Source: Candidatus Nomurabacteria bacterium (lineage in GTDB: Bacteria; Patescibacteriota; Minisyncoccia; Phycocordibacterales; UBA9973). Taken from it: a stretch of 56,555 nucleotides of DNA. Where the stretch lies: NCBI GenBank assembly GCA_037139835.1, contig JBAXFQ010000004.1, forward strand, positions 1 to 56,555, in the 5' to 3' direction. The translations under genes were made by a program, and so were the position numbers. Shown piece by piece: positions 1 to 56,555 of this stretch (position 1 is the stretch's first letter; every line of letters starts with the position of its first letter). The notes beneath the pieces were generated by a model. It was not told the origin of the DNA, did not search any database, and saw only the letters and a list, made by a program, of their open reading frames with translations.

Positions 1-1524
<1,524 letters not shown>

Positions 1525-1737
1525 TTTGAAATCGATCATCTATCTTAATTTATTAAGTAGACCGATCTTATTGAGTCGATATTGTCTGCCTCAATTGAGC
1601 AGACAATGGACATTGATTTTAAGTCCTAAAAGAAATCTGACAAGGAGGGAAAGACCCCTAGAACGGAACAAAATTAAGAAGATTTTTGTTACTTAAATGG
1701 ATGCGAAAGTTTTGATACAAAATATATAAAACAAATT

Positions 1738-1776
1738 AAACAAAAAAGACTCAATACTGAGTCTTTTTTGTTTTTT
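1738..1776 (+). terminator. Intrinsic terminator ending the 16S transcript
   Basis: AAACAAAAAAGACTCA-ATAC-TGAGTCTTTTTTGTTT hairpin with T tract. Confidence 0.8.
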
Positions 1777-1814
1777 AGTGTTATAATTTATTCATATTAT
1801 AATAATTAAATTAT

Positions 1815-3473
1815 ATGACTACACCGGAACTTATAGAATTTATTAAAAATGAATTTGCTTCAGGTATTACACAAGAAGTTATTACAAATAAGTTAAAAAC
1901 TCAAGGCTGGAGCGATTCAGATGTTTTGGAGGCTTTTGAAGTTTTAAATAAAAAATCATTTGGAGATGTCATTGTTAATATTGATAAACCGAAAGAATTT
2001 CCAGTACAGATAAATCAGACGATTTTACCTGTTGATAATAATGTGACCACTTCATCAAAATCTAATTCTCTAAAGATTGTGGTTTCAGTATTCATAATTA
2101 TTCTATTAATTTTAGGTTTTTTTGTTGCTTATGCTTCAGGCATCTTTCTTTCTCCTTCTAAATTTTTCTCTCAGATGATAGATTCATCAAAGAAGAATAC
2201 AAGTTTGTCATTTGATTTTAATTTTACCTTAGATGCTTCAAACATGAAGTCTTTTTCCTCTAAGATAAAGCCAGATTCAGGAATTTCAAATATTTCTTCA
2301 TTTGGTATGTCGGGTAACTTAGACTTAAGTAATACTGAAAATTTGAATCTTAATAATTCTTATTCCTTTAAATCTGGTGGAGTTGAAGCGAATCTAGATT
2401 CAAGAGTTACAAATGGATCTTTATATTTTAGACTTACCAAGGCTCCTAGCTTAGGTTTTATATCTCTTAAACCTTTTGAGAATAAATGGATAGTTTTACC
2501 CTATAAGGATAAAACCGGCAAAATAGAAAATAATCCAGTGTTAAGTATTTCCCCTATAAATCCTGAAATTATAAATAATATTACAGACGAACAAAAAAAG
2601 AGTTTAAATGATTTAGTAAAAAATGCTAGTTTTATAAAGATCACAAAGAAGCATTTACCTCAAATCATGAATGGAAAATTAGTTTATCATTTTGATTTTG
2701 ATATCGATAGAGAGGGAATATCTACTTTTATAAAAGGTTTTACTTCATATCTGAAAGTTATAGACAAGAATAATGTCGTATCTCAGTTTGATACTTCTAA
2801 TTTTGATAAAATATTGAGTGCGATTAAAGAATTTAAAGGAGAAGCATGGATTGGAGTATTCGATAAGCTTCCCTATAAGATAATCGTTAATACAGATATT
2901 TATAATCCGAATGATATAAATGATGGGTATGTTAAAGTTTCAACTACTTTGAATTATTCTGGTTGGAATAAACCAGTGGTAGTAGCAGTACCTACTCAGA
3001 GTATGACTGTTGAAGATTTAGCTAAAGAAGCATTTGGTAATGCTGTTACAACAGATATTCCAACATTACCAGTTGATAATAGTATGGTTTCTTCTAATAA
3101 AGTTAATTCTACTTCTAGTTCTACAATTTCAAATAAAGAAAGTATTACAAAAGTAGATAATAATATTATAACTGATACAAAATTATCAGTAGATAATTCA
3201 ATCAAAAGTATTATATCAAGTATGAGAGCACAAGCAGAAATATTTTATAATAGAGATAAGAATGGTTATAAAGGATTTTGTGCTTCAAAAGGTAATAATG
3301 GAGCTTATAATTTAGCAATTACACTTCCTAAAGGAACAATTTATAAATGTAAAGATTCAGATAAAGAATGGATTGCTACAGCTAAAATATCTAATGGTGA
3401 ATATTTTTGTGCTGATAGTACTGGTTTCTCTTCTCCTTTGAAAAGTTTACCAGTAGATATGATTTGTAAATAA
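1815..3473 (+). CDS. Single-pass membrane protein of unknown function, with a large extracellular domain and a Cys-containing pilin-like C-terminus
   Basis: 552-aa ORF with one hydrophobic segment (IVVSVFIIILLILGFFVAY). The C-terminus SSMRAQAEIFY...FCADSTG resembles CPR pilin-like tails. Confidence 0.75.
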   Translation: MTTPELIEFIKNEFASGITQEVITNKLKTQGWSDSDVLEAFEVLNKKSFGDVIVNIDKPKEFPVQINQTILPVDNNVTTSSKSNSLKIVVSVFIIILLILGFFVAYASGIFLSPSKFFSQMIDSSKKNTSLSFDFNFTLDASNMKSFSSKIKPDSGISNISSFGMSGNLDLSNTENLNLNNSYSFKSGGVEANLDSRVTNGSLYFRLTKAPSLGFISLKPFENKWIVLPYKDKTGKIENNPVLSISPINPEIINNITDEQKKSLNDLVKNASFIKITKKHLPQIMNGKLVYHFDFDIDREGISTFIKGFTSYLKVIDKNNVVSQFDTSNFDKILSAIKEFKGEAWIGVFDKLPYKIIVNTDIYNPNDINDGYVKVSTTLNYSGWNKPVVVAVPTQSMTVEDLAKEAFGNAVTTDIPTLPVDNSMVSSNKVNSTSSSTISNKESITKVDNNIITDTKLSVDNSIKSIISSMRAQAEIFYNRDKNGYKGFCASKGNNGAYNLAITLPKGTIYKCKDSDKEWIATAKISNGEYFCADSTGFSSPLKSLPVDMICK

Positions 3474-3517
3474 ATAACAAAAAATTCTTCGATTTACATC
3501 GAAGAATTTTTTGTTAT
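3474..3517. terminator. Bidirectional intrinsic terminator
   Basis: ATAACAAAAAATTCTTCGAT / ATCGAAGAATTTTTTGTTAT inverted repeat. Confidence 0.8.
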
Positions 3518-3600
3518 GTGCTAAAGTCAGCGGGTGCTAACCTCCAACACAATTGCATATGTGAGTGCAGCCGCTGACTTTAGAACACAACGACTGACTA
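3480..3600 (-). ncRNA. Candidate small RNA 1 (13-bp stem with a 37-nt loop)
   Basis: Perfect stem 3521-3533/3571-3583, minus-strand TATAAT at 3605-3610, and a terminator immediately downstream. Confidence 0.45.
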
Positions 3601-3629
3601 ACTCATTATATATTAAACATATCTAAATA

Positions 3630-3720
3630 CAAAATCCCCTCCGATTGCTCAGAGGGGATTTTGCTATGCAATTGTTTAACTAAAATAAATTTTTATTAAA
3701 CGTTGGAACTTAATCTCACT
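3630..3720 (-). ncRNA. Candidate small RNA 2, divergent from rnpB
   Basis: Minus-strand TTGACA (3755-3750)-17 nt-TATACT (3732-3727), no ORF, and a GC hairpin terminator at 3630-3663. Confidence 0.5.
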
Positions 3721-3778
3721 AAGGGCAGTATAGCAAATATTAGTTGTATTGTCAAGCTTTTTATGGTATAACATATAT

Positions 3779-4245
3779 AGGTTTGTATTCTGATAGATGC
3801 GCCAATTTTAATTGGTGAGGAAAGTCCGAACACATAGTCTATTTAATTAGACAAATGTAGTGGGTAATACCCATCATGAGCAATCATCGAGGTGCGAGCA
3901 GAGACGCTATAAACCCGAAAGGGAATAGTATCCTCTACGAAAGTAAAGGATAAGTCTTCATATAAATTCGCAAGAATTAAATTGAAGAGTGAAACGGCTA
4001 AATCCTTACATGTGTGCAAGATCGTGCCCCCACACCCATATTTTCATTTTCTGATTAGATAAATTATTTGTTTAGATAATCATAATTTTATAAATGAAAT
4101 AAATATACAAAATATTTATTTTGGAAAAATAATGAAAATATAGGTGTGGGGGAGAATCGCTTGAGGTGTAGAGTAATTTACATCCTAGATAAATATCTAT
4201 CACTCTAGAAATAGAGAACAGAATTCGGCTTATAGATACAAACTA
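3779..4245 (+). ncRNA. rnpB: RNase P RNA with an AT-rich expansion
   Basis: GAGGAAAGTCCG and AACAGAATTCGGCTTAT (P4 halves), AGTGAAACGGCTAAATC, P1 pairing GTTTGTAT/ATACAAAC, a TTGTAT-17-TATAAC promoter upstream and a terminator downstream. Confidence 0.95.
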
Positions 4246-4246
4246 A

Positions 4247-4297
4247 ATAAATGAAAAACACCTTGTCCAAAGCATGGTGTTTTTCATTTATTTTTTT
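4247..4297 (+). terminator. rnpB terminator
   Basis: ATAAATGAAAAACACC...GGTGTTTTTCATTTATTTTTT. Confidence 0.75.
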
Positions 4298-4564
4298 AAA
4301 TAACAAAAAATTAATTAATAAATAATTTTTTGTTATTTAAAATATTTTAAATTAAAATTATTTATTAAAATAAAAAATATTTTTTTAAAAAAATAAAAAG
4401 TTATCCACACATTTTTACGTAAAAAGTATTGCAGTAATTTCTTTTATGTTAGATAATATATGTGTGAGTGTGATAAATTTTTTTTACAAAATATTTTCTT
4501 TATAAAAATTTTGTAAGGTCGTGAAGTCACACATCTTTTAAAAATAATTTAATTTTTTAAATAT

Positions 4565-4654
4565 ATGGCAGCAAAAAAGAAGGCAGTTAAAAAAGCAGTT
4601 AAAAAAGTAGCTAAAAAAGCAGTTAAAAAAGTAGCAAAGAAAGGAAAGAAGTAA
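4565..4654 (+). CDS. 29-aa Lys/Ala-rich histone H1-like microprotein (MAAKKKAVKKAVKKVAKKAVKKVAKKGKK)
   Basis: Hand-translated ORF missing from the track, with its own promoter-like signal upstream and a terminator at 4676-4709. Confidence 0.8.
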   Translation: MAAKKKAVKKAVKKVAKKAVKKVAKKGKK

Positions 4655-4675
4655 TTCTACCTTACGTAACTTTTA

Positions 4676-4709
4676 AGAAAATCCCCTCTCTATCGGGGAT
4701 TTTCTTTTT
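4676..4709 (+). terminator. Intrinsic terminator
   Basis: AAGAAAATCCCC...GGGGATTTTCTTTTT. Confidence 0.8.
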
Positions 4710-4734
4710 GTGCTAAAATGGCCTTTATATGAGT

Positions 4735-4850
4735 CCCGTTAGAAGCTGAGGTTACGATTGTCTACGGGGTAAATATAGTTATTTTATTGGGATTAATTTG
4801 GTGGGTACTATCATTAATTAAAATAATGATCGCGACCTGCTTCTAACGGG
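4735..4850. mobile_element. 116-bp MITE-like element at the secA start
   Basis: Terminal inverted repeats CCCGTTAGAAGC / GCTTCTAACGGG, flanked by the direct repeat ATGAGT (4729-4734, 4851-4856). Confidence 0.7.
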
Positions 4851-7322
4851 ATGAGTATAATAGAAAACATATTTGGAAATGAGAATGATAGGCAGATAAA
4901 AAAGTGGAAGCCTTTGGTTGATAAAATAAATCAATTAGAGCCTGAAATAAAAGCCCTTGCTGATACTGACTTTGCTTTTAAGACTCAAGAATTAAAAGAT
5001 AAGCTATCTAAGGGTAGTACTCTTGAAGATATACTGCCAGAGGCTTTTTCTTTGGTTCGTGAAGTTTTCTCTCGAGTTTATAATCAGAGACATTATGATG
5101 TTCAATTGATAGGAGGTATGGCACTACACAATGGAAGTATAGCTGAGATGCGCACCGGTGAAGGTAAAACTCAAATGGCGACTCTTCCTGCATATTTAAA
5201 TTCATTGACTGGTAAGGGTGTCCACATAATTACCGTAAACGATTATCTTTCTCGTCGTGACGCTGTTTGGATGGGTCCAGCTTTTGCTATGCTTGGAGTT
5301 TCTGTTGCCGTTGTTAATTCAGAAAATAAATCATATTTATTTGATCCTACTCATATGGATAAGATTAGTGAGAGTGAAGAAGAAACTAGCTCTTTTAAAG
5401 TTCAGTATGAATTTCTCCGTCCTTGTTCAAGAACAGAAGGTTATGCTGCAGATATAACTTATGGAACAAATAATGAATTTGGTTTTGATTTTCTTCGCGA
5501 TAATTTAGCAAATAGTATGGGTGATATTGTTCAAAGAGGTCACCACTATGCTATTGTTGACGAGGTAGACTCTATCTTGATAGATGAGTCTCGTACTCCA
5601 CTTATTATTTCATCTGCTGCTGAAGATTCAGAAGATTTATATTATACATTCGCAGATATAGCAAAAAGTTTGAAACCAGAAGATGATTATACTGTAGACG
5701 AAAAGCTCCGTGCCATATCTCTAACTGATGCAGGTATAACAAAAGCTGAAGATTTATTAGGAATAAAAGATATATATACTCAGAAAGGAATAAAGTATGT
5801 TCATCATTTAGAAACAGCAGTAAAAGCTAGAGCACTGTATGAAAATAATAAAGACTATGTTGTTAAAGATGGCGAAGTTATTATTGTTGATGCATTTACT
5901 GGACGTATGCAGCCAGGTAGACGTTGGAGTGAAGGACTTCACCAAGCTATAGAAGCCAAAGAAGGTGTAAAGATAGAGAAGGAGACTCGAGCTGTCGCAT
6001 CTATTACTTTCCAGAATTATTTCAGATTCTATAATAAACTTTCTGGTATGACAGGTACAGCCGAAACTTCAAAAGAAGAGTTCTTTAAAGTTTATGGTTT
6101 AAATGTAGTAGTAATTCCTACACATAGAGAGATAAATAGAAAAGACCACAATGATCTAATATACCAAACAGAAAAAGCCAAGTTACTAGCTGTCGCAGGA
6201 AGAGTTAAGGAACTTCATCAAAAAGGCCAGCCTGTTTTGATTGGTACTGTCTCTATTGAGAAGAATGAACTTCTCTCTGCATATCTAACTCAAGCAGGAA
6301 TCCCTCATACGATATTGAATGCTAAGAATCACGAAAGAGAAGGTGAGATTATTGCAAATGCTGGACGTCATGGTGCAGTAACTGTCGCTACGAACATGGC
6401 AGGACGTGGAGTTGATATTAAATTAGGAGGTGTGCCTTATAGTTTAGAAGCTTATGATAAGGTAAAAGCCTTGGGTGGACTATTTGTCCTAGGAACAGAA
6501 AGACACGAAGCACGTAGAATAGATAATCAGCTTCGAGGTAGATCTGGTCGTCAGGGAGATCCAGGAGAAACTCAATTTTATGTATCACTTGAAGACGATT
6601 TGATGCGTATATTCGGATCAGACCGTTTGAAAAGTATGATGGGTAAACTTGGTATACCAGAAGATCAGCCTATTGAGAATCGTTTCATCTCAAATGCGAT
6701 AGAAGGAGCCCAGGCCAAGATAGAAGGATTTCATTTTGATTCAAGAAAGCATACTTTGGAATACGACAATGTTATGAATCATCAACGTAATGTCATTTAT
6801 GGAAGAAGACGCGCTATGCTCTCAGGAGATTATGAAAAGATACAATCATTCTTGGATGAATTAGTCATTGAGTATCCAAAGTTGATAGATACAATAAAAG
6901 AGAAAAGAGATGGGGCAGGGGAAGCTACATTTTTCGAGACAGTTCGTCGTATAATTCTTTATATTACAGATACACTTTGGGTAGAACATCTAGAGACTAT
7001 GGAATATACTCGATCCTCTGTAAACCTTCGTGCTTATGGTCAGCGTGAACCATTGATTGAATACAAAAAGGAAGGACTAAGATTATTCAGAGAAATGGAA
7101 GCAGTATTCAAAGAGCAGGTTTCCTCACTTATTTCTACTATGAATGTAGGAACAGAGAGGTCAGATGAGCAGTTAATAGAAGAAAGACCAGCTTTAATAT
7201 TGAATTCAAGCGATGAAGGGAACACTCCCGAGAGGAGAGATGCTCCAAAAGTGGGACGTAACGACCCTTGTCCTTGTGGTTCTGGCAAGAAATATAAACA
7301 ATGCCATGGAAAAGATAAATAG
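4851..7322 (+). CDS. secA: Preprotein translocase subunit SecA
   Basis: MRTGEGKT Walker [32 protein letters not shown] and a C-terminal SEC-C motif ([19 protein letters not shown]). Confidence 0.99.
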
Positions 7323-7442
7323 CAAAAAGCCTTATAAATCAAGCTTTTTATGAAACAAAAGGGGATTATTGTCAAAATTGTCACAAAAACCCTATTTTAA
7401 AGGCTTATTTTGATACATATATGAAATATTGTCAATGAACAA

Positions 7443-7482
7443 AATACAAAATACCCTTATATAATAAGGGTATTTTGTATTT
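7443..7482. terminator. Hairpin or terminator downstream of secA
   Basis: AATACAAAATACCCTTAT / ATAAGGGTATTTTGTATT inverted repeat. Confidence 0.6.
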
Positions 7483-7495
7483 GACACTACCAAAA

Positions 7496-7539
7496 ACCAT
7501 TGTATAACCATTGACTTTTGTAGACCATTGTGCTACTAT
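7496..7539 (+). promoter_or_regulatory. Sigma70 promoter overlapped by three ACCATTG direct repeats
   Basis: TTGACT (7511)-17 nt-TACTAT (7534), with ACCATTG at 7496, 7507 and 7524. Confidence 0.6.
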
Positions 7540-7660
7540 GTAGGGAGTTCCAAGTATGTTGTCATAAGGATGATATATAAGGAATTTTTTACTTTAGATT
7601 CATTTTATGAGTTTGAGTAGAACTCGAAAGAGCGTCCGACGGTACGTACAATCGTCAACT

Positions 7661-8245
7661 ATGAGCAAACAACAAATAATACGTTACTTGCAGTCGATAG
7701 TTGCAATTCCTATGTTAGCAGTAGCAATACCGCTTACAGGAATCCAAAGCATATCAGACACGACTCCAGCTAACGATAATACTGTTGAGACATCAGTTTC
7801 TACGATAACCACGCAAGAAAAGGATGAACTCAAAAAACAAGCGGATCATATAGATGCATTTTTTGAATCTCACGATGCTCCACTTGAGGGATATGGTATG
7901 AAGTTCGCAGTAGAAGCCAAAAAGAATGATATAGATTGGAGATTACTCCCAGCTATAGCTATGAGAGAGACTACAGGAGGAAAACAAGCATGTAAGAATC
8001 CTAAAGCTCCTAACAACAATTTTGGTTGGTCTTCATGTAAAAAGGGATTTGATTCAGTTGATCAATCAATTGAACATATATCTAAAACTTTGAGCGGAAA
8101 TAATCCCGATGCGCCACATTATAAAGATGGGATGACTACAGTTCAAATACTAAAAAGATATAATCCAGACTCTATCGTTCCTGGATATTCCAAACAGGTT
8201 ATAAAGTTAATGAAAGCTATAGATAGCGATGAAGCTATAATTTAA
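7661..8245 (+). CDS. Secreted lysozyme-superfamily (glucosaminidase-like) cell-wall hydrolase
   Basis: N-terminal hydrophobic segment, plus AKKNDIDWRLLPAIAMRETTGGK, NNFGW and YNP motifs. Start moved from 7607 to the ATG at 7661. Confidence 0.7.
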   Translation: MSKQQIIRYLQSIVAIPMLAVAIPLTGIQSISDTTPANDNTVETSVSTITTQEKDELKKQADHIDAFFESHDAPLEGYGMKFAVEAKKNDIDWRLLPAIAMRETTGGKQACKNPKAPNNNFGWSSCKKGFDSVDQSIEHISKTLSGNNPDAPHYKDGMTTVQILKRYNPDSIVPGYSKQVIKLMKAIDSDEAII

Positions 8246-8252
8246 TTAAAAC

Positions 8253-8302
8253 AAAAAATAAATAGCCCTGACGACTAGTCGTCAGGGCTATTTATTTTTT
8301 TT
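8253..8302. terminator. Bidirectional terminator
   Basis: AAAAAATAAATAGCCCTGACGAC-TA-GTCGTCAGGGCTATTTATTTTTT between convergent genes. Confidence 0.85.
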
Positions 8303-11300
8303 AATTTCCGTTTGGTTTTTTAAGACCCTCTATCATAATACTTTTTTCTCCATTTCTTTCAGTTATTTTACCTTGATAAGCGATAATATGATCTTTTTCG
8401 AGTAACTCTTTATTTGCTTCGAATAATTTACTAAATACAACTGCATCTATAGATCCTGTATCGTCAGACACTTTAAGAAAGGCCATACGATCATTCTTTT
8501 TTGTGGTTACTATTTTTACTTCATCTATGATTACTACGGATTTAATAGGAGAATTCACTTTTAGTGATTCCAATATATTTTTAATAAAGACACCAAACTT
8601 TTCAATTTTATCTTTATAGGCACTTAATGGATGCCCTGAAACATATAGTCCTAGTAAGTCTTTTTCCCAAGTTAACTTTTCCTGGAATGTTTCTTCAGGA
8701 ACATCATCTAATGATAATTTAACCTCTATACCTCCAATGGAGCCAAAGAGTGATTCTTGTGATCCTGTACCTCTTGTTTCTTTATTGAAGGCCAATAATT
8801 TTTCTAGATTACCCATAACCATATTTCGGTGATTTACAAATTCATCCATTGCTCCGCATTTTGCTAATGCTTCTATAGATTTCTTGTTTAAATTTTTGTG
8901 GTTTATTCTTTCTAAAAAATCAGCCATTGATTTATATTTACCATTTATCTTTCTCTCTTCTATAATAGCGTCAGCGATATCAACTCCAAGATTCTTAATA
9001 TTGTAAAATCCGAAGCGGATGGTTCTATCCGTCTCATAATTACTTCCTTTAATTACAGTAAAGCCACCAAAACTTTCATTTATATTTGGAGGTAAGACCT
9101 TGATACCCATCTTTTCACATTCGTGAATTATTTCTGCAACTTTTTCTATGTCACCTGATTCGGAAGTCATGATCGCTGTCATATACTCTACGGGATAGTT
9201 TGCTTTCATATATGCAGTCTGGTATGCTACGAGTCCATAACTAGCGGCATGAGCCTTATTGAATCCATAGGCAGCGAATGGCTCGATCAGTGTCCAGAAT
9301 TCTTGAGCTTTTTTATCAGTCATACCATTTTTAACGAAGCCTTCTAAAAGTTTACCTTTTTCCGCTTCCATGACTTCAGGGATTTTCTTTCCCATAGCCT
9401 TACGGAGTTTGTCTGCTTCAAGCCAAGAATAACCAGCGAGCTTAATAGCCGTCATCATAACATCATCCTGATAAGTAATAACCCCGAAGGATTGATCGAG
9501 AATATCTTTAAGACGAGGGTCTAGGTAAGTTATAGCTCTTGGATTATGTTTTCTTTTTATGTATTCAGGGATAGATTCCATCGGTCCAGGACGGTAAAGG
9601 GCAACCATAGCATTGATATCGTGAATAGTAGAAGGACGAAGTTCCTTTAAATATCTAGTCATACCAGAGCCATTTAGTTGGAAAAGTCCCATAGTTTCAC
9701 CTTTAGATAGAAGCTCGAAAGTTAGCTTGTCATCTAGGGGTATAGTATCTATGTCTATCTCAACTTTATGTATAGCTCTAACTAGTCTTACCGCTTCTGC
9801 AAGTATAGAAAGGTTACGAATCCCGAGGAAGTCGAATTTAGGCAATCCTGCATCCTCAATACTGTACATGTCGTACTGGGTAATTATATTTCCACCTTTA
9901 GGGTCGAACTGAACAGGGGAGAATTCGTAAAGTGGACGAGGGGCCATGACGACCCCCGCAGCGTGGACAGAGATGTGTCTGACACATCCTTCCATTTTTT
10001 TAGCAAGGTCAATAATTTTCTTTGTATCAGGTTCTGTCTTATAAGCAGCTTTTAGTTCTGGTACTATTTTAATAGCATGGTCGATAGTCATAGCAGTTCC
10101 TTGAGAACCGAGTGGTATCATCGAAGAGATACGATCACCGATACTGTATGGATAGCCGAGTGCCCTCGCTACATCTTTGACGGATCCTTTAGCCATCATT
10201 GTTCCAAAAGTTCCTATCTGTGCAACTTTATCTTCGCCATATTTTCTTTTTGCATAAGCGATTATTTCATCTCGTCTGTTATCAGCGTAGTCCATATCTA
10301 TATCGGGTAATGACGGACGTTCTGGGTTTAAGAATCTTTCGAATGGAAGTTTATATGTCATCGGGTCAACCTTTGTAATCCCAGTTAGGTAAGTAGTAAG
10401 AGAGCCAGCGACAGATCCTCGGATATTTGTATAAATACCATTTTCTTTTGCGTATTTTAGAAGGTCTGAAACAACTAAGAAGTAAGCTGGATAGCCTTTC
10501 TGTTTTATTATTTTAAGTTCATATTCTAATCTATCTATATATACTTGGGTTTTTTCAAGTTTTCTCATTGCAAATCCATCGTATGCAAGCTCTCTTAAAA
10601 CTTCATCTGCAGTTTGACCTTCAGGTATAGGAAAGTCTGGGAAGTAGGCTGTTCCTAATTCTAGATCATAATCTTCACATAAGTCAGCTACCATTTTCGC
10701 ATTTCTTACAGCTTCAGGAATATCCTTGAAATATTTTAGCGCAGTTTTTTCATCGATAAGAGAAAAATCATCAACACCAAATTCTAGTCCTGTTCCTTCC
10801 TTACCACTTATAACTCCAGTGTTCACAGCAAGAAGTGTGCTGTGAGCATCATGATCATCAATACAAAGATAGTGAGAATCTTGTCCTGCTACTACTGGGA
10901 TATTCCATTTTTTACCCAAGGCTATAATTCCCTTACGAAGTAATTCATCATTTTCTACGTGAGGATGTGAGTGAACTTCTAGAAAATAATTTTCTTTACC
11001 GAAAATTTCTTGATGTTCTTTTATGAGTTCATTTGCTTTTTCTAAATTGTTAGCTAAGACAGCACGGGAAAGCTGGCTACCCATACATCCAGACAGACAA
11101 ATAATACCCTCGCTAAATTGTCGAAGAATTTCTTTGTCCATGCGAGGTTTGTAGTAGTAACCTTCAAGGTTCGCAATAGTGACTAAACGCATCAGATTCT
11201 TATATCCTTGCTTAGTCCTGGCAAGAAGGGTCAGATGGTAGCGCTTGTTATCTACTCCTGGTTCTTTGTCGGCTCTACCTCTCTCTGCTATATACGCTTC

Positions 11301-11516
11301 TACGCCTATAATTGGCTTAATGCCGGCTTTATGTGCCTCTTTATATAGTTCTATAGCTCCGTACATATTGCCATGGTCTGTGATGGCTAGGGCGTTCATG
11401 CCGTTCTTTTTAGCGGTTTTCACCATATCTGGAATCTTAGATAGTCCATCTAGGAGAGAGTAATGTGAGTGAGTATGTAGATGTATAAACTCAGTATTTA
11501 GTTCCGATTTTTCCAT
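8301..11516 (-). CDS. dnaE: DNA polymerase III alpha subunit
   Basis: PHP motif HLHTHSHYSLLDG, plus FERFLNPER, PDIDMD, KFDFLG, YGFNKAH and a C-terminal OB fold. Confidence 0.99.
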   Translation of the reverse strand: MEKSELNTEFIHLHTHSHYSLLDGLSKIPDMVKTAKKNGMNALAITDHGNMYGAIELYKEAHKAGIKPIIGVEAYIAERGRADKEPGVDNKRYHLTLLARTKQGYKNLMRLVTIANLEGYYYKPRMDKEILRQFSEGIICLSGCMGSQLSRAVLANNLEKANELIKEHQEIFGKENYFLEVHSHPHVENDELLRKGIIALGKKWNIPVVAGQDSHYLCIDDHDAHSTLLAVNTGVISGKEGTGLEFGVDDFSLIDEKTALKYFKDIPEAVRNAKMVADLCEDYDLELGTAYFPDFPIPEGQTADEVLRELAYDGFAMRKLEKTQVYIDRLEYELKIIKQKGYPAYFLVVSDLLKYAKENGIYTNIRGSVAGSLTTYLTGITKVDPMTYKLPFERFLNPERPSLPDIDMDYADNRRDEIIAYAKRKYGEDKVAQIGTFGTMMAKGSVKDVARALGYPYSIGDRISSMIPLGSQGTAMTIDHAIKIVPELKAAYKTEPDTKKIIDLAKKMEGCVRHISVHAAGVVMAPRPLYEFSPVQFDPKGGNIITQYDMYSIEDAGLPKFDFLGIRNLSILAEAVRLVRAIHKVEIDIDTIPLDDKLTFELLSKGETMGLFQLNGSGMTRYLKELRPSTIHDINAMVALYRPGPMESIPEYIKRKHNPRAITYLDPRLKDILDQSFGVITYQDDVMMTAIKLAGYSWLEADKLRKAMGKKIPEVMEAEKGKLLEGFVKNGMTDKKAQEFWTLIEPFAAYGFNKAHAASYGLVAYQTAYMKANYPVEYMTAIMTSESGDIEKVAEIIHECEKMGIKVLPPNINESFGGFTVIKGSNYETDRTIRFGFYNIKNLGVDIADAIIEERKINGKYKSMADFLERINHKNLNKKSIEALAKCGAMDEFVNHRNMVMGNLEKLLAFNKETRGTGSQESLFGSIGGIEVKLSLDDVPEETFQEKLTWEKDLLGLYVSGHPLSAYKDKIEKFGVFIKNILESLKVNSPIKSVVIIDEVKIVTTKKNDRMAFLKVSDDTGSIDAVVFSKLFEANKELLEKDHIIAYQGKITERNGEKSIMIEGLKKPNGN

Positions 11517-11554
11517 ATTTTCTTAGTATAGCAAATAAGGTATTATAGTTCTAT

Positions 11555-12178
11555 ATGGCAGATACGAAGACCACAAAATATATAATAGGTATAGATGAAG
11601 TCGGCAGAGGTCCTTTGGCTGGTCCGGTAGCTGTATGCGCATTTCTCATAAAAGATGAAAAATTTTTAGAATCAGCCATAGGCAAGGCCTATGGCAAAGT
11701 ACTACCAAAATTAAAAGATTCTAAAAAATTAAGTAAAAAACAAAGAGAAGTTTGGTTTGAATTTCTTAAATTACAAAAGAAAGAGGGGGATTGCGACTAT
11801 GCTGTGTCTTTTGTCTCCCCTGAAAATATTGATAAATTCGGAATTGCTAAATGTATACAGAAAGCTTTGAATGAATCCTTGCAGAAAGTCGCTTCACAGA
11901 ATCTTTCTTCATTTCAGATTTTTCTCGACGGTGGATTAAAAGCTCCAATTGAGTATGTTAATCAAGAGACGATCATAAGAGGGGACGAGCTTCATCCTGT
12001 TATTTCTATGGCATCCATCGTGGCGAAAGTTACTCGAGATGCTGTGATGACTAAATATGCGAAAGACTACCCAGAATATGGTTTCGAGTGTCATTCAGGC
12101 TATGGCACCAAGGCTCATTATGATGCTATTAAAAAGCACGGCCAGACCCCTATCCATCGCAAGAGTTACATACATTAG
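11555..12178 (+). CDS. rnhB: Ribonuclease HII
   Basis: GIDEVGRGPLAGPV, DSKKLS, ASIVAKVTRD, GYGT. Confidence 0.97.
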   Translation: MADTKTTKYIIGIDEVGRGPLAGPVAVCAFLIKDEKFLESAIGKAYGKVLPKLKDSKKLSKKQREVWFEFLKLQKKEGDCDYAVSFVSPENIDKFGIAKCIQKALNESLQKVASQNLSSFQIFLDGGLKAPIEYVNQETIIRGDELHPVISMASIVAKVTRDAVMTKYAKDYPEYGFECHSGYGTKAHYDAIKKHGQTPIHRKSYIH

Positions 12179-12208
12179 TATTTTTTATAAGACAAGTTAT
12201 TGATGATA

Positions 12209-13387
12209 TTATTTTGATGCATCTTCTATTGATTTCATTTGTATGAAATTAATCCCATTTTTTGAAATAAGAAAAGCCATATCAGCATGACACCATCTTA
12301 ATGGAACGCTTTGAGGAGACTGAATAACTGGAAGATAAGGATGTCTAGATACTGTAGGAAATTTACTTTCATTAAAATCTACCCAATTTTCTTTTTCAAG
12401 CCAATTATTGAGGTTGTTTTCTGTTTGGATTATATATGATGACATATCATCCTTGCCGAATCCACCGTAAGGTGAGCCTACTGATTTAATATCTTGTTTT
12501 GATATTTTTTTATCTAATATGTATTTGTTTAATAAATTTTTTGAATCAGATAAATATTTGACTAACCCTTTATTGTTTAAATTAAAGTAAAATTTATTTC
12601 GGGTATAATCATTACCGGATCCGTAAAATGTGCCATTATCTACTGAGATACCATTTATACCTCGTTCAGTATTTCCCATAAAAAATATGTCACTATTTTT
12701 AGTAATATCATTAAATATTTTATTCAAATCGTTAGATTCCTTTTCGTTTGTTTCTATTAACTCATTAAAATTTTGACCATTAAATATATTATTATGATGG
12801 AAAATATCTGTATCCGAATATCTTGAGTATCCAGGAATCATTTTTTCTAAATCAATTGGTTCTTTTGTTTTATTATTATACAATGCGAAATTGTAACCTA
12901 GGTGTGATTTTTTGGGTTTTGATTTAAGGTTAAAAGTGGGGTCGAAAATTTTTTGTTTTAAAATACCTTCTTTCACAAAAAGTGCACTATTATTAGTACT
13001 AAATCTATCAAAACCATTAAAAACATGAGTTAATGAGTTATTTTCATTCATTTTTTTTAAATTTATTTTTTCCATTAAACCAAATATCTTTTTTTGTAAT
13101 GATATTTCTTTTGATTTAAGTGCTTCTAAATATGATTCTTTTGAATTTATCCTTGAATCAAATTTTGATAATTCTGCCCATGAAATTTTATATCTTTCAT
13201 ATCCTTCAACCCCTCCTGTCTCTGTAATAAAATTATCATCAAACGTAATATTATGTTTTTCGACATCAATTTTAGTACCAAAAATTTCAAATTCTAAAAG
13301 CTCTCGAATCAACTTTTCATTATCTTTATTTGGTTCGATATTATTATCTATTTGAATATTATTTATTTCTTGATTAAATTTTTCCAT
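12209..13387 (-). CDS. Hypothetical protein (Asn/Lys-rich)
   Basis: 392-aa ORF with TATAAT 6 nt before the ATG; no family recognised. Confidence 0.75.
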   Translation of the reverse strand: MEKFNQEINNIQIDNNIEPNKDNEKLIRELLEFEIFGTKIDVEKHNITFDDNFITETGGVEGYERYKISWAELSKFDSRINSKESYLEALKSKEISLQKKIFGLMEKINLKKMNENNSLTHVFNGFDRFSTNNSALFVKEGILKQKIFDPTFNLKSKPKKSHLGYNFALYNNKTKEPIDLEKMIPGYSRYSDTDIFHHNNIFNGQNFNELIETNEKESNDLNKIFNDITKNSDIFFMGNTERGINGISVDNGTFYGSGNDYTRNKFYFNLNNKGLVKYLSDSKNLLNKYILDKKISKQDIKSVGSPYGGFGKDDMSSYIIQTENNLNNWLEKENWVDFNESKFPTVSRHPYLPVIQSPQSVPLRWCHADMAFLISKNGINFIQMKSIEDASK

Positions 13388-13414
13388 ATTATTATTATAA
13401 CATAATCGAAAAAA

Positions 13415-16006
13415 TCAGTAATTTTTATTTAGCCAATCTTTGATTGATTTTCTGTCGTCTTTTAGCCAAGCGATATTTGATTCAATTCTCTCGTATGATT
13501 GTTCTAGAGTTCTGTCTGCACCTGGCGCTGTATTTTTACTGAAGAATTTTTTAATATCATTCAAATCTTTTACTTTAGTATGTCCACCTAATGGAGAGAG
13601 AAGTCTAGATAGGAAGTGACCTCCTTCGCCGTATTCTTTTGTTATCTTTTCCCAATTATTTTTTATGAATTTCCAAGTCATATCTCTTCCATATTTATTT
13701 GCCCAAACTGCAGTTATTATAAATGGAGTATCTTGATTTTTGACATTTTTAGACATGGCAAAATCTAAAGTTTTAGCTAGGAGATCTTGATCTTTGAAAG
13801 ACGATAAAGCTCTGCCGTATCTTTCTTTTTCTTCGTGCATAGAGGTTTCTTTGTATAATTTTTCAAATACCTTCCATTCTTTAATACTTCCATTCGAAGC
13901 TACTATATTATATACGACTGATCGTATATCAGCTCGGATAGGAGACTCCCCTCTATTTTTAAAGAGTTTTTGAGCTTCTTTTATTATTTTCTTGTCTCCA
14001 TAGTATGCAGCTTGAGATAAAGCCAAACTTCTAAGGAATACATCCGAATGGTTCTCTTCACTCTTATAATGCCATCCCATTCTGGTGGCTAAAGAACTGA
14101 AAAGTGAAAGAGCATATTTATTATATATATCTTTTATTGGTTCATCTCCGATTATGTTATTTATCTTATTTATACCTACTGCTATTTCTGACCAAACGAT
14201 AAATTCATTTTCATTTTTGTATGCTAATGAAAATTCTAATGCTTTAGTTGCTTCTATATACCCACCTTCAGCCAAAGCAAACATATCTCTTATAATCCCT
14301 AGTCTATCTTTAACTGATAGTTTGTTATTTAGTATTTCAGTTTTTAAATTTTCTAGATTTTCTTTACTATAACGGACGCGCATAAAAGTCCCTTCTTCTT
14401 TATTTAATTTACCAATATAAGTTCCTATTAGCGGGTCAGACTTTTTTGTCATTAATATATTTATATTTTTCCCATTACTTTCATATTGAATAGGAATATT
14501 CCATAAATGCTTCTTTTTGTTTGCATCTTTATAACCTTTTGCTTTTATTCTACTCGAGAAGAATCTTTCTTGCTCAACTTTCCATAAGTTTGATTTATTT
14601 GAGACTGTTACGAGAGGGTGGCCTGTTTCTTTGGTCCAGGAATTCATTATTTCCTTGATTGGTTTTTTACTAACTTGTTCAAAAGAATTCCATAGATCTA
14701 TTGTATTGGTATTTTTATAACTATGTTTTTTCAAGTAATGTCTTAGTCCGTCACGGAAATTATCATGGCCTATGTATTCTGCCAGCATTCTTATCACAGC
14801 TGAGCCTTTAGCATATGAGACCATATCAAATATTTCACTTATCTCATCTGGATGATGCACTTCGACTTCTATAGGATGCGAATTGGCAAGCGAGTCTAAT
14901 TTTAAAGCTACAGCATATCGATCACTTAAGTATAGGTCCCAGATATGCCAATTTGGGAACATATGATCCACACAGAAGTTCTCCATGTAGGAAGCAAAGC
15001 CTTCATTGAGCCAAAGATCAGTCCACCAATCCATAGTGACTAGATTGCCGAACCATTGATGAGCGAGTTCATGCGCTATGACTATGGCAGCCCATTGTTT
15101 GTTTGAAAGGCTGGTGTGCTCTTCGTCTACTAGTATGGCCGTCTCACGGAAAGTTACAGCTCCCCAGTTCTCCATCGCTGCAGATTCAAAGTCGGGTATT
15201 GCTATTAGATCTAGTATAGGAAGTGGGTATGGAATATTAAAATATTCATTATAGAACTCTAGAGATTTTATTGCGACGTCTAATGCAAATTTTGCTTGAT
15301 GTTTTTTACCTGGAGTTGTAAATATTCTAACTTGTACATTGTCTTTACTTTTACCTTCTATGTATTCGAACTCTCCTATGATAAAAGCGAGTAAATATGT
15401 AGACATCACAGGTGTAGGTGCAAAAGAAACTATATTATAGCCGGTAGAATGTTCTTTGATACTTGTCGGTAGAGTATTTGATATAGCAGTATGGCTCTCT
15501 GGTATCACAAGTGATACTTCAAATATAGCTTTATGAGCTGGCTCATCAAAGCAGGGGAAGGCACGCCTAGCATCTGTAGCTTCAAACTGAGTGGTCGCAA
15601 TATACTTTTCTTCTTCGTTTAATATATATTTACTTTTATAGAAACCACGGAGAGTATCATTGATTACTCCTGAGAATATTATTGATAGATTGTATTCACC
15701 TTTAGTAATTTTATTTTTAAAATAAAAAGTTGCTGTTTCTTTCTTTTCGTCATATGAAATTTTGTTGGCAAATTGATTTATTTTTTTAGATATTATTTCA
15801 GCAGTTTTAATATTGATATCTTTACTATGAAGAGTTATCTGATTCACATCTTTATCTATTTTAATTTTAATAACCTCTTTTCCTTCAAATAAAAAGGCTA
15901 GAAGGTCTGGGCTTAGAGTAAGATCATAATGAATAGGGGAAATATGTGCCTCTAGACGTACTTTATTTTGAGTATTTTTTTGTTTTGTTTTAGTATTTTT
16001 TAACAT
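13415..16006 (-). CDS. M1 family aminopeptidase (PepN/puromycin-sensitive type, ERAP1-like C-terminus)
   Basis: TQFEATDARRAFPCFDEP, AAMENWG, HELAHQWFGNLVT...LNEGFA and YAKG. Start inferred from the TG-TATAAT just upstream. Confidence 0.95.
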   Translation of the reverse strand: MLKNTKTKQKNTQNKVRLEAHISPIHYDLTLSPDLLAFLFEGKEVIKIKIDKDVNQITLHSKDINIKTAEIISKKINQFANKISYDEKKETATFYFKNKITKGEYNLSIIFSGVINDTLRGFYKSKYILNEEEKYIATTQFEATDARRAFPCFDEPAHKAIFEVSLVIPESHTAISNTLPTSIKEHSTGYNIVSFAPTPVMSTYLLAFIIGEFEYIEGKSKDNVQVRIFTTPGKKHQAKFALDVAIKSLEFYNEYFNIPYPLPILDLIAIPDFESAAMENWGAVTFRETAILVDEEHTSLSNKQWAAIVIAHELAHQWFGNLVTMDWWTDLWLNEGFASYMENFCVDHMFPNWHIWDLYLSDRYAVALKLDSLANSHPIEVEVHHPDEISEIFDMVSYAKGSAVIRMLAEYIGHDNFRDGLRHYLKKHSYKNTNTIDLWNSFEQVSKKPIKEIMNSWTKETGHPLVTVSNKSNLWKVEQERFFSSRIKAKGYKDANKKKHLWNIPIQYESNGKNINILMTKKSDPLIGTYIGKLNKEEGTFMRVRYSKENLENLKTEILNNKLSVKDRLGIIRDMFALAEGGYIEATKALEFSLAYKNENEFIVWSEIAVGINKINNIIGDEPIKDIYNKYALSLFSSLATRMGWHYKSEENHSDVFLRSLALSQAAYYGDKKIIKEAQKLFKNRGESPIRADIRSVVYNIVASNGSIKEWKVFEKLYKETSMHEEKERYGRALSSFKDQDLLAKTLDFAMSKNVKNQDTPFIITAVWANKYGRDMTWKFIKNNWEKITKEYGEGGHFLSRLLSPLGGHTKVKDLNDIKKFFSKNTAPGADRTLEQSYERIESNIAWLKDDRKSIKDWLNKNY

Positions 16007-16130
16007 TTTTTTATTATACATTATAAAGAGATTTATTCTATTTTTGTCTAATAAAGCCTTATTTAGCAAGCATAAAGACGTATTGAGTAAGAGCTTGACA
16101 AAAGGGGTGCTTGTATGCTATAATACCAAT

Positions 16131-16841
16131 ATGAAAAATAAAACATTCAAAAATTTAATAGTCGTTGCATTTTTTGCATTAATAGCCATTACTGCAAATA
16201 CTGCTTCTGCGTACACTACAGGAATACCTTTTGGTTATAATGTAGGCTACGATAACAATATTTATAGTAATTATGCTCCTTTTTATCCTGCACAACAGCA
16301 AACTGTTCAAGCAAATTCTTATCAGTACCAGACAACAACTAACAGTAATTATGTACAACAGCAACAGCAACCTTATACTTATGTACAACCTCAAGCTCAG
16401 TATGTAGCACAGCCTACAACTGTACAGCAAGTTCAGTACGTACCACAACAGCAAAAAGTTCAGTATGTAAATACAAATAATTCACAAGGTGCTTCAGCTG
16501 CAAATGCACTATCTTCAAATACAACTACTAAAAAAGTTGTGACAAGTAACAGTAATACAGGATATACAAGTAATACTGGTAAATATATAAATTATGATAA
16601 CAATAATGCTATGGGTGCGACAGCTTATCAATATAATAGTGCTGGTCAGATATTAACAACTCCAGTGATAGATAGTAACGGTGTAGCAGCATTGTCAGTG
16701 AAAGGTTCTGGTAGTTTTATGCCTAGTTCAGTTTTTCAATGGATAATGTTGATACTTGTTATTTTAGCGATAATAGTAGTTGCTCGAATGATAGCAAGGA
16801 GATCCCAGACTAACGATCCTCACGCAGTCCCCGTACACTAA
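16131..16841 (+). CDS. Secreted low-complexity Q/Y/N/T-rich protein with a C-terminal membrane anchor
   Basis: TTGACA...TATAAT 6 nt before the ATG at 16131, a signal peptide (ending ASA) and a C-terminal TM helix. Confidence 0.8.
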   Translation: MKNKTFKNLIVVAFFALIAITANTASAYTTGIPFGYNVGYDNNIYSNYAPFYPAQQQTVQANSYQYQTTTNSNYVQQQQQPYTYVQPQAQYVAQPTTVQQVQYVPQQQKVQYVNTNNSQGASAANALSSNTTTKKVVTSNSNTGYTSNTGKYINYDNNNAMGATAYQYNSAGQILTTPVIDSNGVAALSVKGSGSFMPSSVFQWIMLILVILAIIVVARMIARRSQTNDPHAVPVH

Positions 16842-16859
16842 TAAGCAGATTGATAGATA

Positions 16860-16900
16860 TTTAAAAACACACCCTCTGAATGTTGGGTGTGTTTTTAAAT
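16860..16900 (+). terminator. Intrinsic terminator
   Basis: TTTAAAAACACACCC...GGGTGTGTTTTTAAA. Confidence 0.75.
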
Positions 16901-16957
16901 TTACTAAAAAATAAAGAAGAGAACACCAGTGACAGTGTTCTCTCTTAATAAGAACGA

Positions 16958-17074
16958 TTACTCGTTAGAAGTCTGACTTGTTTTGAATACAAAAAAGAGT
17001 AACTCAAGTGCTAGATCTGATAATCCTGTTTCTTGCATGACTTGTTCGTGCAATTTTCTTAAATTTTCGTCCAT
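16958..17074 (-). CDS. Candidate 38-aa small protein (MDENLRKLHEQVMQETGLSDLALELLFFVFKTSQTSNE)
   Basis: Hand translation; minus-strand TTGACA near 17155, an A-rich leader and a downstream hairpin at 16915-16946. Confidence 0.5.
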   Translation of the reverse strand: MDENLRKLHEQVMQETGLSDLALELLFFVFKTSQTSNE

Positions 17075-17244
17075 ATATTTTTTGTTCAGTAATTTACTCC
17101 CTGTTCCCGGCTTTATGATTTAATTAAATACTACAACTCTTAGGGATTATGTCAAGTATAATAATATTATTACTAGAGTGTATATTTTGCTTTTTTGTTT
17201 TATTTTTGGTACTATAATTTAGTCTATTAAATAGATAGATTTAT

Positions 17245-17375
17245 TCCGTGGTAGCTTTGCGGTGGAGTGAGAGTTGGGAAGGGATCCAACTTGCAAGACC
17301 TTGAACATTTTGTAATCAAAAAGTGAAAGGTATACAGATCCTGTAAGGATGTCGCCTGTAAGGTGATCGCTCATA
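17245..17375 (+). pseudogene. Degenerate tRNA-Asn 5' copy interrupted by an 81-nt structured insertion
   Basis: 17245-17269 matches the tRNA 5' end at 21/25 positions and 17351-17375 matches the next 25 nt at 19/25; no T arm. Confidence 0.65.
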
Positions 17376-17423
17376 CAGCTAGCTAAATCGAAATATGTTC
17401 TGTTCAATTAAAGTAAAATACAT

Positions 17424-17498
17424 TCCGTGGTAGCTCAGCGGTAGAGCGGTCGCCTGTTAAGCGATTGGTCGTAGGTTCGATCCCTACCCACGGAGCCA
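17424..17498 (+). tRNA. tRNA-Asn (GTT)
   Basis: Acceptor stem TCCGTGG/CCACGGA, D arm, anticodon loop CTGTTAA, GGTTCGATCC T arm and encoded CCA. Confidence 0.97.
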
Positions 17499-17533
17499 AA
17501 ACAAAAACCCCCAGAAATGGGGTGTTTTTATTT

Positions 17534-17660
17534 TGGCTCCGTGAGCAAAGTATCTGCATACTTTGCGTGGTAGGCGATCGAAAAGCTTTTCGTTTTTCGG
17601 TATTAACCGAAACGAAAAGGTATACTGTTCTCGTAGAGAAAGATATCCCTACCCACGGAG
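17534..17660. repeat. Inverted plus direct copies of the tRNA-Asn 3' end around a structured core
   Basis: TGGCTCCGTG..[palindrome]..GTGGTAGGCGATCGAA (inverted copy) and ATCCCTACCCACGGAG (direct copy). Confidence 0.8.
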
Positions 17661-17757
17661 ACTGTGAACATTGTGCACTTTGTGAACTTCCTATAAGGTA
17701 GATATTTTTGTAGTATAATGTTAGAAGGTCTATTTTATTTACTAAATTAAATTTTAT

Positions 17758-18738
17758 ATGAAATGCAATAAAGGTTTCGCTCCACTAATTCTATTAGCTA
17801 TAATTGTAGGTGCTTTAGTCATAGGTGGAGGTGCGTATTATTTAGGAAAGAGTTCAAAAGTTGAAAATAAAGAAGTAAAGGTTGAAGAAAATAATTTACC
17901 AAGTAATCCAGAAATTAATAAGAATCAAAATTTACCAGTTGTTAATAATAATCAACAGAGTAGCATTTCTTCAATCACAGTCCTTTCTCCAAATGGAGGA
18001 GAGACATATAGTACTAGTACGACAATTAAGCAAATTCCAGTAACATGGAAAAGTTCTGGGATAATAAGTAAAAATGTTGCTATTTATATTAAAAACATTT
18101 CTACGGGGAATGAAATAGTTAATTCAATAGTTCCAGATAATGGTTCAACAAATATTTATGGAGTTTCTACTGGAAATTATAAAATAAGAATCTGTAGTAC
18201 TAATCAATCATCTAAAAATTTTGAAGTTGCTTATGACCCAGATTGTGCAACAGCTTCAGACTATTCAGACAATTCATTTACAGTAAATTCTGTAAATAAT
18301 AAAAATAATACTACAAACGGTGTTTATACGAGCACAACAGATCACTTCAGTCTATCTATGCCAACCAACATGACTCTTTCTGAACCTGACCCAACCATCG
18401 CTACATATACTTCAGCTCACTATTACTATGTTCAATATAAGCAAGGAGTAGTACCCTCATTGTCCTATTTTAGAAATATTTCTGTTTCAGATGAAGTATG
18501 CACAGGAGAACCAGTTACTATAGATAATATTCAGTATAAGAGAGCAGATGATATAGGAGGAGGGATGGAATCATCTTCACTTCAATCAAGTTACTGTACA
18601 ATTCATGCGGGTAAAACCTACAGATTATTTTTTGAATGGACATATGCACGCTTCACTGGTTCTACTCCTGATCGAAACGTTGCTACAGTAAAATTTAATA
18701 ATGAATTAGATCAGTTGCAAATCCAGTTTATTGACTAA
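17758..18738 (+). CDS. Surface protein with a prepilin-like N-terminus and an Ig-like SPNGGE domain
   Basis: KGFAPLILLAIIVG N-terminus; ITVLSPNGGE...DYSDNSFTV. Confidence 0.75.
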   Translation: MKCNKGFAPLILLAIIVGALVIGGGAYYLGKSSKVENKEVKVEENNLPSNPEINKNQNLPVVNNNQQSSISSITVLSPNGGETYSTSTTIKQIPVTWKSSGIISKNVAIYIKNISTGNEIVNSIVPDNGSTNIYGVSTGNYKIRICSTNQSSKNFEVAYDPDCATASDYSDNSFTVNSVNNKNNTTNGVYTSTTDHFSLSMPTNMTLSEPDPTIATYTSAHYYYVQYKQGVVPSLSYFRNISVSDEVCTGEPVTIDNIQYKRADDIGGGMESSSLQSSYCTIHAGKTYRLFFEWTYARFTGSTPDRNVATVKFNNELDQLQIQFID

Positions 18739-18853
18739 TAATTAAAACTTATTCGAACAGTCCAAAGTTCGGAGCCAAAATTTTAAGCCATATTTTATAA
18801 TGGTTCTTTTTCGGAGGTTAGTATAAGTTTGAACCTAATGATACAATACTTGT

Positions 18854-19474
18854 ATGAATATTATTTTAATAATAATTGTGCTAATAACTATTTGGTCAAT
18901 TTTTGGACATTTTTCTTCTAGAGTAGAACAAGCCGAATATTCAGTAATAAAGAAATCAAAAGGTTATGAAATTAGAGAATATCCTTCGCACATAATCGCT
19001 CAAACAATAATAGGAGGTTCATATGAAGATGCAATGAATGGGGGTTTTCGAATCATTGCTGGATATATCTTTGGAGACAATACAAAAAAAGAAAGTATTG
19101 CAATGACTGCACCAGTAAAAGAGCAAAAATTTGTCTCAGAAAAAATAGCAATGACTGCGCCTGTTTCGCTTAATTCTCTAGGCAACTCACGGGTAGTTTC
19201 TTTTGTTATGCCGAAATCATATTCGCTAGAGACTCTTCCTGTCCCAAATGATTCACGCGTGAAGCTTGTAAAAGTCCCATCAAAAAAAATGGCTGCCCTA
19301 CGTTTTTCTTGGTCAAGAAATAGTAATAGAATTAACAAAATGGAGAAAAAACTACTTTCATTTCTTTCGCGAGATAAAATAGAAACAATTAATAGTCCCT
19401 TATATGCTGGGTATAATGCACCTTGGACTCCTCCATGGATGACTCGTAATGAAATAATGATAGAGATTAATTAA
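18854..19474 (+). CDS. SOUL family heme-binding protein
   Basis: [25 protein letters not shown] (twice), [19 protein letters not shown]. Confidence 0.93.
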
Positions 19475-19482
19475 TTAATTTT

Positions 19483-19839
19483 ATGAATAAATTAACTGAA
19501 AAAGAAAAAAGAGTAATTATTGATAAAAATACAGAAGCCCCATTTACGGGAGAGTATGTGAACAATAAGGAAACAGGAGTGTATGTTTGTCGACAATGTG
19601 AAGCTCCACTGTATAATTCAAAAGATAAATTTGAATCTGATTGTGGTTGGCCATCTTTTGATGATGAAATATCTGGAGCGGTGAATAAAAGCTTGGACGC
19701 AGATAAAATACGTACAGAAATTACTTGCGCAAAGTGTGGCGGTCATCTGGGCCATTTATTTATAGGTGAAAATTTAACAGATAAAAATCGAAGATATTGT
19801 GTGAATTCGATTTCAATGAAATTTATTTCTGGAAAATAA
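19483..19839 (+). CDS. msrB: Peptide-methionine (R)-S-oxide reductase
   Basis: [34 protein letters not shown]. Confidence 0.97.
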
Positions 19840-19848
19840 TTTAAATTT

Positions 19849-20337
19849 ATGATTAAAAAAATAGTTTTAGCTGGAGGTTGTTTTTGGGGACTTGAAGAAT
19901 TAATTAGAAGTCAGCCTGGAGTATTAGATACTACTGTTGGATATACAGGTGGGTTTGTAGATAATCCAACATATGAAAATCATGCTGGTCATGCTGAATC
20001 TGTTGAGATTACATACGATGATGCAGTAACTTCATATAAAAATCTTTTAGATTTTTTCTTTCAAATTCACAATCCTACAACTCTAAATCAGCAAGGTAAT
20101 GACAATGGGACATCTTATCGCTCTGCAATTTTTTACGAAAATGAAGAAGAAAAAGAAGAAGCGATAAAATTTATTGATATCGTAAATAATTCAAAACGTT
20201 GGAATGATAGAGTGGTAACAACTCTTGAACCATTAGTAAAATTCTACAAAGCTGAAGACTATCATCAGGATTATCTCCAGAAAAACCCTGAAGGCTATAC
20301 ATGTCATGCTATATATTTTGATAGTTATTTAAAATAG
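19849..20337 (+). CDS. msrA: Peptide-methionine (S)-S-oxide reductase
   Basis: [30 protein letters not shown]. Confidence 0.97.
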
Positions 20338-20486
20338 TTATTTGAATCTCATCCCAAGCTCGTAGTTAAATTATAAAACATATTTTTAAATGGGTATTTT
20401 TTGTGGATAAATCATTCTTGATTTTTAAAATTTTTAAAATATAATATTTATTGTCGAGATTATAAATTATTAATTTTATAAGTTTT

Positions 20487-20870
20487 ATGTTCAAAAATAA
20501 AATTTTCAATTACATCATCTTTACATCTTTAGTTTTGTTTTTCACAAGTTCTTTAACTGTAAAAATTGCTTCTGCTGATCCAGAATTACCAGATAATGTA
20601 AAAATAAATACTAGTTTAGATGGTTCTAGTACTACTATTATAGTGGATTCAAAGCCAGGGTTTACAACTAATGTTCAAACTAATTGTTTGAATGGTAAAT
20701 GTACTCATAGTGCTACTTCTACTCCATTAACTGACACCGACATTAAAAAAATGCAGGATAATATAAAAAAACAACAAGATACTATGGAAAAGTTATGGAA
20801 GATGCAAGAAGATTTATTTGATCAGCAACAGAAGATGTTTGATGAATTAATGAGTTACAGTTGGTTTTAA
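20487..20870 (+). CDS. Secreted hypothetical protein
   Basis: Signal peptide, CxNGKC and a coiled-coil C-terminus. Confidence 0.75.
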   Translation: MFKNKIFNYIIFTSLVLFFTSSLTVKIASADPELPDNVKINTSLDGSSTTIIVDSKPGFTTNVQTNCLNGKCTHSATSTPLTDTDIKKMQDNIKKQQDTMEKLWKMQEDLFDQQQKMFDELMSYSWF

Positions 20871-21008
20871 ATATAAATAAAAAGCACTACTTAACTGTAG
20901 GGCTTTTTATTTATTCACTATACTCATTTAAAAATCACTCCAATTCTGGAACAAATATATTAATATAATATGTAATTATATTATTTTCAGTATAATAATA
21001 TGTTAAAA

Positions 21009-21431
21009 TTATTTATATGGATGCTCAGTTATTGGATTTATAAAATTAATCATTTGTTTATTTTTAAATAATCTATAAATAACAATAAATGACAATATTA
21101 ATGAAACAAAAGGGAAGATCATAAGAATAAAATCTGGTAAATTAATCCCTAAAAAAAACATATCAAATAAAAAAATAAATAAAGGAAAAATAATAATTGC
21201 TACAAAAGAAGATGCGGCAAAATATCCGAGATTTCTTCCTTTAATGTCGTTTAGTTTTTTAAAACGATTAGAAGCCACCAGAAGTAAAATCGGGTTAATA
21301 AAGAAAAAATAATATATCCATGATTGTAAGCCCTGTCTTATCCACAATAAATGAGGAAATATAAAATACATAATCGGTATTAGGCAACACAACAATATAA
21401 TTATACCAAGAATACGATTAAATATTTTCAT
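21009..21431 (-). CDS. Hypothetical membrane protein (about 4 TM helices)
   Basis: 140-aa hydrophobic ORF with no competing frame. Confidence 0.6.
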   Translation of the reverse strand: MKIFNRILGIIILLCCLIPIMYFIFPHLLWIRQGLQSWIYYFFFINPILLLVASNRFKKLNDIKGRNLGYFAASSFVAIIIFPLFIFLFDMFFLGINLPDFILMIFPFVSLILSFIVIYRLFKNKQMINFINPITEHPYK

Positions 21432-21511
21432 AATTGTTTAAATAATAAATTAATGTAATAATATAAGTAGTCAAACTTACATTATTAATCATAGCATAAT
21501 ATTATAATTTT

Positions 21512-21739
21512 ATGGAAAATACTATTAGTGAAAAGAAATCTTTTGTTTGTGTTAAATGTGGAAATATAACTTATACTTCAGGTAAAATTTCTACTACCGG
21601 CGGTATTTTAACTAAAATTCTTAATCTTCAAAATAATAAATTTATTACTGTTTCTTGTTTAAAATGTGGATACACTGAATTATATAAAACAGTAACATCG
21701 GGTATTGAGAATGTAGCTGATTTCCTTATTGGTAAATAA
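21512..21739 (+). CDS. Zinc-ribbon protein (DUF2082-like)
   Basis: CVKCG ... CLKCGYTELY. Confidence 0.85.
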   Translation: MENTISEKKSFVCVKCGNITYTSGKISTTGGILTKILNLQNNKFITVSCLKCGYTELYKTVTSGIENVADFLIGK

Positions 21740-21870
21740 TTTATTCTTTTGTTATACTCTTCCTAACTTAACCTCAAGTTTGGAAGAGTATTTTCAATTC
21801 ATATTTTATAGTGGTTTTTAAAAGACAGTTTGGGGTTCGAATTTAAAACATTTGATGTTACAATAAATAT

Positions 21871-22329
21871 ATGGGAGAAGAATTTTTAGATATTATTGGT
21901 CTTTTTGTGTTTATTTCAGGTTTTATTATTGGATTAGGTGCAGTTACAGTTATTGATTTTCATGGATTTTTAGGTAGAAAATCTTCATATTGGACTGAAG
22001 CAACAATTAGAACCCATAAGGTAACTAAACCTTTAATTTGGACTGGTATTTGTCTGGTGATTATTGGTGGTCTTATTTTTTATAGGAATGAACCATTTTC
22101 AGGAATTCCTTTGATTCACTTAATTGGGGCACTAGTGTTAATCCTGAACGGTATTTTCCTTTCTTTTTATGTAAGTCCATTTTTAATTAAGAAAGAAAAA
22201 GAAGGCAAACAAAAAGAACTTTTACCATATTCTCTACAGTTTAAAATAATGTTGAGTTTAATATTTTCTGATATTGTTTGGTGGGGGTCACTTTTTCTCC
22301 TTGTATGGTTTATTGTTAGAAAATTTTAG
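21871..22329 (+). CDS. Hypothetical membrane protein (4 TM helices)
   Basis: Hydrophobic ORF with a GLGAVTVID motif; -10 box just upstream. Confidence 0.8.
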   Translation: MGEEFLDIIGLFVFISGFIIGLGAVTVIDFHGFLGRKSSYWTEATIRTHKVTKPLIWTGICLVIIGGLIFYRNEPFSGIPLIHLIGALVLILNGIFLSFYVSPFLIKKEKEGKQKELLPYSLQFKIMLSLIFSDIVWWGSLFLLVWFIVRKF

Positions 22330-22346
22330 ATTTATATAGTAGAGAT

Positions 22347-22802
22347 ATGATAAAAAAAATAAATAAAAATATTTTTGATACTCGATTTAAACCAGATTTA
22401 ACTCCCAAAGAAATGCTCGAACTTGGTGTGTTTGGTGGATTGTATTTTTCTGACAAACCAAAAGAGTTTCCTGATGATTGGTTTATAAAAGCTAAGTTAT
22501 CTTCTGATGGGAAACGCCATAAAGAACTTAACTTTTTCGGTGTAAATGCTAGTCAGCCACTTTCTGTGTGGCAAACAAAAGGTTGGGTTCGACCACAAGA
22601 CCCACGTGGATGGTTTCAATGGTATTGCAGATATTATATAGGGCGTAGGACTATTGATGATGATAGACAGATCAAAAGATGGTTAGCTATGCGTAGGCAT
22701 ATAATTCAAATTAAAAATAATTGTCGAACTGGAGATATCTTCTGCCGACCTAGGCAAAGACAGGCATTATTGCATTGGGCTTATGATTCTAGAAAGATGT
22801 AA
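22347..22802 (+). CDS. Conserved hypothetical protein
   Basis: LTPKEMLELGVFGG, DPRGWFQWYCRYY and RQALLHWAYD motifs; function not known to me. Confidence 0.85.
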   Translation: MIKKINKNIFDTRFKPDLTPKEMLELGVFGGLYFSDKPKEFPDDWFIKAKLSSDGKRHKELNFFGVNASQPLSVWQTKGWVRPQDPRGWFQWYCRYYIGRRTIDDDRQIKRWLAMRRHIIQIKNNCRTGDIFCRPRQRQALLHWAYDSRKM

Positions 22803-22937
22803 AAACATTCCTATTTATTTAATACATCAAATCGATTAATAAAAATTCCTTAAAAATATGGCTAATAAAATTTATTCATTTAAAGTCATAACCATAGGTT
22901 CTCGTTATTTATTATTTTTTTTGTTATAATTAACAAT

Positions 22938-23333
22938 ATGGATACATATAATTGGTACTCAAAGTTAATCAAACCATCATGGTCGCCACCGTCGTATCTT
23001 TTTGGTCCAGTCTGGACATCTTTGTATATATTAATTTTTATTTCTTTTGGTAAAGTTTTTATGATGGCTTGGAATAAGCAGATTCCTTTCGTTGTTGCCT
23101 TACCTTTTATTTTAAATTTATTTTTTAATGCTATATTTACAACTTTGCAATTCCGTCTACAGAATAATTTCTTGGCAGCTATAGATATATCTCTAGTATT
23201 AGTAACTCTTATTTGTTCTATGATTTTTATTTTTCCATATGCAAGATGGATCACATATATTCAAATTCCATATTTATTGTGGGTTTCTTTTGCAACAATC
23301 TTGCAGTTTACAATAACATATTTAAATAAATAA
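22938..23333 (+). CDS. tspO: TspO/MBR family tryptophan-rich sensory protein
   Basis: WYSKLIKPSWSPPSYLFGPVWT and PYLLWVSFATIL. Confidence 0.93.
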   Translation: MDTYNWYSKLIKPSWSPPSYLFGPVWTSLYILIFISFGKVFMMAWNKQIPFVVALPFILNLFFNAIFTTLQFRLQNNFLAAIDISLVLVTLICSMIFIFPYARWITYIQIPYLLWVSFATILQFTITYLNK

Positions 23334-23464
23334 TCATGTGAGTTTGTGATATAAATCATAAATATTTATATAGAAAATATTTAATTACTGAACACAAGAA
23401 AATACAATTGCTTTTTTAAGTGATTTATATTGCTGTAAATGATAAAATACAATTAAAGCTTCAA

Positions 23465-23544
23465 GCCAACGAACCTGCTTTAAAAGGCAGACAACACGGA
23501 TGGGGAAATAATAACTCTTAGAGGTTCGAATCCTCTCGTTGGCA
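23465..23544 (+). ncRNA. tRNA-like RNA (acceptor stem and T arm, no canonical D or anticodon arm)
   Basis: GCCAACG/CGTTGGC plus an A discriminator; AGAGG-TTCGAAT-CCTCT; TGATAAAAT promoter-like box upstream. Confidence 0.55.
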
Positions 23545-23679
23545 CGTAAAGTAAACTGCTTTACTTTACGTAGAGGATTCGAAAGATTATTTGTTACTTT
23601 GTAATCAAAGTCGAATAATACCCGAATCGGTAAGATTCGAATCCTCTCGTTGGCACGTAAAGTAAACTGCTTTACTTTA
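23545..23679. repeat. Palindrome, inverted T arm, structured core and direct repeat of the tRNA-like 3' end
   Basis: TTCGAATCCTCTCGTTGGCACGTAAAGTAAACTGCTTTACTTTA occurs at 23525 and 23636; AGAGGATTCGAA is the inverted copy at 23572. Confidence 0.85.
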
Positions 23680-23746
23680 TAACATAAAAAGGCCTCGTAA
23701 AACGAGGCTTTTTACTATCATTTATATATTTTGATACAATATATAA

Positions 23747-24970
23747 ATGTTAAAAAAGGCAGACAATCTATATCTTCATGCGGACGGGGATTCATTCTTC
23801 GTGGCTTGTGAGGTGTCTCAGAATCCTAAATACAAGGGCTTGCCTGTAGTGGTGGGTGAAGATAGAGGTATAGCAGTAGCTATGAGTTACGAAGCCAAGA
23901 AGCTGGGTGTAACTCGTGGTATGCCTGTATTTCAAATAAAAAAACAATTTCCGAAAGTTATCATTCTTTCTCATCATTTTGATCTATATCGAAAGATATC
24001 TGATGATGTTTATAATATATTCTTGTCGTATCTTGAGATGGTTGAAATATATAGTATAGATGAATGTTTTATGGTTGTTAAACCTTCAGATATAAAACAT
24101 GCTGGTTCTGTGGAAAAACTCGTAGAGAATATTAAAAATGAAATTAAAAGTAAAATAGGTGTGACTTACTCTTTTGGGCTAGGACGAACAAAAGTTTTAG
24201 CAAAAACAGCTTCCAAGCTTGAGAAGCCAAATGGTACAGTGTTACTTTTAAGTGAACAAGACGAAGAAAGGGCACTTAAAAAAACTTTAATAAAAGATGT
24301 TTGGGGTATAGGCAAGCAGACTGTCCCCAGGTTGTACGATATGGGTATAAGAACGGCTTATGACTTCGTTCATTATTCTAGGGAGTATATTGAAAAGTAT
24401 TTTCCTCAAACATTGCTTTATATAAAGCAAGAGTTATCTGGTGAATCTGTATTAGATTTCGATCCTAATCATGACCCAAGAGATCAAAAGTCTATCCAAT
24501 CTACTGCAACTTTCAAGCCTGCAACGAATGATCCAAAAATAATTTTTGCAGAACTTTCTTCAAATATTGAGAGAGCATGTGAAAATGCAAGAGAATTAAA
24601 TCTTATGACAAATTCAGTTTCATGTTTTGTAAAAAATACAAATTTTGTTATTCGTACTAAGGATTGTCATTTACCTCTATATACAAATAATCCAAGTGTG
24701 ATACTTAACTGTTTGGATTCTATTTTTAATAAATTATTACAAGATGATGAAAAAATACGATCTACTGGAGTTACCTTGCATAATTTGCGTCGCAGCGAAG
24801 AGGTACCAAGAGATTTATTTGGTGTACAGGATAAGTCAGAATCTAAAAATATAATAGAAGAGGTATGTGACATCATAAAAGCCAGATTTGGTAACGACGC
24901 ACTAAAACACGCATCTTCACTTAAGGGAAGTAAAAAACAAAAAGGGAATTCATTCCCTAAACCGCATTAG
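23747..24970 (+). CDS. dinB: Y-family DNA polymerase (Pol IV/UmuC-like)
   Basis: HADGDSFFVACE, SYEAKKLGVTRGMP, YSIDECF, AKTASKLEKPNG, VWGIG. Confidence 0.9.
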   Translation: MLKKADNLYLHADGDSFFVACEVSQNPKYKGLPVVVGEDRGIAVAMSYEAKKLGVTRGMPVFQIKKQFPKVIILSHHFDLYRKISDDVYNIFLSYLEMVEIYSIDECFMVVKPSDIKHAGSVEKLVENIKNEIKSKIGVTYSFGLGRTKVLAKTASKLEKPNGTVLLLSEQDEERALKKTLIKDVWGIGKQTVPRLYDMGIRTAYDFVHYSREYIEKYFPQTLLYIKQELSGESVLDFDPNHDPRDQKSIQSTATFKPATNDPKIIFAELSSNIERACENARELNLMTNSVSCFVKNTNFVIRTKDCHLPLYTNNPSVILNCLDSIFNKLLQDDEKIRSTGVTLHNLRRSEEVPRDLFGVQDKSESKNIIEEVCDIIKARFGNDALKHASSLKGSKKQKGNSFPKPH

Positions 24971-25002
24971 TGTGATATTATCTACATACAACTTAATAGT
25001 TT

Positions 25003-25152
25003 GATATCAGGAGTATGGCGAGAGCACTGGCTCAACGACCCATCAGCAACCCTTAGAGATAAGAAGGTGCTAAATCCAGCCAATAGTTGAAAAACTATAT
25101 GGAAAGATAAGACTAGTCATCTATATCTTTCCTCTTATTAGAGGAATTTTTT
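25003..25152 (+). promoter_or_regulatory. SAM-I (S-box) riboswitch with terminator
   Basis: ATCAGGAG..GAGAGCACTGGCTC..GAC..CAGCAACC..GGTGCTAAATCC..GAAAGAT, followed by TTCCTC/GAGGAA plus a T tract, directly upstream of metK. Confidence 0.92.
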
Positions 25153-25165
25153 AATTTAAAAATGT

Positions 25166-26104
25166 ATGAGTATAAAGACGGCGGAATTTGTGAGTCCTAA
25201 ACATCCAGACAAAATTTGTGATTATATAGCAGATAGTATTCTCGATTCTTTTTTGGAAGGCGATAAAGATAGTCGTTGTGCGATAGAAGTAATGGGAGGA
25301 CATAATTTGATAACAATAAACGGAGAAGTGACTTCAAAAATAAAAATAGATATTGAAAAAATCGTAAAAGATATAGTTGGTAAGGATAATAAAATTATTT
25401 CAAATATAGTAACACAAAGTCTCCAAATAGCTTTTGGTGTAGATAACGGGGGAGCAGGAGATCAAGGAATAATGAAAGGTTATGCAACGAATGAGACAGA
25501 AGAATATTTACCTCTCGAGTATAGTCTTGCTCGTAATCTTTGCATGAAAGTATTTGAAGTTTATCCTTATGATGGTAAGACTCAGGTAACTATAGAAAAC
25601 GGAAAAGTAAAAACAGTTGTATGTAGTTTTCAAAATACAAAAAATGATAAATTGTTAGAACTGGTAAAAAGTATTATTGAAGCAAAAGAGTATCATATTA
25701 ATCCATCTGGTGAATGGAATCAAGGAGGTTTTGATGCTGATACAGGTCTTTCAGGTAGGAAGCTTATAGTAGATAATTATGGACCAGAAGTGACAATAGG
25801 CGGCGGATCATTTTCTGGTAAGGATTATACTAAAGTCGATAGATCTGGGGCTTATATGGCTCGTATGGTAGCTGTAGACTTACTTAAAAAACATAAGGCA
25901 AGGGAAGTTTATACAAAGCTTGCATATGCTATAGGTAAAAGTGAACCAGTCATGGCAGTAGCAGTGATAGATGGGAAAGAAATTGATATAGAAGGATATG
26001 ATTTGTCACCAAGAGGTATATATAAGAAATTAAAACTCGACAATGTAAAGTATAGAGATACTTGTACTTGGGGTCATTTCGGAAGAAGTTTTAATTGGGA
26101 TTAG
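25166..26104 (+). CDS. metK: S-adenosylmethionine synthetase (short form)
   Basis: HPDKICD, GAGDQG, DGKTQVT, DTGLSGRKLIVDNYG, GGGSFSGKDYTKVDRS, GHFG. Confidence 0.97.
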   Translation: MSIKTAEFVSPKHPDKICDYIADSILDSFLEGDKDSRCAIEVMGGHNLITINGEVTSKIKIDIEKIVKDIVGKDNKIISNIVTQSLQIAFGVDNGGAGDQGIMKGYATNETEEYLPLEYSLARNLCMKVFEVYPYDGKTQVTIENGKVKTVVCSFQNTKNDKLLELVKSIIEAKEYHINPSGEWNQGGFDADTGLSGRKLIVDNYGPEVTIGGGSFSGKDYTKVDRSGAYMARMVAVDLLKKHKAREVYTKLAYAIGKSEPVMAVAVIDGKEIDIEGYDLSPRGIYKKLKLDNVKYRDTCTWGHFGRSFNWD

Positions 26105-26174
26105 ATAGTATATTATTGACAGAAGACTTTTTCAGAAGTAATGTGAAGAAAAGTAATCATTTAAAACTAAAATT

Positions 26175-26540
26175 ATGAGAAAGACTGAACGACAAACAGA
26201 TTTCACTTTTGAAGAGATACTTGATCTCTTGGATGGCAAGGATGAATACTATCCTAGTACCATGCTTCTAAACTAGATCGGAATGATACATTCTTTTGGT
26301 AAGGATAAGGATAGCGAAAAAGTATTGATATGCTATTTGAGCGATACTGATCCAGATCTCAGAATTATATCTTTTTGTCATCTTTATGGTGATAAGATGA
26401 TGCTTGCTAAAAATCATTTACTTTTGGCAGATTTTCGTTTAAGACCAGAGAACCAGCAGTTGCTAGAAGAGATAGATGAAGCTATTGCTCATAATGAAAA
26501 AATGAGAGCTTCACCTAGCTTTGCTTGGGGAGTTAAATAA
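26175..26540 (+). pseudogene. Hypothetical gene with one in-frame TAG (26274-26276)
   Basis: The ATG at 26175 follows a TTGACA promoter and an A-rich leader and is in frame with the 26283..26540 ORF; only one stop lies between them. Confidence 0.55.
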
Positions 26541-26646
26541 TTACGAATGTAATTTTTAATTTAAATTAAGTATTATCAGCCTATTGGAATTAAATTTCAA
26601 TAGGCTGATTTATGTATTAATAATTAAATGATATAATACACACATT

Positions 26647-27018
26647 ATGGAAACAACAATTTTAGTTATAAAAGTTTTGGGTATATATATGATGTCGAGT
26701 GGACTATTGTTAATTTTAAAAAAGAAAAGCTTGATAATCTTATTGAAAGATTTCTATAGTCATCCTGCATTGATATATTTAACTAGCACTATTTTGATTT
26801 TTCTTTCATCTATATATTTACTTCAATACAATATTTGGGATGGCTCTTATAAAACAATAGTTACAGTAATCGTATGGTTAACCATGGTGAAAGGTCTTAG
26901 TTATATATTTATACCAGAAATATTAAATAAAATTTCAGTGAATAAATATCAAAGATATTTTGTATTGTATGGTTTGATAGCTTTTGTTGTTGGATTATAT
27001 CTTTTTACACTTAAATAA
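26647..27018 (+). CDS. Hypothetical membrane protein (4 TM helices)
   Basis: Hydrophobic 123-aa ORF; TG-A-TATAAT just upstream. Confidence 0.8.
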   Translation: METTILVIKVLGIYMMSSGLLLILKKKSLIILLKDFYSHPALIYLTSTILIFLSSIYLLQYNIWDGSYKTIVTVIVWLTMVKGLSYIFIPEILNKISVNKYQRYFVLYGLIAFVVGLYLFTLK

Positions 27019-27045
27019 TATTTATTCAAAAAATAGTTAAAATTT

Positions 27046-27210
27046 ATGAGCTCAAAATCCACAATTATGGTTTTTATGATAGTTGGCTCTACTGTAGGTA
27101 GTTTGATACCTATGATATGGGGAGCTACATTTTTTGATACATCATCGGTCATATTAACTGCTGTAGGAGGAGCTTTTGGTATATGGCTTGGTTTAAGAAT
27201 CAGTAATTAA
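27046..27210 (+). CDS. 54-aa two-helix glycine-rich membrane protein
   Basis: Hand translation MSSKSTIMVFMIVGSTVGSLIPMIWG...VGGAFGIWLGLRISN. Confidence 0.75.
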   Translation: MSSKSTIMVFMIVGSTVGSLIPMIWGATFFDTSSVILTAVGGAFGIWLGLRISN

Positions 27211-27270
27211 TTTTTTCAATTTATAGCAGTCGAATTTTATTAGTTTATATAATAATTTTTTAAAAATAAT

Positions 27271-27789
27271 ATGTATATTTCAATAATTTTAGGGACAGGA
27301 AGGGAAGGAAGGCAGTCAGAAAAAGTTTCTAATTATATGTTACAAGAAATAAAGAAGAATAATATCCAAGGTGAAGTCATAGATGCTCGTGATTATAGAA
27401 TTGAATCGACCGATGCATCAGGTATATCGGAAAAAGCTATAAAATATAGAGATATTATTAATAAATCTGATGCATTGATAATAGTTTCCCCAGAGTATAA
27501 CCATGGTTATCCTGGTGAATTAAAAATGATGCTAGATATGCTATATAAAGAATATACACATAAACCTGTTGGTTTTTGTGGAGTATCCGCTGGTGGTTTA
27601 GGAGGAGCGAGAGTTGTAGAACAATTAAGATTAGTTTGTATTGAATTTCGTATGATTCCCATCAGAGAAGCTTTGTATTTTTCTACAGTGCAAAATATGT
27701 TTGATGAATTAGGTAATATAAAAGATAATACTTTATCTAGTAGGGTTAAAGTATTTTTAGATGAACTTGTCTCTTTTAAGAATAAATAG
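27271..27789 (+). CDS. NAD(P)H-dependent FMN reductase
   Basis: ILGTGREGRQS, SPEYNHGYPGELK, SAGGLGGAR. Confidence 0.93.
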   Translation: MYISIILGTGREGRQSEKVSNYMLQEIKKNNIQGEVIDARDYRIESTDASGISEKAIKYRDIINKSDALIIVSPEYNHGYPGELKMMLDMLYKEYTHKPVGFCGVSAGGLGGARVVEQLRLVCIEFRMIPIREALYFSTVQNMFDELGNIKDNTLSSRVKVFLDELVSFKNK

Positions 27790-27845
27790 TAAATTCTACC
27801 TTTAATAATTTGCTTTTTATTATTATTTTAAGTTATAATTATTAC

Positions 27846-28187
27846 ATGAAGAAATATATATATGGTTCTATTATTTTAGTATTTCTTCTTGTGTTGGCCT
27901 ACTTATTTTTTTTCAGATTTAACACAAAAAAAGATACTAATATTTATAAAGATTTGCCTATTTACAGTCTAGAACAACTTAAGAGTTATGATGGTACTAA
28001 CCCAGGATTACCTATTTATGTAGGGTTAGATGGTTATGTATATGACGTAACTCCAGGAAAGAGTTTTTATGCTCCAGGTGGAACGTACCACAATATAGCA
28101 GGCACAGATGCTACAAAAGAGTTGCAAATATTCGGAGGAGATATTATTAGAACAAAATACAAAATAGTTGGAAATATTGGTCAATAG
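27846..28187 (+). CDS. Membrane-anchored cytochrome b5-like heme/steroid-binding protein (MAPR type)
   Basis: N-terminal TM helix; YSLEQLKSYDG, IYVGLDGYVYDVT, FYAPGGTY, AGTDAT. Start moved to the ATG at 27846. Confidence 0.9.
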   Translation: MKKYIYGSIILVFLLVLAYLFFFRFNTKKDTNIYKDLPIYSLEQLKSYDGTNPGLPIYVGLDGYVYDVTPGKSFYAPGGTYHNIAGTDATKELQIFGGDIIRTKYKIVGNIGQ

Positions 28188-28200
28188 ATTTTTTTATTTC

Positions 28201-31200
28201 ATGCGATTAAATACTTTTTTTATCATCATTATTGTTGCAATCCTTTTAGTTGGAGGTTATTTTACTTACGATTTTTTGAGTTTAAAAAATAAATCTAAGG
28301 ATGCATTTATATTTCATCAAGATGGAAATAATGTAGGTCAGGAAGGATCTACGAATGCAAATATAAAAAATAATAGCAATATCATTGATGTCCCAAAGAT
28401 AGAAGTTTTGGATTCACAAGTTACACTTTATTGGTCTCCATTACCAAATGCTACAGAGAATCAACTTTATCATATTATCTCAAATGGTGTTGATATTGGA
28501 AGTACTCCATATTTAAAATATGCAGTTATAAATCTTGAGCCACTCAAGACTTATCCTTTTATAGTTGAAGCTGTAGATAATAGCGGAAAGGTTATGGCTC
28601 AATCCTCAGAATTAAATGTAACAACAAAATCAACTCAAGAAGTAGCTTCATCTAAAGATAAAGAAGCTCCTAAGCAAATAACAGATCTATCAAGTTCAAA
28701 TCTTAAGCCAAATTCTGCTGATTTATCGTGGACATCACCTTCAGACTCTCCTTCGGGAGGATCTGTAGCATTTTATGATATACGATATTCTACAAATGAA
28801 ATAACATCTGATTCATGGATTTCTTCTACTCCTATTTCTGGAGAAATAAAACCTCTAAGTCCAGGATCTAAACAAAAATATATATTAGATGGTTTGTCCC
28901 AAGGGCAAAAATATTTTGTAGCTATTCGTTCTATGGATTTAGCTGGAAACACTTCAGATATCTCTAACGTAGTTTCTTTTGGTACACAGGGAAATTTATC
29001 CACATCTGGTTATGTAGAGGAAGATACTATAGCACCTACTGTCCCAAAGAATTTAGTTGCAACAGCTGCTTCTTCTAAACAAGTCAATCTTTCTTGGCTT
29101 GCTTCTACAGATGCTATAGGTGTGTCCGGGTATAATATAAATAGATGTATTGGAGCAAAATGTACTACTGTAACTAAAATAGCTACTTCAAATAAAAAAT
29201 TATATTTTAATATTGGTTTAACACCTTCAACTATTTATCGCTATTCAGTTTCTGCTTATGATGCTGCTGGTAACGTTAGTGCTAATTCTTCAATAGCACA
29301 AGCAACAACTAAGGCAGTATCAGCTGTAGACAATACTGCTCCAACTATACCTACAGGATTAGTTGCTACAGCTACTTCACCTAACCAAATTAATATTTAT
29401 TGGAATGCATCAACTGATTCTGTGGGGGTATCAGGTTATAGGATAAATAGATGTAATAGTTCAGGTTGTACTCCAACTTCTCAGATTGCAACTCCTTCTA
29501 GTCGTTCTTATTCAGATACAGGTCTTATTGCCTCAACTACTTATCGCTATTCTGTATCTGCATATGATGCTGCAGGTAATATAAGTGGATCTTCTTCTGT
29601 ATCACAAGCTACTACAGTAGCAGCTTCTGTTCCTGATGTCGTGACACCTCCCATTGTAAATTTTAATTCTACTTGTGGATCAGGTGGCTCATGTACTGCA
29701 GCTGACATAGCACCTCATAACACACGTGGAAATTGTTGGGTTTATTTATATGGTCCTTTTACTTCAAAATTTACTTCAAATAAGGCTTATAATATTACTA
29801 GCTACGTAGCTAATGGTAGTAATCATCCAGGAGGAGATATCATTGTTCCTTATTGTGGACAAAATATTTATGATTACTTTATTCTCGGAAATGGCAACGG
29901 TTGGAGTCATACATCTTCTGCTATTAATACAGTTCTCCAAGCTTACTATATCGGACCTTTTTCTTCTTCATCTGTACCTCTCACTCCTACATTAGATACA
30001 GTAGCTCCAACTACACCTAGTGGTTTAACAGCAACAGCATTTTCTTCCTCTCAAATAAATCTTTCTTGGAATGCATCAGCTGATGCTGTAGGAGTGACAG
30101 GGTATAAAATATATAAAAATGGTACACAGATTACTACTACAAGTAATACTTCATATTCTAGTACAGGTCTTTCGTCTGCCACATTGTATACTTACTATGT
30201 AGTTGCTTATGATACTGCTGGTAATAATAGTAATTCGTCATCAACTGCTCAAGCAACTACTCAATCATTAACTTCAACACAAACTTGTGGTACTGGTGGT
30301 TCTTGTACGGCCGCAGATATTGCTCCTCATAATACCCGTGGAAATTGTTGGGTGTATCTAAGTGGTCCTTTTACTTCAAATTTTACTTCAAATAAGGCAT
30401 ATAATATAACTAGCTATGTAGCAAACGGTAGTAGTGGCCATCCAGGAGGAGATATCATTGTTCCTTATTGTGGACAAAATATTTATGATTACTTTATTCT
30501 CGGAAATGGCAACGGATGGAGTCATTCGTCATCTGCTATTAATACAGTCCTTCAAGCTTATTACATTGGACCTTTTACAGGATCATCAAATAATAATAAT
30601 AATGCATCAGATACAACAGCCCCTACTGCTCCTACAGGATTAATTGCTAAAGTTATTTCTTCTTCTCAAATAGATCTTTCTTGGAATGCATCAACTGATG
30701 CAACAGGAGTAACAGGTTATAAAATATATCAAAATGGAATTCAAATAGACATTGCAACTTCAACTTCGTACTCTGATACAGGTCTGACAAATAATACTTC
30801 TTATACTTATAAGATTGTTGCTTATGATGATGCTGGAAATAATAGTAATTATTCTTCATCAGCACAAGTAACAACCCAAGATAATTCAGATACAATATCT
30901 CCTACCGTATCTCTTGCTGCTCCAGCAGATGGATCAACTGTATCAGGTTCGTCGGTAGTTGTTTCAGCAAATGCAACTGATAATGTGGGTGTTGCAGGAG
31001 TTCAATTTAAACTAGATGGGTCTGATATTAATGCAGAAGATACAGTATCTCCATATTCTATAATTTGGAACAGTGTCATTTTCCCAGACGGTTATCATTT
31101 GTTGACGGCTTTAGCTAGGGATGCAGCAGGTAATACTACAGTTTCTCTTTCGAGAACTATAAATATTTTAAATAATATAGTAACTTCTGATACCACAGCA

Positions 31201-32400
31201 CCTTCTGTGCCTACAAGTTTTGTAGCTTCTGCTGTTTTATCTACTCAGATTAATCTAACTTGGACAGCTTCAACTGATGCAGTTGGGGTAACTGGATATA
31301 ATATTAATAGATGTAATGGTTCTGGATGTACACCTATAGCAAATGTATTTAATACTTCAAATCATTCATATTCTGATACTGGTTTAGCAGCTTCAACTTT
31401 GTATCGTTACTCTATCTCAGCTTATGATGCTGCAGGGAATACAAGTTCTAATTCTTCTATTTCTCAGACAACAACATTAGCAGCTTCTGTTTCAGATACT
31501 ACGGCACCTACAGTGCCTAGTGGTTTGGTTGCTACAGCTATATCCTCATCTCAAATCAATCTAACTTGGACAGCTTCAACTGATGCTGTTGGAATAACTG
31601 GGTACAATATTAAAAGATGTAGTGGCGCAAGTTGTACTCCAACTCAGTTTATTACTACTACTTCTAATTCATATTCAAATACAGGTTTGATTGCTTCAAC
31701 TTTGTATCGTTACTCTATCTCAGCTTATGATGCTGCAGGGAATACAAGTTCTAATTCTTCTATTTCTCAGGCAACAACTTCAGCAGTTGTTGTATCAGAT
31801 ACTACACCACCAGTCTTATCTGGAGGATCTCCATCAGGATCACAAGCTTCTGGTACTACTCAAGTAACACTATCAGTAACTACCAATGAAAATGCTACGT
31901 GTAAGTATTCTTCTGCATCAGGTACAACTTACTCTTCTATGTCTAATACTTTCTCTACTACTGGAGGAACTAGTCATTCTACTGTTGTAACAGGGTTAAC
32001 AAATGGAACAAGTTATAATCGTTATGTAAGGTGTCAAGATGTAGCTGGAAATTCAAATACAAGTGATTATACTATTTCATTCTCTGTGGCTGTAGCTCCT
32101 GCCTCTACTTGTGGTACGGGAGGAACTTGTTCTGCTTCTGATATAGCACCTCATAATACTCGGGTAAATTGTTGGGTTTATATGAGTGGAACTTTCACAA
32201 CGAAATTTACAGCAAATAAAGCTTATAATATAACAAGTTATGTTACTAATGGTAGTACACATCCTGGTGGGGATGTAATAGTATCTCACTGTGGAGGTAA
32301 TCTTTATTCTTATGTTGTAGGTACAAGTGGAGGTCATGCTCACTCAAGTAGTGCAATAAATACAATTCTTCAAGCTTATTATATAGGTCCATTTCAGTAA
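28201..32400 (+). CDS. Large membrane-anchored surface protein with about 8 FN3, 2 Ig-like and 3 cytochrome b5-like domains
   Basis: N-terminal TM helix; repeated DTxAPTxPxGL...LSWxASTD.VGV.GY...AYDAAGN (FN3); three repeats of HNTRxNCWVY..KAYNIT..HPGG..H(S/T)SSA..YYIG. Confidence 0.9.
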   Translation: MRLNTFFIIIIVAILLVGGYFTYDFLSLKNKSKDAFIFHQDGNNVGQEGSTNANIKNNSNIIDVPKIEVLDSQVTLYWSPLPNATENQLYHIISNGVDIGSTPYLKYAVINLEPLKTYPFIVEAVDNSGKVMAQSSELNVTTKSTQEVASSKDKEAPKQITDLSSSNLKPNSADLSWTSPSDSPSGGSVAFYDIRYSTNEITSDSWISSTPISGEIKPLSPGSKQKYILDGLSQGQKYFVAIRSMDLAGNTSDISNVVSFGTQGNLSTSGYVEEDTIAPTVPKNLVATAASSKQVNLSWLASTDAIGVSGYNINRCIGAKCTTVTKIATSNKKLYFNIGLTPSTIYRYSVSAYDAAGNVSANSSIAQATTKAVSAVDNTAPTIPTGLVATATSPNQINIYWNASTDSVGVSGYRINRCNSSGCTPTSQIATPSSRSYSDTGLIASTTYRYSVSAYDAAGNISGSSSVSQATTVAASVPDVVTPPIVNFNSTCGSGGSCTAADIAPHNTRGNCWVYLYGPFTSKFTSNKAYNITSYVANGSNHPGGDIIVPYCGQNIYDYFILGNGNGWSHTSSAINTVLQAYYIGPFSSSSVPLTPTLDTVAPTTPSGLTATAFSSSQINLSWNASADAVGVTGYKIYKNGTQITTTSNTSYSSTGLSSATLYTYYVVAYDTAGNNSNSSSTAQATTQSLTSTQTCGTGGSCTAADIAPHNTRGNCWVYLSGPFTSNFTSNKAYNITSYVANGSSGHPGGDIIVPYCGQNIYDYFILGNGNGWSHSSSAINTVLQAYYIGPFTGSSNNNNNASDTTAPTAPTGLIAKVISSSQIDLSWNASTDATGVTGYKIYQNGIQIDIATSTSYSDTGLTNNTSYTYKIVAYDDAGNNSNYSSSAQVTTQDNSDTISPTVSLAAPADGSTVSGSSVVVSANATDNVGVAGVQFKLDGSDINAEDTVSPYSIIWNSVIFPDGYHLLTALARDAAGNTTVSLSRTINILNNIVTSDTTAPSVPTSFVASAVLSTQINLTWTASTDAVGVTGYNINRCNGSGCTPIANVFNTSNHSYSDTGLAASTLYRYSISAYDAAGNTSSNSSISQTTTLAASVSDTTAPTVPSGLVATAISSSQINLTWTASTDAVGITGYNIKRCSGASCTPTQFITTTSNSYSNTGLIASTLYRYSISAYDAAGNTSSNSSISQATTSAVVVSDTTPPVLSGGSPSGSQASGTTQVTLSVTTNENATCKYSSASGTTYSSMSNTFSTTGGTSHSTVVTGLTNGTSYNRYVRCQDVAGNSNTSDYTISFSVAVAPASTCGTGGTCSASDIAPHNTRVNCWVYMSGTFTTKFTANKAYNITSYVTNGSTHPGGDVIVSHCGGNLYSYVVGTSGGHAHSSSAINTILQAYYIGPFQ

Positions 32401-32423
32401 TAGATGAGAACTATAAAAAATAT

Positions 32424-33416
32424 ATGAAAATATTTTATTTTGCAACTTTTATATTATTTGTAATATTGGGATTTGGTTTTTATGTGAAAGAAACATATCT
32501 TCCCCCTGTTATTTCAAATGAAGTTATTCCTAATCCTATTAATGTAGTAGATGTATCTTCCTCTGCCCCTATTGCGGTAGAATCACCGGTAACTCCCATT
32601 AATGAAACGATAGTAGCTAAGCCTTTATCAATCAGTAAAGAAGAAAGTAATAATGAAGAAGAAAATATAAAAATAAATCCTCCATCTGCTCCTACATTAC
32701 TCTCATTTGTTATCTCATCTCCAACTCAATTGAATTTAAAATGGAACAAATCTTTTAGTAATTTTAGCGATGTAAAATATCGTGTATATAAGAATAGAAA
32801 AGAACTAGGAACTACTATTAATTTGTATTATGCTGACGTTGACTTTTCTTCTACTGCTACTTATACTTATTATGTTGTTGCCTTTGATAGTAATAATAAC
32901 GAATCAACTCCTTCAAATCTGATAACTGTAGTATCCGGTAAAACAAATTTAGCTGTAACTAAACCTGCTGCAACTGTGGTAGTCACTAAACCGACCGTAT
33001 TACCTTTAGTCAAACCAAAATCAACTCCAACTCAAACTACTACCTCAGTAACAAAACCAACTCCAACTCCGAATCCTGCACCTACTCCGGCCCCTGCACC
33101 GGCACCCAAAGCCCCATCTTGTGGATCAGGAGGATCTTGTACTGCTTCTGATGTGTCTTCACATAACACTCGTGCAAATTGTTGGGTGTATCTAAGTGGT
33201 CCTTTTACTAGTAAATTTACAGCAAATAAAGCTTATAATATAACAAATTATGTAGCCAATGGTAGTATGCATCCAGGAGGTGATGTAATAGCAGCTCTCT
33301 GTGGTAAAAATCTTTATGATTACATGGTTTCAGGTACGGGGAGTGGTGGGGTTAAACATTCTTCAAATGCAATAAATAGTATTCTTCAATCTTATTATAT
33401 CGGTTCATTTAATTAA
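32424..33416 (+). CDS. Membrane-anchored protein: FN3 domain, Pro/Thr linker and a cytochrome b5-like domain
   Basis: N-terminal TM helix, FN3, a PTPAPAP linker and the same b5 repeat with HPGG and KHSSNA. Confidence 0.9.
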   Translation: MKIFYFATFILFVILGFGFYVKETYLPPVISNEVIPNPINVVDVSSSAPIAVESPVTPINETIVAKPLSISKEESNNEEENIKINPPSAPTLLSFVISSPTQLNLKWNKSFSNFSDVKYRVYKNRKELGTTINLYYADVDFSSTATYTYYVVAFDSNNNESTPSNLITVVSGKTNLAVTKPAATVVVTKPTVLPLVKPKSTPTQTTTSVTKPTPTPNPAPTPAPAPAPKAPSCGSGGSCTASDVSSHNTRANCWVYLSGPFTSKFTANKAYNITNYVANGSMHPGGDVIAALCGKNLYDYMVSGTGSGGVKHSSNAINSILQSYYIGSFN

Positions 33417-33423
33417 AATAATT

Positions 33424-33966
33424 ATGTCATACAATAAAACAAAAAAAATAATTTCATCAATATCAAAATCGAAAATTTCATTTTTGACGTTAACAATGTT
33501 GTTAGTATTTACTTTTATAATTGGCTGGTTTGTCTCCAGAAACTTTCAACCAAAGTTGATGGCAAGTATAAATAAAATATATAGAATTGGACAAGTTGTA
33601 ACAGGAGAAAATTATTCTTTTTATGTAAAAGGAGTTCGATATGATGAAAAAGGAGCAGGTCCTTTGGTTCCCAAAAAGGGTAATAAATTTATAATTCCTA
33701 AAATAGTTTTAAAAAATACATCAAATATATCTTTTGAATTTATTCCATTTTTATTTTTGTATGTAAAAGATTCAGAAGGTAATGTATATACTTCTGACGC
33801 TATAGTAAGTGAAGGGAACCAATCTTCAGGCTTACTTTCAGCTGGGGATGTATTACAAGAAGAAGTTGGATTTTCAGTTCCTGTAAATGCGAAAGGGCTC
33901 ACATTATTTTTTGAAAACGGTACAACTCAAGGTAATAATGTAACAGCTATAAGTTTGAGCAAGTAA
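33424..33966 (+). CDS. Membrane-anchored Ig-like protein (DUF4352-like)
   Basis: TM helix followed by IGQVV...P..GNKF...LKN...VKDSEGNVY...VGFSVP...LTLFF. Confidence 0.7.
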   Translation: MSYNKTKKIISSISKSKISFLTLTMLLVFTFIIGWFVSRNFQPKLMASINKIYRIGQVVTGENYSFYVKGVRYDEKGAGPLVPKKGNKFIIPKIVLKNTSNISFEFIPFLFLYVKDSEGNVYTSDAIVSEGNQSSGLLSAGDVLQEEVGFSVPVNAKGLTLFFENGTTQGNNVTAISLSK

Positions 33967-33975
33967 TTTATAAAT

Positions 33976-35322
33976 ATGAATCCTTCAATTCCATTAAGAA
34001 AAATAAATTTCAATAAAATAATTATAATATTATTTTTCCTACTTAATTTAGGTGTTATTTTTATATTGTGGTGGATGAAGTCATCGTTTTATATTTTAAA
34101 TCCATCAGGAGGAAATATTTATACAGCTATGGGTAGAATAACTGGACTCTTAGCGAGTTATTTACTTCTTGTTCAATTAATTCTTATAGGTAGAATTCGT
34201 TGGTTTGAATCTGCTTTTGGTTTCGATAAATTGAATAAAATACACCGATTTATTGGTTATGGAGTCATGGTATTTCTACTCTCTCATCCGATTCTTCTTG
34301 TTATAGGAAAAGCAAAACAGCAAGAGGTGTCTTTATATTCTCAATTTGGAGATTATTTAGCTAATTGGCCAGATGTTTTTGCGGCTTTTATTGCTGTAGC
34401 TTTATTTATTTTTATTGTTTTCTTATCTATTTCTGTAGCTAGAAAAAGTTTTCGATATGAGACTTGGTATTTAGTTCATCTTTTGACCTATCTGGCCATT
34501 GGTCTTGCTTTTAGCCATCAATTTACAGGTGGAGATATTAAGGCTGGTTGGCCTATGTATTATTGGTATATAATAAATTTTGTTGTCTTTGGTAGTGTTT
34601 TACTTTATAGATTTTTACGGCCTATATATCTTTTTATTGTTCATCGTTTTGTAATAGATTCTATAGTAAAAGAAACTCATGATACTTGGTCTATAGTTAT
34701 TACTGGTAGAAAAATGGAGAGTTTTAAATTTGCTGCAGGACAATATGCAAATTTAACTATTCTCACAGGCGGTATGCGTTTTTCTCATCCATTTTCTTTT
34801 TCATCAGCTTATAATGGTAAATATGTACGTTTTACTATAAAAAATTTAGGAGACTATACTGCTAAAATACAACTACTAAAGCCAGGTACACATATAGTGC
34901 TAGATGGGCCTTTGGGTCTATTTATACAGAAAAAAGCGAGAAGAGAATTATTCCTTTTTATAGCTGGAGGTATAGGAGTAACTCCTGCTAGAGCTATGCT
35001 TGAATCTTTGGCTCATGAAGGAAGAAATGCTGTACTTTTATATTCTAGTAGAAGTGAAGTGGATGTTGCTTTCAAAAATGAATTCAGCCAAATAATTCAA
35101 ATGGATCCTCTAATATCCGTTCATCATATTTTAGCTACACCTACTCCAGGGTTTGAATCTGGATTTATTGATAAAGAAAAGATTGTTCGTTTAGTTCCAG
35201 ATTTTTACCTAAGAGAGGTATATCTATGTGGTCCGCCTCCTATGATGAGTGCAATGGTTTCAAATCTAAAAGAACTTGGTTTTGATGATAATCATATTCA
35301 TTTTGAAAATTTCTCATTTTAA
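33976..35322 (+). CDS. Ferric-reductase-like transmembrane oxidoreductase with FAD and NAD(P)H binding domains
   Basis: TM His pairs (KIHR...SHP; VHLLTY...SHQ), HPFSFSS, DGPLG, AGGIGVTP, YLCGPPPM, HFENF. Confidence 0.93.
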   Translation: MNPSIPLRKINFNKIIIILFFLLNLGVIFILWWMKSSFYILNPSGGNIYTAMGRITGLLASYLLLVQLILIGRIRWFESAFGFDKLNKIHRFIGYGVMVFLLSHPILLVIGKAKQQEVSLYSQFGDYLANWPDVFAAFIAVALFIFIVFLSISVARKSFRYETWYLVHLLTYLAIGLAFSHQFTGGDIKAGWPMYYWYIINFVVFGSVLLYRFLRPIYLFIVHRFVIDSIVKETHDTWSIVITGRKMESFKFAAGQYANLTILTGGMRFSHPFSFSSAYNGKYVRFTIKNLGDYTAKIQLLKPGTHIVLDGPLGLFIQKKARRELFLFIAGGIGVTPARAMLESLAHEGRNAVLLYSSRSEVDVAFKNEFSQIIQMDPLISVHHILATPTPGFESGFIDKEKIVRLVPDFYLREVYLCGPPPMMSAMVSNLKELGFDDNHIHFENFSF

Positions 35323-35392
35323 AATTTATTCTTTATTTTAAGGATAATTTTGATTTATTGTATAGAATTTTCAGTAAGAGTATAATTATAAT

Positions 35393-36208
35393 ATGAGAAA
35401 AATATTACCATTCATTGTAGTTGTGCTTATAATTATCATTACTGATATATATCTTTATAAGTTGCCTCAAAAGGAGGTAACTGTTACTCCTGTAACTAAT
35501 GATACAATAGTAAATTCTGCTATTTTTAATTGTTTAGAAAATAAAAATATAAAAGCAATTTTTTATGCAAGAAAATTAGAATTAAATCTTAGCGATGGAA
35601 GAAATTTGATTCTTCCTCAAAATATATCAGCTTCAGGAGCTCGTTATACCAATTCAGATGAATCTTTTATTTTTTGGAATAAAGGAGACACAGCATTTGT
35701 TGAAGAAAAAGGTGTAACTACATTTAAGGAATGTTCTATTCCACAAGTAAATTCGAAAAGTAATCAAATAAATAATGATTTAAATAAAACTACATTAACT
35801 AATCCCGCATCTACTAATTGTACTAAGGTAGGGGGAAATCTAATAATAGAAAAGAATGGAAATGGTGATGAATATGGATTATGTTATTTTGAAGACAATA
35901 GAGCTTGCGAAGAGTGGGCGTTGTTAGGAGGAGAGTGCCCTTTAGGTGGTGTTAAAACAACAGGATATGACTCTGTTGATCAAAAATACTGTGCTTGGTC
36001 TGGAGGTCAGACTTTTGCAGTAACAAATTCTATTTGTGTTTTTAAAGATAAATCAAAATGTTCTACTATAGATTTTTATAATGGGAGATGTATTAAAGGT
36101 AAAGTTATAGATAGTCCAGTGGTGTGTCCGATGATAGCAAAGCTATGTCCCGATGGAGCATCAGTAGGTCCTACAGGTCCTAATTGTGAGTTTGTTTGTT
36201 CCAAATAA
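35393..36208 (+). CDS. MliC-like lysozyme inhibitor fused to DUF333-like Cys repeats
   Basis: ISASGARY...FWNKG, NPASTNC..GG...GLC.F....CEEW and a C-terminal CPMIAKLCPDG..VG..GPNCEF. Confidence 0.8.
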   Translation: MRKILPFIVVVLIIIITDIYLYKLPQKEVTVTPVTNDTIVNSAIFNCLENKNIKAIFYARKLELNLSDGRNLILPQNISASGARYTNSDESFIFWNKGDTAFVEEKGVTTFKECSIPQVNSKSNQINNDLNKTTLTNPASTNCTKVGGNLIIEKNGNGDEYGLCYFEDNRACEEWALLGGECPLGGVKTTGYDSVDQKYCAWSGGQTFAVTNSICVFKDKSKCSTIDFYNGRCIKGKVIDSPVVCPMIAKLCPDGASVGPTGPNCEFVCSK

Positions 36209-36300
36209 ATTTTAATTTTTATAATTAAACAATGGCTTGCTTTTAACTAAAAAACTTCTATGATTAAGAGTAGATTATTAATTAACTTTTATAAAATATT

Positions 36301-37050
36301 ATGATGTATACAATTTTGGGAATTATCATTGTTTTAATAGCTTCAGGATTAAGGGTTATTAAACAATATGAAAGAGGTGTTATTTTCTTCTTAGGTAAAT
36401 GTACCGGGGTAAGAGGGCCAGGACTTATTTTTGTTATTCCTATTTTTGAACAAATGACAAGAGTCACGATGCGAACAGTAACGATGGCTATACCTTCTCA
36501 AAAAATTATTACAAAAGATAATGTTTCTATTGATATAGCAGCAGTAGCTTATTATCACGTAGTAGATCCAGAAAAATCTGTTATTTCTATTGAAAATGTT
36601 TATAATGCAGTTAATCAAATAAGTCAGACGACAGTACGAAATGTAGTTGGACAATTTCAACTTGATCAGCTTCTTTCTCAAACTGTAGATATTAATTTAC
36701 AAATTAAAAATGTTATTGACTCTCATACCGAACCATGGGGAGCAGAAGTAACAGCTGTTGAAATAAAAGATATAACTCTACCTGATAACATGCAAAGAGC
36801 TATGGCAAAAGAAGCAGAAGCCGAAAGAGAAAGACGTGCTAAGATAGTAGCTGCCGAGGGGGAGTTTCAAGCAGCGGAGAAGCTTGGTCAAGCTGCCGAT
36901 CTGATATCAAAGCACCCAGTGGCATTACAACTTCGCACATTACAAACAATGGCTGAAATAAGTGTAGAAAAAAATTCAACTATTATTTTTCCAGCTCAAT
37001 TTATGACAACTGTAAATGAAGCTATTAAAATGATAAAAGGTGATAATTAA
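36301..37050 (+). CDS. SPFH/stomatin family protein
   Basis: QYERGVIF, GPGL, ITKDNVS, AMAKEAEAERERRAK, ALQLRTLQT. Confidence 0.95.
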   Translation: MMYTILGIIIVLIASGLRVIKQYERGVIFFLGKCTGVRGPGLIFVIPIFEQMTRVTMRTVTMAIPSQKIITKDNVSIDIAAVAYYHVVDPEKSVISIENVYNAVNQISQTTVRNVVGQFQLDQLLSQTVDINLQIKNVIDSHTEPWGAEVTAVEIKDITLPDNMQRAMAKEAEAERERRAKIVAAEGEFQAAEKLGQAADLISKHPVALQLRTLQTMAEISVEKNSTIIFPAQFMTTVNEAIKMIKGDN

Positions 37051-37063
37051 TTAAATTTATATT

Positions 37064-37504
37064 ATGAAAGAAATAAAAAATGAAGTATCAGGAGGGGAGA
37101 TAAAAGTAACTTGGCATGATAAACACAAGCAGTCAATGACTTTTGGGGATCGTATTGCTGACTCTGTTGCAAATAATATGGGCTCTTGGAGGTTTATTAT
37201 AATTCAAACTATATTTGTAATATGTTGGATGGTTTTGAATGTTATTGCTTTTATGAACCATTGGGATCCATATCCTTTTATACTTCTTAATTTAATTTTT
37301 TCTACACAAGCAGCATATGCTGCTCCTATCATAATGATGGCACAGAATCGCCAGAATGAACGAGATAGACATCAGGCATTAAGTGATTTTGAGACAAACT
37401 TAAAAGCTAAACTTGAGATAGAGAGACTTCAAACAGAAATATCTCGTATGGATGATGAAAAGTTGGAAAAAATTATACAGCTTATATCAGAACTTAAAAA
37501 ATAA
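37064..37504 (+). CDS. DUF1003 family membrane protein
   Basis: GSWRFII, DPYPFILLNL, AAYAAPIIMMAQNRQ. Confidence 0.9.
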   Translation: MKEIKNEVSGGEIKVTWHDKHKQSMTFGDRIADSVANNMGSWRFIIIQTIFVICWMVLNVIAFMNHWDPYPFILLNLIFSTQAAYAAPIIMMAQNRQNERDRHQALSDFETNLKAKLEIERLQTEISRMDDEKLEKIIQLISELKK

Positions 37505-37558
37505 ATATCTACTAAAAGAAAAACACCTAGTCGGAGGTGTTTTTCTTTTAGTAGATAT
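37505..37558. terminator. Bidirectional terminator
   Basis: ATATCTACTAAAAGAAAAACACCT / AGGTGTTTTTCTTTTAGTAGATAT. Confidence 0.85.
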
Positions 37559-37570
37559 CAATTTAAATTT

Positions 37571-37999
37571 TTATTTTGCTGGGCAAGCTTTAATTGCTGT
37601 TTTGTAGTCAGTTGAAGCTTGTTTTATTGCAGCTGATTGTGCAGTAACAGCATCCTTTATAGCTTGTTTGTAAGCTGCATTAGCTGCTTTAATAGCTGCT
37701 GCGCTTGCTACTTTATCAGTATTAGCTTTTGCTGCTGTTATAGCTGCTTTTTTAGTATTGTTTGCAGCAAGTTTTGCTTGTTTAGCTGTGTCGTTTGCAG
37801 CTTTTATAGCAGTTGCTCTTGCTGTTTTTGCAGTTGCAATACATGCTGCTCTTGGAGTAGTAGTTGTTGTAACTGAAGTTGTATTTGTTTTAGGTTCTTT
37901 TGGTTCTGTTGTTCCTGTAGTTGTAGCAGCGAAAGCTGTACTACTTAAGATAAGACCCAAAGCTAAAACAGGGAATATTAATTTAATTTTTTGTGTCAT
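37571..37999 (-). CDS. Secreted Ala/Lys/Thr-rich helical protein with two Cys
   Basis: Signal peptide MTQKIK...TAFA. Start moved from 38047 to 37999. Confidence 0.8.
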   Translation of the reverse strand: MTQKIKLIFPVLALGLILSSTAFAATTTGTTEPKEPKTNTTSVTTTTTPRAACIATAKTARATAIKAANDTAKQAKLAANNTKKAAITAAKANTDKVASAAAIKAANAAYKQAIKDAVTAQSAAIKQASTDYKTAIKACPAK

Positions 38000-38121
38000 A
38001 TATAAATTGAAATTTATTATTAATCGACCTATGCACCTATTACGCATGAATAAAGATATTTATCTCAATTAAGATTAAAAATAACTATTGACTATTACAA
38101 AAATTTATTGTAATACTATTT

Positions 38122-38733
38122 TTATATATTTTTATTTAATCTTGATACAATCTTTTTCCCGAAAAGAGATAATAATACAGCAATCAATAAAAAGAAAAGT
38201 ATACTAAAATTACCTATGAGACTATTCATAGCTTGCCAACTGTCTCCAAAAGAATATCCTATAAAGGCATAAAACAATACGCTTAAAAAAGTACCAATAA
38301 CTTCAAAAATCATAAATTTTTTATAAGTAGATTTACCTAGTCCACATATAATATTTATAGTTAGAGTTGATATTACTTCAAATCGACTTAATATAATGAC
38401 TAGGCCTGGACGTTTGACAATATTTCTTTCTATAATTATAAAATTTTTAGAAGAAATAATTTTGTTAAAAAATTTAATTTTAGATAAAGTTTTTTCCCCA
38501 TATGATCTAGCTAGCCAATAAGAAATATTATCTCCAGCTATATTTGCTGCCATTACGACTAATAATAAAGTAGAAATGCTAAAATAACCTTGACTTGCAA
38601 AAGCTGCCGAAGCCATAAGAAGAGTTCCTGCTGGTATGGGGATAGTCAAAGAAGCTAAAAATGTAACTACAAATATCGCCCAATATTTATAGAGTAATAT
38701 ATAAGGGATAATAGCTTGAGCTAGAAAACCCAT
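38122..38733 (-). CDS. DedA family membrane protein
   Basis: PIPAG, AGDNISYWLAR, SRF, GYSFG. Confidence 0.9.
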   Translation of the reverse strand: MGFLAQAIIPYILLYKYWAIFVVTFLASLTIPIPAGTLLMASAAFASQGYFSISTLLLVVMAANIAGDNISYWLARSYGEKTLSKIKFFNKIISSKNFIIIERNIVKRPGLVIILSRFEVISTLTINIICGLGKSTYKKFMIFEVIGTFLSVLFYAFIGYSFGDSWQAMNSLIGNFSILFFLLIAVLLSLFGKKIVSRLNKNI

Positions 38734-38734
38734 A

Positions 38735-39130
38735 TTATTTATTTAGAGAATAATTAGTAATAGCTTCCTCTAACTTCATTTGGAATTGTATTGTATTGAT
38801 TTTATTTTTTTTGATATATTTATCAATACGAATATTTGGGTATTGAGGATCGGTAATATTAAATACATTTTTTAAATAATCAGGATTAAGTCTAAAAATT
38901 ACATTTAAATAGTCAAATGTCATCCATATTCTTATATCGCTTAATCTAGCTTTGTGATGTCTATATGTGGGCTTGCCATTTATCCTATAATCAATACCCA
39001 ATTCACCTTGATTTCGATATTTTTTAATTGATGAAATCAATAGAATTGAAAAAACAATACTTAAAAATATTAAAATTGTTAAAATTATTAATTTATAGTT
39101 TTTTTTTATATAATTCCAAAATATTTTCAT
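38735..39130 (-). CDS. Hypothetical membrane-anchored protein, coupled to the DedA gene
   Basis: TM helix and a WMTFDYLN motif; 1-nt gap to the DedA gene. Confidence 0.8.
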   Translation of the reverse strand: MKIFWNYIKKNYKLIILTILIFLSIVFSILLISSIKKYRNQGELGIDYRINGKPTYRHHKARLSDIRIWMTFDYLNVIFRLNPDYLKNVFNITDPQYPNIRIDKYIKKNKINTIQFQMKLEEAITNYSLNK

Positions 39131-39271
39131 GTGGTCTAATTATAACAGACCATTAAATATAGTAGTAATTACAATCAAGAACGCTATTAATTGACATATT
39201 AAATATATATGATATACTATAAAAAATAATGATCGTTAAATAACTCTAAAAATAAAATAAAATAAACTGAA

Positions 39272-40000
39272 ATGGAAAAAGAAAAAACAGAAGTTGAAAT
39301 TTTTAATGAAGAAAGAAAAGCTTTTCATAATTATATGCGTAATGTTATGCATGATTTGAGAAGCCCACTGGCTACTATTATTGGTTATCAAAATCTAATT
39401 TTGGATGGTGATAACACACCAGAAGAAATTATCGAATTCACTCAGATCACCAATGATATTTCGCATAAGATGTTTAAAATGATGGAGTTTTATCTACTTC
39501 TAGAGAAAATTGAAAGAGGTAAAAAAGCTGTTGAAATGGATTCTTTTACGATCGTAGAAGTAGTAAATACAATCAAAAAGGTTATCTATGATGTAAACAA
39601 AGACAATAAGGTTGTTTTTGTTTTAGATCATAAAGAAATCCATAATGGTTTGGTGGATTACAAAAGAAAAATTTTGATTAATGAAATATTGATATCATCG
39701 CTTCTAACAAATCTTCTGGAGAATGCTATGCATTCTACTTTGTCTTATGAGGAGGTTTCTAAAATTATTATTAATATATATGAAAAAGATAATAATTTAA
39801 TGATCTCAATTATTAACCAAGGAGAAATTCCTGCGGATATAAAAAACAAAATTTTTGAAAAATTTTCTACTTCCAAAAAGAATGGAAATGGTTTAGGCTT
39901 GTATATTTCTAAAACCATAGCCGAAGTTCACCATGGTGATTTGGTTTACGAACCATTAGAAGGTAAGACTAAATTTATTTTAAAAATTCCTTTCAAGTGA
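39272..40000 (+). CDS. Histidine kinase core (HisKA plus HATPase) without a sensor domain
   Basis: HDLRSPL, NLLENA, IFEKF, GNGLGLYISKTIAEVHHG. Confidence 0.9.
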   Translation: MEKEKTEVEIFNEERKAFHNYMRNVMHDLRSPLATIIGYQNLILDGDNTPEEIIEFTQITNDISHKMFKMMEFYLLLEKIERGKKAVEMDSFTIVEVVNTIKKVIYDVNKDNKVVFVLDHKEIHNGLVDYKRKILINEILISSLLTNLLENAMHSTLSYEEVSKIIINIYEKDNNLMISIINQGEIPADIKNKIFEKFSTSKKNGNGLGLYISKTIAEVHHGDLVYEPLEGKTKFILKIPFK

Positions 40001-40116
40001 AAACGCAAAACCTGTCTCATAAATATTTGAGACAGGTTTTTTAATTTTAAAATATTTGCAATTTTATAAAATTATGTTATAATGATTAAAATATTTTAAA
40101 ATTTAAAAAATTAATT

Positions 40117-40992
40117 ATGAGAGAGTTAAAAATTTTGAGGCAGGTAACTCCTAGGAGTATTGAATCAGTCAATACTTATTTATCAGAAATTTCGAAAACG
40201 CCCCTATTGACTATTGATGACGAGATTGAATTAGCACAGAGAATTAGAAATGGTGATTCTGATGCATTACAGAAATTAGTGAATGCCAATTTACGTTTCG
40301 CATTTTCAGTTGCAAAACAGTATCAAAATCAAGGGTTGGAATTGCCAGATTTGATCAATGAAGCAAATTCTGGCCTAATCGAGGCTGCAGAGAGGTTTGA
40401 CGAAACTAGAGGTTTTAAATTCATATCTTATGCTGTTAATTGGGTTCGTCAATCAATTTTGAAGGCATTAGCTGAACAAACCAGGAATGTCTATGTTCCT
40501 ATGAATCACCAGAGAACATTGAAGGTTATAGATAAAATTCAAGAAAGAAATTTTACTATGAAAGGAGATGTTTTATCAATAGAAGAATTATCTGAAGTTT
40601 CTGGTTTTACTGTTGTTGTAATAATGAAAGCTATTTCTGCTTTTGGTCATAAAGAAACTTCTCTTAATCGAAGCTTCAATGACATAGAAGGAGCAAATTG
40701 CCTTCTCGATGTATTAATTGATTCAGACTCCTTAAGTCCAGAGAAGAATTTGATAGATCAGTCTCTCAGGATTGATATAGAGAAGATGCTCTCAACCTTG
40801 AAAGAAAGGGAAGAGTATGTGCTTCGTAATATTTATGGCATAGGTTGTGTTGCAAAATCTAAAGAAGAAATTGCAAACAAAATAGGGGTAGATATTCCAA
40901 GACTTCATCAGTTACTTTTAGAGATAAAAAGGAAAATTAAAAATTCTCATAGAGGTGATGTTTTAAGAACTTACTTTGATTTGATTAATTGA
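40117..40992 (+). CDS. Sigma-70 family factor (RpoD/SigA-like, no region 1.1)
   Basis: YLSEI, LVNANLRF, DLINEAN.GL..AAERFD.TRGFKFISYAV.WVRQSI. Confidence 0.93.
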   Translation: MRELKILRQVTPRSIESVNTYLSEISKTPLLTIDDEIELAQRIRNGDSDALQKLVNANLRFAFSVAKQYQNQGLELPDLINEANSGLIEAAERFDETRGFKFISYAVNWVRQSILKALAEQTRNVYVPMNHQRTLKVIDKIQERNFTMKGDVLSIEELSEVSGFTVVVIMKAISAFGHKETSLNRSFNDIEGANCLLDVLIDSDSLSPEKNLIDQSLRIDIEKMLSTLKEREEYVLRNIYGIGCVAKSKEEIANKIGVDIPRLHQLLLEIKRKIKNSHRGDVLRTYFDLIN

Positions 40993-41181
40993 TAATTTTG
41001 TAGTTCATTGTTAAAAATTTACCCCATCGTTTATTAATTTAAATGGTGGGGTTTATTATTTTATAATATAAAATATAGTCTAGTATATTTAATCTTATTG
41101 AGTTATAATGTAACTATCTTATTAATAATTTAAAAGCAGAAGTTGTTGTGTATATTACATAATAATAGTTCTGTACAATAT

Positions 41182-41322
41182 ATGGCAAAAAGAGAAACAG
41201 GGCTTCATGTACATGTAAAATCTACAAGATCCCATAAAACAAAGAAACGCTTAGCTGCTAAGAAAGTAATGCTCGCAAATAAAACTGATAAGAAAAAGTC
41301 AGTAGCTAAGAAAGCTAAATAA
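41182..41322 (+). CDS. 46-aa highly basic small protein
   Basis: Hand translation MAKRETGLHVHVKSTRSHKTKKRLAAKKVMLANKTDKKKSVAKKAK, followed by a terminator-like hairpin (41329-41364). Confidence 0.75.
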   Translation: MAKRETGLHVHVKSTRSHKTKKRLAAKKVMLANKTDKKKSVAKKAK

Positions 41323-41510
41323 ATTTTTAAAATACACTATATCTTACGGGTTTAGTGTATTTTAATTTATTCCATAACTGTGATTATATATCTTTCCCAT
41401 TGATTAAAAATTCAATTAAGAGTACTGTTAGTATACAAAAACTATTATCTGAATAAGTCGATTTAGTAATTTATATTTTGTACATTATTAATTTACTTTA
41501 AATTCACAAG

Positions 41511-41723
41511 ATGAAAGGAACAATAAAAAAGATAGTACTAGATAAACCATTTGGTTTTATCACAGTAGAAGGTCAGAAAGCTGACATATTTTTTCATAAA
41601 GATAAGGTAGTAGGAGTCTCTTTTGAGGATCTACGCGAAGGTGATACTGTCACATTCACTACAGAAGAAAATGAAAGAAATGGTGAGAGAAGAACAAGTG
41701 CTGTAAATGTAGAGCGTGTATAG
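41511..41723 (+). CDS. Cold-shock domain protein
   Basis: MKGTIK, FGFI, DIFFH, L.EGD.V.F, A.NV. Confidence 0.95.
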   Translation: MKGTIKKIVLDKPFGFITVEGQKADIFFHKDKVVGVSFEDLREGDTVTFTTEENERNGERRTSAVNVERV

Positions 41724-41754
41724 TATCTATTTTTATATATAAGTTTTATAATAT

Positions 41755-41910
41755 AGATAAGACTATTTTCAAGTCATTCTCGCATGATGGAAGACTTTAT
41801 TTTTGAGGCTTGTGTAAGTTTACTTGTGTTTGTTTCAAAATATAGCGCTACCCCATGAAAGTTTTCAGGTAATAGTCTTCTGTCAAAAGCCTCCTTCGGG
41901 AGGCTTTTGC
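41755..41910 (+). ncRNA. Candidate 6S-like rod-shaped RNA with terminator
   Basis: Closing stem AAGACTATT/AATAGTCTT, a central bubble, an apical stem TTTTGAGGC/GTTTCAAAA, TATAAT just upstream and a TTCG-loop terminator at 41884-41910. Confidence 0.4.
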
Positions 41911-41956
41911 TGTTTTATTACTTATACATATAGGTTATTTATGTTATTATTGATGT

Positions 41957-42334
41957 ATGTCAAGAACAATTAAACGCATAGTAAAAATTTATAATCATTT
42001 TGAAATAAAATTAAGGCATAAACTTAGCCACTGGCCTATACTTTATGCATTCATAGGAAGTATTGGAGTTGTGCTTATATGGAGAGGTGTCTGGATGATA
42101 GCAGATGATTTTAATATGTCAGGAGGGGCATCTTTGATTCTTGGAGTTATTATTTCTATTGTTGTTGGTTTATTTGTGTCATTTTTCGTTGGAGACAAGA
42201 TTATAATTGCTGGCATAAAGAATGAAAAAAGAATTGATGAAAAAACCGAAAGTGAAATTAAAAAAGAAGAAATAACTTTGGGAGAGATTAAGAAAGATTT
42301 AAGAGAAATAAAAAAAGACATTAACGAAGATTAA
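41957..42334 (+). CDS. Hypothetical membrane protein
   Basis: Two TM helices (VVLIWRGVW) and a charged coiled tail. Confidence 0.85.
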   Translation: MSRTIKRIVKIYNHFEIKLRHKLSHWPILYAFIGSIGVVLIWRGVWMIADDFNMSGGASLILGVIISIVVGLFVSFFVGDKIIIAGIKNEKRIDEKTESEIKKEEITLGEIKKDLREIKKDINED

Positions 42335-42356
42335 TTTATAATTTATACTCATAACA

Positions 42357-43850
42357 ATGACATACTTACCTATAATACTATCAATCATACCATTTCTATT
42401 TTTTGTCTTTTTTCTAATAATAAATAAAACATCACTACTTAAAGCTTCTGTTATCACTCTTGTTTTATATACCTTATTGGCTTTATTTTACTGGAAAATA
42501 CTACCTAATTTCTTATATATTTCTTACGCTAAAGGTTTTTTTGTGGCTTTTGATATATTAATAATTATTTTTGGAGCTATTTTCTTTTTAGAAATATTAA
42601 AAGACTTGAAGATTATTAATAATATTTCTTATTATTTAGAGCATGTGTCTCACGATTATAGAATACAGATAATAATAATAGCTTGGCTTTTTGAGGCCTT
42701 CCTCGAAGGTACAGCAGGTTTTGGTACTCCTGCTGCAATTGCTGTACCGCTCCTGATAGGATTAGGATTATCTCCCATAAGAGCTTTAATAGTCGGACTA
42801 CTGGGGAATAGTACTGCGGGAGTGTTTGGAGCAGCTGGAACGCCTATAAACGTTGGTTTTGCTGGTTTAAACGTAACTCATGTGCCATTTTTATCATCTA
42901 TGATAAATTGTGTGGGAATTATAGTTCCCATCTTTATGCTTTGGGCAATAACACTTGGAAGAGAAAATAGAAAGAGAGAATTCTTCGGAGCCTTACCTTT
43001 TGCTATTTGGTCTGGTTTTGTTTTTATTATTCCATCAATTTTGTTTGCAAAATTTTGGCCAGAATTTCCATCAATCTTTGGGGCTACAGTGGCAATAATA
43101 TTAGTATTAATTACAACTAAGCTAGGAATTTTTGTTCCAAAAGAAAATCTGAGCCTTAAAGACGAAAAGGATCTGGTTTCTACTATGTCTCCGCTCAAAT
43201 CTTTTTTGCCATATATTATCTTAGTCTTATTATTAATAGCAGGAAAAGTTTTCTTAGGTAAGATTGGAATTACTTTTTATGTAGGATTTAAACAGGTATT
43301 TAATTTGTTTAATCCAGGGTTTGCTTTTATTATAGCGGGATTGATTGTTGCTTATATATGGAAAAGTAAAAAAGAAATTTTAATTGATTCCGTTAAGGAG
43401 GGTTTTAAAGAAGCGATACCTCCATTTTTTGTAATTGTTTCTATGCTTGCAATGGTCCAAATCATGATAAATTCAGGACAAAATACATCTGGACTTTATT
43501 CTGCTATTGCTATTATCGCGCACTTTTTTGAAACATCACTATTACCATTCTTCGCACCATTTATAGGAGCTTTTGGTGGATTTATAACTGGTAGTGTGAC
43601 AGTATCGAATATCTTATTTGGGCATTTATTTTACACAGCAGCTATTCCTTTAGGATTTAATTCACAAGGCATACTTTCTCTAGGTGTTGTAGGTGCTGCC
43701 GCAGGCAATATGATCGCACTTGCTGACATACTTACGGCAGAAGCAGTTATAAGAGTAAAAAATAAAGAGATAGATATATTAAAAGGAGTATTCATCCCTT
43801 GTATTGTTTATTTGATTCTAGTTGGTTTAATTGGAATGATTTTTTTCTAA
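42357..43850 (+). CDS. lctP: L-lactate permease family transporter
   Basis: FLEGTAGFGTPAAI, FGAAGTP, ITGSVTVSNILF, GAAAGNMI. Confidence 0.9.
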   Translation: MTYLPIILSIIPFLFFVFFLIINKTSLLKASVITLVLYTLLALFYWKILPNFLYISYAKGFFVAFDILIIIFGAIFFLEILKDLKIINNISYYLEHVSHDYRIQIIIIAWLFEAFLEGTAGFGTPAAIAVPLLIGLGLSPIRALIVGLLGNSTAGVFGAAGTPINVGFAGLNVTHVPFLSSMINCVGIIVPIFMLWAITLGRENRKREFFGALPFAIWSGFVFIIPSILFAKFWPEFPSIFGATVAIILVLITTKLGIFVPKENLSLKDEKDLVSTMSPLKSFLPYIILVLLLIAGKVFLGKIGITFYVGFKQVFNLFNPGFAFIIAGLIVAYIWKSKKEILIDSVKEGFKEAIPPFFVIVSMLAMVQIMINSGQNTSGLYSAIAIIAHFFETSLLPFFAPFIGAFGGFITGSVTVSNILFGHLFYTAAIPLGFNSQGILSLGVVGAAAGNMIALADILTAEAVIRVKNKEIDILKGVFIPCIVYLILVGLIGMIFF

Positions 43851-43852
43851 AT

Positions 43853-44074
43853 ATGTATATAAAAGTTAAAGTTGTCGTTGGTTCAAAAAAAGAAAAGATT
43901 ATAAAAAAGTCTCTAGATCGATTTGAAATATGGGTGAAAGAGCCAGCAGAAAGAAATCTTGCAAATACACGGGTGCTAGAGATAGTAGCTGGTATTTTTG
44001 GGATAAATATCAAATCAATACGTATTATAAGCGGGCATCAAAGTCCAAGTAAAATACTATCTATAAATAAGTAA
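43853..44074 (+). CDS. DUF167 (YggU-like) protein
   Basis: VKEPAERNLAN, IISGHQSPSK. Start moved to the ATG at 43853. Confidence 0.85.
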   Translation: MYIKVKVVVGSKKEKIIKKSLDRFEIWVKEPAERNLANTRVLEIVAGIFGINIKSIRIISGHQSPSKILSINK

Positions 44075-44171
44075 TAGATTTTTTTGATAATATATATATA
44101 TATATGGTATTTGTTGTAAAAGTAAACGAGAGTATAATGTAAGTATTATTAGTAATTTAATATATAAATAT

Positions 44172-44555
44172 ATGGCCACAAATATAAAAGCAACGAATAT
44201 GGATTTAACTCCTTCAATCGGAGATTATGTAAATAAAAAAATAGAATCAATAAATAAGTTTGTAGAATTCGGTCAAGAAATAAATATTTATGTAGAAGTT
44301 GGTAAGACTACAAACCATCACAAGCAGGGTAATTACTATAAAGCAGAATTTGATGTGACTATTGATGGGGAAAAGTTTTTTACTGTATCAGAAATGAGTG
44401 ATTTATATAAAGCTATAGATGATGCTAAAGATCAGGTTGTTAAAACAATTAAAAACTATAAAAAAAGAAAAAATACTCTCTTTAAAAGAGGTGCTATAAG
44501 TGTAAAAAAAATGATAAAAGGTATCTCAAAAAGAAATCCTATTACATCAAAATAG
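44172..44555 (+). CDS. raiA: Ribosome hibernation factor RaiA/HPF
   Basis: NIKATNMDLTPSIGDYV, DLYKAID. Confidence 0.9.
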   Translation: MATNIKATNMDLTPSIGDYVNKKIESINKFVEFGQEINIYVEVGKTTNHHKQGNYYKAEFDVTIDGEKFFTVSEMSDLYKAIDDAKDQVVKTIKNYKKRKNTLFKRGAISVKKMIKGISKRNPITSK

Positions 44556-45410
44556 TTAATTCCATCTTAAGAATTCTTCATAACTAATCTCTTTCTTTCC
44601 TTCAGGAACAACTCGTTTTATTATAAATGAGTTGTTTTCGTATGTAGCATCAGTTATTTTTATTCTTATTTTCCTTGCTTTTTTTTCAATAAAGAAGAAT
44701 ATTCCTGGCCACCCGTAAAATGCTCTATATTTGTTCCATATTTCTTTTTGATCCCCATTTATGTCTATTTGTCCGTCCTCTTTTTTTATTTTTTTACAAA
44801 ATGTTGCTTTTGTTTCATCTTGAATTTTTGGTTTTATACTTTTACTTTCAATCTTTGGAATTAAATCACAAAGACAATTCGCTCCTAAATTTATTAATTT
44901 GTTTCGTATTTCATTTTTAGTGTCTCCTATATTTATATCTATTTCTTCCTCTGCTAAAATAGGTCCACTGTCTAGCTTGTATTCCATTTGTTGAATACTT
45001 ATACCTGTTACTTCTTCTCCGTTTAGTAAACTAGCTTCAAGTGGTGAAGCACCTCTCCATTTTGGAAGAAGAGAGTAATGAATATTTATAGTGCCTAAAC
45101 TCGGCATTTTTATAATTTTTTCCGGTAATATTTTTCCGTAGGCTACTACTATAGATAAATCTGCTCCTATTTTAGAAATTTCTTCAATAAAATCTTCTGT
45201 AATTTTTTCTGGTTTATAACATTTAATATTATTATCTTTTGCCCATATGGCAACTTCTGTTTCTTTCATAATCAATCCACGCCCAGATTGTTTGTCTGGA
45301 GATGTTATTATTGACACAGGAAAATACCCATTTTCTTTAAGAATATCTAGAGTTTTAATAGCTACTTTTGGAGTACCGAAAAAAATAAATTTTAAATTAT
45401 GATTAGTCAT
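44556..45410 (-). CDS. fmt: Methionyl-tRNA formyltransferase
   Basis: FFGTP, PDKQSGRG, VVAYGKI, NIHYSLLPKWRGASP, LDSGPI. Confidence 0.97.
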   Translation of the reverse strand: MTNHNLKFIFFGTPKVAIKTLDILKENGYFPVSIITSPDKQSGRGLIMKETEVAIWAKDNNIKCYKPEKITEDFIEEISKIGADLSIVVAYGKILPEKIIKMPSLGTINIHYSLLPKWRGASPLEASLLNGEEVTGISIQQMEYKLDSGPILAEEEIDINIGDTKNEIRNKLINLGANCLCDLIPKIESKSIKPKIQDETKATFCKKIKKEDGQIDINGDQKEIWNKYRAFYGWPGIFFFIEKKARKIRIKITDATYENNSFIIKRVVPEGKKEISYEEFLRWN

Positions 45411-45413
45411 ATA

Positions 45414-45977
45414 CTATTTGATACTATCTTCTTCATAATCTTCATCAATTAAAGATTCATGCATATCTCTTGCTTTATCTATAAAAAGTATTCCGTCTAG
45501 ATGATCATTTTCATGCTGGAATATATGAGCAAGTAGTCCACTTCCACTTTTGATTATCTTTTCTCCTTTTTCATTGTAGGCTTCAACTGTCGCTCTAGTG
45601 GCGCGTCTAACTTTGCCATAAATAGGACGAACAGAAAGGCATCCTTCCGATAAGAGTTTTTTGTCTGAGGAAATTTTTTTTAGTATAGGATTGATAAATA
45701 CCAAGTCTGGCTGACGTGCTTTCACATATAGATCTCCTTCAGTTGAACCTTTGCCTCTTATAAAATCTTCATCAAAAATTCTACCAGAAACAACGAATAT
45801 ACGTAGAGAAATTCCTATCTGTGGGGCAGCTATAGCAACTCCATCATTTTGTGAATCAAGAGCTTCTATCATATCACCAATGACTTTCTTTATTTTAGGT
45901 TTTGTAATTAAATCAACAGGAACTTCCTTTGCGACTTTACGCAAAACTGGATCTTCACTTTGAACAATTTTAATCAT
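45414..45977 (-). CDS. def: Peptide deformylase
   Basis: GVAIAAPQIG, EGCLS, QHENDHLDG. Confidence 0.97.
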   Translation of the reverse strand: MIKIVQSEDPVLRKVAKEVPVDLITKPKIKKVIGDMIEALDSQNDGVAIAAPQIGISLRIFVVSGRIFDEDFIRGKGSTEGDLYVKARQPDLVFINPILKKISSDKKLLSEGCLSVRPIYGKVRRATRATVEAYNEKGEKIIKSGSGLLAHIFQHENDHLDGILFIDKARDMHESLIDEDYEEDSIK

Positions 45978-45980
45978 ATG

Positions 45981-47279
45981 TTATTTAAGATTTTTTATAT
46001 AATCAAGTAAATTTGGAAGCTTTACTGTGTCTTGAGATCTATTGTTCATGTCTCTAAATATAACAGAGTTTTCCATAGCTTCTTTTTGGCCAAATATTAT
46101 TGAGTATCTCATACCAAGCTTTTCTGCTACTGCTAACTGTGCCCCTAAATTATCTTTAGAAATAGATTGGGCTATTGGTATTTTACCTTTTCTTAATATT
46201 TCTATTACATTTAATGATTTTAATTTAGCATCAAATCCAAGTTGGATGAAATATATCTTTGGTTTCTTGATAATACGAGGGGAGAGCTTTGAGAACCAAG
46301 GAGCTTCTACTACTCTATCTACTCCTATAGCAATACCAACGGCTGGAATATCCTTCTTAGAACCTAATTGTTTACCCAAGTAGTCGTATCTACCACCTCC
46401 TGCTATTGTAATTCTTTTGCCAGTTTCTTCGTCTTCTATCATTATTTCAATAACAGTTCTTGTATAATAAGAAAGACCTCTAACTAAACATTTGTTTATA
46501 TTATAAGGAATCTCCATTTTTTCAAGGTATTCTAAAACTTCTTTAAAATGTTTTTTACAATCAGGGCAAAGACTAGAAAGAGTATCTGGAGCATTTTGAT
46601 TTAACTCGATTGTTTTTTCTTCTTTTGAATCAAGAATTCGAAGGGGATTTGTCTTCAATCTCTCTCTATCAATTGCTGGAAGAGAATTTATATTTTTCTT
46701 GTAATAAGAAACGAGTTCTCGAATATAAGAAGCTCGGCATTCTTTATCTCCTATTGAATTTATGTCAACAGAAAGATTTTTCGCTCCAGCTTCTTCGAGG
46801 ATAGTCCAAGTAGTTTTAATGACAAGAGCATCAAGTATACTTTTTTCACTACCTAAAACATCCATATCAAACTGATAGAACTGACGATATCGTCCTTTTT
46901 GAGGATTATCATGTCTGAAAGTAGGTCCATAGCTATAAAACAATAACGGCTGGGGTAGAGACTGCATACCATGCTCTATATAGCTTCTCATAAGCCCTGC
47001 AGTGTGTTCAGGACGCAAAGCGAGATGATCTCCTCCCTTTGTCTTAAGAGTATACATTTCCTTGTCTATGATGTCTGTACCTTCACCTATAGAAGAGGTG
47101 AAAACTCCTTCTTGTTCTACGATAGGAGTCTCTATTGGTTTAAATCCATAATAAACTGCTATCTCTTGTGCTTTTTCAAAAAAACCTTGAAAGTGGTAAT
47201 ATTGTTCGTCTAGAATATCTCTCATACCTTTGATTGACTGGAATGGATCTTTATTTGTTTTTTTATTTTGAGGGTTCAT
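45981..47279 (-). CDS. hisS: Histidine--tRNA ligase
   Basis: KGMRD, LRPEHTA, PQKGRYRQF, LVRGLSYYT, GGGRYD. Confidence 0.97.
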   Translation of the reverse strand: MNPQNKKTNKDPFQSIKGMRDILDEQYYHFQGFFEKAQEIAVYYGFKPIETPIVEQEGVFTSSIGEGTDIIDKEMYTLKTKGGDHLALRPEHTAGLMRSYIEHGMQSLPQPLLFYSYGPTFRHDNPQKGRYRQFYQFDMDVLGSEKSILDALVIKTTWTILEEAGAKNLSVDINSIGDKECRASYIRELVSYYKKNINSLPAIDRERLKTNPLRILDSKEEKTIELNQNAPDTLSSLCPDCKKHFKEVLEYLEKMEIPYNINKCLVRGLSYYTRTVIEIMIEDEETGKRITIAGGGRYDYLGKQLGSKKDIPAVGIAIGVDRVVEAPWFSKLSPRIIKKPKIYFIQLGFDAKLKSLNVIEILRKGKIPIAQSISKDNLGAQLAVAEKLGMRYSIIFGQKEAMENSVIFRDMNNRSQDTVKLPNLLDYIKNLK

Positions 47280-47284
47280 TTTGA

Positions 47285-47896
47285 TTATTGGTTATGTGCT
47301 CCTGGTAAATAAGAAATAGAATTAATGGGAAGAAGTCTTAAATATGCTCTACCTACCATTAGCTTGTTGGTTAATTTTAAAGCAGTAGGCTCTGCCCATG
47401 TTCTTGAGTCAGAACTTCTATTTCTATTATCTCCCATAACAAAATATTCTCCGTCTCCAGTTTTGTATGTTCCTGTCTGTATAAATGGTTTTTCGTTTAC
47501 ATAGGGTTCATTTAGTTTAAAACCTTCTGGATGATCTTTATTTATAATAGTTACATCTTTGTCTGTTACAACTATAGTTTCATTTGGTAGCCCTATAAGT
47601 CTTTTTATAAAAAATCTTTTAGTATCTCCTGGATATTTAAAAATAACGACATCTCCTCTGTGTTCTTTTCCTAGTAGATAAGAAATTTCATCTACGATTA
47701 AATATTGACCATTATCGAAAGTAGGGAACATCGACTCTCCTGAAACTACGAATGGCTGGGCGACCCACATTCTAATAGGTATAACTATCACAAGAGCGAT
47801 AAGGGCGAATTTGATAAGGTCCCATCCACTTTCTACAAATTCTTTAAGTTTAGATTTTGTAGGAGTTGGTAATTTTTCATTTATATTATTTTCCAT
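47285..47896 (-). CDS. lepB: Signal peptidase I
   Basis: SGESMFPT, IKRLIGLP, GDNRNRSSDSR. Confidence 0.97.
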   Translation of the reverse strand: MENNINEKLPTPTKSKLKEFVESGWDLIKFALIALVIVIPIRMWVAQPFVVSGESMFPTFDNGQYLIVDEISYLLGKEHRGDVVIFKYPGDTKRFFIKRLIGLPNETIVVTDKDVTIINKDHPEGFKLNEPYVNEKPFIQTGTYKTGDGEYFVMGDNRNRSSDSRTWAEPTALKLTNKLMVGRAYLRLLPINSISYLPGAHNQ

Positions 47897-48142
47897 ATAT
47901 TTCGTATTTTAGCATAGAAATAATATTGACAGAATATGTTTTTGTGTGGTGTGATGGTTTTTTTATAATATTACTTCAACAAAATAGATTCATTTTAAAA
48001 TGAACACAATAATTTTCTGCTGAAAATTTTGCTCATACTCGGCTTTTGTCTCACGACATGATTTACTAATCGAGCCTCCGTAAGTCATTTTTCAAGAACT
48101 ATTTTTTTCGTAATCTTAACTATTATATGTTACAATAAAAAT

Positions 48143-48730
48143 ATGATGTTAATAGTAGGTCTAGGAAATCCAGGAAAAGAATATGAAGGCACACGCCATA
48201 ATGCAGGGCGAATTATTTTAGAAAAAATTGCAAAAGTAAATGATTTTTCTGTATGGAAGGATGATATGAAGTTAAAATCATTTAGATCTAAGGGTGAGCT
48301 TAGTGGGGGAAAAGTAGAATTTTTGTTGCCAAATACTTTTATGAATAATTCAGGTGTATCAGTGTGTCAGATTATCGATAATCCTAAAAAATTGAAAAAT
48401 TTGGTGGTAGTTTATGATGATATGGATTTACCTGTAGGAAGTTTGAAAATTTCATTTAATCGAAGCTCTGGAGGGCACAACGGACTTGAATCTGTGATAA
48501 AGAAGGTTAAATCAAGAGAATTCGTACGTATTCGTATCGGTGTCTGTCCGGTAACTCCGACTGGTAAATTTAAAAAACCAAAAGGGGAAGACGCCGTATT
48601 GAAATTCTTATTAGGTGCATTCAAAGAAGACGAGTTAAAAATAATTAAAAATCAAGCTAAAAAAGTCGCGGAAATTATAACAATGCTTTCAGCGGAAGGA
48701 AAAGATAAAGCGATGACACTTTTTAATTAA
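48143..48730 (+). CDS. pth: Peptidyl-tRNA hydrolase
   Basis: VGLGNPG, TRHNAG, TFMNNSG, GGHNGL. Confidence 0.97.
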   Translation: MMLIVGLGNPGKEYEGTRHNAGRIILEKIAKVNDFSVWKDDMKLKSFRSKGELSGGKVEFLLPNTFMNNSGVSVCQIIDNPKKLKNLVVVYDDMDLPVGSLKISFNRSSGGHNGLESVIKKVKSREFVRIRIGVCPVTPTGKFKKPKGEDAVLKFLLGAFKEDELKIIKNQAKKVAEIITMLSAEGKDKAMTLFN

Positions 48731-48737
48731 AAGTTAT

Positions 48738-49040
48738 ATGAAAAATATAGATGTTAATATTAGGTTTGTTATATTTGGTAGCCTGTATGTTTTAAATATC
48801 ATTTTTAATGATATTCTTTTATTGGCTTTTTCAATTTTTATAAGTCTTATTTTGGGTGTTTGGGCTGTAGGTGGTTTATTAAAATCATTTCCAGATTTTA
48901 CTGTTAAAAATCAGATAGAAAATAACCAAAATATTATTTTTGTTTATTTTAGAAAAATTTTAAATATTTTTATTAAATTTTTATTAGCCATGCTTTCTTT
49001 TTCCTTGCCTTTTATAATATATTCATACTTAAAACCTTAA
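48738..49040 (+). CDS. Hypothetical membrane protein
   Basis: Hydrophobic 100-aa ORF directly after pth. Confidence 0.6.
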   Translation: MKNIDVNIRFVIFGSLYVLNIIFNDILLLAFSIFISLILGVWAVGGLLKSFPDFTVKNQIENNQNIIFVYFRKILNIFIKFLLAMLSFSLPFIIYSYLKP

Positions 49041-49051
49041 AAATATGATAA

Positions 49052-49093
49052 ATAAAACACCTGAGCTATACTCAGGTGTTTTATTGTTTTTTT
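49052..49093. terminator. Bidirectional terminator
   Basis: AATAAAACACCTGAG / CTCAGGTGTTTTATT. Confidence 0.8.
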
Positions 49094-50219
49094 ATTCCGC
49101 TTTCTTCTCGCTATCTAAATGAACTAAAGTCATTCTCTGATCTTTTGGTTCGAATAGCGTTACTTGGAAGTTATAAGTTTTACCTAATTCAAGAGTTTTC
49201 TTTAGCTTCTCTTCAGATCCGAAGCTTGAATTGTGAACCAATCCAGCGACTCCTTGCTTGATAGAAACTAGAGCTCCGTGCTTGTTGAACTTGATAACTA
49301 CTCCAGAAACGATATCTCCTTTCTTAAGTGTTCCTTCGAATTCTTTCCAAGGATTTTCTTTCAAAGCTTTGATAGATAGAGATATTTTACCATCCTTGAT
49401 ATCTATGATTTTAGCTCTGATTTTCTCTCCAACCTTGAACATTGAACGTGGATCTTCTACTAGACCCCAATCAATCTCAGATATATGAACAAGACCTTCA
49501 AGACCTTCTTCAACTTTTAGGAATATACCAAAGTCTACGATACCAGCAACGACACATTCCATCTCATTACCAACTTCGTATTTACCGATTATTTCTTGGC
49601 GTTCTTCTGGATTATTGTCTTTTTCAGAGAATATAAGCTTTCCTTCTTTTGGAAGAGCAGAGATCATAACTACATTGATACGCTTACCAACGAGCATTTT
49701 CAAAGCTTTCAATATTTTATCCTTATCTGAATCTTCTACGCGAGGGTAGTGTTCACTCTTAAGTTGTGAAGCAGGAAGGAATCCAGCGATGCCTTGCCAT
49801 TCAAGTATAAGTCCACCTTTGTTGGCTTCTTTAACTGTAAGCTCAAGGGCTGTTTTAGATTTGATAGCTTTATCAGCTTCACTCCATATAAGAGCTTGCT
49901 TAGCTTCTTTAAGTGAAAGTTCTATATAACCTTCATCGTTGTCAGTTCCTACTACTTTTGCTTTTACAACGTCACCGATATTTACCTTTTTGATAATATC
50001 TTTAGCATTGATGAATTCACGTCCGTATATGATACCTGTTCCGAATGGAGCGAGGTCTATATAGACTGAAGACTTCTGGATAGAGATAACTGGACCTTCT
50101 ACGAGAGAGTCTACTTGCGGTGGAAGCTCTGCTTTATCAAGCATTTTTCCGATACTTGAAAGTTCAATTTTTGCATGTTCTGCGATGCTTGTAACTACAT
50201 CTATTTCATCATTTTTCAT
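49092..50219 (-). CDS. rpsA: Ribosomal protein bS1 (four S1 domains)
   Basis: Repeated S1 motifs (NKGGL..GFLPASQL; FGIF..GLEGLVHISEI; ISLSIK). Start set at the ATG at 50219. Confidence 0.9.
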   Translation of the reverse strand: MKNDEIDVVTSIAEHAKIELSSIGKMLDKAELPPQVDSLVEGPVISIQKSSVYIDLAPFGTGIIYGREFINAKDIIKKVNIGDVVKAKVVGTDNDEGYIELSLKEAKQALIWSEADKAIKSKTALELTVKEANKGGLILEWQGIAGFLPASQLKSEHYPRVEDSDKDKILKALKMLVGKRINVVMISALPKEGKLIFSEKDNNPEERQEIIGKYEVGNEMECVVAGIVDFGIFLKVEEGLEGLVHISEIDWGLVEDPRSMFKVGEKIRAKIIDIKDGKISLSIKALKENPWKEFEGTLKKGDIVSGVVIKFNKHGALVSIKQGVAGLVHNSSFGSEEKLKKTLELGKTYNFQVTLFEPKDQRMTLVHLDSEKKAE

Positions 50220-50449
50220 AATAATATTTACCAATTTTTTGTATTTGGTACTAAAAAAACCGCATTTTGCGGCGCAGTCTGGATATCTTCGTTTTGTTTG
50301 GCCTCCAAATCAAAATAAAGGGTTAAACCCAAACTGAACTTGTAATGGGATTACTATACTATGAATATCTAATTATTGCAAGAATAATTTGTTATTTTAT
50401 TGAAAGTTTACCTCTTTCTATGTTTTATAATTTTTGCTATAATATGGAC

Positions 50450-51076
50450 ATGATTATTACATACCTAGGTAAGCAGTTTTTCAAAATTCAGCAAGGGGAT
50501 TTAATCGTCGCAGTCAATCCAATAAGTAAAGACTCAAAAGGAGAAGTTAAAGGTTCAAGATTTGGCTCAGATATCGCTCTTTCAACTACAAATCACCCAG
50601 ATTATAATGGCTTTGATATGGTATCTCACGGAGAAAATGTTCCTTTTTCAGTAAGTGGTCCTGGTGATTATGAGATAAAAGGAATCTTTATAAAAGGAAC
50701 AATTACAGAAGCTGTTCTAAATGAAAAAAAATATATAAATACAATTTATTCACTGACAATTGATAATATTTCGATTTGCTTTTTGGGTTGTATGTCTCAC
50801 AATAAGGTTTCTACAGAAGTTCGTGGAGATATAGGATCTCCTGATATTTTGTTTGTTCCTATAGGAAATCACGATTTACTTGATCCAGCAGAAGCTTACA
50901 AGTTAGCTGTGTCTCTAGAGCCAAAGATTATTATCCCTATGGACTATGACGAAAAGACATTAAAAGCCTTCCTTAAAGAAGGAGGTCAAGATAAAATTAT
51001 GCCTGTAGACAAACTAACTATTAAAGCAAAAGATATAATAGGAAGAGAAGGAGAAATTGTGGTATTATCAAGCTAG
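50450..51076 (+). CDS. Metallo-beta-lactamase-fold protein (degenerate metal motif)
   Basis: MIITYLG...FKI, GPGDYEIKGI, DILFVPIG, EPKIIIPMDY. Start is 6 nt after TATAAT. Confidence 0.8.
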   Translation: MIITYLGKQFFKIQQGDLIVAVNPISKDSKGEVKGSRFGSDIALSTTNHPDYNGFDMVSHGENVPFSVSGPGDYEIKGIFIKGTITEAVLNEKKYINTIYSLTIDNISICFLGCMSHNKVSTEVRGDIGSPDILFVPIGNHDLLDPAEAYKLAVSLEPKIIIPMDYDEKTLKAFLKEGGQDKIMPVDKLTIKAKDIIGREGEIVVLSS

Positions 51077-51134
51077 TTCATGTGTCTTGTTTATAAGGAT
51101 ACTAAGCGACGTTTTTATGTAGAATTGAAATTAT

Positions 51135-51545
51135 ATGCGAGCACATATTAAAAAATTACAATCGAAAAGTGAAGATACTCGTAAATTAATATTTGTGGGG
51201 GCCATGATTGTGTGTATGTCTTTTGTATCTTTAGTATGGATTTATGGATTAGGAGTAAGATTTGGAAATCCAGAAGTAAAGCAACAAGCAGACGAAGATA
51301 TAAAACCATTTAAATTATTCAGCGACTCAATCTCCTCAACATATAAAAGTGTCAGTGCGAGCGTTGGTAAGATAAGTTTAAAACAAGATCCTATAGTAAC
51401 TACAGATAAGCAAATTGATTTAATACCAAAGGATAATACAAACCAGACCCAAAATGAACAAGTTAATTTAACACCAACAGATAACACAGTCCAAATTTCA
51501 GATAAACAAGTTGATTTAATACCAGTAGAAAATACAAACCAATAA
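51135..51545 (+). CDS. Hypothetical single-TM protein with three C-terminal repeats
   Basis: TM helix; DKQIDLIP / NEQVNLTP / DKQVDLIP. Confidence 0.75.
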
Positions 51546-51547
51546 TT

Positions 51548-54022
51548 ATGCCCAAAGAACCTAAAAAACAAAAAGAAGAATCACAAAACGAAATAGTGAA
51601 AGAACATGTGAACGTTATTTCTGTAGATATCAGTAGAGAGATGAAAGAGTGTTTTATCGACTACGCAATGTCAGTCATAACTGACCGTGCTTTGCCGGAC
51701 GTTCGTGATGGATTAAAGCCAGTTCATCGTCGTATTCTTTATGCTATGAATGAGATGGGACTCACTTCATCTTCTCGTTTTCGTAAAAGTGCTGCAGTAG
51801 TCGGAGATGTGCTCGGAAAATATCATCCTCATGGTGATGTCGCTGTTTACGATACTATGGTAGGTATGGCACAAGATTTTTCTTATAGATATCCTTTGAT
51901 TCATGGACAAGGTAACTTTGGTTCTATAGATGGCGATGGAGCTGCTGCTATGCGTTATACGGAAGCTAAAATGTCTAAACTTTCTTCTCTGCTTCTTCTT
52001 GATTTAGAAAAAGAAACAGTAGATTTTCGTCCAAACTATGATCAGACTCGAAAAGAGCCAGTCGTTCTTCCTACTGCAGTTCCTAGTTTGCTGTTGAATG
52101 GCACACTGGGTATTGCTGTCGGTATGGCCACAAATATTCCTCCACACAATCTTGCTGAGGTTGTTGATGCCACTATTCATCTTATAGATAATAAAGATGC
52201 TACTACAGAAGACTTAATGAAATTTGTGAAAGGCCCAGACTTTCCTACTGGTGGTATCGCTTATAATCAATCAGATTTACTACATGCTTATTCAACAGGG
52301 CGCGGTGGCGTAGTGACTCGTGGAGAGGCTGAGATTGTAGAACAAAAATCTGGTACTTTTCAAATAATAATCACTTCTATACCTTATAGAGTTAACAAAT
52401 CAAATTTGATAGAGTCAATCGCACTTTTAGTTCAAGAGAAGAAGCTTGAAGGAGTTAAGGGTCTTCGTGATGAATCAACTAAGGATATCCGTATTGCGAT
52501 TGATTTAAAGTCAGGTATTATTCCTGAAAAAGTTTTAAATTATATTTATAAACATACTCAACTCGAGCAGTCTTTTAATTTCAATATTGTTGCACTTGTA
52601 GATGGTATACCTCAAACTTTATCACTAAAGAGTTTGCTTTCTGAATTTATTGCTCATAGAGTAGATATAGTTAGACGCCGTACAGAATATGATTTAAGAA
52701 AAGCGAAAGAAAGAGAACATATACTTTTGGGACTAAAGAAGGCTCTTGATCATATAGATAGAGTTATCTCTGTAATTAGAGCTTCAAAAGATACTGCTAC
52801 TGCAAAGATAAATTTGATGAAAGAGTTCAAATTTTCTGATTTACAGGCAACTGCAATATTAGAAATGAAGCTTCAGAAGCTTGCTGGACTAGAAAGAAAA
52901 AATGTAGAACTTGAATTAAAAGAGAAACAAGAACTTATCAAAGAGCTAGAAGCATTACTTGCAAGTCCGAAGAAAATGCTGAAAGTTATAAGTGATGAAC
53001 TTTCAGAAATAAAAGAAAAATATTCTGATGATAGACGTACGCGCATCATAAAAGGTGGTGTTAAATCTATAAACGAAGAAGACCTCATTCCTGAAAAAGA
53101 ATCTGTTTTAGTATTTACAAAGGGTGGCTATGTTAAACGTACAGATCCATCTGAGTACAAGAATCAGAAGCGTGGGGGTGTGGGAGTTATCGATATAGAG
53201 ACAAAGGATGAAGACTTTGTGACTATGCTCGTATCTGCAAATACTCACAGTGACTTATTATTCTTCACAAACAAAGGAAAAGCCTACCAGATAAAGATGT
53301 ACGATATTCCCGAAGGAAGACGTGCGACAAAAGGTAAGTCCATCATGAATTTCATGTCTCTTGAAGGAGATGAGAAGGTTACTTCGATATTGCCTATTGA
53401 TAAGGAGACAAAGAAGACAGTTGAGCATTTAATGATGGTTACTAAAATGGGAATAACTAAGAAAGTTGCCGCAGAAAGCTTCAAAGATGTACGTCGAAGT
53501 GGATTGATTGCTATTAAACTTGATAAAGATGATGAATTAGAAGCGGTATTAGCTATTGTTAAAGGTGATGATGTAATGCTTGCTACTACAAATGGACAAT
53601 CGATTAGATTTAGTGAAAAAGATGTTCGAGAGATGGGTAGAGCTGCTGGAGGAGTCAAAGCTATGAAGTTGAGTAAAGGAGACTTTATTATTGGAGTTGA
53701 CCGTGTTCCAAAAGGAGAGACTGCTTTAGCTCTACTAACATTATCTTCAAATGGTTTAGGTAAAAAGACAAATATAAAAGAATATAAAACACAAAAGAGA
53801 AGTGGCTCAGGAATAAAGACAGCAAAAGTAACTCCGAAGACAGGTAAGCTCATTGTTGCTAAAATAGTTGGAGAAGAAAATGAAATCATAGCAGTTTCTC
53901 AAAAAGGACAAGTCATAAGAGTAGATCTAAAGTCTATTCCAACTTCAGGGCGCCAGACTCAAGGTGTGACAATAATGAAATTGCATGCAGGGGATAGTAT
54001 CGCATCTATTACATGTTTATAA
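51548..54022 (+). CDS. gyrA: DNA gyrase subunit A
   Basis: [29 protein letters not shown], GyrA box QKRGGVG and C-terminal blades. Confidence 0.98.
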
Positions 54023-54050
54023 ATTTACTATAGGGTGTTATAATAAAAAT

Positions 54051-54584
54051 ATGTTTTCCAACCCAGAACAAAATGTTCTTAAATTAGGATTACGAGAAGG
54101 TATGCGAGTGGCTGACTTTGGAGCTGGCACTGGAGCTTATTCTTTTGCTGCAGGAAGACATGTGGGTCATACAGGTCATGTCTATGCTGTAGAAGTCCAG
54201 AAAGGTTTAATTAAAAAATTAGAAAGTGAAATTAAAGAGTTAGGTGTATTAAATGTTGAATGTATTTGGGGTGATATAGAAAAAGTTGGAGGCACTAAGA
54301 TATCCGATCATTCGATGGATGCTATTATAATAGCGAATGTTTTATTTCAGACTGAAGATAAGCTTGGTCTTATAGATGAAGCTAAAAGAATTCTTAAAAA
54401 AGATGGAAAGATCTTACTTATAGACTGGGTATCTTCTTTTAGTAATATGGGTCCATCTATAGAACATGTAATAGAAGAAAGAGTTTCGATTGATTTATTT
54501 ACAAAAAGAGGTTTTAAATTATTTGAAAAAATTACCACTAATGAACATCATTATGGTATAATTTTAATACATAAACATGAATAA
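54051..54584 (+). CDS. Class I SAM-dependent methyltransferase
   Basis: VADFGAGTG, VYAVEV, RILKKDG. Start is the ATG just after TG-T-TATAAT. Confidence 0.9.
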   Translation: MFSNPEQNVLKLGLREGMRVADFGAGTGAYSFAAGRHVGHTGHVYAVEVQKGLIKKLESEIKELGVLNVECIWGDIEKVGGTKISDHSMDAIIIANVLFQTEDKLGLIDEAKRILKKDGKILLIDWVSSFSNMGPSIEHVIEERVSIDLFTKRGFKLFEKITTNEHHYGIILIHKHE

Positions 54585-55890
54585 TTTTCAAACAATTTTA
54601 GTAGCGATATTTTTAGCTTTTTTTGTTTTTGGAGTTTTAGTTTTTTCTGGATTAATCAATATTGGTGGAAGTAAAACAGGCAAGGATGCTATCACTGGTA
54701 AGATTGTTGTATGGGGAACGTTGCCTTACAATCAGACTTCTGACTTACTAGACCATTTAAGTGGTTCTGGTTCAAAGTTTACTATAAAGTATGTACAGCA
54801 AGATGAAAATACTTATCAGAATAGCCTGACTGAAGCTTTTGCTAAGGATCAAGGTCCTGATTTATTCATATTGAAACCAGATATGATATTGAGAAATAGT
54901 GGTTTTATTTATACTATTCCATATGCTAGTTATTCTGAAAAATCTTTCAGGACAACTTATATCGATGGTTCTGATATTTTACTAAATAAAGATGGAGTTA
55001 TGGGGTATCCTTTACTGGTTGATCCCTTGGTTTTGTATTTTAATAAAAATATTTTAGCAAATGAAGGTATACTCTATCCTCCTTCTACTTGGAACGAATT
55101 ATTTACTCTTAGTAGTAAACTTATAAAGAAAAGATCAGATGGTGCTGTAACTCAGAGCATGATAGCCTTGGGAGAGTATGATAATGTAAATCATTCAAAA
55201 GATATACTATCAATGCTACTTCTTCAGAATAAAAATCCAATAGTCAGTCGTACTGATACTGGCTATATTTTAAATCTTAGAGATTTAGCTCCAGATAAAA
55301 CAGTTCCTATTGAGCAAGTTCTTAATTTCTTTTTAGAATTTTCTAACCCATCAAAAGATTCATATACTTGGAATCGTGCTATGGATAATTCTTTTGATAT
55401 GTTTATAAAAGGTAATCTAGCTTTTTATATTGGATATGCAAGTGAGTTATTCAAAATTCAGTCTGTAAACCCAAATTTAAGTTTTGATGTTGCTATGATT
55501 CCTCAATTAAAAAATACTGATGCGAAGACTACTTATGGTCAGATAGACTCAGTGTTCATAAGTAAAAAATCTAAAAATTTGAATTCTGCTTTTGGAGTGG
55601 CTGCTTTGATATCATCCCCTGATTTTCTTAAAGATTTAGCTATAAGTGCATCTTTGCCTACAGCAGATAGGTCTCTATTAAATGTTAAGCCACAAGATCC
55701 TTATCTTTTGACTTTCTTTAATTCGGCTATCGTTTCTAAATCTTGGCTTGATCCAGATAAAGATAAATCAAATTCTATTTTTAGCGAGTTGGTTGAAAAT
55801 TCATTATCAAATAAATTATCGAGTCTTGATGCTATAGATAAAGCTTCAAACCAGCTGGATTTAATTGTCAGATCATATAATACACAATAA
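54577..55890 (+). CDS. Extracellular solute-binding protein (family 1-like), membrane anchored
   Basis: N-terminal TM helix, GPDLF, PL.VD.LVLYFNK, PPSTWNE, F..G.LAFY. Confidence 0.85.
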   Translation: MNNFQTILVAIFLAFFVFGVLVFSGLINIGGSKTGKDAITGKIVVWGTLPYNQTSDLLDHLSGSGSKFTIKYVQQDENTYQNSLTEAFAKDQGPDLFILKPDMILRNSGFIYTIPYASYSEKSFRTTYIDGSDILLNKDGVMGYPLLVDPLVLYFNKNILANEGILYPPSTWNELFTLSSKLIKKRSDGAVTQSMIALGEYDNVNHSKDILSMLLLQNKNPIVSRTDTGYILNLRDLAPDKTVPIEQVLNFFLEFSNPSKDSYTWNRAMDNSFDMFIKGNLAFYIGYASELFKIQSVNPNLSFDVAMIPQLKNTDAKTTYGQIDSVFISKKSKNLNSAFGVAALISSPDFLKDLAISASLPTADRSLLNVKPQDPYLLTFFNSAIVSKSWLDPDKDKSNSIFSELVENSLSNKLSSLDAIDKASNQLDLIVRSYNTQ

Positions 55891-55892
55891 TT

Positions 55893-56555
55893 ATGAAAAA
55901 TTTTATCAGTAAATTTATTTTAAGTATTATTTTTGTTTTATTTTCTACTTCAATCGCTGTTGCTGCATCGGGTATAACTATAACACCTAGTAATATAACT
56001 TCAAGCAGCGTATTTTTAAATATTTCAGGAGCTAGTCCTCTTACTACTTTAACAATATATGTTTTTGGTGATGGAAATTTAAGTCCTGGTTTTTCTTATT
56101 CTCAAAATATAGATGTTACTACAGATGACTTTGGTGCTGCGGGTATAAAATTTATGCTTCCAGCAGATAAAAGTTTTACTGTTACTACAAGTGTTGATAC
56201 TAGTGCTGTGCTTGCTACTTTTAGTACTCTTCCAGCTCCTGCACCAGGTAATGCAACAACTGTTTCAGTAAAGGCAGGTACTTTAACTACTAATTCTGTG
56301 ACAGTTGCTGCTGCTGGTATATTAGATAGGAATACTTATATTTTTAGTATTTATAATGTATCTGATTATCCAAACGGAAATCCTCTAAGTTCTCAAACTG
56401 TTTCTGTTCAAAATCCAGGAGATCCTGTAGAAGCAACTTTTACAGGTTTACCATCTGGTCAAGTCTATATAGTTAAACTGTCTACGGGAGTAGGAGCTGC
56501 ATTTACTTCACCTGTGATTACTAATTCTTTTTCTACAATAGTTGGTCCTGGTGTT
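55893..56555 (+). CDS. Secreted beta-rich (FN3/Ig-like) protein, truncated by the window end
   Basis: ATG at 55893, signal peptide MKNFISKFILSIIFVLFSTSIAVA; the frame appears open to the end. Confidence 0.75.
   Translation, partial: MKNFISKFILSIIFVLFSTSIAVAASGITITPSNITSSSVFLNISGASPLTTLTIYVFGDGNLSPGFSYSQNIDVTTDDFGAAGIKFMLPADKSFTVTTSVDTSAVLATFSTLPAPAPGNATTVSVKAGTLTTNSVTVAAAGILDRNTYIFSIYNVSDYPNGNPLSSQTVSVQNPGDPVEATFTGLPSGQVYIVKLSTGVGAAFTSPVITNSFSTIVGPGV

Follow-up and report, generated by a model that had tools for sequence, protein, structure and literature searches.

The window analysed here is a stretch of 56,555 nucleotides from Candidatus Nomurabacteria bacterium. At 17424–17498 (+ strand) it carries one tRNA-Asn(GTT) gene with an encoded CCA end (ARAGORN; Rfam tRNA, 70.2 bits). 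The gene is flanked on both sides by small, non-coding, folded modules, here called U (upstream) and D (downstream), and each of them contains a direct and an inverted copy of the adjoining end of tRNA-Asn. An AT-rich spacer with a −10-like box, recognized by eye only, occupies 17394–17423 (+) and is the presumed present promoter of the tRNA. A TATAAT-like box ahead of U (17213–17218, +), likewise seen by eye, is possibly an old tRNA promoter; T-rich and TATAAT-like stretches also precede U in relatives. A consensus scan, which also requires a −35 hexamer, returned no + strand promoter for either U or the tRNA. Behind the gene lies an intrinsic terminator (17507–17534) that is called on both strands and forms the centre of a palindrome with 24-nt arms (17489–17543, 92% complementary).

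Judged from contigs, misassembly, raised as a concern in the initial annotation, does not account for this layout. Logan contigs from two studies tile 16836–18200 without differences and reproduce the junctions from U to the tRNA 5′ part, from the tRNA 3′ part to D, and from D to the next gene; only 17459–17471, inside the tRNA, is unbridged. Three contig joints (17349 to 17420, 17496 to 17579 and 17496 to 17614) were considered as traces of excision and rejected, the matching sides being short (30–57 nt) or other letters standing between them. These joints come from other organisms’ tRNA-Asn loci or from other modules.

Module D comprises 128 nt (17535–17662), starting 36 nt past tRNA-Asn and behind its terminator. 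It opens with an inverted copy of the tRNA 3′ part that a hairpin interrupts, continues with a core of two hairpins, and closes with 16 nt that repeat the 3′ part exactly in direct orientation, an arrangement that had been read correctly at the outset. The inverted copy (X′) falls into X′L (17535–17543, +), which mirrors the acceptor 3′ strand, the discriminator and CC, and into X′R (17569–17582, +), which mirrors the 3′ strand of the T stem and the T loop; in other copies of the module, X′R follows each tRNA’s own T-loop variant. The two parts are separated by hairpin H1 (17544–17568, +), composed of an A, a 9-bp stem with a CTGC loop, and then GT, the palindrome itself lying at 17545–17566 with 9-nt arms that match at 100%. 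The core is made up of hairpin P1 (17586–17619, +), the conserved motif GGTATAC (17619–17625, +) and hairpin P2 with a GTA loop (17628–17640, +). The direct copy, X2 (17645–17660, +), is identical to 17480–17495, i.e. to tRNA nucleotides ~58–73, and thus starts in the T loop (~nt 58–60). With up to 3 mismatches, this 16-mer is found at only 2 places in the window (0.13 by chance; two or more in 0/100 shuffles). Just past X2, a fragment at 17659–17675 (+) is similar to the beginning of the U core (17296–17312, 82% over 17 nt).

Module U spans 17244 to ~17393; the tRNA 5′ end is repeated directly at its start, a core follows, and a decayed repeat in inverted orientation comes last. The direct copy (17243–17267, +) runs from 1–2 leader bases to about nucleotide 23 and is 88% identical over 25 nt to 17422–17446; U is kept ahead of tRNA-Asn in 11 genomes, and the first 12 nt of this copy are invariant in all 11 orthologous copies. 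The core opens with hairpin Ha (17272–17291, +), with 7 pairs, 100% of cells paired in the 11 genomes and 3 pairs changed on both sides (RNAfold agrees), followed by the linker motif GCAAGAC (17293–17299, +), invariant in 11/11 copies. Then come hairpin P1 (17299–17330, +; 12 pairs, 94.7% of cells paired), the motif GGTATAC (17329–17335, +), which is common to the U and D cores, hairpin P2 with GTA in its loop (17338–17350, +; 4 pairs, 97.7% paired, 3 changed on both sides) and hairpin P3 (17351–17367, +; 6 pairs, 89.4% paired, G-U at two positions), which also has GTA in its loop and is anticodon-arm-like. The initial annotation had taken the upstream side for a tRNA 5′ copy split at the D/anticodon junction. 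The 5′ part of this reading stands, but the anticodon-arm part (P3 against 17449–17473: 19/25 positions, 76%, with a 9-nt exact run) is weaker and is at the same time the third core hairpin, so that it is only a possible tRNA copy. No tRNA or pseudo-tRNA match was returned by ARAGORN or Rfam over 17243–17400, even at E 10.

A further component, missed at first reading, is the decayed inverted copy of the tRNA 5′ end (17365–17393, +; best at ~17365–17386), which gives a local alignment score of 9 at −59 to −38 from the tRNA start. It is clearer in relatives G041 and G008, where 10/11 positions match the reverse-complemented 5′ end, and it is decayed in 9 of the 11 genomes.

By their sequences, the cores of U and D are homologous, as had been claimed: they are 80% identical over 20 nt, the two P1 hairpins correspond (model positions 43–102), and a covariance model built from downstream modules only matches the U core at E 8e-7. 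BLAST of U against its own genome found only U itself and the tRNA, the family link of U coming solely from the covariance model and from relatives. In Rfam, only tRNA-Asn passes the gathering score, and the matches over U and D are at chance level.

The modules form a family, which bears out what had been proposed from this one locus. The 768-kb genome holds 20 covariance-model matches at E ≤ 1e-5, D among them, and 17 of its 41 tRNA/tmRNA genes have a module behind them, each tailored to its own gene. A second member in the window lies directly behind a tRNA-like gene (23538–23668, +; E 2.3e-11). Within the genus, 48 of the 50 good genomes carry modules; copy numbers run from 0 to 37, two good genomes having none, and the same tRNAs are accompanied by modules in many species (Glu, Gln, Lys, tmRNA, Arg, His and Val). 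The hosts are Paceibacteria/Nomurabacteria-type Patescibacteria; in a sample of 150 other genomes of the phylum searched with strict filters, only 2 weak model matches were seen. The association with tRNA genes is strong for downstream modules: 41 of 52 matches lie no more than 186 nt downstream of a tRNA/tmRNA gene, most of them 20–46 nt away, and all 41 are on its strand. Targeting of tRNA genes, another part of the initial claim, nevertheless does not extend to every copy, since the U-type core (the longer GCAAGAC form with the core pattern, found in 29/50 genus genomes) also occurs in relatives at sites without a tRNA within 1.5 kb. There it takes either orientation to the neighbouring ORFs and is antisense to both neighbours in 3 of ~9 loci; by length or first residues, the ORFs beside tRNA-less copies in relatives include no obvious recombinase.

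Tailoring to the adjoining gene is evident in the inverted copy: 643 of 740 positions agree with that gene (87%; 37 modules from 27 genomes). X2 is exact over 15 nt in 9/37 modules and matches at 8/15 or worse in 14/37, a count that includes at least one script miss (Asp); it therefore reads as a relic. The copied stretches can pass the ends of the mature tRNA, X2 including trailer bases at Asp, Gln and Arg and U including leader bases, and the palindrome behind tRNA-Asn runs through the terminator; both features point to copying of DNA.

The distribution is patchy and mosaic. At tRNA-Asn, D is present in genomes G000, G060, G019 and G061 and absent from G008, G023, G017, G011, G081 and G041. 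G000 and G060, two different species, share a 100-nt block of tRNA, terminator, X′L and H1 at 100% identity; their flanks are at ~50–60%, and the right half of D belongs to a different subtype. The comparison of occupied and empty loci yields patchiness, but not borders: the tRNA-Asn flanks of the relatives compared are too different, and no empty/filled pair with alignable flanks was found among them.

The module stems are kept by compensatory change. In 52 members of the D family, 96% of stem cells are paired and 18 of 20 pairs have changed on both sides, against at most 48% paired in slid controls; H1 reaches 99.3% with all 9 pairs changed on both sides, P2 98.1% with all 5, and P1 89.2%, a value partly lowered by register errors. 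For U, the corresponding figures in 11 genomes are 95.3% and 11 of 29 pairs (slid controls at most 52%). Additionally, U folds on the tRNA strand, because G-T occupies 28 cells of its stems (11 pair positions) and A-C only 1 (1 position); the + strand also folds better by 11 kcal/mol. The pattern is fainter in D, where H1 and P2 together have 9 G-T against 2 A-C cells.

These observations are what the main rival explanation would predict: U and D would be small structured RNA genes made with the tRNA, D by read-through and U from the upstream promoter, the copied tRNA ends serving as processing handles for a core that is itself functional (e.g. in protein binding). In D, X′ and X2 would form a helix resembling an acceptor/T stem that RNase P and 3′ end enzymes could cut. 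We regard this as a serious but rather improbable account. In its favour are the conserved hairpins with their many compensatory changes, the strand preference of U, the G-T excess in D, the shared strand of all 41 tRNA-linked copies, the recurrence of modules at the same tRNAs across species, and the position of several D copies between two terminators.

A precedent in Escherichia coli adds to this side. The tRNA-linked repeats (TLRs; rtT-type units, rrA/rrB/rrF) are short non-coding units directly behind a tRNA or rRNA gene, their 3′ end repeats the last 18–19 nt of the upstream gene, and some lie between two terminators, with three of them expressed by read-through and their function described as largely unknown (PMC8144298). 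Like TLRs, D sits directly downstream of a tRNA on the same strand and ends in an exact 16-nt repeat of the gene end. Unlike TLRs as described there, the modules add a hairpin-split inverted copy, a covarying two-hairpin core found at 17 genes, and a 5′ counterpart, U.

Several findings argue against RNA genes. The X′–X2 helix is predicted to be stable at tRNA-Asn (−48.7 kcal/mol, z −6.2), yet it is not kept in the family, as the decay of X2 indicates (with the Asp miss among the decayed); its 47 G-T against 16 A-C cells could arise by decay alone, given the C-rich 3′ strand of the tRNA. G-U pairs are rare in the D stems (~1.3% of H1 and P2 cells), and D folds equally well on the two strands (−48.7 versus −49.6 kcal/mol). 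Nor would RNA genes be expected to stand antisense to both neighbours, as some tRNA-less copies do, to reach into leader and trailer, to vary from 0 to 37 copies with absence from two good genomes, or to lack any Rfam match.

A different role for transcripts, in line with the antisense or processing control that the initial annotation named as an alternative, is that the inverted copies are cis antisense regulators: in transcripts that read through the terminator or start upstream, they would pair with the tRNA end and either mark such transcripts for cleavage or hinder tRNA folding. X′ is indeed complementary to the tRNA (87%), and the paired form of tRNA 3′ part, terminator and X′ is predicted to be very stable (−66.2 kcal/mol, z −13). 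The mismatches between X′ and the tRNA, however, have no G-U enrichment (10 G-T, 15 A-C and 46 others) and lend such control no support, and the T run of the terminator precedes X′, so that most transcripts would be without it. The decay of the inverted copy of U in 9/11 genomes and the conserved core and X2, which antisense action leaves unexplained, also make this quite unlikely.

Genomic islands and prophages in tRNA and tmRNA genes are inserted by tyrosine integrases, are bounded by attL and attR, use sublocations such as the T loop, and may form serial units with cargo. Williams reportedly distinguished integrase sublocations in 2002, one of them with a direct repeat from the T loop to the gene end, with tmRNA being a further target. 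D could accordingly be a minimal form or a remnant of such an island, with crossover in the T loop, a new tRNA 3′ end supplied by the element and X2 as attR, and U would then be an unrelated rearrangement. The repeat in D does run from the T loop to the gene end, the tmRNA gene is also targeted, and at tRNA-Glu a second module stands 2.3 kb further on, with ORFs in between, as in a serial array bearing cargo. The tRNA-Asn copy, by contrast, has neither integrase nor cargo: the 165 nt contain no ORF, and none fits between 17499 and 17660. The genome’s only Phage_integrase match is a 316-aa tyrosine recombinase on another contig, of a housekeeping-like type that 49 of 50 genomes carry as a single copy, irrespective of their number of modules. 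Moreover, an island neither needs nor accounts for the H1-split inverted copy, a core common to 17 genes, or the mirror-image module U at the 5′ end. We consider an island origin unlikely.

A co-occurring reverse transcriptase (RT), HUH or recombinase gene, as envisaged in the initial annotation, did not emerge: no enzyme class tested tracks module copy number across 50 genomes (Y1-HUH genes, Spearman rho 0.15, p 0.30; tyrosine recombinases, rho 0.04; GIY-YIG genes, rho 0.28, p 0.049, with kin not independent), and the genome has no RT, IS110 or TnpB. Even where 32 and 37 copies are present, the genome has a single recombinase and a single weak Y1 match. The genome under study also encodes one large serine recombinase (452-aa frame).

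This genome has a Y1 gene (C9:26319–26990; Pfam Y1_Tnp, 47.5 bits; NCBIfam REP-associated tyrosine transposase, 47.9 bits, below its cut-off of 80). REP/REPIN–RAYT systems and IS200/IS605-type PATEs resemble the modules in being small, abundant, hairpin-based, strand-specific and devoid of terminal inverted repeats, and IS608 uses short guides 5′ of a hairpin. The modules might be non-autonomous, REPIN- or PATE-like partners of the Y1-HUH transposases of the genus, X′L (just 5′ of H1) being an extended guide for the flank. As in REPIN–RAYT systems, the RAYT-like gene has flanking palindromes of its own, three perfect ones of 42 nt, which have a 9-mer and a GTGTAC-type motif in common with the U core. 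At 5 of 10 Y1 loci, the ORF lies between hairpins with an identical 11-mer at the apex, and this 11-mer (225 occurrences in the 50 genomes, where the reversed control occurs 5 times) tracks the Y1 count (rho 0.63). The modules, on the other hand, do not follow Y1. Their number correlates with neither the Y1 genes nor the 11-mer (rho 0.07), and that of the U-type core only weakly (rho 0.21); the latter core occurs in 25 of the 38 genomes that have Y1 and in 4 of the 12 that lack it (Fisher p 0.09). In those 12, the median number of modules is 7.5. No model match flanks any of the 10 Y1 genes (best E 0.068), the D copy at tRNA-Asn is without the 9-mer, and the Y1 flanks are a different, simpler hairpin. 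To our knowledge, REPINs do not copy neighbouring gene ends. Partnership with Y1 is therefore very improbable.

The explanation we prefer, at about even chances, is that U and D are gene-less mobile DNA modules inserted where tRNA and tmRNA genes begin or end. Patchy presence, mosaic copies, the 100% identical block and decayed X2 copies favour the non-autonomous mobile element proposed in the initial annotation. Tailoring to each gene, position on the tRNA strand, copying beyond the mature tRNA, the second module at tRNA-Glu, the two orientations at non-tRNA sites, the compensatory changes and the stable fold of tRNA 3′ part, terminator and X′ also count for it. Layout, family, tailoring, folding on the tRNA strand and patchy, mosaic distribution are observed; mobility, a single-stranded intermediate and the enzyme are inferred. 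Let T be the copied gene end, for D nucleotides ~58–73 with a few trailer bases and for U a few leader bases with nucleotides 1–23. A module would then consist of an expression signal (the terminator in D, the promoter-like spacer in U), an inverted copy T′, and the hairpin core (P1, GGTRTAC, P2). On a single strand, T′ would pair with a T copy into a duplex resembling the gene end, one strand would be swapped with the identical chromosomal sequence, and replication would fix the outcome, i.e. T–signal–T′–core–T for D and T–core–T′–signal–T for U. The working tRNA would keep the T copy beside the module’s own terminator or promoter, and the other copy would become a relic. Candidate movers are the Xer-like tyrosine recombinase (frame at C12:20329–20820) and, since a copy of the tRNA end stands on either side of the module, ordinary homologous recombination with DNA that the cell has taken up. 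The gain of arms for a new tRNA is a weak point of the model, for which template switching that corrects the close palindrome is one suggestion. We offer insertion through pairing of T′ with T on a single strand tentatively, as a possible rather than a probable route.

Known folded sites provide a parallel. Integron attC and CTX-phage attP(+) are single-stranded sites defined by structure, with stems that undergo compensatory change. The layout T–cargo–T′–loop–T is likewise what integration of a folded hairpin would produce, and the single strand of a module can refold, by predicted energies, into a duplex resembling its target. Unlike attC and attP(+), the module stems copy 16–25 nt of the target gene and differ by locus, and no IntI was found. 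A search of full texts outside subscription journals and supplements returned no description of such modules.

Apart from copy numbers that follow no enzyme tested and the failure to find an alignable empty/filled pair, three observations count against mobility. The same tRNAs hold modules across species, with structure well kept in very small genomes, which also fits a host function; the G-T to A-C ratio of U (28 to 1) is an RNA-like pattern; and the distal direct copy of U is invariant while its inverted copy decays, the reverse of D. The fullest form of the proposal is that these are gene-less mobile DNAs that carry a folded copy of the target gene end as an address, replace its terminator or promoter, act at either end of a tRNA gene, are re-addressed by copying new gene ends, and are perhaps moved by host recombination on DNA from relatives. 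Taken as a whole, this is conceivable but on balance doubtful.

If the modules are mobile, they illustrate how DNA lacking its own transposase can spread through the smallest bacterial genomes. The ends of tRNA genes, the most conserved sequences available, would serve both as address and as homology, and tRNA promoters and terminators would be rewired along the way. If they are RNAs, they represent an abundant unknown RNA class in uncultivated Paceibacteria/Nomurabacteria-type Patescibacteria and would give new access to the TLRs of E. coli, which have lacked an explanation since 1978. In both cases, tailored direct and inverted copies of gene ends are a clear annotation signature for Patescibacteria genomes and for the sites at which gene cassettes are gained.

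The sole tRNA gene of the window (ARAGORN and Rfam), tRNA-Asn(GTT) at 17424–17498 on the plus strand, is followed by a terminator called on both strands (17507–17534) and then by a 128-nt module, D (17535–17662). D begins with an inverted copy of the acceptor 3' strand of the tRNA together with its discriminator and CC (17535–17543). An A, a perfectly paired 9-bp hairpin closed by a CTGC loop (H1), and GT interrupt this copy (between 17543 and 17569), which resumes with the T stem 3' strand and the T loop, again as reverse complement (17569–17582). Its core, after 17582, comprises the long P1 hairpin, a GGTATAC motif, and the 5-bp P2 hairpin, whose loop is GTA, and an exact 16-nt direct copy of tRNA nt ~58–73 ends the module (17645–17660). 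A 16-mer of the tRNA 3' end, at ≤3 mismatches, had two sites only (chance expectation 0.13; at least two sites in 0/100 shuffles). Repeat and hairpin comparison upheld the layout of flanking elements in the initial annotation, which had missed only an inverted 5' copy. Misassembly, also raised there, does not account for it as far as contigs can tell: Logan contigs of two studies tile 16836–18200 without differences, span the junctions of the tRNA with the upstream module U and with D as well as that of D with the following gene, and leave unbridged only 13 nt inside tRNA-Asn, a sequence common to many organisms. Directly after the distal direct copy, 17659–17700 contains two TGTGAAC repeats, matches the start of the U core at 82% over 17 nt, and may be what is left of another module. 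Elsewhere, a 16S rRNA gene stands at the contig start (window 1–1526) with no 23S or 5S gene after it in the 56.5-kb window, so that the rRNA genes appear unlinked, and a SAM riboswitch (25001–25113; Rfam 54.4 bits) precedes an ORF at 25166–26104.

BLAST of D against the 768-kb genome returned six additional copies. A covariance model built from 12 copies has 20 matches in the genome (E ≤ 1e-5), and 17 of the 41 genes called by ARAGORN (40 tRNA, one tmRNA) are followed by one (Glu, Gln twice, Val, His, Lys twice, Asn, Gly twice, Arg twice, Leu twice, Asp, Tyr, and tmRNA), bearing out the expectation of similar cores at other tRNAs. The other matches are a second unit 2.3 kb past tRNA-Glu, a module that follows a tRNA-like gene, and the U core (E 8e-7); variant forms were seen by eye behind Leu(taa), Tyr, Ile(tat), and Thr(ggt). 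Each module, without exception, carries inverted and direct copies of the gene it adjoins, including that gene's T-loop variant, and the inverted copy matches its own tRNA at 643/740 positions (37 modules, 27 genomes). Modules are found in 48 of 50 genus genomes (≥95% complete; 0–37 copies per genome, median 10.5), and a phylum-wide sample of 150 other genomes gave 2 weak matches under stricter filters. The exact core pattern occurs in at least 120 stretches of public MAGs labelled Nomurabacteria, Paceibacterota, Parcubacteria, and similar. A Rfam search gave no family resembling the modules, a full-text literature search gave no description of them, and a preprint of 2026 about tRNA mimics in bacteria, in its abstract and outline, deals with other RNAs.

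The two tRNA-Glu modules (C22:4042–6815) lie 2.3 kb apart with ORFs between, and the distal one has a decayed copy of the entire T arm and 3' end in front. The modules of tRNA-Arg(cct) (C2:34921–35100) and tRNA-Lys(ttt) (C8:28880–29076) end in two successive tRNA 3' end copies. The tRNA-like gene (window 23465–23544, plus strand) combines an acceptor stem and a T arm with a UAA-bearing anticodon-like arm and a variable region that is long, lacks a D arm, scores 24.3 bits as Rfam tRNA (gathering score 29), and is not called by ARAGORN; in the module directly behind it (23538–23668), a 41-nt direct repeat (gene end plus H1) brackets the core.

U (17244–~17393) opens with a repeat of the first 23 nt of tRNA-Asn and one or two leader bases (17243–17267; 88% over 25 nt), followed by a hairpin, the linker GCAAGAC, P1, GGTATAC, two hairpins with GTA in their loops, and an inverted copy of the 5' end of tRNA-Asn in decayed form. 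The supposed anticodon-arm copy (19/25 nt) may simply be the third core hairpin. U is kept 177–185 nt ahead of tRNA-Asn in 11 genomes, across which 95.3% of stem cells are paired and 11/29 pairs have changed on both sides (slid controls ≤52%). G-T occurs in 28 cells versus A-C in 1, and the plus strand folds better by 11 kcal/mol; the folded form of U is therefore a single strand with the sense of the tRNA. Decayed 5' copies lie upstream of other tRNAs of the genome too (alignment score ≥12 in 5/41; background mostly 5–8). Such copies, of tRNA nt 1 to 16–33, stand 50–220 nt upstream of tRNA-Asp, Lys-ttt, Ile-gat, Lys-ctt, Val-gac, and Ile-tat (C1, C8, C10, C15, and C21), some with a short inverted copy and an intervening TATAAT-like box, and all without a core.

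For D and its family, among 52 matches in an alignment fitted to the covariance model, 96% of cells are paired and 18/20 pairs have changed on both sides (slid controls ≤48%). Unlike those of U, their stems are nearly all Watson–Crick (H1, 5 G-T and 2 A-C in 450 cells; P2, 4 and 0), and both strands of D fold equally well. The main rival to an origin by insertion is that the modules are read-through small RNAs like the tRNA-linked repeats of E. coli, whose 3' 18–19 nt are the 3' end of the upstream gene (PMC8144298); D likewise ends with a tRNA 3' copy. The G-U pattern of U speaks for such an RNA, but the scarcity of G-U pairs in D and the decay of the distal direct copy speak against it, and we regard it as possible rather than probable. 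That the inverted copies exert antisense control in cis ranks lower and seems quite unlikely.

We give even chances to the modules being inserted mobile DNA. At tRNA-Asn of congeners, D is present in some and missing in others, and the presence of U varies independently. Between this genome and the congener G060, a 100-nt block made up of the tRNA, terminator, first part of the inverted copy, and H1 shows 100% identity, U is 73–94% identical, the right halves of D belong to different subtypes, and the flanks reach only ~50–60%. Across the 37 modules, the inverted copy is kept while the distal direct copy decays (exact in 9, 8/15 or worse in 14, by a rough script that missed at least Asp). Copied stretches extend past the mature tRNA ends into leader or trailer bases. 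In relatives, U-type cores also occur at sites without a tRNA within 1.5 kb, in either orientation relative to adjoining ORFs; the inverted repeats that close them there consist of local sequence.

No enzyme accompanies the module family. Besides a single tyrosine recombinase (such a gene is present in 49/50 genomes), the genome contains three GIY-YIG genes, one Y1-HUH gene, and one large serine recombinase; no RT, IS110, or TnpB was found in it. Over 50 genomes, the number of modules shows a weak correlation with that of GIY-YIG genes (rho 0.28) and none with integrases (rho 0.04) or Y1 genes (rho 0.15), and co-occurrence tests with four enzyme families were negative. A classical integrase remnant, ranked below the small RNA, is unlikely. 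The Y1-HUH gene region (C9:25780–27030; RAYT/IS200-like, 223-aa frame, H-F-H motif) has three perfect 42-nt palindromes flanking the gene, which have a 9-mer and a GTGTAC-type motif in common with the U core; Y1 elements may share a motif with U. At 5/10 Y1 loci, hairpins with the same apex 11-mer bracket the ORF, and this 11-mer (225 occurrences in 50 genomes versus 5 for the reversed control) tracks Y1 count (rho 0.63) and not module count (rho 0.07). Because of this, and because the covariance model placed no module beside any of the 10 Y1 genes, we treat these elements as what looks like a separate hairpin-transposase family; that the modules are Y1-dependent REPIN-like elements, also ranked below the small RNA, is very improbable.

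One rule covers both layouts: with T the copied gene end and T' its inverted copy, D is T–terminator–T'–core–T and U is T–core–T'–promoter-like spacer–T. Strand orientation of the core is the same in both, and the copy adjoining the short spacer is always the one used by the working tRNA. A single-stranded circle in which T' folds on T could exchange one strand with identical chromosomal sequence and leave the observed footprint. CTX phage integrates at dif by such folded single-strand exchange, and integron cassettes do so through attC. We advance this route for the modules only tentatively. Alternatively, plain homologous recombination of taken-up DNA into a relative's empty gene could carry a module, since two tRNA-end copies bracket it. 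Against mobility stands that it offers no explanation for the way in which arms would be rebuilt at a new tRNA; moreover, modules recur at the same tRNAs across species and have a well-preserved structure, as would fit a host function.

Follow-up and report, generated by a model that had tools for sequence, protein, structure and literature searches.

A hairpin-rich module behind a tRNA-like gene belongs to a large family of tRNA-linked structured repeats in Patescibacteria

The window analysed here is a stretch of 56,555 nt (contig C4) from a 768-kb, 26-contig genome of a Candidatus Nomurabacteria bacterium (G000; 32% G+C, 40 tRNA genes and one tmRNA gene), and the element of interest lies on its + strand at 23545-23679, directly behind a tRNA-like small RNA gene (23465-23544, + strand) that acts as its host. 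This gene has an acceptor-like stem (GCCAACG/CGTTGGC), a hairpin and a canonical T arm (AGAGG-TTCGAAT-CCTCT), and is preceded on the same strand by a putative promoter (TTTATA-18-TACAAT, 23424-23453, 9/12 in a consensus scan). It was rejected as a true tRNA because it scores 24.3 bits against the Rfam tRNA model, below the gathering score of 29, is not called by ARAGORN and has no anticodon arm that aligns, either in G000 or in its homolog in genome G205. Only these two of the 151 genomes of the family carry the gene (window 23465-23544; 1480-1558 of locus L069 in G205), both with the conserved stretch GGATGGGGAAWTAATAA. The G205 homolog has its own promoter (TTGACA/TATCAT) and its own terminator, shows compensatory changes in the acceptor stem and runs directly into the terminator with no module. 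A metagenome scan for the tRNA-like gene returned only a G205-like contig, with no allele carrying more or fewer units, and none of the 12 dinB orthologs of congeners has the 23545-23679 locus upstream. Some 0.9 kb from the G205 gene lies a reverse-transcriptase fragment (L069 2-604) with the motifs LGNVTSQ and YCDDF, which looks to be of DGR type.

The element is built from hairpins interspersed with copies of the host gene end. Hairpin H (23545-23570) is the palindrome CGTAAAGTAAA-CTGC-TTTACTTTACG, with an 11-bp stem and a CTGC loop, aligning to the H helix of the family described below. Next comes segment t (23571-23583), which repeats the host T-loop and 3′ T-stem strand in inverted orientation. 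It reads TAGAGGATTCGAA, the reverse complement of TTCGAATCCTCTA, where the host gene has TTCGAATCCTCTC, giving a match at 12 of 13 positions. Hairpin S1 (23584-23621) carries the 12-mer TTTGTAATCAAA, found at just two places in the genome (17309 and 23598), and ends in a conserved ATAC (23618-23621) whose start is overlapped by the hairpin proper (23584-23619). Hairpin S2 (23622-23639, CGAATC-GGTAA-GATTCG) carries the family-invariant GTA in its loop and leads into X′ (23640-23655), where the end of the host T-loop, the 3′ T-stem and acceptor strands and the discriminator recur in direct orientation, after which a second copy of H (23656-23679) closes the element. The second H belongs to a tandem unit, X-H-t-S1-S2, of 111 bp present 1.4 times at the locus; the direct repeat spans 47 nt with one mismatch (98%; 23522-23568 against 23633-23679, spacing 111). 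An earlier note on this stretch, made from the letters alone, had reported the palindrome, the inverted T arm, the S1 12-mer, the ATAC and the GAATC-GGTAA-GATTC hairpin (23623-23639), all of which are present on reading 23200-24100 and 17100-17800; the direct repeat it described is also there, at 47 nt with one mismatch rather than 44 nt. Assembly of four DNA runs yielded short contigs only; in three runs a contig joins 23635 back to 23525, going back 111, which reflects either one more 111-bp unit or a loop in the assembly graph.

The copy at 23545-23679 has neither the terminator T0 nor the segment a that are found at other loci (see below), and the sole + strand terminator-like site within 23340-23780 is an intrinsic terminator at 23687-23713. 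With no terminator between gene and module, and with the promoter and terminator so placed, the module is probably co-transcribed with its tRNA-like host gene.

A canonical sister copy lies some 6 kb upstream, behind tRNA-Asn(GTT) (17424-17498, + strand). Here the gene is followed by a bidirectional terminator T0 (17499-17543), the palindrome of which extends into segment a (TGGCTCCGTG), an inverted 3′ acceptor strand, with 24-nt arms that are 92% complementary. The module itself (17544-17660, + strand) comprises H, t, S1, GTATAC, S2 and X′ (ATCCCTACCCACGGAG). Upstream of tRNA-Asn, at 17246-17375 (+ strand), a pseudo tRNA-Asn 5′ part is split by a core of S1/S2 type, which was the first core of the earlier note. 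More broadly, 17246-17400 holds a core-interrupted partial copy of the tRNA 5′ part, with acceptor and D arm followed by a copy of the anticodon arm; remnants of such a tRNA-Asn pseudo-copy lie upstream of tRNA-Asn in several congeners, and a comparable one precedes tRNA-Asp on contig C1. Between the tRNA-Asn and tRNA-like loci (17758-23333) are ten small ORFs, including SOUL, MsrB, MsrA, a DUF2082 zinc ribbon and TspO, a block that may be flexible cargo at a tRNA gene. Further downstream, a SAM (S box) riboswitch (25001-25113, 54.4 bits) stands directly 5′ of metK (25166-26104).

Inspection of the 260 nt downstream of every tRNA gene of the genome revealed the same layout behind about half of them, giving some 20 copies in 768 kb. 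A profile built from 14 other copies, with those at 23545-23679 and 17270 excluded, gave 21 matches in the genome, among them a copy behind the tmRNA gene, the second unit of a tRNA-Glu array and both of the excluded cores (23550-23640 at E 2.9e-05 and 17296-17349 at E 0.0016). The earlier note had proposed searching the genome and comparing the cores, with the caveat that their likeness might be no better than that of shuffled AT-rich hairpins; these E-values from an independent profile place it above chance level. Its count of three copies was too low, the genome holding 21 profile matches and 18 matches to a covariance model (R1) built from 15 copies, including that at 23545-23679. Across the order, R1 has 537 matches in 54 of 61 related genomes, covering all 36 congeners and 17 of 24 other families of the order, with between 1 and 32 copies per congener. 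For 41 of the 53 profile hits in G000 and 29 fetched loci, a tRNA or tmRNA gene lies on the same strand within 200 nt upstream; the other hits, 12 in all, are later units in arrays or tandems, loci whose gene is masked or goes uncalled, one on a truncated contig and the 23545-23679 copy itself. That this copy belongs to a large family of such repeats in the Patescibacteria, structured and linked to tRNA genes, is held with high confidence. Full-text literature searches found no published description of the CPR family.

The minimal module has the order H, t, S1, RTAC, S2 (with S3 in some copies) and X′, its constant part being H - GT - t - AA - S1 - (G)TA(T)AC - S2 - (S3) - X′, and its hosts are tRNA genes, the tmRNA gene and the tRNA-like small RNA gene. 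Segment t is the reverse complement of the host T-loop and 3′ T-stem strand. In 31 of 34 copies at least 10 of its 12 positions match the neighbouring gene, and it mirrors gene-specific T-loops such as those of tRNA-His (ATTTGAA), tRNA-Asp (ACTTGAA) and tRNA-Gly (AGTCGAA), which bears out the suggestion of the earlier note that the inverted segment is tailored to the local gene. X′ restarts within the T-loop and extends to the discriminator; it matches the host at 13/13 positions in 17 of 34 copies and at 11 or more in 20, and is decayed or truncated (8 or fewer of 13) in 9. The few changes in X′ inspected by eye are C-to-T on the C-rich strand, which composition alone explains. Most copies have the bidirectional terminator T0 right behind the gene with its palindrome continuing into segment a, which matches at 6 or more of 7 positions in 24 of 31 copies, while X′ frequently precedes a second terminator unlike T0. 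T0 and a are separable from the module, occurring on their own at locus L099 and at tRNA-Ser GGA; conversely three of the 34 other copies (L030, L042 and L034) lack T0, like that at 23545-23679. The inverted copies continue into the trailer of the gene itself and not into the mature CCA end (for example at tRNA-Lys CTT), and an encoded CCA, considered as a marker of new against old ends, varies among tRNA-Asn loci in a manner unrelated to the module.

Several side observations concern the same slot. A second core type (AGACGGAG..GACGA..CGAGTCGGG..TTTTTnAACAGAAAAATA) fills the place between the inverted T arm and the direct copy on C10 (tRNA-Leu TAA) and C11 (tRNA-Tyr, first unit) of G000 and at L020 and L039, and can stand in tandem with the first type. 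Behind tRNA-Glu on C22 (4040-6815) two modules are separated by some 2.3 kb of small ORFs and then by a degraded tRNA-Glu 3′ end that has a terminator to itself, and distal units with a Glu-type inverted acceptor recur in three congeners (L021, L026 and L036). On C1, ARAGORN calls two tRNAs with unusual anticodons, tRNA-Ser ACT (18355-18442) and tRNA-Ile TAT (11753-11829), the former with a partial tRNA-Ser 5′ copy and an H-type hairpin upstream.

The structure of the module is under selection. In an alignment of 56 copies standard pairs form in 91.9% of cells, compared with 63.1% after shuffling and no more than 50% when the partners are slid, with compensatory changes on both sides at 27 of 28 pairs; the alignment was fitted to the covariance model, which biases these figures in favour of structure. 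In the H helix 99.6% of cells pair, with compensatory changes at all 9 pairs, and the GTA columns of the S2 loop are invariant. The consensus stems are almost purely Watson-Crick (1338 Watson-Crick, 29 G-U and 13 A-C pairs). When 40 copies are folded to minimum energy, the tRNA-sense strand has 63 G-U pairs and the opposite strand 18, and for 29 of the 40 the sense orientation gives the better fold, so that the sense strand is the folding strand, whether as RNA or as single-stranded DNA. GNA-type triloops such as that of S2 are typical of stable DNA mini-hairpins, and together with the near-pure Watson-Crick stems this triloop fits single-stranded DNA as well as RNA. The tRNA-Asn copy is predicted to fold as expected (a:a′, H, t:t′, S1 and S2; z -6.3). 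For the 248-nt unit at the 23545-23679 locus the predicted fold (-92.2 kcal/mol, z -9.8) has t paired with the proximal 3′ end and the distal copy closing the acceptor, and the two 3′-end copies are therefore predicted to compete. Scanned against Rfam at E up to 10, the modules gave only chance-level matches, and identity with a known ribozyme or riboswitch was rejected.

Read as X, T0, rcX, core, X′, the layout corresponds to an inverted triplication with its junctions in hairpins, and the earlier note had suggested target-templated copying by template switching or reverse transcription. In a DNA-polymerase version of the former, replication would switch template at the T arm and terminator hairpins to leave a functionless inverted triplication X - rcX - X, akin to the ODIRA mechanism (PMC11790251). 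The terminator palindromes that reach the acceptor strand without any module (L099, tRNA-Ser GGA) are consistent with such an event, and to this extent the suggestion stands; it leaves unexplained both the conserved, covarying H/S1/S2 core in 54 of 61 genomes and the copies without T0, such as that at 23545-23679, and as an account of the family it is very unlikely. Taken together, segments a and t are complementary to the final 19-22 nt of the tRNA, much as a primer-binding site would be, so that reverse transcription or tRNA-primed copying might have written the target-matched segments. Yet hairpin H interrupts this complement, the inverted copies follow the gene flank into the trailer rather than the mature CCA end, and the genome, at 96.85% complete, has no match to reverse transcriptase (RVT_1). 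A retroelement with a tRNA primer-binding site was rejected on these grounds, and the retro-mechanism is barely credible.

The nearest known counterparts are the tRNA-linked repeats (TLRs) of E. coli. [quoted passage not shown] They include the rtT/RttR units of the tyrT-tyrV operon and the rrA, rrB and rrF units behind rRNA operons, and the 3′ end of RrB maps 3 nt past the repeat (PMC8144298). According to the same account, which cites Egan and Landy (1978) and Rudd (1999) on TLRs, they have been known since 1978 and are without an accepted function (Stenum et al., 2021, PMC8144298). At the tyrT-tyrV locus each tyrT/tyrV unit also carries an inverted 10-mer (GGGGAAGGAT) about 100 nt before its direct copy and upstream of small hairpins with GCA (G-N-A) loops, for which our own arithmetic gives a chance expectation of about 0.002 per unit. 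This inverted copy of the tRNA 3′ end is a new observation in the tyrT/tyrV units; the rrnB unit has a direct copy only, with no inverted copy of 8 nt or more. Like the E. coli TLRs, the CPR modules follow immediately on a stable-RNA gene, on its own strand, and finish with a copy of its last bases. Both can be tandem (178 bp × 3.14 at tyrT, 111 bp × 1.4 at 23545-23679), both can sit between two terminators, and the CPR module and the tyrT units alike hold an inverted copy of the tRNA 3′ end. They differ in that the CPR family has its own conserved H/S1/S2 core, has longer inverted copies (12 nt plus up to 10) and lies behind roughly half of the tRNA genes of a 0.77-Mb genome, and in that RNA products have been shown for the E. 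coli TLRs whereas the CPR family is known here from DNA. Homology is undetectable, with no RtT match in an Rfam scan of the window at E up to 10 and a best R1 score of 4.9 bits (E 0.9) on the E. coli tyrT locus. In operational terms a TLR is recognised by its location behind a stable-RNA gene, as seen in 41 of 53 hits and at 23545-23679 where the copy abuts the tRNA-like gene, and by a unit 3′ end that repeats the last 18-19 bp or so of that gene, as in the 47-nt, 98% repeat. Because both are found, the module fits the operational definition, with the inverted copy as an added feature, and its identification as a Patescibacterial TLR-type module is secure.

As to what the module does, we tentatively favour, at a little short of an even chance, a TLR-type co-transcribed RNA whose inverted and direct copies would pair into a mimic of the tRNA end. 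As with the E. coli TLRs, the module would be transcribed as a 3′ extension of the host RNA. Such an extension would be obligatory at the 23545-23679 locus, where the first + strand terminator comes only after X′-H, while at loci that bear T0 it would need read-through of T0. Segment t would then pair with X′ and, at loci that have it, a with the acceptor copy, so that a stacked T-stem/acceptor helix is rebuilt around the constant hairpin core and a second 3′ end is presented to the tRNA 3′-end maturation machinery. In this way a discrete RNA of some 110-170 nt would be set free, and t would be kept from unfolding the real tRNA. The single promoter-like site before the gene and the single + strand terminator after X′-H at 23545-23679 point this way, as do the spread of the family, the covariation, the excess of G-U pairs on the sense strand in the folds of 40 copies and over A-C in the consensus (29 against 13), the three other copies without T0, the predicted folds, the mapped RrB end and the inverted copy in the tyrT/tyrV units of E. 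coli, and the lack of an enzyme that tracks the family (see below). Against this, the strong terminator ahead of most copies limits read-through, an essential t:X′ helix sits awkwardly with the decay of X′ in 9 of 34 copies, the copy number of congeners varies from 1 to 32 with core parts swapped between close relatives, and homology to the E. coli TLRs is undetectable both in Rfam and with R1.

The variation between loci bears on a second reading, possible if on the unlikely side, in which the module is a gene-less hairpin element acting at the DNA level. Such an element would insert into the T-loop of tRNA-type genes, bringing a replacement 3′ end and terminator and leaving the old 3′ end downstream as X′; it would be mobilised in trans or by host machinery and may carry cargo. 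The T arm is the sole feature common to the hosts (tRNAs, the tmRNA on C1 and the tRNA-like RNA), occupancy is patchy in the genus, with the module at 13 of 29 tRNA-Gln(TTG) loci and at 9 of 30 tRNA-Asn loci plus one remnant, and the G205 gene and the dinB synteny noted above likewise show sites without it. Consistent with displacement, the terminator after X′ often differs from T0 and X′ itself is frequently decayed, while the 2.3-kb gene block between two units behind tRNA-Glu and the stress genes (SOUL, MsrB, MsrA and TspO) between the tRNA-Asn and tRNA-like loci have the look of cargo. Near-identical cores stand at different tRNAs (Asn with Lys-CTT; tmRNA with Arg-GCG). Cores are mosaic, the Asn and Glu copies having an identical H and different cores and the closest relative, G063, having at tRNA-Asn a T0-a-H that is letter-identical to that of G000 with a different S2/S3. 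The nearly pure Watson-Crick stems also suit DNA. Gene conversion between resident copies can, however, yield common cores as well, retargeting goes unexplained, since an element that moved to another tRNA would leave it chimeric and dead, and the junction is not that of attR, the T-loop left of the core being inverted rather than direct.

The search for an enzyme that might act on such an element was largely negative. Beyond the lack of RVT_1, the genome has no match to IS110 (PF01548) or TnpB-type (PF07282) proteins, and an IS110-type bridge RNA or an IS200/IS605 omega-RNA was rejected accordingly. A Pfam scan of 14 ORFs across 13.4-26.1 kb, around both loci, found no recombinase; the genome has one tyrosine and one serine recombinase, away from the modules (the only PF00589 and PF00239 matches, on C12 and C8), and a scan of viral contigs for the core motif gave no match. 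Small GIY-YIG genes, present in G000, are multi-copy, some with stops and often beside tRNA-Gln, and were considered as a partner, as was a RAYT-like Y1 gene; among the 61 genomes nine with modules lack the former and 12 lack the latter, and each gene is present in four of the seven module-free genomes. No enzyme among those examined across the 61 genomes (GIY-YIG, RAYT) tracks the family, which weighs against the DNA-level reading.

Integrase-borne islands and phages in tRNA and tmRNA genes leave attL and attR ends, including in tycheposon-like serial integration. The modules resemble them in a direct repeat of the tRNA 3′ end that begins in the T-loop, in the displaced old end downstream and in the cargo-gene arrays at tRNA-Glu, and differ in having no integrase in or beside them (the single tyrosine recombinase lying elsewhere), in an inverted T-loop left of the core, so that the junction is not a C-O-B′ attR, and in an element of only 65-170 bp. 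Integrase-mediated insertion was rejected because no recombinase lies within or beside the inserted DNA among the ORFs scanned around the two loci. REP/BIME-RAYT systems (REPtrons) share short intergenic hairpins with covarying stems behind genes. Outside the window, on C9 (26319-26990), a RAYT-like Y1 (HUH) transposase gene lies between identical 36-nt perfect palindromes (CACAGGCAAGACC..GGTCTTGCCTGTG) in a REPtron-like layout, with relatives carrying 0-6 copies of the gene; the palindrome stem and one H variant share GCAAGAC/GTCTTGC, possibly by chance. These palindromes differ from the module, and unlike the modules REPs hold no copies of the neighbouring gene end. Membership of a REP/RAYT system was rejected given the different flanking palindrome and the 12 module genomes without the gene.

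A bolder reading can be imagined in which each tRNA-type gene would carry a cis-encoded antisense-plus-decoy RNA, a three-state switch or scaffold governing 3′-end maturation; we regard this as quite unlikely. Segment t, with a, would have two alternative partners, the real 3′ end, whose capture would unfold the tRNA, and the decoy X′. The setting for such a device would be a genome with a CCA-adding enzyme, with most tRNA genes lacking an encoded CCA and with no match to RNase E/G. None of the 61 genomes of the order has an RNase Z match at or near the NCBIfam equivalog cut-off, so that, with 0/61 convincing matches, RNase Z fails to separate genomes with modules from those without. If the antisense-plus-decoy reading were true, the E. 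coli TLRs would be a remnant of the same ancient device.

With these modules the logic of the TLRs is met a second time, in a family that is far larger and conserved in structure, within tiny CPR genomes that are scarce in non-coding DNA. The build from an inverted and a direct copy is common to the tyrT TLRs and the CPR family and is therefore not an oddity of E. coli. The CPR family provides hundreds of natural variants with which the possible roles of such appendages, as processing signal, regulator or insertion scar, may be tested.

What the first reader, a model, noticed from the sequence alone, without database searches (positions are those of the whole stretch)
27846..35322. Candidate extracellular cytochrome b5 electron conduit coupled to a ferric-reductase-like oxidoreductase in a CPR bacterium
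Seen: five co-oriented genes separated by only 7-23 nt. They encode a MAPR-type b5 protein, a 1399-aa FN3/Ig protein with three b5-like domains, an FN3 protein with a fourth, a DUF4352-like protein and a TM heme-b/FAD/NAD(P)H oxidoreductase. The first four have N-terminal anchors, and an FMN reductase gene lies just upstream. Known: ferric-reductase/NOX-family proteins move electrons from cytosolic NAD(P)H across the membrane, and CPR bacteria generally lack respiratory chains and heme synthesis. Inference: this is an outward electron path using b-type hemes on an extended stalk, possibly for NADH disposal, metal reduction or transfer to a host cell. It would need no cytochrome c maturation.
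Basis: partly seen in the sequence, partly recalled or inferred. Interest (0 to 1): 0.92.

Follow-up and report, generated by a model that had tools for sequence, protein, structure and literature searches.

The report
Surface b5 cytochromes beside NOX-like reductase
A tiny-genome bacterium that cannot make heme encodes a membrane enzyme like bacterial NADPH oxidase next to several cell-surface heme proteins, which probably take electrons from it outside the cell; this kind of gene cluster has been reported before without a known function.

Summary
Five co-oriented genes (27846-35322, gaps of 13, 23, 7 and 9 nt) encode:
- a Tyr-type MAPR-like b5;
- a 1399-aa FN3/Ig protein with three bis-His b5 domains;
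- an FN3-b5 protein;
- a DUF4352 protein;
- an SpNOX-type flavocytochrome with a ferric-reductase domain, FAD and NAD(P)H motifs and four conserved heme histidines.

The b5 domains are predicted to lie outside the cell. The evidence is N-terminal anchors, a near-invariant Cys pair, and a sixth copy on a signal-peptide, peptidoglycan-binding protein.

Heme synthesis markers, terminal oxidases and cytochrome c maturation were not found in the 96.85%-complete genome.

b5 genes recur next to ferric-reductase-domain genes in 12 of 36 other b5-bearing Patescibacteria genomes. Some NOX homologues sit next to cupredoxins instead. However, 14 of the 36 have no such reductase.

The cluster type (cytb5MY, pFre and cytb5-like genes) was already reported for CPR in a 2021 preprint, with function unknown.

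Best reading (confidence about 0.55): NAD(P)H-driven electron export to tethered surface b5 carriers, with an unknown final acceptor. A rigid "wire" is unlikely, because the b5 domains are 105 and 507 residues apart. The upstream FMN reductase is not a conserved part of the cluster. Docking could not be tested.

The parts
27271..27789 (+). NAD(P)H-dependent FMN reductase family gene. It is a neighbour and probably not part of the system.
   Evidence: Pfam FMN_red E 1.1e-30. It has no hydrophobic anchor. No homologue was found in any of the 18 related loci.
27846..28187 (+). Membrane-anchored MAPR-like cytochrome b5 of the Tyr-ligand type (cytb5MY), 113 aa.
   Evidence: Pfam Cyt-b5 35.2 bits. 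The best solved relatives are MAPR proteins: 1t0g E 3.9e-13 and PGRMC1 4x8y E 2.1e-6. Y75 and Y81 align with the two PGRMC1 tyrosines. The anchor is residues 5-23. Orthologues sit in the same position in L002 and L003, and there is one in L073.
28201..32400 (+). 1399-aa anchored FN3/Ig surface protein with three bis-His b5 domains.
   Evidence: Pfam fn3 in 7 stretches, Big_7, and Cyt-b5 in 3 stretches. The anchor is residues 3-21. It has 22 Cys and no CxxCH. An orthologue-like protein, P0151 (1173 aa), has the same layout but two b5 domains.
29668..29964 (+). b5 repeat 1 of the big protein (aa 490-588).
   Evidence: Profile match E 4.2e-62. Both His and the Cys pair are present.
30280..30579 (+). 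b5 repeat 2 of the big protein (aa 694-793).
   Evidence: Profile match E 8.9e-61. Ligands and Cys pair present.
32101..32397 (+). b5 repeat 3 of the big protein (aa 1301-1399, C-terminal).
   Evidence: Profile match E 2.3e-57. Ligands and Cys pair present.
32424..33416 (+). 330-aa anchored protein: FN3, a Pro/Thr-rich linker and a C-terminal bis-His b5 domain (33111-33413).
   Evidence: Pfam Cyt-b5 30.4 bits. FN3 shown by BLASTP to the big protein. The b5 model has pLDDT 89.4 and matches solved b5 structures; the match to 1cxy has TM 0.81. Orthologues in L002 and L003.
33424..33966 (+). Anchored DUF4352 (Ig-like) protein. A likely scaffold or adaptor with no visible cofactor site.
   Evidence: Pfam DUF4352 38.1 bits. 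It recurs next to the reductase in L002, L003 and L065, with a weak match in L066. No conserved His, Cys or Met in 5 aligned sequences.
33976..35322 (+). SpNOX-type transmembrane flavocytochrome: ferric-reductase domain with two b hemes, plus cytoplasmic FAD and NAD(P)H domains.
   Evidence: Pfam Ferric_reduct, FAD_binding_8 and NAD_binding_1. Histidines at 90/104 (x13) and 168/181 (x12), invariant or at least 90% conserved in 36 homologues. Full-length hit to SpNOX 8qt6, E 3.8e-21. The model has pLDDT 92.8 and its best fold matches are SpNOX, TM 0.76-0.82.

Best explanation
This locus belongs to the CPR-specific cytb5MY / putative ferric reductase / cytb5-like gene cluster, in an elaborate form.

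Proposed mechanism:
1. The 448-aa protein works like the Streptococcus pneumoniae NADPH oxidase homologue. NAD(P)H reduces FAD on the cytoplasmic side.
2. Electrons cross the membrane one at a time through two bis-His b hemes.
3. The exposed outer heme passes them to membrane-tethered b5-type cytochromes on the outer face, not (or not only) to oxygen. These are the Tyr-ligated MAPR-like b5, the FN3-b5 protein and the three b5 domains of the 1399-aa FN3/Ig protein. A peptidoglycan-binding b5 protein encoded elsewhere in the genome is a further possible carrier.
4. These act as tethered, mobile one-electron carriers that deliver electrons to a still unknown external acceptor: oxygen, ferric or other metal chelates, or a component of a host cell surface.

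All the hemes must be acquired from outside, because the genome lacks the synthesis pathway.

Shown: domain identities, ligand residues, folds, predicted topology, recurring gene adjacency, and missing heme synthesis markers.
Inferred: heme loading, electron transfer from reductase to b5, the direction of flow, and the acceptor.
For: Reductase:
- Full-length sequence and fold match to SpNOX.
- Four heme histidines, the HPFS and GGIGxTP motifs and the C-terminal Phe are conserved in 36 homologues.

b5 domains:
- Both axial His are invariant in the four repeats. They are kept in 305 and 281 of 313 domains from 149 related proteins.
- The domain model is confident and matches solved heme-binding b5 proteins.

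Outside location:
- 16 of 16 anchored b5 proteins have a more positive N-flank than C-flank.
- The Cys pair is conserved in 308 and 313 of 313 domains.
- The C1 copy has a cleavable signal peptide and a PG_binding_1 domain.
- One neighbour b5 has a lipobox.

Coupling:
- The whole five-gene order is kept in L002 and L003.
- A b5 gene abuts a NOX-type gene in 8 other genomes from 7 families.
- A b5 gene abuts a short ferric-reductase-only gene in 4 more genomes.
- b5-linked NOX genes lie in at least two deeply separated, well-supported clades.
- Other NOX homologues abut cupredoxins in 2 loci. Cupredoxins are pure electron carriers.

Literature (passages read):
- SpNOX has a highly exposed outer heme and no canonical oxygen site.
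- It reduces cytochrome c directly under anaerobic conditions.
- Its authors propose that a protein acceptor may exist.

This genome has no other heme proteins of the kinds searched: no cytochrome bd, no heme-copper oxidase and no second ferric-reductase domain.
Against: - No direct evidence of heme binding or of electron transfer.
- 14 of 36 other b5-bearing genomes have no ferric-reductase domain at E <= 0.001, and 10 more have one only elsewhere in the genome. So this class of b5 can exist without the reductase.
- Of the 29 best NOX loci, only 5 show a b5-type neighbour within 1.5 kb.
- The b5 domains of the big protein are 105 and 507 residues apart. Direct heme-to-heme relay along the protein is implausible unless the chain is flexible.
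- Outward electron export by NOX-type enzymes is electrogenic in the direction that lowers the membrane potential (recalled from phagocyte NOX physiology). It would therefore cost energy and would not be a respiration.
- The orientation of the window's own MAPR protein is marginal by flank charge, +3 against +2.
- No RNA data show that the genes are expressed together.
Confidence: 0.55

Rival explanations
1. Heme capture and storage. The surface b5 and MAPR-like domains act mainly as heme receptors or reservoirs for a heme-auxotrophic cell, in the manner of NEAT-domain proteins of Gram-positive bacteria. The reductase is either one of the consumers of the captured heme or reduces heme iron to help pass it on.
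For: - No ALAD, ferrochelatase or URO-D found in a 96.85%-complete genome, so every heme must be scavenged.
- Several heme-binding domains sit on long surface proteins, and one sits on a peptidoglycan-binding protein. This resembles wall-anchored heme receptors (recalled).
- MAPR proteins act as heme chaperones in eukaryotes (recalled).
- 14 of 36 b5-bearing genomes lack any ferric-reductase domain, so the b5 domains have some role without a reductase.
Against: - Bis-His six-coordinate b5 domains are classical electron carriers. I know of none shown to act as a hemophore (recalled).
- No NEAT domain in these proteins, and no class-2 periplasmic binding protein for heme or siderophore import in the genome.
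- Cupredoxins take the place of b5 next to some NOX homologues. That fits an electron-carrier role and not heme handling.
- b5 genes are adjacent to ferric-reductase-domain genes far more often than chance placement among about a thousand genes would give.
Confidence: 0.17
2. Oxygen handling. The reductase is a true NAD(P)H oxidase that reduces oxygen at the cell surface, either to make superoxide or peroxide or to remove oxygen. The b5 proteins tune or extend this activity, and oxygen is the physiological acceptor.
For: - SpNOX consumes oxygen and was first described as producing superoxide.
- The genome encodes an Fe/Mn superoxide dismutase.
- No terminal oxidase was found, so another way to deal with oxygen would be useful.
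Against: - The SpNOX structure shows no canonical oxygen-reduction centre, and its authors doubt that oxygen is the physiological acceptor.
- This reading does not explain why six b5 domains and a MAPR-like b5 are needed.
- It does not explain why cupredoxins replace b5 in other genomes.
Confidence: 0.15
3. Adhesion with non-heme ligand binding. The big FN3/Ig protein is mainly an adhesin, and its b5-like domains bind a lipid, sterol or other host molecule rather than heme. The adjacency to the reductase has no functional meaning.
For: - FN3, Ig, PKD, InlB-like and SH3 modules accompany b5 domains in related large proteins, as in adhesins.
- The Pfam family name includes steroid binding.
Against: - Both heme-ligating histidines are conserved in most of 313 domains.
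- The fold matches heme-binding b5 proteins.
- Adjacency to ferric-reductase-domain genes recurs across distant lineages and in both gene orders.
Confidence: 0.05

Closest known systems
CPR cytb5MY / putative ferric reductase (pFre) / cytb5-like gene cluster (bioRxiv 10.1101/2021.11.17.468889; section 3.5 and passages read)
   Same: A Tyr-type MAPR-like b5 gene lies beside a ferric-reductase-domain gene and further cytb5-domain genes in a CPR genome, and every protein has a predicted membrane helix. The preprint reports pFre beside cytb5MY in 29 of 36 genomes, other cytb5-domain genes in 28 of 36, and Cyt-b5 within 10 kb of pFre in 185 of 1427 CPR genomes.
   Different: - No two-component system lies beside this operon; all 3 response-regulator hits are on contig C1. 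The preprint found one in 22 of 36 genomes.
- Here the extra b5 domains sit on a 1399-aa FN3/Ig protein and an FN3 protein, and a DUF4352 gene is part of the conserved order.
- The preprint's main text leaves the function unknown. It does not contain the words extracellular, signal peptide, disulfide, periplasm or fibronectin.
Streptococcus pneumoniae NADPH oxidase homologue SpNOX (PDB 8qt6, 8qq7; PMC11564096 and PMC5676040, passages read)
   Same: About 400-450 aa. Six helices with two bis-His b hemes, FAD and NAD(P)H domains and short outer loops. Full-length sequence and fold match.
   Different: Only 22-24% identical. SpNOX has no known partner protein; here candidate protein acceptors are encoded in the same gene cluster.
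Ectothiorhodospira vacuolata cytochrome b558 (PDB 1cxy), a soluble bacterial b5
   Same: It is the best sequence match among solved structures, and the fold match has TM 0.81, rmsd 2.0 Å and 29% identity. The HPG and second His and two Cys align. I recall that it is exported and has a disulfide; I saw no paper stating this.
   Different: b558 is a single small soluble protein. Here the domain is membrane-tethered, repeated, and fused to FN3/Ig modules.
MsrQ-MsrP of Gram-negative bacteria
   Same: A ferric-reductase-domain membrane protein hands electrons through an exposed outer heme to a protein outside the cytoplasm. The SpNOX authors draw this comparison.
   Different: MsrQ has no fused FAD/NAD(P)H domains, and its partner is a molybdoenzyme, not a cytochrome. 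I did not search this genome for MsrP.
Multiheme c-type cytochrome conduits for extracellular electron transfer (Mtr, OmcS and OcwA types)
   Same: Heme proteins outside the cytoplasmic membrane that may carry metabolic electrons outward.
   Different: No CxxCH motif in any operon protein, no frame in the genome with two or more such motifs, and no cytochrome c assembly protein. The hemes would be non-covalent and far apart, and the electron source would be NAD(P)H directly and not a quinone pool.
Cellobiose dehydrogenase with its tethered b-type cytochrome domain (recalled, not checked here)
   Same: An extracellular flavin-to-b-heme system in which a cytochrome domain on a flexible linker carries single electrons to an external partner.
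   Different: It is a secreted fungal enzyme with a different cytochrome fold and no membrane step.

Membership tests
NOX/FRE ferric-reductase-domain flavocytochromes (SpNOX type) | Ferric_reduct transmembrane domain with six helices | tested here: met
   Pfam Ferric_reduct 70.4 bits against a cut-off of 28. The model shows long helices up to residue 223, then the dehydrogenase fold.
NOX/FRE ferric-reductase-domain flavocytochromes (SpNOX type) | Two His pairs for two b hemes, spaced 13 and 12 residues apart on two helices | tested here: met
   H90/H104 and H168/H181. H104, H168 and H181 are invariant and H90 is at least 90% conserved in 36 homologues.
NOX/FRE ferric-reductase-domain flavocytochromes (SpNOX type) | Fused FAD and NAD(P)H domains with HPFS-type and GGIGxTP-type motifs and a C-terminal aromatic residue | tested here: met
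   FAD_binding_8 and NAD_binding_1. H271, P272, G331, G332, G334, P337 and F446 are invariant or nearly so.
NOX/FRE ferric-reductase-domain flavocytochromes (SpNOX type) | Full-length likeness to a solved member | tested here: met
   8qt6 E 3.8e-21 over residues 27-447. Foldseek matches to 8qt6, 8qta and 8qq7 with TM 0.76-0.82.
NOX/FRE ferric-reductase-domain flavocytochromes (SpNOX type) | Reduction of oxygen to superoxide as the physiological reaction | not testable with these tools
   This needs enzyme assays. It is also doubted for SpNOX itself.
Classical bis-His cytochrome b5 | Cyt-b5 profile match above the curated cut-off | tested here: met
   58.8 bits (3 stretches) and 30.4 bits against 23.7.
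Classical bis-His cytochrome b5 | His of the HPGG motif and a second axial His | tested here: met
   H54 and H83 are invariant in the 4 repeats. They are kept in 305 and 281 of 313 related domains.
Classical bis-His cytochrome b5 | b5 fold | tested here: met
   Model pLDDT 89.4. 34 PDB matches at E <= 0.001, and the top-ranked ones are cytochrome b5 proteins.
Classical bis-His cytochrome b5 | Heme actually bound | not testable with these tools
   This needs a spectrum of the expressed domain.
MAPR-like cytb5MY (Tyr-ligand b5 of CPR) | Tyrosines at the positions of the PGRMC1 heme ligand and heme-contact Tyr | tested here: met
   Y75 and Y81 align with the two Tyr of the FY..PY segment of 4x8y. 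The residue roles are taken from the preprint text. The motif is kept in 4 of 4 orthologues. The downstream Lys-Tyr was identified by eye only.
MAPR-like cytb5MY (Tyr-ligand b5 of CPR) | No MAPR inter-helical insertion (MIHIR) | tested here: inconclusive
   Only 15 residues follow the aligned part, which leaves no room for an insertion. No alignment across that region was made.
CPR cytb5MY / pFre / cytb5-like cluster | cytb5MY gene, ferric-reductase-domain gene and further cytb5-domain genes within a few kb | tested here: met
   All lie within 7.5 kb on one strand.
CPR cytb5MY / pFre / cytb5-like cluster | Adjacent two-component system (proposed as the ancestral state; 22 of 36 genomes in the preprint) | tested here: not met
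   The 3 Response_reg hits in the genome are all on contig C1, with none on the window's contig C4.
CPR cytb5MY / pFre / cytb5-like cluster | Host is a CPR/Patescibacteria bacterium | tested here: met
   The genome is 768 kb. The closest loci are from records titled Patescibacteria and Candidatus Saccharibacteria. The NOX gene is sister to the Saccharibacteria one with 100/99 support. The genome itself is unnamed.
Multiheme c-type cytochrome conduits | CxxCH heme-attachment motifs and a cytochrome c maturation system | tested here: not met
   No CxxCH in the five proteins, and no frame of 100 aa or more in the genome has two or more. No Cytochrom_C_asm.
NEAT/Isd-type heme capture systems | NEAT domains and a heme ABC importer with a class-2 binding protein | tested here: not met
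   No NEAT match among the Pfam hits of the operon proteins. No Peripla_BP_2 in the genome.
MsrPQ | Periplasmic molybdoenzyme MsrP as the partner | not tested
   I made no search for MsrP. One NOX homologue elsewhere abuts an MsrB/SelR gene.

The most novel reading that the evidence does not exclude
Patescibacteria possess an extracellular electron-transfer apparatus built entirely from scavenged, non-covalently bound b hemes.
- An SpNOX-type enzyme drives electrons from NAD(P)H across the membrane.
- Tethered bis-His b5 domains on FN3/Ig stalks and on a peptidoglycan-binding protein carry them through the cell envelope to an external or host acceptor.

This would identify the physiological protein acceptor that the SpNOX structural work could not find. 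It would also define a broad, undescribed class of anchored multi-b5 surface proteins: 105 of 149 related representatives carry two to five b5 domains.
Probability: 0.3. Interest if true: 0.85.

Novelty: new variant of a known kind. Interest (0 to 1): 0.6.

Why it matters
Three open questions meet at this locus.
1. [quoted passage not shown] The SpNOX structure paper suggests that a protein acceptor may exist. This cluster encodes obvious candidates next to the enzyme, so the idea can be tested directly with purified proteins.
2. CPR bacteria are thought to lack respiratory chains. A surface redox system fed by NAD(P)H would give them a way to dispose of reducing power or to act on their surroundings or hosts.
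3. The system would need imported heme, so it ties the cell's redox biology to what its partners supply.

If the b5 domains prove to be heme stores instead, that would be a new kind of heme capture. Either way, the related family of anchored proteins with several b5 domains appears undescribed in the library I searched.

Tried and rejected
- **Complex prediction.** I asked complex prediction whether a b5 repeat docks on the reductase. The job was lost twice on the remote machine. There is no result, so it bears on nothing.
- **Promoters and terminators.** The scan found 42 promoter-like sites against a shuffle mean of 49.3, and no terminator in the gaps between genes. It says nothing about transcript boundaries. 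A promoter I thought I saw by eye upstream of the MAPR gene does not meet the scan's criteria, and I dropped it.
- **Expression.** No RNA holder was listed for the operon.
- **Ferrous iron uptake.** The FeoB_N search hit 5 frames of 202-612 aa, and the control matched all 14 control genomes. These look like ordinary GTPases, so the test is inconclusive.
- **NCBIfam.** No match reached its curated cut-off.
- **DUF4352.** The protein has no meaningful match among solved structures.
- **The 11-domain b5 protein P0037.** I first took it as a dense b5 array. It has no N-terminal anchor and only partial domain matches, so I do not rely on it.
- **The weak hit P0075.** It is eukaryotic, so the tail of the 450 family hits shades into general b5 proteins.
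- **FMN reductase as part of the system.** Rejected, because no homologue was found in the 18 related loci.
- **The first locus search.** The pattern-based search was narrow: 31 stretches matched and 3 were confirmed. I replaced it with profile searches of genomes.
- **Co-occurrence counts.** I made them by hand from the listed rows. One search left 65 weaker matches unlisted, so "at least 54 of 400 genomes with a full-length NOX-type gene" is a lower bound. Related genomes are not independent, so I give no statistical test.
- **Supplements.** They may already list this genome or the FN3 architecture.

Full report
**What is there.**

| Gene | Coordinates | Gap to next gene |
|---|---|---|
| MAPR-type b5 | 27846-28187 | 13 nt |
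| 1399-aa FN3/Ig protein | 28201-32400 | 23 nt |
| 330-aa FN3-b5 protein | 32424-33416 | 7 nt |
| DUF4352 protein | 33424-33966 | 9 nt |
| Oxidoreductase | 33976-35322 | - |

- An FMN_red family gene ends 56 nt upstream of the first gene.
- Pfam supports every domain call. The one exception is the FN3 of the 330-aa protein. I confirmed that by its 40% identity (E 1e-12) to the FN3 repeats of the big protein.
- The b5 and FN3 repeats are 60-86% identical at the DNA level, so they are diverged modules.
- Contigs of a run from a different study cover all 30 bins of the region, many without a single difference.
- The window lies in a 768-kb genome of 26 contigs, 96.85% complete.
- The closest loci come from records titled Patescibacteria and Candidatus Saccharibacteria.

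**The reductase.**

- The 448-aa protein aligns over its whole length with the Streptococcus pneumoniae NADPH oxidase homologue SpNOX (8qt6, E 3.8e-21).
- Its model (pLDDT 92.8) finds the SpNOX structures as best fold matches, with TM 0.76-0.82.
- It has histidines at 90/104 and 168/181, spaced 13 and 12 residues apart. This is the pattern that holds the two b hemes in this family.
- These histidines, the FAD and NAD(P)H motifs and the C-terminal Phe are invariant or nearly so in 36 homologues.
- It is the only ferric-reductase domain in the genome.

**The b5 domains.**

- The four repeats are about 70% identical to each other. The HPGG histidine, the second histidine and four cysteines are invariant.
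- The domain model is confident (pLDDT 89.4) and matches solved heme-binding b5 proteins. These include the bacterial b558 (1cxy: TM 0.81, rmsd 2.0 Å, 29% identity).
- A profile of the repeats finds 450 cluster representatives at E <= 0.001 among 1.84 billion proteins.
- In the 150 listed there are 313 domains in 149 proteins. The two histidines are kept in 305 and 281 of them, and one cysteine pair in 308 and 313.
- 105 of the 149 proteins have two to five b5 domains.
- 119 of the 142 proteins that start with Met have a hydrophobic N-terminus.
- Large relatives mix b5 domains with Big_7, FN3, PKD, InlB-like and SH3 modules.
- One relative (P0151, 1173 aa) has the same layout as the window's big protein but two b5 domains.
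- The first gene is a MAPR-like b5. Its best solved relatives are MAPR proteins, and its Y75 and Y81 align with the two heme-contact tyrosines of PGRMC1. This places it in the Tyr-ligand cytb5MY class of the preprint.

**Where the b5 domains sit.**

- All 16 anchored b5 proteins from the window and related loci have a more positive N-flank than C-flank, which predicts the b5 domain outside the cell.
- For the MAPR-like proteins this holds in 3 of 4. The window's own copy is marginal.
- A near-invariant cysteine pair fits an extracytoplasmic protein. The same two cysteines align in 1cxy; I recall that 1cxy has a disulfide but did not see this in a paper.
- The genome holds a sixth b5 domain at the C-terminus of a 926-aa protein on contig C1. 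That protein has a classical cleavable signal peptide and a PG_binding_1 domain.
- One b5 neighbour of a NOX gene elsewhere has a lipoprotein signal.

**Heme economy.**

- ALAD, ferrochelatase, URO-D, cytochrome bd subunit I, heme-copper oxidase subunit I and the cytochrome c assembly protein were not found, while the control genomes responded.
- No operon protein has a CxxCH motif.
- So the hemes of this system are the only ones I could find a use for in this genome, and they must be imported.
- No class-2 binding protein for heme import was found.

**Does the link recur?**

- Two loci (L002, L003) keep the whole order: MAPR-like b5, FN3 protein, FN3-b5, DUF4352, reductase.
- In a sample of 400 other genomes of the phylum, 36 have a b5 of this class.
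- At least 54 of the 400 have a full-length NOX-type gene (listed rows only).
- 122 of the 400 have a ferric-reductase domain.
- Crossing the coordinates by hand for the 36 b5-bearing genomes:
  - 22 have a ferric-reductase domain somewhere.
  - In 12 of those it lies within about 1.2 kb of the b5 gene. Eight are NOX-type, from 7 families. Four are short ferric-reductase-only genes; two of these rest on weak b5 hits and one on a weak reductase hit.
  - 14 have no ferric-reductase domain.
- Local searches add b5 neighbours in three more genomes. One of these is a cluster with two NOX genes, three b5 genes and a MAPR-like gene.
- DUF4352 recurs in a distant cluster (L065), where the NOX is only about 29% identical to the window's.
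- On a tree of 36 NOX homologues, the b5-linked ones fall in at least two deep, well-supported clades.
- Two NOX homologues abut cupredoxins and one abuts an MsrB gene.
- The 15 "orphan" b5 proteins are of the same anchored, Cys-pair, bis-His kind. They share no neighbour beyond one genus.
- The closest relatives of this genome (same family and order) have neither b5 nor the reductase domain, so the cluster is patchy.

**What is already known.**

- A 2021 preprint (10.1101/2021.11.17.468889; section 3.5 read in full, other passages by search) reports:
  - cytb5MY in 36 of 7645 CPR genomes;
  - a putative ferric reductase beside it in 29, other cytb5-domain genes in 28, and two-component systems in 22;
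  - Cyt-b5 genes within 10 kb of the ferric-reductase domain in 185 of 1427 CPR genomes;
  - no such co-location outside CPR.
- It calls the function unknown and suggests a membrane complex.
- Its main text does not contain the words extracellular, signal peptide, disulfide, periplasm or fibronectin.
- The SpNOX papers (passages read) report:
  - a highly exposed outer heme and no canonical oxygen site;
  - direct anaerobic reduction of cytochrome c that is faster than reduction of oxygen or iron;
  - the suggestion that a protein acceptor may exist.
- Searches for follow-up work on the CPR cluster, and for tandem, secreted or extracellular bacterial b5 proteins, found nothing relevant.

**How it most likely works.**

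NAD(P)H reduces FAD in the cytoplasm. Electrons cross the membrane through the two b hemes. The exposed outer heme reduces tethered b5 cytochromes outside the cell.

The cupredoxin neighbours of other homologues support the view that this enzyme family feeds small extracytoplasmic one-electron carriers.

The b5 domains of the big protein are 105 and 507 residues apart, and those of relatives 41-666 residues apart. Electron tunnelling is limited to roughly 14 Å (recalled), so a fixed wire along the stalk is unlikely. Carriers swinging on flexible tethers are more plausible.

Outward electron flow through NOX-type enzymes lowers the membrane potential (recalled). The system is therefore better seen as a sink for reducing power or a tool acting on the surroundings than as energy-conserving respiration.

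The final acceptor is open.

**Rivals.**

- Heme capture or storage is the strongest rival. The cell is a heme auxotroph, and 14 of 36 b5-bearing genomes have no reductase domain.
- Against it stand the classical electron-carrier nature of bis-His b5, the cupredoxin substitution, and the absence of NEAT domains and of a heme binding protein.
- The two roles could coexist.
- Oxygen reduction at the surface and an adhesin with non-heme ligands are less likely.

**Verdict.**

The cluster type is already in print, the FMN reductase is not part of it, the rigid conduit picture is doubtful, and the central step (reductase to b5) remains untested.

Noticed in passing
G000 contig C1, 115257-118037 (+): A 926-aa secreted, Cys-rich protein with a cleavable signal peptide, a PG_binding_1 domain and a C-terminal b5 repeat of the same class as those in the operon. 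It is the only Cyt-b5 domain in the genome outside the window.
   Followed up: partly
L075 6564-6983 (+) and L076 3676-4167 (-): Anchored cupredoxin/plastocyanin-type proteins directly abut NOX homologues in two other Patescibacteria genomes. This suggests the reductase family pairs with different small electron carriers.
   Followed up: partly
G083:C4 about 15.7-16.4 kb; G037:C1 about 206.1-207.3 kb; G202:C1 about 162.6-163.8 kb; G110:C2 about 19.4-20.1 kb: Small secreted b5 genes lie next to short ferric-reductase-domain-only genes (frames of 209-226 aa, with no FAD/NAD module). This is a second form of the pairing. Some of the hits are weak.
   Followed up: no
L073 6064-10864 (+): A larger cluster in another genome, in the order b5, NOX, b5, MAPR-like b5, NOX, b5.
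   Followed up: partly
proteins P0009, P0024, P0030, P0033, P0046, P0049: Anchored proteins of 866-1615 aa with 3-5 bis-His b5 domains, mixed with Big_7, FN3, PKD, InlB-like or SH3 modules. P0046 also begins with a DoxX membrane domain. I found no description of such proteins.
   Followed up: partly
window 1-1526: A 16S rRNA gene cut at the contig start. It is followed by protein-coding frames and not by a 23S gene within the window.
   Followed up: no
window 25001-25113: A SAM riboswitch directly upstream of the S-adenosylmethionine synthetase gene at 25166-26104.
   Followed up: no
window 35393-36208: An anchored protein combining MliC (lysozyme inhibitor) and DUF333 domains, 70 nt downstream of the reductase gene. 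It was not found in the related loci.
   Followed up: partly
window 36301-37050; L070 8037-8813: A Band_7/SPFH gene lies two genes downstream of the reductase here, and another lies directly beside the b5-NOX pair of a distant genome. This may be chance.
   Followed up: no
window 31390-31692: One contig of a lake metagenome run joins back by 303 nt within the FN3 repeats. This is either variation in repeat number or a repeat-induced join.
   Followed up: no
window 32687-32768 and 34129-34294: In one run from another study, a second set of contigs differs at many clustered positions. This suggests a related strain carrying the same operon in the same habitat.
   Followed up: no
window 19483-20337: Two adjacent small genes whose N-terminal sequences look to me like MsrB and MsrA, with no signal peptide. 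This is by eye only and was not scanned.
   Followed up: no
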